A program made the translations under genes and the position numbers. Source: a virus (Duplodnaviria > Heunggongvirae > Uroviricota > Caudoviricetes). From it: a stretch of DNA of 10,702 bases. The notes beneath the pieces are model-generated. The model was not told the origin of the DNA and searched no databases. It saw only the letters and a program-made list of their open reading frames with translations. The stretch lies in IMG/VR virus record IMGVR_UViG_2693429676_000015; one strand, given 5' to 3'. Positions 1-10,702 of the stretch are shown here, one piece after another. The first letter of the stretch is position 1, and each line of letters begins with the position of its first letter.

Positions 1-30
1 AAACACTATCAATAAGTTGGAGTCATTACC
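1..30 (+). mobile_element. IS1 right terminus (last 30 bp, including the terminal inverted repeat); the rest of the element lies outside the window
   Basis: Sequence aaacactatcaataagttggagtcattacc matches the right end of IS1 as I recall it (...CATAAAACACTATCAATAAGTTGGAGTCATTACC). Recognised from memory, not searched. Confidence 0.8.
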
Positions 31-162
31 AAACGGTTGAAATGTATGCCGCTACTTACGGGTCCTGTAATCCTCTGAATAAACCAGAGGGAAAAGATGA
101 TTTCGACAAAATTTACCGCTTCTTGGAGGACCGCTATATCAAAAGCTTAGAGGACGCAGGGA

Positions 163-540
163 TCAAATCCCCAGTGAAGTCACCATTGTCCTGAGAACTT
201 GCAGAACGTCATGATCATAACTTCCATCCAAACCGCGACGGCGAATTGCTTCTCGTATTACCGGAAGCAGTTCGCTGGAAATCTCGGTGCATATTTCACC
301 TGATAATACGCTTGGCTCAAGTGAGAATATTGGTGAACTTACGGTCTTGGTCTCGACAGTTTCAGAGTCAGTGCCAACATTATAAAGCTCAACGAAAGCG
401 GTCTTGATTTTCCGGGCCAGATCTTTTGCTGGCTCGCTTGCAATATCTTTCCCGATTTCTCGCAGCACAGAATGCAATGTATGAGCTGCTGTTTTCTGTA
501 CATCAGACGGTAAATCTTTAAATTCCATCGTCAGCCTCAT
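163..540 (-). CDS. Hypothetical early-left prophage protein (125 aa; 121 aa if it starts at the second ATG, MEFKDLP...)
   Basis: Intact six-frame ORF. Its first ATG overlaps the stop of the upstream small gene (TGATG on the minus strand), suggesting coupling; a GAGG lies 7 nt before the second ATG. No recognisable motif. Confidence 0.5.
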   Translation of the reverse strand: MRLTMEFKDLPSDVQKTAAHTLHSVLREIGKDIASEPAKDLARKIKTAFVELYNVGTDSETVETKTVSSPIFSLEPSVLSGEICTEISSELLPVIREAIRRRGLDGSYDHDVLQVLRTMVTSLGI

Positions 541-692
541 CAGTCAGTGTTTCTGGCTAACCAGCAACGCGCGCCAGATTCGGTTTTAAACGTTTTGCTT
601 TTGGTATACGTCATGGCGGTAAACGTTCCATCCTGGTTAGGGAACACGCCGCACACCAGAGATTCGTTGTTGCCAAGATCGATAGTATCCAT
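540..692 (-). CDS. Small early-left prophage protein (about 50 aa, MDTIDLGNNESLV...); possibly YdaF-like
   Basis: Internal ATG at 692-690 is preceded by a good Shine-Dalgarno (aaggggaaatGAGGtcagcATG on the minus strand). The longer 68-aa ORF from 746 has no RBS. Position (first gene of the leftward operon next to the operators) fits a lambdoid early-left gene. Family is a guess. Confidence 0.45.
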   Translation of the reverse strand: MDTIDLGNNESLVCGVFPNQDGTFTAMTYTKSKTFKTESGARCWLARNTD

Positions 693-859
693 GCTGACCT
701 CATTTCCCCTTAACGCCGGGGTGGCGGAACAAAAAACCTGCTGCATAGTTAAAGATTGAACCCTGCCGTCATGTTCTTACGCCTCGGGCTGGCTACTTAA
801 CCCCTGACCACTGTCTGGTAACTCGAAGTATTGCCCTGCATTCTGTGGGGCGGGGTGGG

Positions 860-930
860 TTGACGCCTGAAACAATAGCATCATTATTTTTTTTTGATGT
901 AAATAGCATCGCTATTGTTTTTTGTTGGGG
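860..930. promoter_or_regulatory. OL-like operator/promoter region with two repressor-site candidates (874-888 AATAGCATCATTATT; 902-916 AATAGCATCGCTATT)
   Basis: Two 15-bp sites of form AATAGC-N3-GCTATT (902-916 is a perfect 6+3+6 palindrome), 28 bp centre to centre. The same motif recurs in the repressor/cro intergenic region at 2013-2027 and 2038-2052. A TTGACG (861-866) and T-rich tracts are nearby. Promoter elements are not confidently placed. Confidence 0.5.
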
Positions 931-956
931 CAAGAAAAAACCACCCTAAGGTGGTT
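925..956 (-). terminator. Rho-independent terminator for the leftward repressor-antitoxin-toxin transcript
   Basis: Stem AACCACC (939-945) and GGTGGTT (950-956) with loop CTAA. On the minus strand the hairpin is followed by TTTTTTCTTG. It lies 17 bp downstream of the toxin stop at 973. Confidence 0.5.
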
Positions 957-972
957 CTGTCGGCGGGAATAA

Positions 973-1263
973 TTAACTGTTTTTGCCTGGATACTGTCTT
1001 CGAGAATGCACAATATTTACTACTTCTATGCTTGATGCTGTTACTCGGTAAAGGATGATGTAGTTAGGATGAGTTACAATTTCACGAAGACCAAGAACTC
1101 GCTCGCTTGGAGGATACAGGTAAGGATGCTCTGTGAGCGGCAAAACGGATGTTTCAATTCGAATTTTCATTCTGCGTGCTGCCGCGGGATTTTCTTTAGC
1201 TATGTAGGCTACGATCTGGCGCAAATCATCACGAGCAGATGGTAGCCATAAAACGGGTAACAT
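973..1263 (-). CDS. parE: ParE/RelE-family type II toxin (96 aa)
   Basis: Size and N-terminal sequence (MLPVLWLPSARDDLRQIVAYIAKENPAAA...) are typical of ParE/RelE toxins. Start ATG overlaps the stop of the upstream antitoxin ORF by 1 nt (TAATG). Follows a repressor-antitoxin pair as in paaR-paaA-parE modules. Confidence 0.75.
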   Translation of the reverse strand: MLPVLWLPSARDDLRQIVAYIAKENPAAARRMKIRIETSVLPLTEHPYLYPPSERVLGLREIVTHPNYIILYRVTASSIEVVNIVHSRRQYPGKNS

Positions 1264-1457
1264 TATTCACCTCTGTGAGTTGCAGCAGCAATTTGGGCAA
1301 TAATTTGTTCCATTTCCGCCATTACCTCATCATGCGGAATCGCCGGGCGGGGATCCGCGAGGCTTGCTGCTACTTTGGCCCGCAGCCATTCGTTGTAACT
1401 ATTTTCTTGCTCAACTGTCTCAAATTCTGAAACCATTGGGGAAAGGACTGTACTCAT
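1263..1457 (-). CDS. paaA: PaaA-like antitoxin (64 aa), partner of ParE
   Basis: Small acidic protein (MSTVLSPMVSEFETVEQENSYNEWLRAKVAASLADPRPAIPHDEV...) that strongly recalls the PaaA2 antitoxin of E. coli O157:H7 (from memory). A GAGGAG lies 8 nt upstream of the ATG, and it is translationally coupled to the toxin. Confidence 0.65.
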   Translation of the reverse strand: MSTVLSPMVSEFETVEQENSYNEWLRAKVAASLADPRPAIPHDEVMAEMEQIIAQIAAATHRGE

Positions 1458-1476
1458 TTTACATATCTCCTCTGAT

Positions 1477-1977
1477 TTAGGCGCGACGGCCTTTTTGTGC
1501 AGCTAACCACCGCGCAACCGTACGATCCATTGATTCTTTTTTATCTTTCATCTCCTGAAGCATGTGTTCTTGATCTTCTTTCGGAAAAGCTCTGAACGTA
1601 TGGATTAAATCTCGTTCCATCGGCTCTACGGCAAACGGTAGTTCATCCTCTGTTTGTTCTGTGTCTGCTGGTAATGCGACTATGTTATCTTGCTGTGGTT
1701 CTCGACAATACATCCTTGCAATTTGCAGCAAATCTACCATGTCTGGCCTGATTGACTCAGGGGGAACTTTCAGTAAGCCAGCAAACTTTAGAACAGCCTC
1801 AAGGTTTAGTGGGGTTTGACCATTTAGGTAGTGACTTACCGCCCCTTGTGTTGAAAACCCCATAATTTCCGCCGCACGTTCCTGAGTCAATCCCAACTGA
1901 GATTTCTTTGCCATCCAGATTTCTTTCAGTCTTCTGGCGGCGTTGAGGTCGGTGTCTGACAATGATTTTCTTTTCAT
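1477..1977 (-). CDS. paaR: CI-like/PaaR-like HTH (XRE-family) repressor, 166 aa from ATG at 1977 (the ORF track extends to a GTG at 2007)
   Basis: N-terminal HTH (LTQERAAEIMGFSTQGAVSHYLNGQTPLNLEAVLKFAGLLKV). Divergent from a Cro-like gene across an operator-bearing intergenic region. First gene of a three-gene operon with the antitoxin and toxin. No S24 peptidase motif is evident in the C-terminus. Confidence 0.75.
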   Translation of the reverse strand: MKRKSLSDTDLNAARRLKEIWMAKKSQLGLTQERAAEIMGFSTQGAVSHYLNGQTPLNLEAVLKFAGLLKVPPESIRPDMVDLLQIARMYCREPQQDNIVALPADTEQTEDELPFAVEPMERDLIHTFRAFPKEDQEHMLQEMKDKKESMDRTVARWLAAQKGRRA

Positions 1978-2088
1978 ACATCCAATTCTAATAAGATTGC
2001 TAATCACTTTGAAATAGCATCACTATTTACTTTTAAAAATAACAGTGCTATTAATTATGCATTGGTAACACATCACATAGGGCGGATT
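1978..2088. promoter_or_regulatory. OR-like divergent promoter/operator region between the repressor and the cro-like gene
   Basis: AT-rich 111-bp intergenic region with two copies of the OL motif: 2013-2027 AATAGCATCACTATT and 2038-2052 AATAACAGTGCTATT, 25 bp centre to centre. Confidence 0.55.
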
Positions 2089-2352
2089 ATGAATCTTGGA
2101 GAATATTTGCATCATTTTCATATAACCCAGAGTTCATTTGCTGAGATTGTTGGCGCATCCCAAGGGATGGTCAGCCACGTTATAACGGGGCGTGCAAAAC
2201 TTACAGGAGAAAAAATATTACGTTGGTGTGAAGCAACGGGATGGGTGGTGACCCCACATGAGATTGACAGTAAAACCTACCCCAACCCAACTGACGGCTT
2301 GCCTGCTGAGTTTCAGGCTAACACACAACCATCGGCGGGGGTTGATTCATGA
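2089..2352 (+). CDS. Cro/YdaS-like small HTH regulator (87 aa from ATG 2089; the ORF track starts at a TTG at 2062)
   Basis: HTH segment (QSSFAEIVGASQGMVSHVITGRAKLTGEKILRWCEATG). AGGG Shine-Dalgarno 7 nt upstream of the ATG. Divergent to the repressor. Its stop overlaps the next gene's start (ATGA at 2349-2352). Confidence 0.65.
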   Translation: MNLGEYLHHFHITQSSFAEIVGASQGMVSHVITGRAKLTGEKILRWCEATGWVVTPHEIDSKTYPNPTDGLPAEFQANTQPSAGVDS

Positions 2353-2774
2353 AAATCAAGCATGAACACATCCGCATGGCGATGAAAGCCTGGGCGCATC
2401 CGGACGGTGAAAAAGTTCCGGCAGCTGAAATAACCAGGGTTTATTTCGAACTGGGAATGACGTTTCCGGTTCTGCATAACGACAGCAAGCACAACACGCT
2501 TTATCTCAACACCCAAAAGATTTTCCGTTGGCTGGATAAAGACACCCCTGACGCTGTTGAAAAAATTCAGGCGTTGTTACCTGCGATCGAAAGGGCAATG
2601 CCACCTCCGCTGGTGGCTCGAATGCGCAGCCACAGTTCAGCTTATTTTCGGGAACTGGTGGAGACGCATGAACGACTGGTGAGAGACGCTGATGATTTTG
2701 TCGCAGTGGCAATCGCCGGTTTCAATCAGATGAACCGTGGTGGCCCGGCAGGAAATGCTGTGGCAGTACATTGA
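2349..2774 (+). CDS. YdaT-like protein (141 aa), possible CII-like regulator of the Rac-type immunity module
   Basis: Starts MKIKHEHI..., which I recall as the N-terminus of Rac-prophage YdaT; the length (about 140 aa) and position directly after the Cro/YdaS-like gene also match. Translationally coupled to the upstream gene. Confidence 0.6.
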   Translation: MKIKHEHIRMAMKAWAHPDGEKVPAAEITRVYFELGMTFPVLHNDSKHNTLYLNTQKIFRWLDKDTPDAVEKIQALLPAIERAMPPPLVARMRSHSSAYFRELVETHERLVRDADDFVAVAIAGFNQMNRGGPAGNAVAVH

Positions 2775-2845
2775 CTGACAATAGCCATATCGAATCGCTC
2801 CCGGCAACTCGTGAGTAAAAAGATTCGGTATCAGAAGAGGTGAGT

Positions 2846-3910
2846 ATGGCTAACGCCTGGCTCAGATTATGGCATGACATGCCAAATGACCCTAAGTGGC
2901 GAACAATTGCCAGGGTGTCAGGGCAGCCAATTGCAACAGTGATGGCAGTGTATATCCACCTCCTGGTGAGCGCGTCACGAAATGTCACGCGAGGTCACAT
3001 TGATGTCACGACAGAAGATTTGGCAAGTGCGCTCGACGTGACAGAAGAGGTAATTGATTCAATTTTGCAGACGATGCAGGGGCGGGTACTTGATGGTGAT
3101 TTAATCACTGGATGGGAAAAACGCCAGGTGCTTAAAGAGGACAACGGCAATATTTCGCAAACCGCAAAATCTCCTGCAGAGCGCAAGAGGGCGCAGCGAG
3201 AGAGGGAAAGAAAGCGGGAACAAAATGGCGATTGTCACGGCGCGTCACGAAATGTCACGCACATGTCACGACGAGTCACGACAGATACAGATAAAGATAC
3301 AGATAAAGAAGATCAAAACACTATGGTCCATGGCGTAAAAAACGCCACGAACCAGGCAGGGGATGTTCAGACCGTCAATCCTGGTCAGCCAGCAGGCTCG
3401 ACACCGGAAGCCGATTCAGCGTATGCGCTGAAAGCCGATTCGGGCGCTGTGCAGCAGGTGATGACCGCAAGGCCGGAGCAATCACTCCAACTGCAGCAGC
3501 CTGAAGCCGATTCCGCCATTCAGCGGGAAGCCGATCGGGTAGCCCCGGAAAACACCGGGCAGCCTGTGGGACGAGTGGATTATCCGGATGTGTTCGAACA
3601 GGTCTGGCGGGAATACCCGTTGCGTGCCGGGGCAAACCCGAAGAAATCCGCATTCAGTGCCTGGAAGGCCAGATTGCGCGAGGGGGTGCCACCAGAGACC
3701 ATGCTGGATGGTGTGAGGCGTTACGCGAGATACCTGGCGGCGACCGGGAAAGCGGGAACGGAATTTGTTCAGCGAGCGACGACGTTTTTTGGGCCGGACC
3801 GGAATTTTGAAAACCCCTGGTTGCTCCCGGTAAGCGGCACGAACAACCAGCGTTGTGTGAATCATATTTCTGAACCGGATACCGAAATTCCGCCGGGATT
3901 CAGGGGGTGA
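2846..3910 (+). CDS. Phage replication initiator (lambda O-like role; YdaU-like position), 354 aa from ATG 2846
   Basis: GAGGTG Shine-Dalgarno 4-5 nt before the ATG. Position is immediately upstream of the DnaC-like loader. The coding sequence contains origin-like iterons and an AT-rich tandem repeat. The C-terminal region (YPDVFEQVWREYPLRAGANPKKSAFSAWKARL) resembles motifs in phage replisome-organiser proteins. Not verified by search. Confidence 0.6.
   Translation: MANAWLRLWHDMPNDPKWRTIARVSGQPIATVMAVYIHLLVSASRNVTRGHIDVTTEDLASALDVTEEVIDSILQTMQGRVLDGDLITGWEKRQVLKEDNGNISQTAKSPAERKRAQRERERKREQNGDCHGASRNVTHMSRRVTTDTDKDTDKEDQNTMVHGVKNATNQAGDVQTVNPGQPAGSTPEADSAYALKADSGAVQQVMTARPEQSLQLQQPEADSAIQREADRVAPENTGQPVGRVDYPDVFEQVWREYPLRAGANPKKSAFSAWKARLREGVPPETMLDGVRRYARYLAATGKAGTEFVQRATTFFGPDRNFENPWLLPVSGTNNQRCVNHISEPDTEIPPGFRG
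2971..3318. repeat. Putative phage origin of replication: two clusters of GTCACG iterons at about 10-bp phasing plus an AT-rich tandem repeat, inside the initiator gene
   Basis: Cluster 1: GTCACG at 2973, 2983, 2993 (GTCACA) and 3004. Cluster 2: GTCACG at 3234, 3244, 3254, 3265 and 3275. The two roughly 45-bp blocks (gcgtcacgaaatgtcacgc...) are near-duplicates. An inverted copy (cgtgac) is at 3046-3051. Tandem gatacagataaa x2 at 3284-3307. Confidence 0.55.
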
Positions 3911-3916
3911 TGTGGC

Positions 3917-4663
3917 ATGAAAAACATTGCGGCAGCCGGGGTTCTTGAACGTATTCACAGACTTGCACCACAGGGGGCGGTTCCACCGTACCGGACGGTG
4001 GAGGAGTGGCGGGAATGGCAACTTGCTGAAGGACGAAAACGCAGCGAGGAGATTAACCGCCAGAATCGCCAGTTGCGGGTGGAAAAAATCCTGAATCGTT
4101 CGGGCATCCAGCCTCTGCACAGCAAATGCTCGTTTGCGAATTATCAGGTGCAGAACGACGGGCAAAAATACGCGCTGAGCCAGGCCAAATCCATAGCTGA
4201 CGAACTGATGACCGGGTGCACGAATTTTGTGTTCAGCGGTAAAACCGGCACCGGGAAAAATCACCTTGCAGCGGCGATGGGTAACCGGCTGATGGCGAAG
4301 GGGCGCAGCGTGATTATCGTCACCGAGTCTGATGTCATGAGCGTGTTGCATGACAGCTACGACAACGGCAAATCCGGTGAAAAATTTTTACAGGAGCTTT
4401 GCGGGGTTGATTTGCTGGTCCTGGATGAAATAGGCATTCAGCGGGAGACGAAAAACGAGCAGGTGGTATTGCACCAGATAATTGATCGCCGGACAGCATC
4501 ACTGTGCAGTGTCGGGATGTTAACAAACCTGAATCATGCCGCAATGAGCACGCTTCTTGGTGAGAGGATTATGGACCGCATGACCATGAACGGTTGTCGG
4601 TGGGTGACGTTTAACTGGGATAGCTGGCGTTCAAATGTCAGCTTTCCGGGAGTTGTGAAGTAA
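3917..4663 (+). CDS. DnaC-like replicative helicase loader (IstB-like AAA+ ATPase; Rac YdaV position), 248 aa
   Basis: Walker A FSGKTGTGKNHLAAAMG and Walker B LLVLDEIG; N-terminal region typical of DnaC-like loaders; directly follows the initiator gene. Confidence 0.85.
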   Translation: MKNIAAAGVLERIHRLAPQGAVPPYRTVEEWREWQLAEGRKRSEEINRQNRQLRVEKILNRSGIQPLHSKCSFANYQVQNDGQKYALSQAKSIADELMTGCTNFVFSGKTGTGKNHLAAAMGNRLMAKGRSVIIVTESDVMSVLHDSYDNGKSGEKFLQELCGVDLLVLDEIGIQRETKNEQVVLHQIIDRRTASLCSVGMLTNLNHAAMSTLLGERIMDRMTMNGCRWVTFNWDSWRSNVSFPGVVK

Positions 4664-4684
4664 TTTTTGTTGGAGGATGTTTTA

Positions 4685-5410
4685 ATGGAAACTGTATTTG
4701 ACGCACTGAAAGCACTGAAAAGAGCCTCTTCACATGTGGTGGCGTCCCGCCTTGGAATCAGCCGTGAAGATGCGGTCAACGAACTGTGGAAACTGAAGCG
4801 CCGTGGTGAAGCGGATAACAAGGGTTCGATGTGGTGGCTGATTCAGGCTGGTGAAAGTGAACCAGTGTCACCGGTACCGAAAGTGACAGCGCAAATGCTG
4901 ACTGAGGCGATTGAACAACATGGCCCACAAACGGCGGATGAGCTGGCACTGATGTTCGGGATTACCTCCCGCCGGGCGAATTCATCGCTGGCCATGGCAA
5001 TCAGCAAAGGGCGTCTGATTCGCGTGAATCAGGGCGGTAAATTTCGGTACTGCATACCGGGCGCTGATTTACCGGCAGAGCCGAAAGCCGCATCCATAGC
5101 GGAAACGGATGGTAAAGTCTTTCCTCAGCCAGCAGGTGTTGCGTTACCGGTACAGGAAGCTGCAACACAGGAAGAAATTAAAACAGAAACTGTGGCGGAC
5201 ATTGTGCAGTCGTTGCCATCGTTCACCGAAACGCAAGCGGATGACCTGGTTTTACCATCGCTGCATATGGCAAACCGCGAACTGCGTCGGGCGAAAAGTC
5301 ATGTCCAGAAGTGGGAGCGTGTCTGCGCCGCGTTGCGGGAGCTGAACAAGCACCGGGATATTGTTCGACAGATTGTCGATTCCTCCGGTCGTATTGTGTC
5401 GGAAAAGTGA
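4685..5410 (+). CDS. Hypothetical phage protein with winged-helix-like N-terminus (241 aa from ATG 4685; YdaW-like position)
   Basis: GGAGG 8 nt upstream of the ATG at 4685 (the ORF track starts at a TTG at 4667). Intact ORF in the operon. Function unknown. Confidence 0.6.
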
Positions 5411-5425
5411 TTGCCGGGGGCGCTT

Positions 5426-5636
5426 ATGGCAAAAGTATTTACACAGGAAGAGCGGGAAAAAATTAAGGGGCAGGTTGTTGAACTCGTACGCCAGAGTGGG
5501 CGCGAGACGTTACGACAACTGGAAGCTAAAACCGGGGCGACAAGATATTTAATAAGCGTTCTCGCCAGAGAGCTGGTTGCCAGTGGGGATGTATACAACT
5601 CTGGCTACGGGTTATTCCCGTCTGAACAGGCTCGTA
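5426..5636 (+). pseudogene. 5' portion of a phage gene (MAKVFTQEEREKIKGQVVELVRQSG...), interrupted at the N at 5637
   Basis: ATG at 5426 with a G-rich Shine-Dalgarno. Positions 5446-5636 are identical to 6577-6767 (copy 3). After the N at 5637 the sequence switches to the antisense of an IS3-family orfA. Confidence 0.4.
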
Positions 5637-5637
5637 N

Positions 5638-5993
5638 TTTTTCAGCGACTCCTGTGCAAAATACGCTGTTGCTTTTTTTAATATATCTCGCTCAAGGCGA
5701 GCTTCATTTAACGCCTTACGCAGTTGCAGAATTTCAGATTCCAGTTCAGCCACCGTGCGGGAACCAGGAGTACCGAGCCCTTTTCTGGCGGCGGTAACCC
5801 ATTGTCCTAAAGTGCCTTCAGGAAGAGATAATCGGGAAGCGCCTTCACTGATCGAAAGTTGATTTTCAGGAACCGTTCTGACAGCTTCGGCTTTGAACTC
5901 TTTAGAGTAACGTTGGGTTTTTCTGCTCATTATTAGCTCCTTCTGATGCCATTCTATTTCAGGAAGGAGTGTCCGTTAAACTCAGGCTACCTC
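5638..5993 (-). mobile_element. IS3-family insertion sequence fragment (left end plus N-terminal part of orfA; IS600-like from memory)
   Basis: Minus-strand ORF MSRKTQRYSKEFKAEAVRTVPENQLSISEGASRLSLPEGTLGQWVTAARKGLG...LERDILKKATAYFAQESLK is a typical IS3-family OrfA (HTH plus leucine zipper). The element end reads TGAGGTAGCC... on the minus strand near 5993. It is truncated at the N at 5637. Confidence 0.7.
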
Positions 5994-6384
5994 AAAAATT
6001 AAAGGGCAGGTTGTTGAACTTGTACGTCTGAGCGGTCGCGAGACGTTGCGGCAACTGGAAGCCAAGACAGGTGCGACAAGATATCTGATGAGTGTTCTCG
6101 CCAGAGAGCTGGTTGCCAGTGGCGATGTATACAACTCTGGTTACGGGTTATTCCCGTCTGAACAGGCGCGTAAGGACTGGCAAAACGCCCGCAAAAAACT
6201 CTCAAGGGCAAATCTGAAGAAACCATCTGTGGTTGATCCTGACCTTATCTGGTCATTACCAGACGGAGAAATACGCCGCTACGACAGGCGTCAAAACATA
6301 ATCTGTAGCGAGTGCCGGAAGAGCGAAGCTATGCAGCGTGTACTGGCTTTCTATCAGGGTAATTTTCAGAAGGTGCTGTTGTGA
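5994..6384 (+). pseudogene. 5'-truncated divergent paralogue of the same phage gene (copy 2), preceded by the IS3-family end
   Basis: Aligns to copy 1 and copy 3 from ...KIKGQVVEL to the stop, with scattered nucleotide differences (roughly 5-8% by eye) and a few amino-acid changes. No start codon, because the IS end abuts it. Confidence 0.5.
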
Positions 6385-6456
6385 GCCAAATTAACAATCG
6401 GAACTTCGTGAAGAGAAAGCATAATCCAAAATCTGAATAATTAAGTTCAGCACTGT

Positions 6457-6571
6457 GGTGATGCTGCCAACTTACTGATTTAGTGTATGATGGTGTTTTT
6501 GAGGTGCTCCAGTGGCTTCTGTTTCTATCAGCTGTCCCTCCTGTTCAGCTACTGACGGGGTGGTGCGTAAC
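6457..6571 (+). mobile_element. insA: IS1 left-end fragment (inverted repeat plus the first 20 codons of insA), truncated by the N run
   Basis: ggtgatgctgccaacttactgatttagtgtatgatgg... and the encoded MASVSISCPSCSATDGVVRN match the IS1 left end and InsA N-terminus as I recall them. The sequence stops at NNNNN (6572-6576). Confidence 0.8.
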
Positions 6572-6576
6572 NNNNN
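6572..6576. other. Run of 5 N (assembly gap or scaffold join); a single N also occurs at 5637
   Basis: Literal n characters in the sequence. Confidence 0.95.
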
Positions 6577-6979
6577 GGAAGAGCGGGAAAAAATTAAGGG
6601 GCAGGTTGTTGAACTCGTACGCCAGAGTGGGCGCGAGACGTTACGACAACTGGAAGCTAAAACCGGGGCGACAAGATATTTAATAAGCGTTCTCGCCAGA
6701 GAGCTGGTTGCCAGTGGGGATGTATACAACTCTGGCTACGGGTTATTCCCGTCTGAACAGGCTCGTAAGGACTGGCAAAACGCCCGCAAAAAACTCTCGA
6801 GGGCAAAGCTGAAGAAACCATCTGTGGTTGATCCGGACCTTATCTGGTCATTACCAGACGGAGAAATACGCCGCTACGACAGACATCAGAACATAATCTG
6901 TCGCGAGTGCCGGAAGAGTGAAGTTATGCAGCGTGTACCGGCTTTCTATCAGGGTGATTTTCAGGAGGCGGTACTGTGA
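6577..6979 (+). CDS. 3' portion (copy 3) of the phage gene seen at 5426; with copy 1 it would encode a protein of about 140 aa with a winged-helix-like segment and a CxxC motif
   Basis: Positions 6577-6767 are identical to 5446-5636. Reading frame is open to the TGA at 6977-6979. The ORF-track product 6512..6979 is a chimera with the InsA N-terminus across the N run. Confidence 0.5.
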
Positions 6980-7036
6980 GTGAAATTAGCTATCAGGCTT
7001 CAATTACCGCTGGCATTCGCATCAAAGGAGAGGAGC

Positions 7037-7393
7037 ATGGAAATAAAACCAGAAGATGAGTTAAGCAATATTGTTTTATTTCCGGTAAAAGAGGATAACC
7101 CTCGTAATCAGGTTAATTTTCTTTATGAGCCATCGGAAAGACCATATTGCCATCACGCCTCTGTCCGGGTTGACGAAAAAGAGCGTCAGGTCCGCTGTAA
7201 AATTTGCGGTGCAGTTGTGGAGCCATTTGACTGGATGCTCTCTGTGGCGAAAAGAGAAACCAGACTGGCAGATGATGTAAGGCTCTTGCGCCAGGAGGAG
7301 CGGGAAAGGCGAAAAAATATAGAAAAGCTAATCCAGATTGAGCGTAATGCGAAAGCGCGGATACGCAGGGTGACAAAATATAGCCCCGAATAA
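7037..7393 (+). CDS. Hypothetical zinc-ribbon / coiled-coil protein (118 aa from ATG 7037)
   Basis: AGGAGAGGAG Shine-Dalgarno immediately upstream of the ATG at 7037 (the ORF track starts at a GTG at 6980). Cys/His cluster PYCHHASVRV...CKICGAVVEP, then a basic heptad-like C-terminus (RLLRQEERERRKNIEKLIQIERNAKARIRR). Confidence 0.55.
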   Translation: MEIKPEDELSNIVLFPVKEDNPRNQVNFLYEPSERPYCHHASVRVDEKERQVRCKICGAVVEPFDWMLSVAKRETRLADDVRLLRQEERERRKNIEKLIQIERNAKARIRRVTKYSPE

Positions 7394-7607
7394 TCAAGGT
7401 TATTTCTGGAAGTCAAGTCGTGAGTGATGAGGACTAACAAATACGGTGAACTCGATAAAGAGATTCAGGACGAACTGGAGGCCAGGAATGATTGACAAAT
7501 CACCAAGTGAGTTCAGCTACAAAGATTTATTGTCATAACGGGTTATGAGATCGACTTGGTGCGTGATATTCTTCGGGCCAGTTTGCTATGCGCCACCATG
7601 AGATGTT

Positions 7608-9440
7608 ATGGCCCGCATGTTTGATACATTAGGATTTTACATTATGAATGTGCAACATTTTGATTTTTTTACAGATAATGAGTTTTCTAATCTGGAAAGA
7701 TATCAAACTTGTAAAGCCATGGCCAAAGGTTATGCGGGCAATTACAAAACCGGGCAGTCAAGGTTGATGCATGCCCGCTCATACTGCTTCAGCATCGTAG
7801 CTGCATATTGGGATACCCTTGCAAAAAAGCAAAAAAGCAGCATTAAAATGAGGGCAGTACCGCACACTGTTTACATAGAAGACATTCCATGTGATGCACG
7901 CGAGCTCGCTGAACGAACAGGTGAGCTTATTGCTCAATTTCCGGCGGAGGACGCTGGATATCTGATTGGGTCAATTTATACGGTAATGCTGCCATCCGCT
8001 TACCGTTCGGAATTGGGGGCTTACTATACCCCCCCACCTTTGGTAGCGCGTCTCTTGGACCTGGCTGAAAAGTCTGGTGTTGATTTTTCTCATGCATCGG
8101 TTATTGATCCTGCGTGTGGTGGCGGTGCATTTTTGGCACCAGTAGCCATTCGAATGTTAAAAAAAGACAAGGGGTCTTCCCCTGAATGGATGTTGAGGAG
8201 AATCAGTCGTCGTTTAAAGGGGATAGAAATCGATCCATTTGCGGCTTGGATGAGTTTGGTATTGCTCGAATCTGTACTAATGCCACTATGTGTAAAGGTA
8301 AAACGTAGATTGCCTGAAGATACAATTATTGTTGCTGATGCGCTTCAGCAAGATAAATTTTCTGGTTATGATCTTGTGGTAGGGAATCCGCCTTACGGAC
8401 GTGTCACTCTCGATATTAAAACGAGAGAAAAATATTCTCGTTCGTTATTTGGTCATGCAAATCTATATGGATTGTTCACCGACTTAGCTGTTCGCATGGT
8501 TAAAGAGAAAACAGGAGTTATTGCATTTCTTACGCCAACTTCTTTTCTTGGTGGGCAGTATTTCACCGCGCTGCGAACCCTTTTGACCGAAAAAACTACT
8601 CCGTATGCCCTTGATTTCGTCACTGACAGGGATGGGGTCTTTGACGATGTTCTCCAGGAAACAATGTTGACAGCATTCAAGGCGGGAGAACATAAAGTTC
8701 GGGCCCAGGTATCCTCACTTGTCCCTAAGGGGTTGAACAAAGCAAAAATTGAGAAAATAGGTAATGTTGATATAGAAAAAGGTGGAGCAACGTGGCTTTT
8801 GCCACGCGTTAAAGATGATGCCTGTTTTCTTAATGTATTAAAACAGATGTCTACGCGTTTAGCTGATCTGGGATACTCAGTCTCTACAGGTCAGTTAGTC
8901 TGGAATCGATTTAAGTCGCAGTTGCGTACGACGAAAGGAAAAAATAGCTACCCATTAGTCTGGGCGGAATCAATAACTTCAGCTGGTTTTCGTTTTAGTG
9001 CAGACAGAAAAAATCATGTTCCCTATATCGATATAACCCCACAACAGGGTTTCCTTGTGACAAAATCTGAATGTGTGCTTGTTCAGCGGACAACATCGAA
9101 GGAACAGGACAGAAGGATTTTAGCGGCAATTTTACCTCAGGGATTTATAGATGAAACTGGTGGCGTAGTAGTTGAAAACCATATTAATATTGTATATTCA
9201 AACGGATTGTTCTCTGCGGTTCGCCCTGATGTTATTGATATGCTACTTAATTCGCATGTTGTCGATCGGGCGTTCAGGTGTATAAGCGGAAGTGTTGCTG
9301 TTTCGGCCTATGAATTGAATTCAATCCCGTTGCCTTCTCTGGAGCAGGTGATGGAGATTCAATCGTTAATTGATGCTGGCGTCCACAGACGGATTATTGA
9401 GAGAACTATCGCTGGTTTCTATGGAGTGATGATTGCATGA
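7608..9440 (+). CDS. N6-adenine DNA methyltransferase, gamma-class (Eco57I/TaqI-like motif order), 610 aa; start could instead be the ATG at 7643
   Basis: Motif X GAYYTPPPLV (aa 137-146, nt about 8016-8045), motif I IDPACGGGAFL (aa 166-176), motif IV VVGNPPYG (aa 257-264, NPPY at nt 8386-8397), then about 340 aa of C-terminal, presumably target-recognition, sequence. Confidence 0.85.
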   Translation: MARMFDTLGFYIMNVQHFDFFTDNEFSNLERYQTCKAMAKGYAGNYKTGQSRLMHARSYCFSIVAAYWDTLAKKQKSSIKMRAVPHTVYIEDIPCDARELAERTGELIAQFPAEDAGYLIGSIYTVMLPSAYRSELGAYYTPPPLVARLLDLAEKSGVDFSHASVIDPACGGGAFLAPVAIRMLKKDKGSSPEWMLRRISRRLKGIEIDPFAAWMSLVLLESVLMPLCVKVKRRLPEDTIIVADALQQDKFSGYDLVVGNPPYGRVTLDIKTREKYSRSLFGHANLYGLFTDLAVRMVKEKTGVIAFLTPTSFLGGQYFTALRTLLTEKTTPYALDFVTDRDGVFDDVLQETMLTAFKAGEHKVRAQVSSLVPKGLNKAKIEKIGNVDIEKGGATWLLPRVKDDACFLNVLKQMSTRLADLGYSVSTGQLVWNRFKSQLRTTKGKNSYPLVWAESITSAGFRFSADRKNHVPYIDITPQQGFLVTKSECVLVQRTTSKEQDRRILAAILPQGFIDETGGVVVENHINIVYSNGLFSAVRPDVIDMLLNSHVVDRAFRCISGSVAVSAYELNSIPLPSLEQVMEIQSLIDAGVHRRIIERTIAGFYGVMIA

Positions 9441-10519
9441 ATCTGCCTGTTGTTCCCCCATTGAATGTTATCCGGGAAAGATTACAATTAATTTTCCCTG
9501 AAGGGACTGAGAATCGTGGATATTTAATTCGGGAAATAGCTGCAAAAACAATTTTTGTCATGTTTTATGCTGGTGCGGTTGAGGGGCTGGGGCGATGGAT
9601 AAGGCCCAGCCAGGTTGTAAGTATGGGAGATTCGCAGGCTGCTCTTACTGATGATGCGTCCAGAGAAAGCTGGGTAAAGATGACTTTCTCTAAACAAAAG
9701 ATAAGGCCTGCTGATGCATGGTATGCGGAAAATACGCGTGAGCCAATACGTGATGAAACTATAAAAAATGGCCTAATACCTTGCAATGCAATTGTTGAGC
9801 GTAAAGGTATACCCACCACATCCTCTCGTCCTCGTTACAGTTTGAATCGCTCTTTTGCAGCACTCTTTGATGCCGGGCTTGAAGGAGATTCGCTGCTGAG
9901 TGCAATAAGTTCCTGGCAAGAAAATCATTTGAACAAAGCCGCTCTTGCTAGGTTGCGTTTATTGAAATCAGGGGCAGTGATTGCTGCTGATGCCGTAGTC
10001 GTCACTTTCCCAAATGGAGAGAAGAGAACTTTAGCTCCGGGCCCGTCAAGTACAATAGCTAAGGCCGTCATCGAAGTTTTTGCTCCTAATTTTCTTAAGA
10101 ATCCAACTGTGCTCTGGTTGTCTGAATCCGGGAATAAAGTTGTTGCTCAGGATGATGTATTGGCAAAAGCATTGGGGCTGAATATTGATGCCTCAAAAGC
10201 ACTTCCAGATATTATTTTGATTGATTTGGGAGAGGACCGAACGGGTTCGGACATGCTTGTAGTTTTCACTGAAGTAGTTGCGACAGATGGGCCTATAAAC
10301 AGGGAACGAAAAGTTACTCTCACTCATTTGGCTATTGACGCTGGGTTCAGCGAGAAAAATCTTGCATTCCTTACGGCATTTATGGACAGAAGTGCTCTGC
10401 CTTTTAAAAAGGCAATACCAGAATTGGCGTGGGGATCTTATGCATGGTTTGCTTCTGAACCGGAGCACTTAATTGATCTTCGGGATGGTTATCCGGTAAA
10501 GATCAGCCAGAGAAAATGA
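9437..10519 (+). CDS. Putative restriction endonuclease partner of the methyltransferase (360 aa); BsuBI/PstI-like family is a tentative guess
   Basis: Start ATG overlaps the methyltransferase stop (ATGA at 9437-9440), indicating translational coupling. No methyltransferase motifs. Size and context fit a Type II REase. The N-terminal segment (VIRERLQLIFPEGTENRGYLIREIAAKTIFVMFYAGA) resembles what I recall of BsuBI/PstI-family N-termini. There is a possible acidic cluster at LIDLGED...FTEVV. Not verified. Confidence 0.5.
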   Translation: MNLPVVPPLNVIRERLQLIFPEGTENRGYLIREIAAKTIFVMFYAGAVEGLGRWIRPSQVVSMGDSQAALTDDASRESWVKMTFSKQKIRPADAWYAENTREPIRDETIKNGLIPCNAIVERKGIPTTSSRPRYSLNRSFAALFDAGLEGDSLLSAISSWQENHLNKAALARLRLLKSGAVIAADAVVVTFPNGEKRTLAPGPSSTIAKAVIEVFAPNFLKNPTVLWLSESGNKVVAQDDVLAKALGLNIDASKALPDIILIDLGEDRTGSDMLVVFTEVVATDGPINRERKVTLTHLAIDAGFSEKNLAFLTAFMDRSALPFKKAIPELAWGSYAWFASEPEHLIDLRDGYPVKISQRK

Positions 10520-10671
10520 CCAAAGTTTGATATCCGCCACGCCCTGAAGGATGGGGGTTTTACGGTGCACTGGATAAAAAATCGGTTTCATAGATTTGCC
10601 CACCGTGGTATACGCCTGCGATAAAAACTTTATTGTCATCAACGGCAAAAGCAATAATTGTTCTGTGGCGG

Positions 10672-10702
10672 GGTGATGCTGCCAACTTACTGATTTAGTG
10701 TA
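10672..10702 (+). mobile_element. IS1 left terminus (first 31 bp); the element continues beyond the window
   Basis: ggtgatgctgccaacttactgatttagtgta is identical to the start of the internal IS1 fragment at 6457 and to the IS1 left inverted repeat as I recall it. Same orientation as the IS1 end at 1-30. Confidence 0.8.

Follow-up and report, generated by a model that had tools for sequence, protein, structure and literature searches.

Four AATAGC-N3-GCTATT palindromes as likely operators of a lambda-like switch in a prophage immunity region

We studied the immunity region of a defective lambda-like prophage, probably with Shigella or E. coli as host. All coordinates refer to the window, i.e., the whole analysed stretch of 10,702 nucleotides, anywhere in which no Rfam families were found. 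The genes and their accompanying features are as follows.

540-692, minus strand: ydfA (DUF1391), first gene of the leftward operon that PL is predicted to serve (Pfam DUF1391, E = 1.3e-28; annotated ydfA in L001)
932-958, minus strand: intrinsic terminator closing the repressor-paaA2-parE2 operon, with its hairpin at 939-958 and its U-tract at 932-938 (inverted repeat I15)
973-1263, minus strand: ParE-family toxin gene, cargo (Pfam ParE_toxin, E = 1.8e-17)
1263-1457, minus strand: PaaA2-family antitoxin gene, cargo (Pfam PaaA2, E = 3e-23)
1477-1977, minus strand: repressor, 166 aa (HTH_3), with a lambda-CI-like N-terminal HTH domain and a PaaR2-like C-terminal tail
2089-2352, plus strand: Cro-like (YdaS-like) HTH protein, 87 aa (weak HTH_3 match)
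2342-2359, no strand: YdaT (CII-like) operator, a perfect TTGATTCATGAAAATCAA where cro and ydaT meet, bounding the immunity cassette on the right
2349-2774, plus strand: YdaT-family (CII-like) regulator (Pfam YdaT_toxin, E = 5e-9)

The leftward operon runs from the 166-aa repressor via paaA2 and parE2 to the terminator (fold -15.1 kcal/mol, z = -3.3). A first pair of palindromes (OL, 874-916) lies just beyond this terminator, an arrangement that is conserved in relatives, and the 111-bp intergenic region between repressor and cro carries the second pair (OR1, OR2) together with a weak third site (OR3). The YdaT operator corresponds in motif and position to the OM of CP-933P (PMC9986795). The putative repressor operators, with their mismatches to AATAGC-N3-GCTATT, are listed next (none has a strand).

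874-888: OL1, AATAGCATCATTATT, two mismatches; overlaps the predicted PL -10; equivalent site in relatives
902-916: OL2, AATAGCATCGCTATT, a perfect palindrome (no mismatch); abuts the predicted PL -35; equivalent site in relatives
1990-2004: OR3, weak third operator AATAAGATTGCTAAT (reverse complement ATTAGCAATCTTATT), three mismatches; in the spacer and -10 of the predicted PRM
2013-2027: OR2, AATAGCATCACTATT, one mismatch; centre at about -43 from the predicted PRM start
2038-2052: OR1, AATAACAGTGCTATT, one mismatch; overlaps the predicted PR -10; relatives have a site starting at -75

The original prediction had named the four stronger 15-bp palindromes, and on re-reading the window their sequences and coordinates match exactly. 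Likewise borne out are the 9-mer AATAGCATC common to three of the four, the centre-to-centre spacings (28 bp for the pair at 874-916, 25 bp for the pair at 2013-2052), the distance of about 1.1 kb between the pairs, and the gene layout, i.e., one pair between the divergent repressor and cro-like genes and the other upstream of the leftward ydfA-type genes. The further claim of a lambda OL/OR architecture holds for both pairs and for the gene layout, but has to be amended in two respects: there is a weaker, conserved third OR site (1990-2004), and the 28-bp OL spacing is atypical. OR3 is conserved in relatives as ATTAG(C/T)AA..TATT, 23 bp from OR2, and many distant loci have equivalents with at most two mismatches near -27. 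In OL, two sites are detectable.

We compared the number of motif matches in the window with expectation. At up to three mismatches, the whole-window count is not significant (7 observed vs. 4.5 expected). Given the base composition, 0.46 matches with at most two mismatches and 0.027 with at most one are expected per window, where 5 and 3 are observed, respectively. None of 3000 first-order Markov simulations of the window produced at least five sites or at least three sites with at most one mismatch, and a pair spacing of 20-30 bp appeared in a single one. The only remaining match with at most two mismatches (6319-6333) is in line with the chance rate. One might hold that the palindromes are mere chance near-palindromes in AT-rich intergenic DNA, given the count at three mismatches and the spurious pairs that AT-rich genomes yield. 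But with the observed counts reached in no simulation, and with positions relative to the repressor start codon that are constant over dozens of divergent loci, the probability of such an accident is close to negligible.

The original prediction had proposed a scan for the motif beyond the immunity region. An E. coli strain with a near-identical module served as host background: 150 kb of its chromosome contain 10 sites with two mismatches (about one per 15 kb), none with at most one mismatch, and no pairs. The 50 kb spanning the prophage of that strain hold the four immunity-region sites and, apart from these, only two isolated two-mismatch sites. The site profile shows conserved half-sites next to a variable centre (3 bp) and variable flanks, which fits the expectation for a symmetric dimer; the profile is inflated, since sites were picked by their likeness to the pattern. 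A reading of the 15-mers as hairpins or terminators is unlikely, since the arms have 6 bp and an AT-rich composition and the terminator proper lies at 932-958.

Each operator pair coincides with a predicted promoter. The respective elements, together with a homopolymer in the PL spacer, are:

872-877, minus strand: predicted PL -10, TATTGT, lying in the outer half of OL1 with TGc before it; relatives, with a spacer of 17 bp, keep the register
887-895, no strand: T9 homopolymer (A9 on the PL strand) between PL -35 and -10
898-903, minus strand: predicted PL -35, TTTACA, which takes its first two T from the final two bases of OL2; distant relatives show TTGACn at this register
1985-1990, minus strand: predicted PRM -10, TAGAAT (promoter scan); geometry conserved in relatives
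2008-2013, minus strand: predicted PRM -35, TTCAAA, abutting OR2 (promoter scan and relatives)
2026-2031, plus strand: predicted PR -35, TTTACT (read from the sequence); TTGACA or TTGACG in the same register in relatives
2049-2054, plus strand: predicted PR -10, TATTAA, with TGc before it and a 17-bp spacer to the -35 (read from the sequence)

A consensus promoter scan reported PRM and left PR and PL below threshold; the predicted positions of the latter two rest on the register conserved in relatives. A further plus-strand match of the scan at 860-887 was discarded as chance (3 found vs. 2.9 expected). With the end of the PRM -10 lying 7 nt upstream of the repressor ATG (1977), the repressor mRNA is predicted to be leaderless. 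For paaR2 of CP-933P, a leaderless transcript has been demonstrated (PMC8630535).

This close overlap raises the question whether the repeats are duplicated promoter modules, i.e., PR and PL sharing their -35 and -10 context, rather than protein-binding palindromes. The GCTATT half-sites do overlap predicted -35 and -10 elements, PR and PL are built alike, and the authors of the CP-933P study noted identical -35/-10 elements at its PR and PL (PMC8630535). We nevertheless regard this as very unlikely: the promoter-distal half-site is equally conserved and the central 3 bp vary, the third site sits on PRM, whose hexamers differ, and the motif changes with the HTH domains of the regulators while the flanking transcribed DNA stays constant.

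The last point is based on heteroimmune prophages with the same flanks. In one of them (L003), homology to the window breaks off at 862 and returns at 2342, such that both operator pairs are inside the exchanged cassette; in CP-933P (L002), conservation within the region is limited to the TA genes and the repressor C-terminus (1025-1578). In both, the two operator regions have been replaced along with the repressor N-terminus and cro; both loci lack AATAGC sites and have other repeats at the equivalent positions. The motif is hence co-inherited with the DNA-binding domains of repressor and Cro and not with the flanking DNA. The original prediction had stated that the palindromes define the immunity specificity of this prophage. 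The exchange of the motif along with the DNA-binding domains between heteroimmune prophages supports this, but the specificity is not unique to the prophage and belongs to a broad group (repressors of 29-100% identity in several genera).

Relatives were sought by a DNA-pattern scan of genome contigs and an alignment-based viral scan; a strict peptide-pattern scan of the genome contigs returned no repressor relative, its patterns being too strict. All loci found via relatives of the repressor's DNA-binding domain carry the motif at about -75 and/or about -50 from the repressor start, most of them with both sites and a second pair downstream, and in nearly all relatives the OR2-equivalent site starts at -50 from the repressor ATG. 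Among these, loci L004-L015 were chosen by protein only (47-79% full-length identity). They show the pair at about -75/-50 from the ATG and, except for L009 and L010, a clear second pair 0.9-3.0 kb downstream. The viral loci (L188-L219) follow the same site pattern in a looser form.

The cargo of L004-L015 is varied (PaaA2/ParE2, HipA_2 with DUF3037, HigBA, or none). This bears on the idea that the PaaA2-ParE2 complex regulates its own operon through the palindromes, in the manner of classical type II TA systems, where many antitoxins bind palindromes in their own promoter; here, the sites indeed flank the TA operon. The same pairs, however, occur in the relatives that lack PaaA2/ParE2 (HipA_2, HigBA or no cargo), CP-933P keeps the TA genes without the motif, and regulation of the paaR2 system has been assigned to the third component (PMC8630535), such that we consider a TA operator extremely unlikely.

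In the reverse direction, we scanned public genome and viral collections for motif pairs. A homologue of the repressor N-terminal domain (29-100% identity) is found in 79 of 121 matched loci, in most of them directly beside the motif pair, with genera including Citrobacter, Rouxiella, Acinetobacter, Marinobacter, Psychrobacter and Collimonas. No homologue was detected for the other 42/121 matches. Among these, the ones in Desulfosporosinus (a long inverted repeat), Clostridia, archaeal MAGs and giant-virus MAGs were put down to chance in AT-rich DNA or to long inverted repeats of an unrelated kind; the high-GC matches in Burkholderiales look like genuine OL-type pairs whose repressor is beyond the fetched DNA. 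About 72 of 5426 complete E. coli genomes carry the near-identical module, and another 70 carry a sister type with 78% identity (P0009), including O104:H4 and O145:H28; no O157:H7 genome is among the matches listed for the sister immunity type.

Repressor residues 2-81 match the N-terminal domain of lambda repressor (PDB 1lmb) with E = 2.9e-9, and the tail shares 56% identity with the PaaR2 C-terminus along 64 aa (E = 6e-23), whereas the N-terminus gives no alignment with PaaR2. The repressor represents a natural domain swap, i.e., a lambda-CI-type DNA-binding domain on a PaaR2-type tail; relatives of 244 aa carry both HTH types (lambda-CI-like and PaaR2-type). No S24 peptidase or C-terminal cleavage domain is present in the 166 aa, for which Pfam gives HTH_3 and HTH_31 only, so RecA-mediated self-cleavage is not expected. 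By these sequence criteria, the protein is outside the Lambda CI/LexA-type (S24) family, although its DNA-binding domain belongs there. With PaaR2-type regulators it shares the position at the head of a paaA2-like/parE-like operon in a prophage immunity region and the homologous C-terminus; neither a PaaR2-type N-terminal HTH nor, in OR and OL, GTTTAGTAA-type operators were found. PaaR2 itself is reported to be octameric in solution, and its OR and PL operators have been shown by EMSA, footprinting and reporters (PMC8630535).

Across the HTH, the Cro-like protein and the repressor are 38% identical (E = 5e-7), and the recognition helices are near-identical (repressor TQGAVSHY, Cro-like SQGMVSHV). 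The T-Q-G start of the repressor helix is invariant across the range of 29-100% identity, and SQGMVSHV is conserved in all motif-bearing loci and different in heteroimmune ones. It could still be that one regulator alone, either the repressor or the Cro-like protein, recognises the palindromes and the other uses different, unrecognised sequences: CP-933P shows two overlapping repeat types, and the exact targets of PaaR2 and YdaS were left open there (PMC8630535). Here, however, the helices are nearly alike in proteins homologous across the HTH, repressor and Cro both co-occur with the motif wherever the cro gene was identified, and OR and OL show no second repeat family, which makes such a division of labour improbable.

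We consider it very likely that the four palindromes are the operators of a lambdoid genetic switch, at which the repressor and its Cro-like partner would bind to keep the prophage silent. Repressor dimers would bind AATAGC-N3-GCTATT with one helix-turn-helix per AATAGC half-site, leaving the central three bases unread. At OR and OL alike, two sites about 25 bp apart would be interlocked with a promoter, such that the last TT of site 2 opens the -35 and the outer half of site 1 gives the -10. Occupied sites 1 and 2 would consequently occlude PR and PL, silencing the cro-ydaT-replication genes and the ydfA leftward operon, respectively. OR2 adjoins the predicted PRM -35 with its centre near -43 of the putative leaderless transcript, i.e., in the geometry of lambda autoactivation, and the weak OR3 over the PRM spacer/-10 could mediate autorepression or be a preferred target of Cro. 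Given its near-identical recognition helix, the Cro-like protein most likely competes for the same sites. The PaaR2-like tail probably drives higher-order assembly and could bridge OL and OR across 1.1 kb. This is the least certain step: OL-OR looping is plausible and, like the oligomeric state, extrapolated from PaaR2 and lambda.

With lambda, the region shares a tripartite OR between divergent repressor and cro genes, whose spacings of 25 and 23 bp compare with 24 and 23 bp in lambda, and a repressor operon with accessory genes and a terminator followed by OL and PL. OR2 abutting the PRM -35, the predicted leaderless repressor mRNA, and the CI-homologous N-terminal domain with its basic N-terminal arm (MKRKSL here, STKKKPL in lambda) are further likenesses. 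In contrast to lambda, the operators are AATAGC-N3-GCTATT with a 15-bp core instead of 17-bp TATCACCGC-type sites, a PaaR2-like tail of about 60 aa replaces the S24/LexA-type C-terminal cleavage domain, OL has two detectable sites instead of three, Cro is an HTH_3 repressor homologue and not of the lambda Cro fold, and the role of CII is taken by YdaT. The OL-OR distance of 1.1 kb is also shorter than that of lambda (about 2.4 kb). Phage 434 has a repressor and a Cro that are homologous to each other and all-helical; the recognition helices of these HTH proteins are nearly the same, and both read the same short dyads with an uncontacted centre (operator ACAA-N6-TTGT). Our system resembles it in the homologous repressor and Cro, which would share short dyads, and differs in the proteins, the operator sequence and the cleavable C-terminal domain of the 434 repressor.

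CP-933P shows the same operon order of regulator, paaA2 and parE2 (Jurenas et al. 2021, PMC8630535). In the TA genes and the part for the regulator C-terminus, its DNA is about 77% identical to that of the window. Also in common are an OR plus PL/OL set with leaderless geometry and the ydfA/ydaT flanks, with TTGATT-N6-AATCAA as YdaT operator where ydaS and ydaT meet (Prolic-Kalinsek et al. 2023, PMC9986795). It differs in the N-terminal HTH of the regulator (lambda-CI-like here, PaaR2-type there), in the Cro recognition helix and in the operators, since its GTTTAGTAA-consensus inverted repeats are absent from OR and OL here and the AATAGC sites are absent there. Given this mutual absence, CP-933P and the prophage of the window should be heteroimmune.

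The lambda paradigm is not overturned by these results; the region is a clean new instance of it and, as such, an ordinary call. In the sequenced-phage collection, no repressor is more than about 31% identical, the best matches being lambda-type CI proteins, i.e., no characterised phage of this immunity type was found. The literature searched for the motif and for paaR1/paaA1 likewise gave no description of the operator or of the immunity type, for which the code AATAGC-N3-GCTATT, putatively read by a T-Q-G helix, is supplied here. Code and site geometry reappear alongside repressor domains of no more than 29-40% identity (Acinetobacter, Marinobacter, Psychrobacter, Burkholderiales), such that cross-immunity groups become predictable and switches can be annotated from sequence alone. 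The domain-swap repressor would also be a tidy system for studying the exchange of immunity specificity with the oligomerisation module and the TA cargo kept.

Finally, the PL spacer is 20 bp in the window (T9), compared to 17 bp in relatives with A6, and the OL spacing of 28 bp is peculiar to the window (24-26 bp in relatives). Both follow from expansion of the T-run to T9. With a 20-bp spacer, PL may be weak or dead in the window, and the cooperativity of OL1 and OL2 may be altered. Homopolymer lengths of 5, 6, 8 or 9 are found among near-identical prophages, and for one of them (L129) the length of the homopolymer is the sole difference to window positions 540-2360. One may speculate that the A/T tract between OL2/-35 and OL1/-10 of PL is a slipped-strand contingency tract, i.e., a phase-variable element inside a phage operator, which we regard as an unlikely reading. 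If true, changes in tract length would take PL from an optimal spacer (17 bp) to a non-functional one (19-20 bp) or back and rotate OL1 relative to OL2, such that the leftward early operon and any OL-OR cooperation would be heritably switched on or off in a domesticated prophage.

The region with both site pairs is a lambdoid immunity region, with the following features (PR, PL and PRM denote predicted rightward, leftward and repressor promoters).

beyond the first site pair, leftward: ydfA (DUF1391)
874-888 and 902-916: OL1 and OL2, the first site pair, between the terminator and ydfA
932-958, leftward: strong intrinsic terminator (-15.1 kcal/mol, z = -3.3)
973-1263, leftward: ParE-family toxin
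1263-1457, leftward: PaaA2-family antitoxin
1477-1977, leftward: HTH repressor, 166 aa
2013-2008 (TTCAAA), 17 bp, 1990-1985 (TAGAAT), minus strand: predicted PRM, from a promoter scan
1990-2004: weak OR3, covering the predicted PRM spacer and -10
2013-2027 and 2038-2052: OR2 and OR1, the second site pair
2026-2031 (TTTACT), 17 bp, 2049-2054 (TATTAA), plus strand: predicted PR, placed by site geometry
2089-2352, rightward from the second site pair: Cro/YdaS-like HTH protein, 87 aa
2349-2774, rightward, after the cro-like gene: YdaT-family protein
after the YdaT-family gene, rightward: replication genes

This gene layout is that described for prophage CP-933P of E. coli O157:H7. Work on that prophage showed PaaR2, YdaS and YdaT to function like CI, Cro and CII, placed operators both at OR and at a PL promoter, and found the paaR2 transcript to be leaderless (PMC8630535). 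Shigella sonnei proteins match the repressor of the window at 99-100% identity.

The original prediction read four AATAGC-N3-GCTATT palindromes as lambda-type operators. On re-reading the window, positions and sequences of all four 15-mers proved exact; three share AATAGCATC, and the two pairs, about 1.1 kb apart, have centre-to-centre spacings of 28 and 25 bp. Counting sites with up to three mismatches gives an unremarkable result (7 found, 4.5 expected). For up to two and up to one mismatch, 5 and 3 sites are found, where composition predicts 0.46 and 0.027, respectively. Neither of these two counts was reached in 3000 Markov simulations, and a pair 20-30 bp apart occurred in 1/3000. As a background sample, we used 150 kb of the chromosome of an E. 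coli strain with a near-identical module; no site there has fewer than two mismatches, ten have exactly two, and none form pairs. In the 50 kb that span the same strain's prophage, only two isolated 2-mismatch sites accompany the four operator sites. On the DNA sampled, the refuting condition set with the original prediction, a similar motif density throughout the genome, therefore does not refute the OL/OR reading.

We also compared the window with related prophages. Relative to the heteroimmune E. coli prophage L003, which has the same flanks, homology ends at 862 and restarts at 2342; relative to the CP-933P-type prophage L002, only 1025-1578 (TA genes and repressor C-terminus) is conserved inside 862-2342. 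In these comparisons, the two operator regions are exchanged as one unit with the repressor N-terminus and cro, i.e., the sites are part of an exchangeable immunity cassette. At equivalent positions, L002 and L003 carry their own, different repeats and no AATAGC-type sites. The right-hand breakpoint coincides with a perfect operator for the CII-like YdaT, TTGATTCATGAAAATCAA (2342-2359), which covers both the stop of cro and the start of ydaT and whose sequence and location are those shown for the CP-933P YdaT operator (PMC9986795). On the left, the cassette boundary is only a few bases away from the predicted start of PL. A leader of about 170 nt (693-862, minus strand) downstream of predicted PL likewise begins within a few bases of that start; it is 90-93% identical across heteroimmune prophages, contains the GC-rich stretch CAACCCACCCCGCCCCACAG and matches no Rfam family. 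It may have a nut-like or another leader function.

The link between protein and motif was followed in both directions. A first set of loci was fetched via repressor homologues, not via the motif (47-79% full-length identity). Behind the repressor, these loci carry PaaA2/ParE2, HipA_2 with DUF3037, HigBA, or nothing as cargo. In all of them, a site pair precedes the repressor ATG, with starts at about -75 and -50 bp, and all except L009/L010 have a clear second pair (spacing 24-26 bp) 0.9-3.0 kb downstream; L009/L010, the most distant, show one detectable downstream site. No further sites occur within about 5.5 kb. A second set, viral contigs also selected by protein (63-71% identity over the N-terminal 62 aa), shows a looser pattern: a site at about -49 is present in every distinct locus but L192, most loci add another near -74 as well as a downstream pair, and some loci have ATTAGC half-site variants.

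For the reverse direction, AATARC-N3-RYTATT-N10-AATARY-N3-RYTATT was scanned against one genome per species and IMG/VR, resulting in 121 loci. A homologue of the repressor's N-terminal domain (29-100% identity) is present in the same locus for 79/121, mostly right beside the pair, with genera including Citrobacter, Rouxiella, Acinetobacter, Marinobacter, Psychrobacter, Collimonas, Pandoraea and Acidithiobacillus. In most of the distant loci, three OR sites are detectable (about -78, -53 and -28), together with two or three OL sites downstream. The other hits comprise AT-rich matches due to chance, a long unrelated inverted repeat in Desulfosporosinus, and OL-type pairs with the repressor beyond the fetched DNA. 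Eight loci from Burkholderiales and viral contigs (L023, L029, L041, L063, L096, L117, L123, L135; genomes 51-61% GC) have excellent AATAGC-N3-GCTATT pairs 25 bp apart and no detectable repressor homologue in the fetched DNA; they probably represent either the OL sets of related prophages or the sites of a repressor that is more distantly related but uses the same code. A profile built from 141 distinct sites shows conservation at the twelve specified positions, inflated since sites were picked by pattern similarity, and 0.2-0.6 bits in the central three bases and the flanks.

Chance, cassette exchange and protein-motif comparisons thus support, at sequence level, the interpretation of the confirmed palindromes as putative lambda-type OL/OR operators. 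The two-pair layout holds, with OR being tripartite rather than paired. The motif had been proposed to define the immunity specificity of this prophage; this specificity is not exclusive to it but common to a broad repressor family. The set is an uncharacterised instance of a well-known switch type. No description of an AATAGC-N3-GCTATT operator was found in the literature searched, and no sequenced phage with a window-type repressor in the phage collection.

Repressor residues 2-81 are homologous to the lambda CI DNA-binding domain (PDB 1lmb, E = 2.9e-9), its final ~64 residues share 56% identity with the C-terminus of PaaR2, and no S24 cleavage domain is present. The 244-255-aa relatives P0018, P0020 and P0022 (loci L007, L011, L015) have tandem HTHs, lambda-CI-like then PaaR2-like, followed by a PaaR2-type tail. 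Since the 244-aa relatives comprise a CI-like domain plus a complete PaaR2-like protein, the 166-aa repressor is an apparent domain replacement and looks like the longer form with its second HTH deleted or replaced. Its recognition helix starts with T-Q-G, invariant over the whole range of repressors with the motif. The Cro-like proteins of all motif-bearing loci share SQGMVSHV, which differs in those of L002 and L003. Across the HTH, identity between repressor and Cro is 38%. The situation resembles that in phage 434, whose repressor and Cro use similar helices to recognise a common set of operators.

Among the relatives, the final TT of site 2 starts the predicted -35 (TTGACA, TTGACG or TTTACx) and, 17 bp after it, the outer half of site 1 gives the predicted extended -10 TGcTATTxx, at both PR and PL. 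This interlocking would explain the fixed 25-bp site spacing. In the window, predicted PRM stops only 7 nt short of the repressor ATG at 1977, which implies a leaderless repressor mRNA like those of lambda cI and CP-933P paaR2. The OR2 centre lies at about -43 relative to the predicted PRM start, and lambda CI activates PRM from about -43. Repressor on OR1/OR2 and OL1/OL2 would shut PR and PL, and on OR2 could stimulate PRM. OR3 would mediate negative autoregulation or be Cro's preferred site. Least securely, the PaaR2-like tail might allow higher-order assembly and OL-OR looping. Promoter-like consensus matches occur overall at chance level (3 found, 2.9 expected); a plus-strand match at 860-887 (TTGACG, 16 bp, CATTAT) overlaps OL1 and would be directed rightward, antisense to parE2-paaA2.

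The 28-bp OL spacing departs from the family norm because of a T9 run at 887-895, which lengthens both the operator spacing (25 to 28 bp) and the predicted PL spacer (17 to 20 bp). Given this non-canonical spacer (A9), PL may be crippled in the window. Run length is 9 in the window and L133, 8 in L074, L077 and L129, 6 in L001, L080 and L122, and 5 in L092, while these prophages are otherwise 98-100% identical; one base of the run is the sole difference between L129 and the window over 540-2360 (1821 bp). The variation may be a homopolymer assembly error.

Elsewhere in the window, 5411-6979 contains three partial or duplicated DUF977 copies, broken up by N runs (5637, 6572-6576) and by a minus-strand fragment (5641-5930) of an IS3-family transposase orfA, which suggests IS-mediated rearrangement or assembly collapse in a defective prophage. 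As prophage cargo, 7608-10519 encodes a type II restriction-modification pair, in which the methyltransferase (Eco57I/N6-adenine type, 610 aa) overlaps the endonuclease (BsuBI/PstI family, 360 aa).

Follow-up and report, generated by a model that had tools for sequence, protein, structure and literature searches.

The window (the whole stretch of 10,702 nucleotides analysed here) contains the immunity region (repressor and Cro) of a lambda-like prophage that has decayed. A 166-aa protein encoded there very probably acts as CI-type immunity repressor, with a PaaA-ParE toxin-antitoxin pair carried on the same transcript in the slot of rexAB and rendering the immunity region addictive. The arrangement and the dual role of the repressor are already known from prophage CP-933P; new here is the immunity specificity. 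The genes concerned and their terminator are:

1477-1977, minus strand: repressor gene, 166 aa (open reading frame 1477-2007, ATG at 1977; Pfam HTH_3, E = 8e-9)
1263-1457, minus strand: paaA, 64-aa antitoxin (PF21217 PaaA2, E = 3e-23)
973-1263, minus strand: parE, 96-aa ParE-family toxin (PF05016 ParE_toxin, E = 1.8e-17)
932-958, minus strand: intrinsic terminator of the repressor-paaA-parE operon (9-bp stem, 4-nt loop, U tract)

Open reading frames, Pfam matches and coordinates agree with the preliminary description of three leftward genes for repressor, antitoxin and toxin, and the start of the 166-aa repressor is the one annotated in RefSeq for a 99%-identical E. coli locus. The details of the layout proposed there hold as well. 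The RBS-linked gap between the first two genes reads ...cTAAatcagaGGAGatatgtaaaATG on the minus strand and comprises 19 nt with a GGAG Shine-Dalgarno site, and the junction of the last two (gaaTAATGtta) contains the 1-nt stop/start overlap TAATG, with the antitoxin directly upstream of the toxin. At the end of the operon the hairpin AGAACCACC-UUAG-GGUGGUUUU, followed by a U tract (958-932), begins 15 nt past the parE stop. This terminator was absent from the list of a simple terminator scan and was confirmed by folding (dG -15.1 kcal/mol, z -2.7, minus strand); it is kept with an altered loop in L001 and L012, two of the relative loci used for comparison (L001-L023). Repressor, paaA and parE lie on the same strand with the repressor first, scan and folding place no terminator before the end of parE, and the assignment to one operon is supported by this layout. 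The proposed alignment to PaaA2 and ParE2 reveals close homologues of the crystallised proteins: ParE is 67% identical to ParE2 over 92 aa (PDB 5cw7) and 86% identical to a CP-933M-like copy of O157:H7 (L005), in both cases full length and gap-free, and PaaA is 75% identical to PaaA2 (PDB 3zbe/5cw7) and 77% to the L005 copy. A Pfam search with the 64 residues of PaaA found no DNA-binding or other domain besides PaaA2.

What kind of protein is the repressor? It consists of a lambda-CI-like N-terminal helix-turn-helix domain (residues 1-92), a disordered acidic linker (93-118) and a PaaR-type C-terminal helical domain (119-166). The AlphaFold model (mean pLDDT 79) has helices across residues 8-91 and 119-165, the C-terminus being modelled as two helices (119-165). 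The N-terminal domain matches that of lambda CI (1lmb) in phmmer with an E-value of 3e-9 and 39% identity, and the model matches the same domain in Foldseek with TM 0.82-0.93, an rmsd of 1-2 Å and 37-40% identity. In the sequence alignment the acidic positions aligned with lambda E34 and D38 are kept; in lambda CI these two residues have a role in PRM activation. Alignment with PaaR1/PaaR2-type proteins is limited to the C-terminal 44-64 residues (52-56% identity), and the DNA-binding domain is of another type than in PaaR1/PaaR2, namely the lambda-CI type. The earlier designation as PaaR-like thus applies to the last 44-64 residues but not to the DNA-binding domain. PaaR2 was reported to have no sequence similarity to CI; since the DNA-binding domain here is recognisably lambda-CI-like, the PaaR family is tied to the lambda repressor by homology, beyond analogy. 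A Pfam search found no Peptidase_S24 domain in the repressor, and PaaR2 is likewise reported to be devoid of a RecA-stimulated autocleavage domain (PMC8630535). As the C-terminal helical domain takes the place of the RecA-cleavable CI domain, induction would not occur by autocleavage. A PDB sequence search with the repressor returned lambda CI N-terminal domain entries only and no PaaR2 structure, so that the AlphaFold model is the single source for the C-terminal fold. Octamerisation was reported for PaaR2 (PMC8630535), and by analogy the C-terminal domain of the repressor is assumed to oligomerise.

The control sites around these genes are the following:

2038-2052, no strand: OR1-like operator, palindrome overlapping the -10 of PR
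2013-2027, no strand: OR2-like operator, abutting the PRM -35 and overlapping the PR -35
1990-2004, no strand: weak OR3-like site, AATAAGATTGCTAAT, 3 mismatches, in the PRM spacer and touching the -10; read from the sequence
874-916, no strand: OL, two operator palindromes (874-888 and 902-916)
1985-2013, minus strand: PRM-like promoter, TTCAAA-17-TAGAAT (promoter scan)
2026-2054, plus strand: PR-like promoter, TTTACT-17-TATTAA; read from the sequence, conserved in relatives
872-903, minus strand: PL-like promoter, -35 TTTACA (903-898), -10 TATTGT (877-872)

A search for AATAGC-N3-GCTATT with at most two mismatches found five sites, as compared to 0.38 expected, and none of 200 shuffles reached five. 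They are the two OL palindromes, the OR1- and OR2-like operators and one unrelated site, which confirms the four operator-like palindromes described earlier next to the divergent Cro-like gene and where the leftward early operon begins. The 111-bp intergenic region between repressor and Cro thus holds two operators and a weak third, with PRM and PR hexamers overlapping the sites. The OR1- and OR2-like sites are 25 bp apart from centre to centre, as in the relatives. The OR3-like site, for which the evidence is weaker than for the others, is 23 bp away from OR2, and relatives carry the related sequences ATTAGTAAAACTATT or ATTAATAATCTTATT at its position. At OL the two palindromes overlap the PL hexamers TTTACA and TATTGT. 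OL-equivalent pairs are found downstream of the cargo in L001 and L008-L014 and a single site in L006 and L007. The -10 of PRM ends 7 nt ahead of the A of the repressor ATG and in all relatives a TA[GA]AAT -10 sits 6-7 nt before this ATG, a proximity that implies a leaderless repressor mRNA. PR is absent from the promoter scan because the scan rule demands a T at position 6 of the -10. PL, also absent from the scan, was read from the sequence and from the pattern TT[TG]AC[ATC]-N16-18-TATT[GT]T conserved in relatives. Since PR and PL were recognised by eye and by conservation, the evidence for them is weaker. Due to a run of nine A at 887-895 the PL spacer measures 20 nt here; the run varies from 6 to 9 across assemblies, the spacer is 19-20 bp in most Shigella-type assemblies, and with the spacer lengthened in this way PL may be inactive. 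A further promoter-like match lies inside the repressor gene (1890-1862), and the number of scan matches in the region equals chance expectation.

Divergently from the repressor, and beyond OL, lie:

2089-2352, plus strand: ydaS-like Cro analogue, 87 aa (HTH_3, E = 4e-4)
2349-2774, plus strand: ydaT, CII analogue, 141 aa (PF06254)
2342-2359, no strand: candidate YdaT operator (OM), TTGATTCATGAAAATCAA, TTGATTN6AATCAA, at the ydaS/ydaT junction
540-746, minus strand: ydfA-like gene (DUF1391), first of the leftward early operon (PF07151, E = 3e-28)

The Cro-like protein is 61-87% identical to its counterparts in loci with the same repressor N-terminal domain and 36% identical to that of the PaaR1-type locus, and has no BLAST match in the PaaR2 locus; it has the recognition-helix motif QG-VSH in common with the repressor. 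YdaT matches the CP-933P YdaT structure 8bt1 (E = 3e-70) and is 81% identical to the YdaT of L005. The candidate YdaT operator is the sole perfect match within the window and lies where PRE is expected; motif and position were footprinted in the CP-933P system (PMC9986795). The ydfA-like gene is in the same place in L001, L005 and L012-L023, and the leftward early operon is cut by IS1 at positions 1-30 of the window, after two genes. A restriction-modification pair is also present in the window. The order of the genes, their location between OL/PL and OR, and the Cro/YdaT genes diverging from them fit a lambda immunity region with cI-rexAB swapped, as proposed in the preliminary description.

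Is the protein then the repressor of the phage or that of its toxin-antitoxin operon? Megablast with the three genes retrieved 6 E. coli genomes only, while a search in distant mode found the family in 842 genomes, 72 of them with the full-length type. Every relative with this N-terminal domain has the same palindromes at OR and OL whatever cargo lies downstream, be it PaaA-ParE, HigBA, HipA-like genes or none; L006-L014, for example, combine the same motif at OR/OL and the same N-terminal domain with different cargo or C-terminal architecture. PaaR1- and PaaR2-type loci lack these palindromes; at OR as well as at OL the PaaR1-type locus carries a motif of its own, ACAATAAAAAACTGT. Cro co-varies with the N-terminal domain of the repressor. 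Loci with dual-HTH repressors were checked for additional PaaR1-type operators and none carried them. That N-terminal domain, Cro and operators are inherited together regardless of cargo argues for a phage repressor in the first place, with the toxin-antitoxin pair as cargo in the rex slot, and so supports the earlier suggestion that the repressor doubles as phage repressor. The question is no longer open, as PaaR2 of CP-933P was already demonstrated by experiment to be the phage repressor (PMC8630535).

The same comparison bears on the notion that the HTH protein is a dedicated regulator of the toxin-antitoxin operon only (a split antitoxin) and that immunity comes from another gene. PaaR was reportedly first described, by Hallez in 2010, as third component of a toxin-antitoxin system, which favours this notion, and as the prophage is a remnant its immunity is not directly visible. 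Nevertheless, the same N-terminal domain, Cro and operators occur with HigBA, HipA-like or no cargo, operators are also found where the leftward early operon starts, the gene is in the cI position and faces the Cro/YdaT/replication operon, its N-terminal domain has the identity to lambda CI given above, and the region offers no other repressor candidate, which makes a mere operon regulator quite improbable. It is also unlikely that PaaA-ParE is mainly a RexAB-like cargo for anti-phage exclusion or abortive infection rather than an addiction module. The slot after phage repressors is generally known to hold exclusion genes commonly, other toxin systems fill it in relatives and a restriction-modification pair shares the window; yet no PADLOC defence model matches toxin, antitoxin or repressor, and experiments on the sister system have yielded a single phenotype, the stabilisation of plasmids through post-segregational killing. 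The pair could also serve both roles, exclusion and addiction.

IS1 ends flank the remnant, its left operon breaks off after the second gene and the PL spacer is lengthened, as if the locus were the inert relic of a dead prophage with genes intact by chance and inactive today. However, all five genes compared are full length and under purifying selection, with dN/dS of 0.05-0.18 versus relatives (0.05 for parE) at dS near saturation. The identical repressor recurs in a great many assemblies (6004 index blocks), within the IS1-truncated remnant and in a lineage where genes are known to decay, and all regulatory sites are intact, so that an inert relic is very unlikely. Fixation of the allele in Shigella sonnei is probable, its carrier there being a prophage remnant truncated by IS1.

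How would a CI-type repressor with addictive cargo work? The frame is provided by the genes with their homologies, by the sites and by the joint inheritance of N-terminal domain, Cro and operators, and experiments on CP-933P suggest by analogy how DNA binding and repression, leaderless translation, and toxicity with addiction would look. The lambda-CI-like N-terminal domain would bind AATAGC-N3-GCTATT at OR (two strong sites, one weak) and OL (two sites), and the bound repressor would shut PR (ydaS/cro, ydaT/cII, replication genes) and PL (ydfA onward). From OR2, beside the PRM -35, it probably also activates transcription of its own leaderless mRNA, and the short C-terminal helical domain common to PaaR1/PaaR2 may provide oligomerisation. 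Occupying the slot of lambda rexAB, paaA and parE would be transcribed together with the repressor gene, both from PRM and from a PRE activated by YdaT. PaaA is predicted to neutralise ParE by direct binding, with no DNA-binding role. Upon loss of the region labile PaaA would decay and ParE would poison the cell, which would make the immunity region addictive.

It is conceivable, if somewhat short of an even chance, that lambdoid prophages of this group generally follow a modular design of repressor-coupled toxin cargo, in which a block of C-terminal domain and slot recombines with at least 3-4 immunity-specificity cassettes (DNA-binding domain, operators, Cro) and the slot toxins (PaaA-ParE, HigBA, HipA-like) are interchangeable. 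If so, heteroimmune recombinants that keep the toxin-antitoxin pair would be common, a point relevant to the proposal in the literature that the pair protects the immunity region from being replaced through recombination, and it would be explained why the IS-riddled Shigella-type remnant retains exactly this region. A collection of sequenced phages contained none with this allele; phage Evi has the PaaR2 type. The 166-aa variant did not turn up in literature searches. The locus leaves current understanding unchanged and adds a natural variant, predicted to be heteroimmune, to the single characterised PaaR system. Its clean, simple operators suit tests of the short helical domain that replaces the C-terminal domain of CI, and, being apparently fixed in what is probably Shigella sonnei, the locus lends itself to studying whether a toxin-antitoxin cargo keeps prophage remnants from being deleted.

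The three-component systems mentioned earlier for O157:H7 prophages are found in the literature for CP-933P and in the second, CP-933M-like copy. For CP-933P PaaR2 was established as CI analogue, YdaS as Cro analogue and YdaT as CII analogue, with PL/OL (Jurenas et al. 2021, PMC8630535; role of PaaR2 restated in PMC9986795). In this system PR and PL are repressed, PRM is activated at low dose and PRE is activated by YdaT, paaR2 is leaderless, and bistability, addiction and plasmid stabilisation were reported, with no ParE2 activity in either transcriptional state (PMC8630535); a physiological role of ParE2 in CP-933P beyond stabilisation is unproven. The locus resembles paaR2-paaA2-parE2 of the cryptic prophage CP-933P/Sp12 (E. 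coli O157:H7) in gene order, spacing and position between PL/OL and OR, in the identical YdaT operator motif at the ydaS/ydaT junction, in a repressor C-terminal domain of 52% identity that is not accompanied by an S24 autocleavage domain, and in a promoter geometry implying leaderless repressor mRNA. Unlike in the 123-aa PaaR2 type, the DNA-binding domain is of lambda-CI type and unrelated in sequence, and the operators are AATAGC-N3-GCTATT, 2-3 per side, instead of 18-bp repeats with half-site GTTTAGTAA (PMC8630535). As DNA-binding domain, Cro and operators differ, the two systems are expected to be heteroimmune. L005 has the closest toxin-antitoxin pair and shares the ydfA-like flank and the layout, whereas its repressor has 133 aa and another HTH type, matching over the last 64 residues only (56%), its operators are ACAATAAAAAACTGT and its Cro is 36% identical. 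Judged by genomic position and a published statement placing a homologue on CP-933M, L005 presumably is the published paaR1-paaA1-parE1 locus. With cI-rexA-rexB of lambda the locus has in common a homologous N-terminal domain, a tripartite OR with 23-25 bp spacing in which OR2 adjoins the PRM -35, operators repeated at PL, an implied leaderless repressor mRNA and a predicted co-transcribed cargo downstream of the repressor, closed by a terminator. It differs from lambda in the repressor C-terminal domain, a helical module of about 45 aa versus an S24-type cleavable dimerisation domain, in YdaS/YdaT, which are not homologous to lambda Cro/CII, and in the cargo of the slot, a toxin-antitoxin pair versus RexAB.

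The three leftward open reading frames that the preliminary description took for an HTH repressor, a 64-aa antitoxin and a ParE toxin are confirmed by ORF calls and Pfam domains alike, and the repressor gene is divergent, as had been stated, from a Cro-like gene, the rightward YdaS-like HTH gene:

973-1263, minus strand: toxin gene parE (96 aa; Pfam ParE_toxin, E 1.8e-17)
1263-1457, minus strand: antitoxin gene paaA (64 aa; Pfam PaaA2, E 3e-23)
1477-2007, minus strand: repressor open reading frame (166 aa from the ATG at 1977; HTH_3 domain)
958-932, minus strand: hairpin and U tract (terminator; 9-bp GC-rich stem, 15 nt past the toxin stop)
2089-2352, plus strand: gene for the YdaS-like HTH protein
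2349-2774, plus strand: ydaT, encoding YdaT

RefSeq annotates the start at the equivalent of the ATG at 1977 in an E. coli locus of 99% identity. Reading of the minus strand also bears out the described RBS-linked gap and stop/start overlap, as after the repressor stop comes atcagaGGAGatatgtaaaATG, a gap of 19 nt to the antitoxin gene with a Shine-Dalgarno site, and the antitoxin stop overlaps the toxin start in TAATG. The proposed terminator was recovered by folding (-15.1 kcal/mol, z -2.7 versus shuffles) and was not among the results of a simple scan. When aligned to their suggested counterparts, the toxin matches the ParE2 crystal structure from E. coli O157:H7 (PDB 5cw7) end to end (E 7e-37, 67% identity) and the antitoxin matches PaaA2 (PDB 3zbe; E 1e-23, 75% identity). 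Closer still is the second O157:H7 copy, locus L005, taken for the homologue on CP-933M that PMC8630535 mentions (toxin 86%, antitoxin 77% identity). YdaT is 81% identical to the L005 copy and matches the crystal structure of YdaT from the O157:H7 prophage CP-933P (8bt1, E 3e-70). TTGATT-N6-AATCAA, the operator that YdaT protects in footprints with CP-933P (PMC9986795), has a single mismatch-free occurrence, at 2342-2359, where ydaS stops and ydaT starts, the same location as published.

Operator-like palindromes had been noted at the repressor/Cro divergence and at the head of the leftward early operon. A search of the whole window for AATAGC-N3-GCTATT with at most two mismatches yielded five sites versus 0.38 expected (0 of 200 shuffles gave five) and puts two at each of these places:

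874-888 and 902-916: predicted operator palindromes, OL side (pattern search)
2013-2027 and 2038-2052: predicted operator palindromes, OR side (strong pair, 25 bp centre to centre)
1990-2004: weak third candidate site at OR (3 mismatches), 23 bp beyond 2013-2027
2013-1985, minus strand: PRM-like promoter, TTCAAA-17-TAGAAT (promoter scan)
2026-2054, plus strand: PR-like promoter, TTTACT-17-TATTAA (read from the sequence), overlapping both strong sites

The OR region lies between the ATGs of the repressor (1977) and ydaS (2089). The PRM-like -35 abuts the middle operator and the -10 ends 7 nt upstream of the A of the repressor ATG, leaving no space for a leader. The PR-like promoter was not given by the promoter scan, the rule of which excludes a -10 of TATTAA. 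Past the terminator, the palindromes at 874-888 and 902-916 overlap TTTACA and TATTGT facing a ydfA-like gene, together the putative PL/OL equivalent. The poly-A tract between PL -35 and -10 (minus strand 887-895) differs in length among the loci compared (the window and the relative loci L001 and L016-L023), from A6 in E. coli RMDEC465 through A7 in one complete genome and A8 in five to A9 in L016, L023 and the window. The PL spacer accordingly measures 17 to 20 bp, and the OL sites are spaced 25 to 28 bp apart. This variation could be a true slipped-strand change tuning or killing PL, or homopolymer sequencing error.

What kind of protein is the repressor? The expected alignment to PaaR2 holds in part: to PaaR2 (123 aa, published start MQKKE) or the 133-aa PaaR1-type protein the last 44-64 residues match at 52-56% identity, and the rest does not align. 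Residues 1-90 form an N-terminal domain of the lambda CI kind (phmmer E 3e-9 to 1lmb). In the AlphaFold model (mean pLDDT 79) five helices at 8-91 are followed by a disordered acidic linker (93-118) and a helix-turn-long-helix (119-165), and by Foldseek the N-terminal domain superposes on structures of the lambda CI NTD (TM 0.82-0.93, rmsd 1-2 Å, 37-40% identity). In the phmmer alignment E33 and E37 are retained acidic positions opposite lambda E34 and D38, which form the positive-control patch contacting sigma-70 at PRM. Pfam finds no Peptidase_S24 domain in the repressor, and PaaR2 is likewise reported to lack one (PMC8630535). Judged by these alignments, the repressor is a chimera relative to PaaR1 and PaaR2. 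An alignment of 37 relatives delineates a modular family with a C-terminal domain common to all:

166 aa (repressor of the window): CI-like HTH and the common C-terminal domain
132-133 aa (PaaR1 type): the same C-terminal domain after a second HTH type
244-255 aa: both HTH domains in tandem and the C-terminal domain

PaaR2 carries a third type of DNA-binding domain on the same C-terminal domain. The tandem type, with the CI-like HTH and the PaaR1-like HTH before the common domain, is found in L008-L011 (proteins P0013-P0023, 244-255 aa), loci in which AATAGC-N3-GCTATT operators are present and the PaaR1-type operator ACAATAAAAAACTGT is absent. L003 (3977-5288) and L004 hold a two-regulator, four-gene operon of a 123-aa PaaR2-like protein, a 153-aa PaaR1-like HTH protein, paaA and parE.

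That the regulator serves the toxin-antitoxin operon only is contradicted by the fetched loci encoding its relatives, in which the cassette is independent of the cargo. Every locus with a CI-like N-terminal domain has two palindromes, spaced 25 bp, upstream of its repressor gene, and the palindrome recurs immediately past whatever comes after this gene:

L012-L014: PaaA-ParE; palindromes upstream of the repressor and downstream of the cargo
L008/L009: HipA_2/DUF3037 pair (HipA_2 kinase-like); OL-type operators after the cargo
L006/L007: HigB and HTH antitoxin; single site downstream (one source names this repressor as Salmonella enterica subsp. diarizonae)
L010/L011: no cargo; palindromes upstream and downstream of the repressor

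The Cro-like protein, which has the recognition-helix motif QG-VSH in common with the repressor, is 61-87% identical in loci with the CI-like domain and 36% in the PaaR1-type locus, and has no detectable relative in the PaaR2 locus. AATAGC-N3-GCTATT is absent from the immunity regions of PaaR1- and PaaR2-type loci; the PaaR1-type locus has a different motif of its own, ACAATAAAAAACTGT, with two copies at each of OR and OL. In every relative the PRM -10 lies 6-7 nt from the repressor ATG. DNA-binding domain, Cro and operators thus co-vary and are inherited together as a single immunity cassette that does not depend on the toxin-antitoxin pair, and the 166-aa protein appears to behave like a phage repressor with a slot for cargo in its operon.

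We favor, with good though not full confidence, a repressor that holds OR and OL with paaA-parE on the same transcript as addiction cargo. In the repressed state the 166-aa protein would sit on OR1/OR2 and OL, closing PR and PL, and sustain its own leaderless PRM transcript, which would carry paaA and parE as far as the terminator and could also be provided by YdaT from PRE. ParE would be bound and neutralised by PaaA, and loss of the region would remove the labile antitoxin and free the toxin; binding, toxicity and addiction are here proposed by analogy with the sister system, and the anatomy and co-inheritance are direct observations on the loci compared. An anti-phage role of PaaA-ParE, possible and able to coexist with addiction, is without support from PADLOC. 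An inert relic is contradicted by conservation; dN/dS is 0.05-0.18 for all five genes versus relatives, ratios that are rough as dS is near saturation.

The prophage itself is a remnant, given the IS1 ends at the window borders and the N-joined IS junctions. Positions 1-30 are an IS1 terminal repeat, and the other IS1 end at 10672-10702 is repeated at 6457-6487; in complete genomes of the window type the left side has an IS1 after two genes. A lone N (5637) and NNNNN (6572-6576) directly border a 191-bp perfect repeat (5446-5636 = 6577-6767), with an IS3-family orfA fragment (5526-5930, minus strand) and an IS1 InsA start (6512) between them. Patchwork scaffolding at IS copies, not a true triplication, is the probable origin of the three partial copies of DUF977 (5411-5797, 6046-6384, 6577-6979). 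They are followed by a 137-aa ORF (6980-7393, plus strand; weak zinc-ribbon match below the Pfam cut-off) and, at the right end of the remnant, by a complete restriction-modification pair overlapping by 4 nt:

7608-9440, plus strand: type II methyltransferase, Eco57I/N6-adenine type (610 aa; PADLOC MTase_II, E 2e-300)
9437-10519, plus strand: BsuBI/PstI-family endonuclease (360 aa)

In the assembly collection the exact repressor sequence is recorded in 6004 index blocks, and Shigella sonnei is the name on the database clusters closest to it (99-100% identity). Among 5426 complete E. coli genomes, only 2 have the allele at 99% or more; the full-length 166-aa type is found in 72, at about 79% identity, and some related paaA-parE in 842. 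Escherichia phage Evi (L015, LR597642.1, 1684-2547) encodes paaR2, paaA2 and an unannotated ORF containing the full ParE2 sequence; as a deposited phage genome, it indicates that the PaaR2-type module is not limited to cryptic prophages.

Whether PaaR doubles as the phage repressor has already been answered in the literature (Jurenas et al., 2021; Prolic-Kalinsek et al.). In CP-933P, PaaR2, YdaS and YdaT function as analogues of CI, Cro and CII; paaR2 mRNA has no leader, both PaaR2 and YdaS protect the intergenic operators in footprints and repress PR and PL, PRM is activated by a low PaaR2 dose and PRE by YdaT, and the locus is bistable and stabilises a mini-F plasmid (PMC8630535). The dual role of immunity repressor and third toxin-antitoxin component is thus established for the sister system, and the cargo-independent cassette points to the same role here. 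No description of the 166-aa variant was found in the literature. What the window adds is a heteroimmune member: whereas PaaR2 is described as having no sequence similarity to lambda CI, the repressor of the window is a lambda CI homologue.

Follow-up and report, generated by a model that had tools for sequence, protein, structure and literature searches.

The segment at positions 2974–3354 of the window, the whole 10,702-nucleotide stretch of DNA analysed here, is probably the vegetative replication origin of a lambdoid prophage, lying inside the gene for its own initiator. Comparison of the sequence with related loci supports an arrangement in which this gene carries iterons that the initiator would bind, together with a tract at which the DNA would unwind. 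Several of its features are of the kind that characterise origins: direct repeats in helical phase (four plus five copies), an A+T-rich element directly beside an array, a location within an initiator gene next to a helicase loader gene, constraint acting on the DNA itself, and co-variation of the repeats with the DNA-binding domain. The array in the linker-coding part of the gene, taken with the tract that follows it, is laid out like a core origin. The array upstream looks auxiliary, because some relatives lack it.

The initiator gene occupies positions 2846–3910 on the top strand and encodes a protein of 354 amino acids. It follows cI-like, cro-like and cII-like genes, in that order, and is itself followed directly by a gene for a DnaC-type helicase loader (YdaV-like; 3917–4663, also on the top strand). 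RefSeq labels the initiator ‘phage replisome organizer’, and it matches phrog_3729, ‘replication initiation protein’, over its full length (E = 3e-250; residues 1–354 against profile positions 1–356). The protein consists of an N-terminal winged-helix domain (approximately residues 1–97), a basic helix (residues 110–126) and a disordered linker (residues 127 to ∼230), with a C-terminal module that begins, by homology, at about residue 156; there is no AAA+ domain. In a confident structure model the N-terminal domain is a winged helix, with a helix-turn-helix and a beta wing, and it matches solved winged helices. A Pfam search with the initiator gave no significant family and no DnaT or DnaD match, and a PDB sequence search with the family profile returned a DnaT-like C-terminus as its sole match. 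Scores below threshold for PF09681 (Phage_rep_org_N; 12.8 bits against a cut-off of 23.3, E = 0.12, profile positions 1–118 of 121) and for TIGR01714 (15.4 bits against 49.8, E = 0.015) suggest that the initiator is at most a distant relative of the SPP1 G38P type. The loader gene matches NCBIfam PRK12377 (499 bits against a cut-off of 389), as well as Pfam IstB_IS21 (E = 3e-19), Bac_DnaA and phrog_50, and its product is presumed to be the partner of the initiator's C-terminal module.

Two arrays of the hexamer GTCACG are found within the gene, both on the top strand. The upstream array (cluster 1, 2974–3010) has exact copies at 2974–2979, 2984–2989 and 3005–3010 and a mismatched one, GTCACA, at 2994–2999, giving spacings of 10, 10 and 11 bp. 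A preliminary description had placed this array at 2973–3009; the array is real, although those coordinates are one base off and one of the four copies carries a mismatch. It codes for residues 43–55, that is, for the end of helix 3 and the loop that precedes the helix-turn-helix (residues 46–55 in the structure model). The linker array (cluster 2, 3234–3280) has five exact copies, at 3234–3239, 3244–3249, 3254–3259, 3265–3270 and 3275–3280, spaced by 10, 10, 11 and 10 bp, so that both the five copies and the phasing of 10–11 bp that had been described were recovered by measurement. To the hexamers described earlier can be added a single inverted copy at 3037–3042, on the bottom strand, within the codons for D64-V65-T66. 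All nine exact copies in the 10.7-kb window fall within 2974–3280. Eight of them lie on the top strand within 310 nucleotides, where 2000 dinucleotide shuffles of the window gave at most four, and five adjacent spacings of 10 or 11 bp were observed against a maximum of two over all hexamers in 300 shuffles.

The two arrays are offset by 260 bp and share 21 identical nucleotides (2970–2990 and 3240–3260). The near-duplicate blocks of ∼45 bp proposed previously were thus a generous estimate: the 21 nucleotides are truly duplicated, but over a 39-nucleotide register the two arrays are only 64–72% alike. The duplication does place the peptide ASRNVT in the protein twice, at residues 43–48 and 133–138, which bears out the repeated SRNVT noted before.

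The linker array is joined to the most A+T-rich DNA of the region. The G+C content of positions 3280–3319 is 0.30, the minimum of the scanned interval 2700–4000, which includes the whole initiator gene, and the same positions have a strong skew of A over T. The tract itself (3281–3318), with purines on the top strand, has the form (GATAMA)n, includes two copies of GATACAGATAAA and is the proposed DNA unwinding element. The 12-bp A+T-rich tandem repeat that had been reported after the iterons was found at 3283–3309 (period 12, 2.2 copies, 100% match; alternatively a 6-bp unit, ACAGAT/GATAMA), and it starts 3 nucleotides past the last hexamer. Beyond the tract lies an imperfect palindrome, TGGTCCATGGCGT-AAAAA-ACGCCACGAACCA (3324–3354), at the junction of the N- and C-terminal modules. 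It is kept in the relative PhiR5_2, at the point where homology of that sequence to the window starts, and short inverted repeats are weakly enriched at its position among relatives; it may be part of the origin. The palindrome was the only relevant match in a scan of positions 1900–4000 for promoters and terminators, in which no enrichment of either was seen, and an Rfam scan of the window found no RNA family.

The arrays lie in coding sequence, and they could in principle matter as protein, with an SRNVT-type peptide in a structural or interaction role and the periodicity of the DNA a by-product. The two copies of ASRNVT, and the residues that are invariant in protein alignments (S44, N46, V47, T48, R49, G50, H51, H131, S134, R135 and V137), would suit such a role. 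However, the hexamer is read in all three frames and yields three different peptides, SR, VT and (G/C)H, its spacing of 10–11 bp is no multiple of 3, and the residues conserved in cluster 2 belong to a linker which cannot otherwise be aligned and which is disordered in the structure model. Codon choice was compared across 22 diverged relatives with a mean nucleotide identity of 69%. At the eight codons whose third base falls inside a cluster-1 hexamer the entropy of codon choice was 0.13 bit, against 1.46 bit at 47 other conserved codons (Mann-Whitney p = 8.5e-6), and synonymous positions were frozen inside the hexamers only. The V65 codon within the inverted copy is GTG in 18 of the 18 sequences that have valine there. 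Relatives were retrieved with two patterns, one of which encodes cluster 1, so finding the cluster-1 peptide in them is partly a matter of ascertainment, but the choice of synonymous codons is not. Selection acts on the repeats at the level of DNA, not of peptide; with three reading frames in use and the synonymous sites frozen, the peptide explanation is largely refuted and we regard it as extremely improbable.

The comparative sample comprised 52 genome loci, out of 727 protein matches to the family. The same layout is present in Pseudomonas, Bordetella, Serratia and other genomes with differing C-terminal domains and partner genes. The hosts in which the arrays go together with the N-terminal domain range from Enterobacteria to Pseudomonas, Bordetella, Chromobacterium and Acidobacteria MAGs. 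The cluster-1 hexamers of relatives stand at matching gene positions (nucleotides 129, 139, 149 and 160), and many relatives of the GTCAC type also have an inverted GTGAC at nucleotide 193 of the gene (CGTGA at 192). In the 25 GTCAC-type genes (the window, the Pseudomonas phage phita81A and 23 relatives), the linker array is found at the matching place with three to six copies, followed by a near-constant 3-nucleotide junction and then (GATAAA)n. The 40 nucleotides past the last hexamer have an A+T content of 0.50–0.82 in these genes (at least 0.60 in 24 of the 25), compared with 0.33–0.59 for the gene. Relatives differ in their spacers, in copy number and in how long the hexanucleotide tract is, and the copy number of (GATAMA)n is polymorphic even among close relatives. 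Indeed, in 81 comparable near-identical copies from E. coli and Shigella the GTCAC cores of cluster 2 are unchanged while the spacers and tract length differ. The expectation that the iteron segment would prove hypervariable in homologues was therefore not borne out, the hexamers being the most conserved bases. The plan is not universal: two relatives (L039 and L054) have the linker array only, three (L031, L034 and L045) have one or two degenerate copies, and two (L048 and L050) have none.

Two relatives illustrate how the arrays travel. Phage phita81A shares with the window only residues 1–138, at 69.5% identity; its C-terminus is different and its partner gene encodes a primase/helicase. 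Its arrays are nonetheless at matching positions, offset by 259 bp rather than 260 bp, with the same tract after them. Conversely, PhiR5_2 has only the C-terminal module in common with the window; its N-terminal domain has no detectable similarity to that of the window, and it has no GTCACG array. It does have a two-array layout of its own, with AAGGGGCTT twice in direct and twice in inverted orientation and then a (CAGGAA)n tract, and this gives a hint of a bipartite plan that may be used more generally. Thus the repeats are linked to the N-terminal winged-helix domain, whatever the C-terminal domain or the partner gene.

This distribution also bears on whether the hexamers are sites for some other protein (a host factor, repressor, Cro, cII or terminase), or a neutral product of slippage or gene conversion. 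The hexanucleotide tract clearly does slip, and the 21-nucleotide identity of the arrays suggests conversion. On the other hand, the arrays follow the N-terminal domain across hosts with different partner genes, and there are no copies in the cI–cro intergenic region or elsewhere in the window. Sites for an operator-binding or other regulator are rejected because copies are lacking outside the initiator gene, and neutral slippage is rejected because the hexamers, including their synonymous sites, are conserved at an overall nucleotide identity of 69%. Overall, we consider explanations of this sort very unlikely.

The word itself was surveyed in the window, in phita81A and in 47 relatives. At least three copies of one word were present in the linker array of 41 of these 49 genes, and in 39 of these 41 the same word was present upstream. 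The linker words were GTCAC in 25 genes, GTAAC in six, GAACG in nine (recurring upstream in eight) and AACGCC in one, which has no upstream array; none of the surveyed genes had discordant word types at its two arrays. Subfamilies have GTAACG or CGAACGC in place of GTCACG, changed at both arrays. These ‘specificity switches’ are small and few, because GTCACG, GTAACG and CGAACG have the ACG half in common, and they are nested within the phylogeny. Part of the concerted pattern could come from gene conversion between the arrays, with which the 21-nucleotide identity in the window agrees. Outside the iteron-encoded residues 45–55, similarity of the N-terminal domain is only marginally higher within iteron types (0.72) than between them (0.65), and the only residues outside the iteron-encoded segment that discriminate the types are 100–109.

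A further possibility is that the initiator does bind the arrays, but mainly as control sites, acting by autorepression or a roadblock to transcription in the initiator's own gene, or by titration or handcuffing of the kind seen with the inc iterons of P1, F and R6K, with the real origin elsewhere. In iteron plasmids, iterons that lie beyond the origin and serve in control are well known. Cluster 1 in particular would suit this role, being early in the gene, without an A+T-rich neighbour and dispensable in some relatives, and two arrays 260 bp apart would suit looping. Against this, the A+T-rich tract adjoins cluster 2 in every case and always in the same register, an arrangement that is an origin signature. 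Moreover, the two clusters are the only GTCACG clusters in Tritos, an annotated complete lambdoid phage genome of 46 kb that carries this gene, and there is no other in the window. DnaA boxes are not enriched in the window either (36 with up to two mismatches, 31.8 expected), and none was notable at the repeats. We therefore think it quite unlikely that both arrays act mainly in control. A control function for cluster 1 alone may well hold, and is compatible with an origin in this gene.

In the origin model that we favour, the N-terminal winged-helix domain would bind the direct GTCACG repeats, which are about one helical turn apart and therefore all on one face of the DNA. The five-copy linker array (3234–3280) would nucleate an oligomeric nucleoprotein complex, and this complex would destabilise the adjoining A+T-rich, strand-asymmetric (GATAMA)n tract (3281–3318). 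The C-terminal module of the initiator and the DnaC-type loader would then place the host DnaB helicase on the opened DNA. The upstream array (2974–3010), 260 bp away, would provide auxiliary binding sites which most likely strengthen or regulate the complex, possibly by looping, by titration or by blocking transcription of the initiator's own gene.

A stronger version of the model is that the origin is truly bipartite and self-referential, with its second array written into the codons of a loop of the very domain that binds it (residues 43–55). We put this forward tentatively and consider it doubtful. If it were true, a change of iteron word would necessarily rewrite part of the DNA-binding domain, and such concerted rewriting would have happened several times (GTCACG, GTAACG and CGAACGC). 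In that case the core origin would have a functional partner in the upstream array, acting via a 260-bp loop or by controlling copy number or expression. The hexanucleotide tract, whose register relative to the last iteron is fixed, would be recognised specifically as a single strand, like the DnaA-trios, beyond being easy to melt.

The principle of an origin inside the initiator gene is textbook, and is also seen in phi80, 82, P22 gene 18 and 933W. The parallel drawn in the preliminary description was with phage lambda, whose origin lies inside gene O (PMC6022878). As in lambda, the origin proposed here would lie inside the initiator gene of an early rightward operon, with initiator-binding repeats where the gene codes for the linker that separates the DNA-binding domain from the loader-recruiting one, followed by a strand-asymmetric region rich in A+T and by a short palindrome; likewise, the iterons move with the N-terminal part, and the partner gene with the C-terminal part, as exchangeable modules. 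The layout is therefore analogous, but the protein family is unrelated: Pfam Phage_rep_O (PF04492) gave no match to the N-terminal domain even at E values up to 10, and the initiator has no sequence relationship to O. The iterons of lambda are inverted-repeat (palindromic) sites of ∼18–19 bp bound by O dimers, whereas here 6-bp cores are directly repeated every 10–11 bp. Because O homology is lacking and the iterons differ in this way, lambda is an analogy of layout and not of family. Two further differences are the second array 260 bp upstream, inside the part coding for the DNA-binding domain, and the partner, which is a DnaC-type AAA+ loader here and P in lambda.

The Bacillus phage SPP1 offers another comparison. 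Its oriL lies inside gene 38 and has G38P-binding repeats with an adjacent A+T-rich unwinding element, a 356-bp fragment being sufficient (PMC5737612). The present initiator resembles G38P in the annotation name of its protein class, in an origin embedded in the organiser's own gene, in repeats (predicted here to be bound by the organiser) next to an A+T-rich element, in having no AAA+ domain, and in its N-terminal domain, through the weak, sub-threshold but full-length match to Phage_rep_org_N. SPP1 differs in having its own helicase and loader and Gram-positive hosts, and also a second G38P-binding region, oriR, elsewhere in the genome; no such distant second iteron site is present in the Tritos genome. 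With the iteron plasmids (pPS10 RepA, R6K pi, RK2 TrfA and P1 RepA) the system shares a winged-helix initiator, direct repeats in helical phase, a neighbouring A+T-rich element (here a putative site of unwinding) and additional sets of iterons that may act in control. DnaD and DnaT, in contrast, are not sequence-specific origin binders, and their likeness to the initiator is one of fold or tail only.

[quoted passage not shown] As far as that search shows, the lambda-style arrangement proposed here is new for this protein family. The N-terminal family spans Proteobacteria and beyond, and the initiator–loader pair is common in E. coli and Shigella prophages, occurring in 159 complete E. coli genomes, so that the proposed segment gives a concrete and testable origin for a widespread replication module. 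Origin maps of this kind bear on how lambdoid and Stx-type prophages are induced and on their copy number, on replication-based exclusion and on phage-derived vectors. With natural specificity variants (GTCACG, GTAACG and CGAACGC) on an almost unchanged domain, the family is also well suited to the study of 6-bp word recognition by a small winged-helix initiator, and of how overlapping codes, for a protein and for its binding site, evolve.

All of the repeats lie within the initiator ORF (2846–3910), whose 354-residue product is named 'phage replisome organizer' in RefSeq and gives a full-length match to phrog_3729, 'replication initiation protein' (E 3e-250). Matches to Phage_rep_org_N (full-length, 12.8 bits; cut-off 23.3) and TIGR01714 (E 0.015) fall below threshold. 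Genes of the cI-like, cro-like and cII/YdaT-like kinds lie 5′ of it, and a DnaC-type loader gene lies directly 3′ (PRK12377, 499 bits; cut-off 389); the prophage is lambdoid, and the repeats lie in its early rightward operon. Tritos and Evi are among seven sequenced phages that have the gene, at 96–97.5% nucleotide identity, and the initiator–loader pair is present in 159 complete E. coli genomes.

A scan of the window found GTCACG on the plus strand at 2974, 2984 and 3005 (cluster 1, the upstream array) and at 3234, 3244, 3254, 3265 and 3275 (cluster 2, the linker array), with an inverted, minus-strand copy at 3037–3042 between them; these nine exact copies are the only ones in the 10.7 kb. 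The preliminary description, of four and five copies at 10–11 bp, was right as to the arrays and their spacing (10, 10 and 11 bp in cluster 1; 10, 10, 11 and 10 bp in cluster 2), but its first array was off by one base, and the copy at 2994 reads GTCACA. Eight plus-strand copies fall within a 310-nt stretch, against at most four in 2000 dinucleotide-preserving shuffles, and five adjacent 10/11-bp spacings were observed, against a maximum of two for any hexamer in 300 shuffles. The near-duplicate blocks of about 45 bp that had been described reduce to 21 identical bases (2970–2990 and 3240–3260), the clusters being only 64–72% alike over a 39-nt register. The repeated SRNVT peptide is indeed present, as ASRNVT at aa 43–48 and 133–138. 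So is the tandem A+T-rich repeat right after cluster 2: a hexanucleotide tract starts three bases 3′ of the last hexamer, contains GATACAGATAAA twice with a 100% match (3283–3309), has the lowest G+C (0.30) in the scanned 2700–4000 and is strongly A-over-T skewed on the top strand.

A reading of the arrays as a peptide repeat is contradicted by the use of three reading frames and by near-fixed synonymous codons at the hexamers. The 10–11 bp period places the hexamer in each frame in turn, as G|TCA|CG (SR), GTC|ACG (VT) and xGT|CAC|G (GH or CH). Across 22 relatives belonging to different genera, whose first 300 nt are on average 69% identical in pairwise comparison at the nucleotide level, the codons within the cluster-1 hexamers hardly vary (GTC 22/22; ACG 22/22 and 21/22; GGT 22/22; CAC 21/21; TCA 21/22; GCG 20/22). 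Mean synonymous-choice entropy is 0.13 bit for those eight conserved codons that have their third base inside a cluster-1 hexamer, compared with 1.46 bit for 47 codons of equal conservation elsewhere (Mann–Whitney p = 8.5e-6); one of the two patterns used to fetch relatives encodes the cluster-1 peptide, but it is degenerate and biases the peptide, not the codons. In cluster 2, residues H131, S134, R135 and V137 never vary, and T138 hardly does, within a linker that cannot otherwise be aligned and is disordered in the model, which looks like a DNA constraint read through the code. These comparisons show that the repeats are DNA signals.

Repeat structure in homologous initiator genes, which had been expected, was found in a layout common to all 25 GTCAC-type genes (the window, Pseudomonas phage phita81A and 23 genome loci from Enterobacteria, Pseudomonas, Bordetella, Chromobacterium, Stenotrophomonas and others), and with other words in subfamilies. 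The domain-coding part has four copies, whose positions are fixed, and the linker has three to six; next come a nearly constant 3-nt junction and (GATAAA)n, a region with an A+T content of 0.50–0.82 (≥0.60 in 24/25) against 0.33–0.59 for the gene. In phita81A, homology to the initiator is limited to aa 1–138 (69.5% identity); the C-terminus is different, and the gene that follows encodes a primase/helicase (L001 3397–5226). Its gene nevertheless carries GTCACG at nt 129, 139, 149 and 160, an inverted copy at 192, and four further linker copies at 388–418 followed by TAGATAAAGATACAGAAGAAG, with an array-to-array offset of 259 bp against 260 bp in the window. Conversely, Escherichia phage PhiR5_2 is homologous only in the C-terminal module (aa 156–354, 65%), and no GTCACG array was found in it. 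Tritos has the same initiator with no adjoining loader gene, the next gene being Ren-like (33216–33638), so that the same N-terminal domain and iterons occur with different partners. By these comparisons, the repeats travel with the N-terminal domain and the initiator protein is modular. In L005 (Escherichia albertii; gene nt 129–181), a 21-nt insertion brings two extra GTCAC, six in all, into cluster 1, indicating that the upstream array can expand inside the domain-coding region; the six-copy peptide, SRNVTTCHGVSLRGH, also occurs in protein P0017 (E. coli O157).

Relatives with other words were fetched with an independent pattern, MPNDPKW. The word is GTAACG or TGTAACGC in L024, L027, L033, L037, L043 and L044, and CGAACGC in L032, L035, L036, L038, L040–L042, L047 and L049, in each case the same at both arrays. 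Of 49 genes (47 genome loci together with the window and phita81A), a linker array with at least three copies of one word is present in 41, and in 39 of these 41 the word is also found upstream. No locus with different words in its two arrays was seen among the 49. This concerted pattern has its limits: the three words share ACG and differ at up to three positions, so that there are few switches, and these are nested, and gene conversion may contribute to keeping the two arrays alike. It also has exceptions. L039 (seven linker copies) and L054 (five) lack the upstream array, which indicates that the linker array and tract form the constant core and that a locus can do without the upstream array. 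L031, L034 and L045 retain the tract with one or two degenerate copies, and L048 and L050 have neither array copies nor tract. In L046 (a Serratia MAG) and L053 (Pantoea), the linker (gene nt ∼320–700) is replaced by an inserted segment (YVYYV...GISRNPWAR), presumably akin to a small nuclease-like domain; it starts with ACTACG(TA) four to six times, and the GATAAA tract is absent.

The iteron segment had been suspected of hypervariability, and the opposite was found. In 81 comparable near-identical E. coli and Shigella copies the cluster-2 GTCAC cores are unchanged, while the spacers drift (ggcgc to ggcga, ggtgc or gacgc; cacat to catat; gacga to gacaa or ggcaa). Cluster-1 hexamers are mutated in two singletons among the near-identical copies. 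The number of units in the (GATAMA)n tract, which corresponds to 3281–3318 of the window, also varies in near-identical prophages (L056–L135, L003, L004), with proteins of 354, 356, 360 and 364 aa.

An AlphaFold2 model of initiator aa 1–160, from 33 sequences (mean pLDDT 71.7), has block means of 85–95 across most of aa 11–90, with a dip to 72 at aa 41–50. The modelled order is three helices, a loop (aa 46–55), helices 56–63 and 67–77 and a beta wing (78–86), then a basic helix (110–126) and disorder from 127. The N-terminal fold is modelled as a winged helix of DnaD-like or regulator type; cluster 1 would encode the last part of helix 3 together with the loop that precedes the helix-turn-helix, and cluster 2 and the tract are predicted to encode the disordered linker. 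Residues separating the GTCAC and GAACG types are aa 45–55, a trivial difference because the iterons encode them, and aa 100–109; over the remaining domain, similarity is 0.65 between types against 0.72 within types.

Just 3′ of the tract lies an imperfect palindrome, TGGTCCATGGCGT-AAAAA-ACGCCACGAACCA (3324–3354), which sits exactly at the start of homology to the PhiR5_2 C-terminal module and is conserved in that phage. Short inverted repeats are mildly enriched 25–60 nt 3′ of the last iteron in 25 relatives (best stem 6.7 versus 5.8 matches, p = 7e-4). This hints, weakly, that the palindrome completes a lambda-like order. The N-terminal part of PhiR5_2 has no detectable similarity to the window initiator, and the phage has its own arrays: AAGGGGCTT occurs twice directly in the domain-coding part (gene nt 185–204; L002 2187–2206, 11-bp spacing) and twice inverted in the linker (gene nt 440–459; L002 2442–2461), after which come a purine tract, (CAGGAA)n, in place of (GATAMA)n, and the same palindrome. 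A plan with two arrays may thus hold generally for these replication modules.

On this conserved anatomy we place an origin model, each biochemical step of which we infer. By analogy with established systems, the winged-helix domain would bind the phased repeats; cluster 2, adjoining the tract, would build an oligomeric complex that opens the A+T-rich, purine-strand tract, and the C-terminal module and DnaC-type loader would bring in DnaB. The upstream array is probably auxiliary, acting by looping, titration or as a roadblock in its own gene. An iteron origin inside an initiator gene is of an already known kind. SPP1 oriL is embedded in gene 38, with G38P-bound repeats and an A+T-rich unwinding element, and 356 bp suffice in vitro (PMC5737612). 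The match to the SPP1 organiser N-terminal family is sub-threshold, and SPP1 oriR has no counterpart second site in Tritos, because its complete 46-kb genome has no GTCACG clusters beyond the two arrays. The lambda origin lies within gene O (PMC6022878). The resemblance to it that had been proposed holds for the order of iterons and A+T tract inside the initiator gene and, more weakly, for the palindrome, but not for the protein: when lambda O family membership was tested, a Pfam search gave nothing significant and no lambda O domain. A literature search for an origin of this initiator family found no paper describing one. Less ordinary are the second array, carried in codons for the DNA-binding domain, the changes of word made in concert at both arrays, and the hexanucleotide tract in its fixed register; the novel reading built on them, in which the origin would be truly bipartite, we think rather unlikely.

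Some smaller features were also noted. The last 24 residues of the initiator (aa 331–354; 3836–3907), VNHISEPDTEIPPGFRG, match the C-terminal end of the primosomal protein DnaT (NCBIfam NF002770, E 0.0016, far below cut-off), and a profile of the initiator family hits PDB entries for the C-terminal domain of DnaT (9zbt_D and 6aep_A) at E about 0.004. Several relatives whose C-terminal modules otherwise differ also end in this tail, which may serve them in common as an element for docking or ssDNA binding. AAGCCGATY occurs in four exact copies, the only ones in the window, at 3408, 3432, 3504 and 3528 (region 3408–3536), spaced 24, 72 and 24 bp and in frame to give EADS/KADS/EADS/EADR; PhiR5_2 has three related copies, one in another frame. 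Three tandem ORFs (5411–5797, 6046–6384 and 6512–6979) match the Ren-like exclusion family phrog_142, some partially, which suggests duplication or decay. Finally, the overlapping ORFs 7608–9440 and 9437–10519 match DNA methyltransferase and restriction endonuclease families (phrog_1600, phrog_1639), and look like restriction-modification or defence cargo of the prophage early region.

Follow-up and report, generated by a model that had tools for sequence, protein, structure and literature searches.

False joins that are produced by automated scaffolding and gap filling of short-read drafts are the closest described counterpart of the structure reported here. GapFiller works inward from both edges of a gap, which it closes only on finding an overlap of 10 nt or more between the extensions (Boetzer and Pirovano, 2012; PMC3446322). 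The Sanger pipeline, in which Velvet and SSPACE are followed by GapFiller with 120 iterations, has been run on 299 Shigella sonnei isolates, giving 405 contigs per assembly on average, and its authors pointed out that greedy tools of this sort 'can lead to false joins' (Page et al., 2016; PMC5320598). With regard to gene content, the sequence is related to Rac-like lambdoid prophages, whose replication modules carry DUF977 (PF06163)/LygF genes, and in which DUF977 follows ydaV-like and DUF1627 genes. In addition, genuine nested IS insertions in Shigella prophage remnants have to be considered as a biological counterpart.

Here, we analyzed a 10702-bp stretch of DNA (hereafter, the window) that is identical to the entire record CXCX01000140.1 (assembly GCA_001258435.1), in which an interval containing pieces of a DUF977 gene, IS fragments and N characters had been interpreted as a probable assembly mis-join at IS repeats. 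It is very probable, judging from comparison with other assemblies, that this interval arose artificially when a short-read draft was scaffolded and its gaps were filled, and that the scrambled arrangement is no biological feature. The locus resembles SSPACE/GapFiller false joins in that a short contig appears to sit between two truly adjacent contigs, short N runs are left, gap edges seem to have been extended from native loci, a flank is duplicated and the organism is the IS-rich S. sonnei. Unlike a case framed on IS repeats, the likely trigger here is paralogue similarity.

The record is a short-read draft assembly of S. sonnei. Assemblies with the neighbouring accession prefixes CXBN, CXBR and CXBV are S. 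sonnei assemblies credited to Holt et al. (2012). On the basis of the accession series and the pattern of N runs, we infer that the record was generated by the Sanger pipeline. In assembled chromosomes, a full IS1 is present directly upstream of the equivalent of the window start, and a full IS1 also follows the equivalent of the window end. Contigs derived from de Bruijn graphs or short reads typically end within repeats, as both ends of the window do in IS1. The features that define the window boundaries and the scrambled interval are listed in Table 1.

Table 1. Coordinates of the window boundaries and of the pieces that make up the scrambled interval (positions are those of the window)
Feature	Position	Strand	Basis and remarks
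IS1 right end, last 30 bp	1..30	+	Matches IS1; left boundary of the draft contig
DUF977 true gene, 5' part, codons 1-70	5426..5636	+	Pfam; flank collinear with chromosomes; ends at the putative residual gap
Single N, probably a scaffold gap left unclosed and filled to one base	5637	.	Each side continues a different native locus
IS600 (IS3 family), nt 1-357: left inverted repeat and OrfA codons 1-97	5638..5994	-	HTH_Tnp_1; IS600-family annotation; one flank of the putatively misplaced contig, extending into the IS interior
DUF977 paralogue, 5'-truncated by IS600	5995..6384	+	Pfam; belongs to the ompW-side prophage remnant
Unique 72 bp downstream of the paralogue	6385..6456	+	Contiguous with the paralogue in other contigs; part of the putatively misplaced contig
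IS1 left end, nt 1-115	6457..6571	+	100% identical to IS1; other flank of the putatively misplaced contig
NNNNN, probably a second unclosed scaffold gap	6572..6576	.	Scan for non-ACGT characters
DUF977 true gene, nt 21 to stop codon	6577..6979	+	Window 6577-10702 collinear with assembled chromosomes
IS1 left end, first 31 bp	10672..10702	+	Right boundary of the draft contig

The original prediction had described three overlapping copies of one gene in this interval, the first and the third of which share an identical stretch. Exact comparison confirmed 191 bp of complete identity between 5446-5636 and 6577-6767. This identity does not extend leftward past 5446/6577, and its right limit is the N at 5637. 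An exact repeat of this length is far above chance expectation. The N at 5637 and the NNNNN at 6572-6576 are the only non-ACGT characters in the window, and, as the original prediction had stated, both boundaries fall on ambiguous bases: each of the two new junctions coincides exactly with N characters, which is what would be expected of an artefact. All three pieces matched DUF977 (48.1, 88.0 and 93.3 bits, with a gathering score cut-off of 22.1). Copy 2 (~5994-6393) could be aligned to copy 3 (6577-6979) without gaps at ~90.5% identity, which supports the proposal of a diverged paralogue at 5994-6384, except for its first base: the end of IS600 reaches 5994, so the paralogue starts at 5995.

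To the right of the first N, 5640-5930 codes on the minus strand for residues 1-97 of an IS3-family OrfA (HTH_Tnp_1, 70 bits), in agreement with the proposed junction between copy 1 and the interior of such a gene on the opposite strand. Full-length IS600 copies with both orfA and orfB match this IS stretch at 99.9% identity, and it is annotated as IS600 family elsewhere. At the second junction, the predicted 115 bp of IS1 was also verified, although its partner is not the middle of the gene as had been thought; the NNNNN is followed by nt 21 of the gene, at codon 7-8. In a contig of the native locus of this piece (the ompW side, see below), IS1 continues beyond nt 115 as a full element.

A minor feature was noticed at the first junction. 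Four bases (CGTA) are common to the true gene and IS600 directly before the N (window 5633-5641), so the BLAST alignment of IS600 runs across the N. The same CGTA begins a 35-bp stretch that is shared exactly by both DUF977 paralogues, which might be a coincidence.

The locus was looked up via the 610-aa methylase encoded at 7608-9440, which was found on thousands of assemblies, with contigs >1 Mb in 76 index blocks. The comparison set consisted of six chromosome-scale sequences of 4.8-5.0 Mb (CP104423, CP032523, CP049185, JANXIU010000003, CP022672 and CP010829), among which CP010829 (FORC_011) and CP022672 (866) are confirmed closed S. sonnei genomes. At the equivalent position, one intact DUF977 gene of 140 aa was present in all six sequences, and its neighbours were always the DUF1627 gene and an ORF that matches window 6980-7393 (annotated with a length of 118 or 137 aa). 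The order of the whole locus was also the same in all six: IS1, a ParE/PaaA2 toxin-antitoxin pair, a repressor, YdaT, a replication protein, a DnaC-like ATPase, DUF1627, DUF977, the 118/137-aa ORF, the methylase, a BsuBI/PstI-type endonuclease and IS1. The intact gene was found as well in the draft contigs that cover DUF977 at this locus.

BLAST searches against the assembled chromosomes revealed that window 1-5636 corresponds to locus coordinates 3526-9160 (99.95-99.98% identity) and window 6577-10702 to locus coordinates 8970-13095 (99.93-99.98%). Thus, 191 bp of the real chromosome are covered by both flanks. When 5637-6767 was deleted, the remaining 9571 bp aligned as a single end-to-end block to each of the six sequences (99.94-99.97%), and the repaired DUF977 gene (423 bp) was identical to that of CP032523. 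Copies 1 and 3 are therefore overlapping halves of one intact gene, and the interval contains two real genes rather than the three copies counted in the original prediction. Comparison with closed genomes of related strains, which had been named as one way of checking the mis-join, showed a single intact gene and collinearity once 5637-6767 was removed.

These data also bear on the possibility that the insert is real in the isolate, i.e. that a truncated IS600, the paralogue and a truncated IS1 entered the DUF977 gene with a 191-bp target duplication and that the Ns are incidental. S. sonnei contains hundreds of IS copies and undergoes frequent rearrangement, which makes such an event conceivable in this species. 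However, the gene is intact in the six chromosome-scale sequences and in the draft contigs, and the chimeric ORF is present on one contig only, so we regard a real insert as highly improbable.

The origin of the middle piece was searched for with the product of the truncated paralogue (98-aa and 112-aa versions). This product sits between a full IS600 (orfA and orfB on the minus strand) and a full IS1 at a locus whose neighbours are ompW, yciC, yciB and yciA, and the original prediction had indeed assigned the piece to another prophage locus, which an IS3-family element disrupts and IS1 flanks. The ompW-side locus is documented on draft contigs only, up to ~134 kb, including contigs of 133.7 kb (AKND01000032), 36.9 kb (AGRD01000051), 33.7 kb (ADUU01000022), 24.3 kb and 8.7 kb. 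Collinearity between this locus and window 5638-6571 holds base for base and extends right up to both N runs. The product was not found on any contig >1 Mb, likely because closed genomes annotate the paralogue as a pseudogene without a protein (PGAP).

The piece also occurs on its own. Ten stand-alone contigs (481-707 bp) were identified, eight of which came from isolate drafts and two from metagenome assemblies; the isolate drafts include CWTT01, CWUL01, CWUQ01 and CXDA01, which belong to the accession series of the window's record. In these sibling records, the middle piece carries far shorter IS flanks. One junction within the piece has a different character from the two at the Ns. The boundary between IS600 and the paralogue at 5994/5995 recurs, free of N characters, in at least 14 independent assemblies and marks a genuine insertion. 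The paralogue and its 72-bp tail have a 99.6% identical counterpart in E. coli ATCC 25922 and M16807, the DUF977 pseudogene of another type of lambdoid prophage.

Several genes located past the truncating IS600 on the ompW side were also observed in two contigs of that locus (positions 1-9900 and 1-9850), encoding Rem, DUF968, RusA, antiterminator Q, a methylase and tail-fibre-like proteins, all on the strand opposite to the DUF977 remnant. The orientation of these late-regulation genes suggests an IS600-associated inversion in the ompW-side prophage remnant.

Examination of the four edges at the two N runs showed that each of them is a plain continuation of the locus it comes from. No more than 4 bp (the CGTA at the first gap) are common to opposing edges, a match which falls below the 10-nt closing threshold of GapFiller, and the outer two edges both span one and the same 191-bp part of the true gene. 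The two DUF977 paralogues have several exact stretches in common (29, 26, 35, 26 and 47 bp), and piece A, the sequence to the left of the first N, stops 4 nt into the 35-mer.

It is likely that similarity between the DUF977 paralogues caused the misplacement, and that the IS elements are simply the sequence that was reached when the edges of the misplaced contig were extended. The part of the original prediction that called the interval an assembly artefact is upheld by the collinearity that the deletion restores with six sequences, and the part that placed the join at IS elements is not. A series of steps may be proposed. The assembler would have broken the true gene owing to the exact 29-47 bp stretches common to both paralogues. 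A paired-read scaffolder, most likely SSPACE within the Velvet/SSPACE/GapFiller pipeline of Sanger, would then have put the paralogue contig, roughly 500-650 bp long in sibling assemblies, into the break between the two gene halves. In the following step, the gap filler may have added read sequence to each of the four edges until little was left of the estimated gaps: the outer edges would have run through the same true gene, resulting in the 191-bp duplication, and the inner edges would have run into the interiors of IS600 and IS1. Finally, the gaps would have shrunk to 1 N and 5 N without closing, because the opposing extensions would derive from different loci and never overlap. By the convention of SSPACE/GapFiller, an over-filled gap leaves a single N.

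An exact reconstruction of the original contig ends was also attempted and had to be rejected: a simple k=31 model puts the end of piece A at ~5662, not at 5636.

The comparative evidence shows that the piece is misplaced and does not show which program did so. An artefact of another kind, such as reference-guided contig ordering (ABACAS/PAGIT type), a wrongly resolved graph or manual concatenation, might therefore be considered, especially as a reference-guided orderer would also place a 90%-identical paralogue contig at this position. On the other hand, such orderers extend no edges, which would leave unexplained the read-throughs into IS600 (~354-357 bp) and IS1 (115 bp) as well as the 191-bp duplication, and the shorter IS flanks on the copies of the piece in sibling records also count against them. 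Reference-guided orderers normally insert long N runs of fixed length. The observed runs of 1 and 5 are better suited to a gap filler that had consumed nearly the whole estimated gap. We thus consider an artefact of this other kind unlikely, and scaffolding followed by gap filling is preferred.

The structure of the junctions provides further information about a real insert, which would have required illegitimate or IS-mediated recombination between two prophage remnants. The CGTA match of the gene and IS600 at the first junction can be read as microhomology, which would be in line with such a route. However, both junctions lie on the sole ambiguous bases in 10.7 kb and all four edges are plain continuations of native loci. 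In addition, each IS fragment lacks its second end (only the left ends, 357 bp of IS600 and 115 bp of IS1, are present), and the N junctions show neither the 3-bp (IS3 family) nor the 8-9-bp (IS1) target duplication, with 191 bp found instead. To our knowledge, no transposition mechanism of IS1 or IS600 yields a duplication of 191 bp. Recombination of this kind therefore has very little probability. Genuine IS1/IS600 transposition at the N junctions was rejected as well, as neither a complete element with both inverted repeats nor a short target duplication was found there. With genuine nested IS insertions of Shigella prophage remnants, the interval has in common the IS600 truncation of the paralogue at 5994/5995; it differs from them at the N junctions, which lack a complete element and a short target duplication and are supported by no other genome. 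If the insert were nevertheless real, it would be the record of an unusual illegitimate recombination between two prophage remnants.

Searches for the arrangement in other collections gave no match. Among complete E. coli genomes (E. coli assemblies only), no record covered at least 80% of the whole arrangement or of the middle piece, and these genomes show the normal gene order of ydaV-like, DUF1627 and DUF977. In phage records, no copy of the arrangement was detected, and only partial matches to Rac-like phages, annotated as LygF/YdaW, were obtained. A scan for the IS600/paralogue junction in GTDB species-representative genomes, among which S. sonnei likely has no representative, returned no match. 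The same was true of the junction between copy 1 and IS600, with or without the N, in JGI metagenome contigs, a collection that is unlikely to hold S. sonnei.

Every ORF that runs across 5637 or 6572-6576 is thus a chimera. The original prediction had named five of these (5411..5797, 5526..5930, 6472..6729, 6483..6683 and 6512..6979), and its view of them is correct. In the scrambled interval, the public record annotates a 128-aa product together with two of these chimeras, of 134 and 155 aa, both of which contain X residues. An exact look-up of the chimeric 134-aa ORF (5526..5930, minus strand, with the X derived from the N) matched CXCX01000140.1 only. As a separate observation, the 128-aa product on the public record is the paralogue, with an apparent ATT start codon at window 5998.

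The significance of this result is limited to data hygiene: the record appears to carry a false insertion of 1131 bp, and no new biology is involved. Chimeric ORFs such as the 134-aa and 155-aa products are now singletons in public protein collections, and surveys of the S. sonnei pangenome or of IS insertions that are based on such drafts could count spurious gene disruptions or duplications.

The real components are ordinary, namely a Rac-like prophage remnant that is bounded by IS1 and carries a DUF977/LygF gene, the ompW-side remnant with its IS600-truncated paralogue, and IS1. Both real genes match DUF977 with E values of 1e-25 to 1e-27, and DUF977 follows the ydaV-like and DUF1627 genes at this locus in the same way as in Rac-like prophages; nothing unusual was found in this respect. 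The left part of the prophage remnant encodes, at window 973-1457 on the minus strand, a ParE-family toxin of 96 aa together with a PaaA2-type antitoxin of 64 aa, and a YdaT-family gene at 2349-2774 comes after this pair. A 21-bp exact direct repeat, GCGCGTCACGAAATGTCACGC, was observed at 2970-2990 and 3240-3260, 270 bp apart, inside a 356-aa ORF of the replication module (2840-3910) that has no Pfam match. The two copies could be iteron-like sites or could have arisen by chance.

The prophage remnant also contains a type II restriction-modification pair (window 7608-10519, plus strand), in which the stop codon of the 610-aa N6-adenine methylase (Eco57I/N6_Mtase domains) overlaps the start of a 360-aa BsuBI/PstI-family endonuclease. 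This pair is kept in all S. sonnei loci fetched. In about half of the index blocks carrying the methylase, it lies on contigs of 2-5 kb only, one of which starts at window 7081. A gene of another prophage type shares 97.9% identity with the ORF at 6980-7393. Together with the short methylase contigs, this similarity implies that the IS1-bounded island is often fragmented by paralogue similarity in short-read assemblies.

Follow-up and report, generated by a model that had tools for sequence, protein, structure and literature searches.

A probable two-gene Type II restriction-modification system of the PstI/BsuBI family in a degraded prophage of Shigella sonnei

Two overlapping genes lie near the end of a 10,702-nucleotide stretch of Caudoviricetes DNA (IMG/VR record IMGVR_UViG_2693429676_000015; hereafter the window), and they raise the question of what their products are, whether these act together and which DNA site they would recognize. 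The original prediction, made from the letters of the DNA, described a methyltransferase with a translationally coupled partner and proposed a Type II restriction-modification (RM) module. Profile matches in Pfam and PADLOC, sequence and fold matches in the PDB and the names given by RefSeq uphold this proposal, and with a probability of roughly 0.88 we take the pair to be a classical two-gene Type II (IIP-like) RM system of the PstI/BsuBI family, prophage-borne in Shigella sonnei. The cassette measures approximately 3 kb (about 7525-10525) and is very probably an accessory and mobile unit, hosted by a degraded lambdoid prophage of this species. In public annotation the pair is already correctly named: RefSeq lists an “HsdM family class I SAM-dependent methyltransferase” and a “BsuBI/PstI family type II restriction endonuclease”, and existing RefSeq and PADLOC models cover both proteins.

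Two enzymes encoded by overlapping genes

The predicted open reading frames of 610 codons (7608-9440) and 360 codons (9437-10519) are both present on the plus strand, the former being the mechanical reading frame as well as the RefSeq annotation. Yet, the start at 7608 has to be revised. Nearly all methylase homologues are 593-598 amino acids long, and their first residue corresponds to M13 of the 610-residue version; in Kluyvera and Klebsiella a 1-nt indel puts the ATG at 7608 out of frame, while the AGGA at 7631-7634 and the ATG at 7644 that follows it are kept in all eight of the eight genera aligned. For these reasons the true start, as judged from homologous sequences, is almost certainly at 7644, and the methyltransferase gene would extend from 7644 to 9440 (plus strand) and code for 598 amino acids.

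The methylase scores 51.4 bits against Eco57I (cut-off 25.3) and 37.6 bits against N6_Mtase (cut-off 20.4) in Pfam, and the PADLOC model MTase_II PDLC03338 covers its full length (E 3e-299). Its AlphaFold model (pLDDT 87.9, pTM 0.85) finds the best fold matches in CamA, M.BseCI and M.TaqI, with E values from 1e-17 to 1e-21. The three motifs reported initially occur in the order X-I-IV and are invariant in homologues: motif X, GAYYTPPP, at 8016-8039; the SAM-binding motif I, DPACGGGAFL, at 8106-8135; and the catalytic motif IV, NPPYG, at 8385-8399 (all plus strand), which in the 610-residue frame begin at positions 137, 167 and 260, respectively. Within motif I the D and two G residues are invariant even when M.EcoGIII is included, and NPPY of motif IV is likewise invariant. 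Sequence and model thus identify a gamma-class, SAM-dependent N6-adenine enzyme of TaqI/CamA-like fold, whose predicted product is m6A. From the N- to the C-terminus, it consists of a helical domain, a TaqI-like catalytic domain and a target-recognition domain.

Ahead of motif X, an extension of about 130 residues had been noted as unexplained. In part this was an artefact of the start codon; what remains is an alpha-helical domain conserved throughout the subfamily, which comprises approximately residues 1-98 of the 598-residue protein (7644-7940, plus strand). The model places helices at residues 16-31, 37-62 and 83-96, and invariant residues occur in the domain among 44 homologues. Neither Pfam nor a search of PDB sequences with a 12-sequence profile (E up to 10) returned a relative. 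Alignments to models of Type I M-subunits begin only at about residue 101, and the domain therefore occupies the place of these subunits’ own N-terminal region.

The downstream gene (9437-10519, plus strand) codes for a 360-residue protein, which Pfam, PADLOC and the match to SdaI assign to the restriction endonucleases of the BsuBI/PstI family. Residues 10-172 (9464-9952, plus strand) match the N-terminal helix-turn-helix (HTH) DNA-binding domain PF17728, BsuBI_PstI_RE_N (106.6 bits, cut-off 27; E 1.2e-30), and residues 188-349 (9998-10483, plus strand) match the C-terminal catalytic domain PF06616, BsuBI_PstI_RE (152.2 bits, cut-off 27; E 9e-45), over profile positions 2-152 of 154. Both proteins of the pair lie far above the curated Pfam cut-offs. 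The PADLOC model REase_II PDLC03589 is matched at E 3e-128, and the Type II methylase and nuclease models of this collection fit the two window proteins from end to end. The impression that the N-terminus of the partner resembles BsuBI/PstI enzymes agrees with Pfam, SdaI and the RefSeq name; the remark that it has no obvious HTH is at odds with the PF17728 match.

Structure prediction of the 360-residue protein, proposed earlier as a check, did yield a nuclease fold. Confidence in the model is moderate (pLDDT 79, pTM 0.51), and the sole significant PDB match by sequence and fold alike is SdaI (2ixs), found by phmmer over residues 96-349 (E 1.8e-16) and by Foldseek with probability 1.00 (E 5.3e-15; no other hit below 1e-3). 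The residues P257-D258 (10205-10210, plus strand), E279 (10271-10273, plus strand), V281, G285 and R291 do not vary among 50 subfamily homologues or in R.EcoGIII, P286 is fully conserved in one nuclease alignment and almost so in that of the 50 homologues, and the invariant residues line up with the PD...E.V segment of SdaI. We infer that the conserved acidic residues of this PD...E.V...GP core are catalytic and belong to the PD-(D/E)xK class. The architecture of the nuclease is an N-terminal HTH domain followed by a C-terminal PD-(D/E)xK-type domain, as solved for SdaI. Both genes are full length, and every residue that is invariant among the aligned homologues (50 for the nuclease, 44 for the methylase) is present.

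At the junction of the two genes (9423-9440, plus strand), an ATGA at 9437-9440 combines stop and start codons as originally described, and a GGAG at 9423-9426 falls within conserved Y-G-V codons of the methylase. The same 4-nt overlap recurs in 39 of 82 homologous loci, while in 8 loci the genes overlap by 1 nt and in 23 they lie 0 to +4 nt apart; its recurrence strengthens the view that the genes are co-expressed with the methylase translated first. Nuclease synthesis would follow and depend on translation of the methylase, since its start overlaps the methylase stop and the GGAG lies inside methylase codons. The operon itself may thereby set the order of expression, without a C-protein.

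A mobile cassette in variable prophage slots

Upstream of the methylase, a non-coding region (7525-7643, plus strand) carries the Shine-Dalgarno sequence AGGA 9 nt before the ATG at 7644. This region hardly varies among S. sonnei, E. coli, Kluyvera and Klebsiella, in contrast to the phage DNA farther upstream; Citrobacter and Enterobacter retain part of it, and in carriers with P2-like prophages it has diverged. Homology with the nearest cassettes starts at about 7485-7525. The leader elements pointed out in the original prediction do exist, namely a TTGACA at 7492, a GGAGG at 7477 and a 16-codon reading frame at ATG 7488, but the TTGACA and the short reading frame are not conserved in the nearest cassettes. 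A consensus scan of the plus strand upstream of the methylase recognized no sigma-70-like site, and expression in the lysogen is therefore assumed. The window contains no Rfam family, and the predicted stability of an RNA fold of 7525-7660 is no better than that of shuffled sequences (z = -0.9). A leader acting as a regulatory element thus finds no support in conservation, promoter scan, Rfam or folding; the conserved 120 nt do carry the ribosome-binding site.

The conserved cassette contains no small HTH controller frame, in line with the claim that a C-protein gene is missing. Its neighbours vary between carriers and are phage genes, and the pair falls outside the C-protein-controlled class. 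Downstream, and outside the RM cassette, lies what is left of the 3' end of a RelE/ParE toxin gene (10560-10671, minus strand), which in E. coli FDAARGOS_943 is intact and accompanied by a ParD antitoxin. Homology to the latter genome ends at 10671. The 31 nucleotides at 10672-10702 (plus strand), which end at the window edge, are an IS1 terminal inverted repeat that agrees in every letter with the initial 31 nt of an IS1 end at 6458-6571; 4963 E. coli genomes contain annotated IS1 transposase elements that match this other end. The IS1 does not directly follow the pair, as had been stated, but begins 152 nt past the nuclease stop and truncates the parE toxin gene. With fragments of IS1 and IS3-family elements and the truncated parE, the surrounding prophage is degraded.

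The exact window proteins occur on at least 1000 contigs, named Shigella sonnei. In a survey of this species, 982 Type II systems were counted in 994 genomes (PMC13293514), and the pair described here is probably the one Type II system carried by almost all S. sonnei isolates. About 77 of 80 loci from Proteobacteria and beyond have the methylase gene first and the nuclease gene second. In lambdoid prophages of Kluyvera, Klebsiella, Citrobacter and Enterobacter the pair is placed after the replication genes, and in P2-like prophages of Serratia and Erwinia it is flanked by the gpA replication gene on one side and the portal gene on the other. The enterobacterial cassette accordingly occupies variable slots of lambdoid and P2-like prophages.

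Characterized relatives and the DNA target

The closest characterized counterpart of the whole pair is EcoGIII, a PstI-like Type II system of Stx2 prophages in E. coli O104:H4, O103, O111 and O145. Like the window pair, EcoGIII is prophage-borne in E. coli and Shigella and combines a gamma-class adenine methylase with a BsuBI/PstI-family nuclease; in Stx phage TL-2011c the methylase gene also comes first and overlaps the nuclease gene by 4 nt. In PADLOC, the clusters of EcoGIII lie closest to the window proteins: the second-best models of the latter, PDLC03227 and PDLC03420, are the best models of M.EcoGIII and R.EcoGIII. Yet, identity is only about 26% in each protein, and EcoGIII is not an orthologue by a high-identity criterion. 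M.EcoGIII (459 amino acids in TL-2011c) has no counterpart of the N-terminal helical domain or of the region with the GAYYTPPP-type motif X, R.EcoGIII comprises 317 residues as opposed to 360, and EcoGIII adjoins the cI repressor gene, whereas the window pair follows replication genes. Near-identity of the two systems was considered and ruled out, as no DNA match was found in 50,697 phage records and protein identity is 26-28%. Among phage records, none reaches at least 60% protein-level identity to the window pair.

SdaI shares with the window nuclease the aligned PD...E.V...GP core. Identity in the structural alignment is about 19% and the TM-score only 0.40-0.45, a low value that most likely reflects a different placement of the two domains together with the moderate confidence of the model. 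Unlike the CTGCAG enzymes, SdaI recognizes a different, 8-bp site, CCTGCAGG. The founders of the family, PstI and BsuBI, consist of methylases of about 500 and nucleases of about 320 amino acids encoded by divergently transcribed genes. Compared with them by domains, gene layout and length, the window pair shares the methylase class and matches strongly both Pfam nuclease domains named after them; it differs in its tandem, translationally coupled genes and in the greater length of both proteins. Finally, PADLOC holds a model of fused methylase-nuclease enzymes (PDLC03359, 840 positions), presumably YenI-like, the N-terminal part of which is matched by the window methylase and the C-terminal part by the nuclease. 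EcoGIII matches both parts strongly. The fused enzymes form one chain; the window system consists of two separate polypeptides.

For EcoGIII, CTGCAG specificity and regulatory effects have been established experimentally (PMC6602927, PMC3893438). The literature searched contains nothing on the biochemistry, methylome or target of the S. sonnei pair. A guess at its target rests on the nearest characterized relatives, EcoGIII for both proteins and SdaI for the nuclease; pairwise alignments with EcoGIII span the target-recognition region of the methylase and most of the nuclease. On this basis the target is most likely CTGCAG or a close TGCA-core relative. Since EcoGIII shares the layout but only about 26% of the residues, CTGCAG is a guess of moderate confidence and not a result.

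An RM system of the same kind could quite possibly recognize another site in its 598-aa/360-aa subfamily, such as a different NTGCAN-type palindrome, the SdaI site or CTCGAG. The distance of both proteins from EcoGIII is compatible with this reading, as are the different and longer site of SdaI within the same family and the nuclease itself, which exceeds R.EcoGIII by about 40 residues and has an extra N-terminal segment. In palindrome-avoidance statistics for 86 loci (0.94 Mb) and 76 cassettes, which, compiled without a control set, do not identify a target, CTGCAG is avoided neither in the 76 homologous cassettes (87 observed, 101 expected) nor in the flanks, and the most depleted sites in the cassettes are CTCGAG (42 copies against 98 expected) and AGATCT (15 against 57 expected). 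The same statistics, however, reveal a general avoidance of palindromes for most sites. Phage R18C, which was grown on E. coli K-12 and is cut by PstI in vitro, forms plaques with high efficiency on two S. sonnei strains, a comparison too confounded by its poor plating on K-12 to serve as evidence (PMC6823313). For a CTGCAG target, on the other hand, speaks that clusters of CTGCAG-type enzymes are the nearest Type II model neighbours of both proteins. Moreover, PstI isoschizomers are often reported from enterobacteria and pseudomonads, a host range that coincides with the distribution of this pair. We tentatively consider that the large 598-aa/360-aa branch may hold a new specificity, a site other than CTGCAG, on the two-domain scaffold of SdaI and PstI.

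Function of the pair and its meaning for S. sonnei

As an RM system, the pair would function in the usual division of labour: the methylase would tag the adenine of a short palindrome in the DNA of the host and the prophage, and wherever an invading phage or plasmid brings in this palindrome untagged, the nuclease would cut it. A by-product should be that cells suffer toxicity when they lose the cassette, which would help to retain the prophage remnant in the species. A stronger version of the latter idea holds that the pair persists chiefly as a selfish addiction module, by which the remnant is stabilized, and that phage defence is secondary. The almost universal retention within a decaying prophage of a clonal species fits this view, and so do the toxin-antitoxin modules alongside and the mobile behaviour across different phage backbones. 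Near-universality in S. sonnei could, however, reflect mere clonal descent, and addiction is compatible with defence and inseparable from it by sequence analysis; we regard addiction as the main role as rather unlikely.

The nuclease might also be silent or inactive in S. sonnei, in which case the methylase would work alone as an epigenetic enzyme. In favour of this, the species abounds in IS elements and pseudogenes, the prophage around the pair is degraded, no promoter was recognized upstream of the methylase and phage R18C is not obviously restricted. Against this background stand a full-length 360-residue frame that retains all family-invariant residues including the PD...E.V core, the occurrence of its exact sequence on at least 1000 contigs and intact signals of translational coupling, and a silent nuclease is accordingly very improbable. 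The fallback of a different methylase-linked defence or epigenetic module, envisaged at the outset in case the partner were no nuclease, is no longer needed. A BREX-, MADS-, or Type IIG/IIS-like system would draw on weak partial hits of the methylase to models of PglX, MAD2 and Alw26I/Eco31I/Esp3I methylases, but these are confined to the shared methylase core, and the NCBIfam scores are far under the cut-offs (PglX 78.7 vs 353.5, MAD2 37.2 vs 900, Alw26I-type 21.1 vs 720 bits). No further system genes are adjacent at any locus examined, the partner is a genuine Type II endonuclease, and this alternative is effectively refuted.

The Type II RM system that we favour opens no new question, and it makes a textbook case in two respects, as an RM cassette that moves among variable slots of lambdoid and P2-like prophages, and as an example of translational coupling as a means of control in place of a C-protein. 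If the site proves to be other than CTGCAG, S. sonnei would possess a species-wide m6A mark and transfer barrier, so far unmapped, because nearly every genome of the species carries the pair. Knowledge of the target would aid the transformation and engineering of S. sonnei, the choice or modification of therapeutic phages and the reading of methylation signals in long-read data.

A Type II restriction-modification pair of the PstI/BsuBI family

Two plus-strand open reading frames in the Shigella sonnei prophage DNA, 7608-9440 (610 aa) and 9437-10519 (360 aa), were predicted from the sequence to encode a methylase and its candidate restriction partner. Both frames are present, and the Type II reading is upheld by Pfam, PADLOC, RefSeq and the fold of SdaI: the pair is an ordinary Type II restriction-modification system, and it adds a new, uncharacterised member, or rather a whole large branch, to the PstI/BsuBI family. 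The accessions of the two proteins are WP_000113425.1 and WP_001053102.1. Dedicated PADLOC Type II models match the methylase (E 3e-299) and the nuclease (E 3e-128) end to end. The nuclease family is already correctly named in public annotation (RefSeq: BsuBI/PstI family type II restriction endonuclease), and both proteins are covered by existing defence-system models; the RefSeq name of the methylase is HsdM family methyltransferase.

The methylase motifs GAYYTPPP, DPACGGGAFL and NPPYG are present as predicted, starting at residues 137, 167 and 260 of the 610-aa frame, and their order, X-I-IV, is that of gamma-class adenine methylases. In profile searches the protein exceeds the Pfam cut-offs for both Eco57I and N6_Mtase, and its confident structural model (pLDDT 87.9, pTM 0.85) is similar in fold to CamA, M.BseCI and M.TaqI, all of them compared as full-length adenine methylases. 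A different methylase-linked defence module had been offered as a fallback; this is not supported. Matches to the methylase models of BREX, MADS and Type IIS systems are confined to the shared core and lie far under the cut-offs.

For the 360-aa partner, the suggested likeness to BsuBI/PstI-type endonucleases is supported. Residues 10-172 match the BsuBI/PstI HTH domain (E 1.2e-30) and residues 188-349 the catalytic domain (E 9.3e-45), both scoring far above the Pfam cut-off of 27 bits. SdaI (2ixs) is the only relative among solved structures found by sequence search (E 1.8e-16), and again the sole significant match in fold (E 5e-15) to an AlphaFold model based on an alignment of 50 homologues (pLDDT 79). 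The PD...E.V core residues P257, D258, E279, V281, G285 and R291 are invariant in the nuclease subfamily as well as in R.EcoGIII, the nuclease of an Stx2-prophage system, while P286 is invariant among 14 aligned sequences and almost so among 50. In such a system the methylase would guard a palindromic site through N6-adenine methylation, the nuclease would cut unmodified sites on incoming DNA, and loss of the cassette would result in toxicity.

Gene start, junction and leader

Methylase homologues are nearly all 593-598 aa long, their first residue corresponding to M13 of the 610-aa frame; the 7608 ATG is out of frame in Kluyvera and Klebsiella owing to a 1-nt indel, and upstream alignment shows AGGA at 7631-7634 and ATG at 7644 to be kept in eight genera. 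Because of these lengths and starts, the indel and the conserved AGGA/ATG, the methylase gene most likely spans 7644-9440, as judged from aligned sequences, and the first 12 residues of the 610-aa frame are probably not translated. These residues belonged to an N-terminal extension of about 130 aa that had been called unexplained; the rest of it comprises a conserved domain and the start of the methylase-model alignment. The domain is helical, spans about 95 residues at the N-terminus and is conserved throughout the subfamily in alignments and model, and Pfam and PDB searches returned no sequence relative. From the segment FP.EDAGYLIGSIYTVMLP, around residue 100, the methylase can already be aligned with models of Type I M-subunits and of other methylases.

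As predicted, ATGA at 9437-9440 constitutes the shared methylase stop and nuclease start, and a GGAG lies 10 nt before the latter, inside the methylase's conserved Y-G-V codons. In about 77 of 80 homologous loci the methylase gene directly precedes the nuclease gene in the same orientation. Of 82 junctions, 39 show a 4-nt overlap, and most of the rest fall within -1 to +4 nt. Methylase-first synthesis would be secured by translational coupling rather than by a C-protein. At three loci (L023, L025 and L078) a close nuclease homologue (46-60% identity) follows a methylase that shares only about 27% identity with that of the window, and the combination of close nuclease and distant methylase suggests, on sequence grounds, that methylase partners were swapped within the family.

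The leader elements of the original prediction, TTGACA at 7492, GGAGG at 7477 and a 16-codon ORF from 7488, are present, but when related cassettes are compared, the TTGACA and the ORF prove to sit at the margin of the conserved part, and neither is conserved. A consensus scan upstream of the methylase found no sigma-70 consensus. About 120 nt 5' of the methylase (7525-7643) move together with the cassette. In a comparison with the DNA upstream of position 6001 in loci L083, L085 and L088, this stretch is nearly identical between S. sonnei, Kluyvera and Klebsiella, despite proteins that differ by about 11% and unrelated flanking phage DNA. Searches of it revealed neither a promoter consensus nor an Rfam family nor a significant RNA fold.

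Distribution and prophage setting

In a protein look-up, the exact sequences bear S. sonnei names on at least 1000 contigs. Of 5426 complete E. coli genomes, only 2 have the locus, one of them within a lambdoid prophage adjoining potC. A 2026 survey of 994 S. sonnei genomes reported 982 Type II systems and described the species as uniform in this regard (PMC13293514). These figures fit the pair being the resident Type II system of S. sonnei, although the survey does not name it as such. Homologues at 45-90% identity occur throughout Proteobacteria and beyond. Within enterobacteria the pair is a cassette: in lambdoid prophages of Kluyvera, Klebsiella, Citrobacter and Enterobacter it is located 3' of the replication genes, and in P2-like prophages it is flanked by the gpA replication gene and the portal gene (Serratia fonticola, L089 6001-8876; Erwinia billingiae, L091 6001-8885). 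The P2-like carriers represent a phage backbone distinct from the lambdoid ones.

An IS1 had been placed directly after the pair; instead, a RelE/ParE toxin gene remnant (10560-10671, minus strand), cut by the IS1 insertion at 10672, intervenes between the nuclease gene and IS1 (10672-10702). In E. coli FDAARGOS_943 this toxin gene is intact and accompanied by a ParD antitoxin. It is the second such gene in the window, where a ParE toxin (973-1263, PF05016), a PaaA2-type antitoxin (1263-1457, PF21217) and an HTH_3 protein (1477-2007) stand in a row on the minus strand (973-2007). This is how the genes are laid out in paaR2-paaA2-parE2, a known three-gene toxin-antitoxin module found in prophages of E. 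coli. Between 5446 and 6994 one DUF977-like gene segment occurs in three incomplete copies (5446-5636 equals 6577-6767 at 100%; 5994-6399 matches 6589-6994 at 90%), separated by an IS3-family orfA fragment (about 5637-5945, minus strand) and an IS1 left end (6458-6571), with N bases at 5637 and 6572-6576. The arrangement has the look of draft-assembly scaffolds joined at IS copies, not of a true triplication.

Target site

EcoGIII of Stx2 prophages methylates and cuts CTGCAG (PMC6602927, PMC3893438). It is the closest characterised relative and shares the methylase-then-nuclease order and the 4-nt overlap; the best PADLOC models of M.EcoGIII and R.EcoGIII are the second-best models of the window methylase and nuclease. 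Yet identity to EcoGIII is only about 26%, and SdaI, of the same family as the window nuclease, has an 8-bp site. Across 76 homologous cassettes (L003-L091), counted without a control set, CTGCAG shows no depletion (87 observed, 101 expected), the most depleted 6-bp palindromes with sizeable counts being AGATCT (15 observed, 57 expected) and CTCGAG (42 and 98). Phage R18C, which is cut by PstI, plates well on S. sonnei (PMC6823313), a comparison confounded by its poor plating on E. coli K-12. Since kinship with EcoGIII is set against the low identity, the 8-bp site of SdaI, the lack of avoidance and the plating of R18C, the odds that CTGCAG is the target are about even. The recognition sequence of this branch would identify a methylation mark that is nearly universal among S. 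sonnei.
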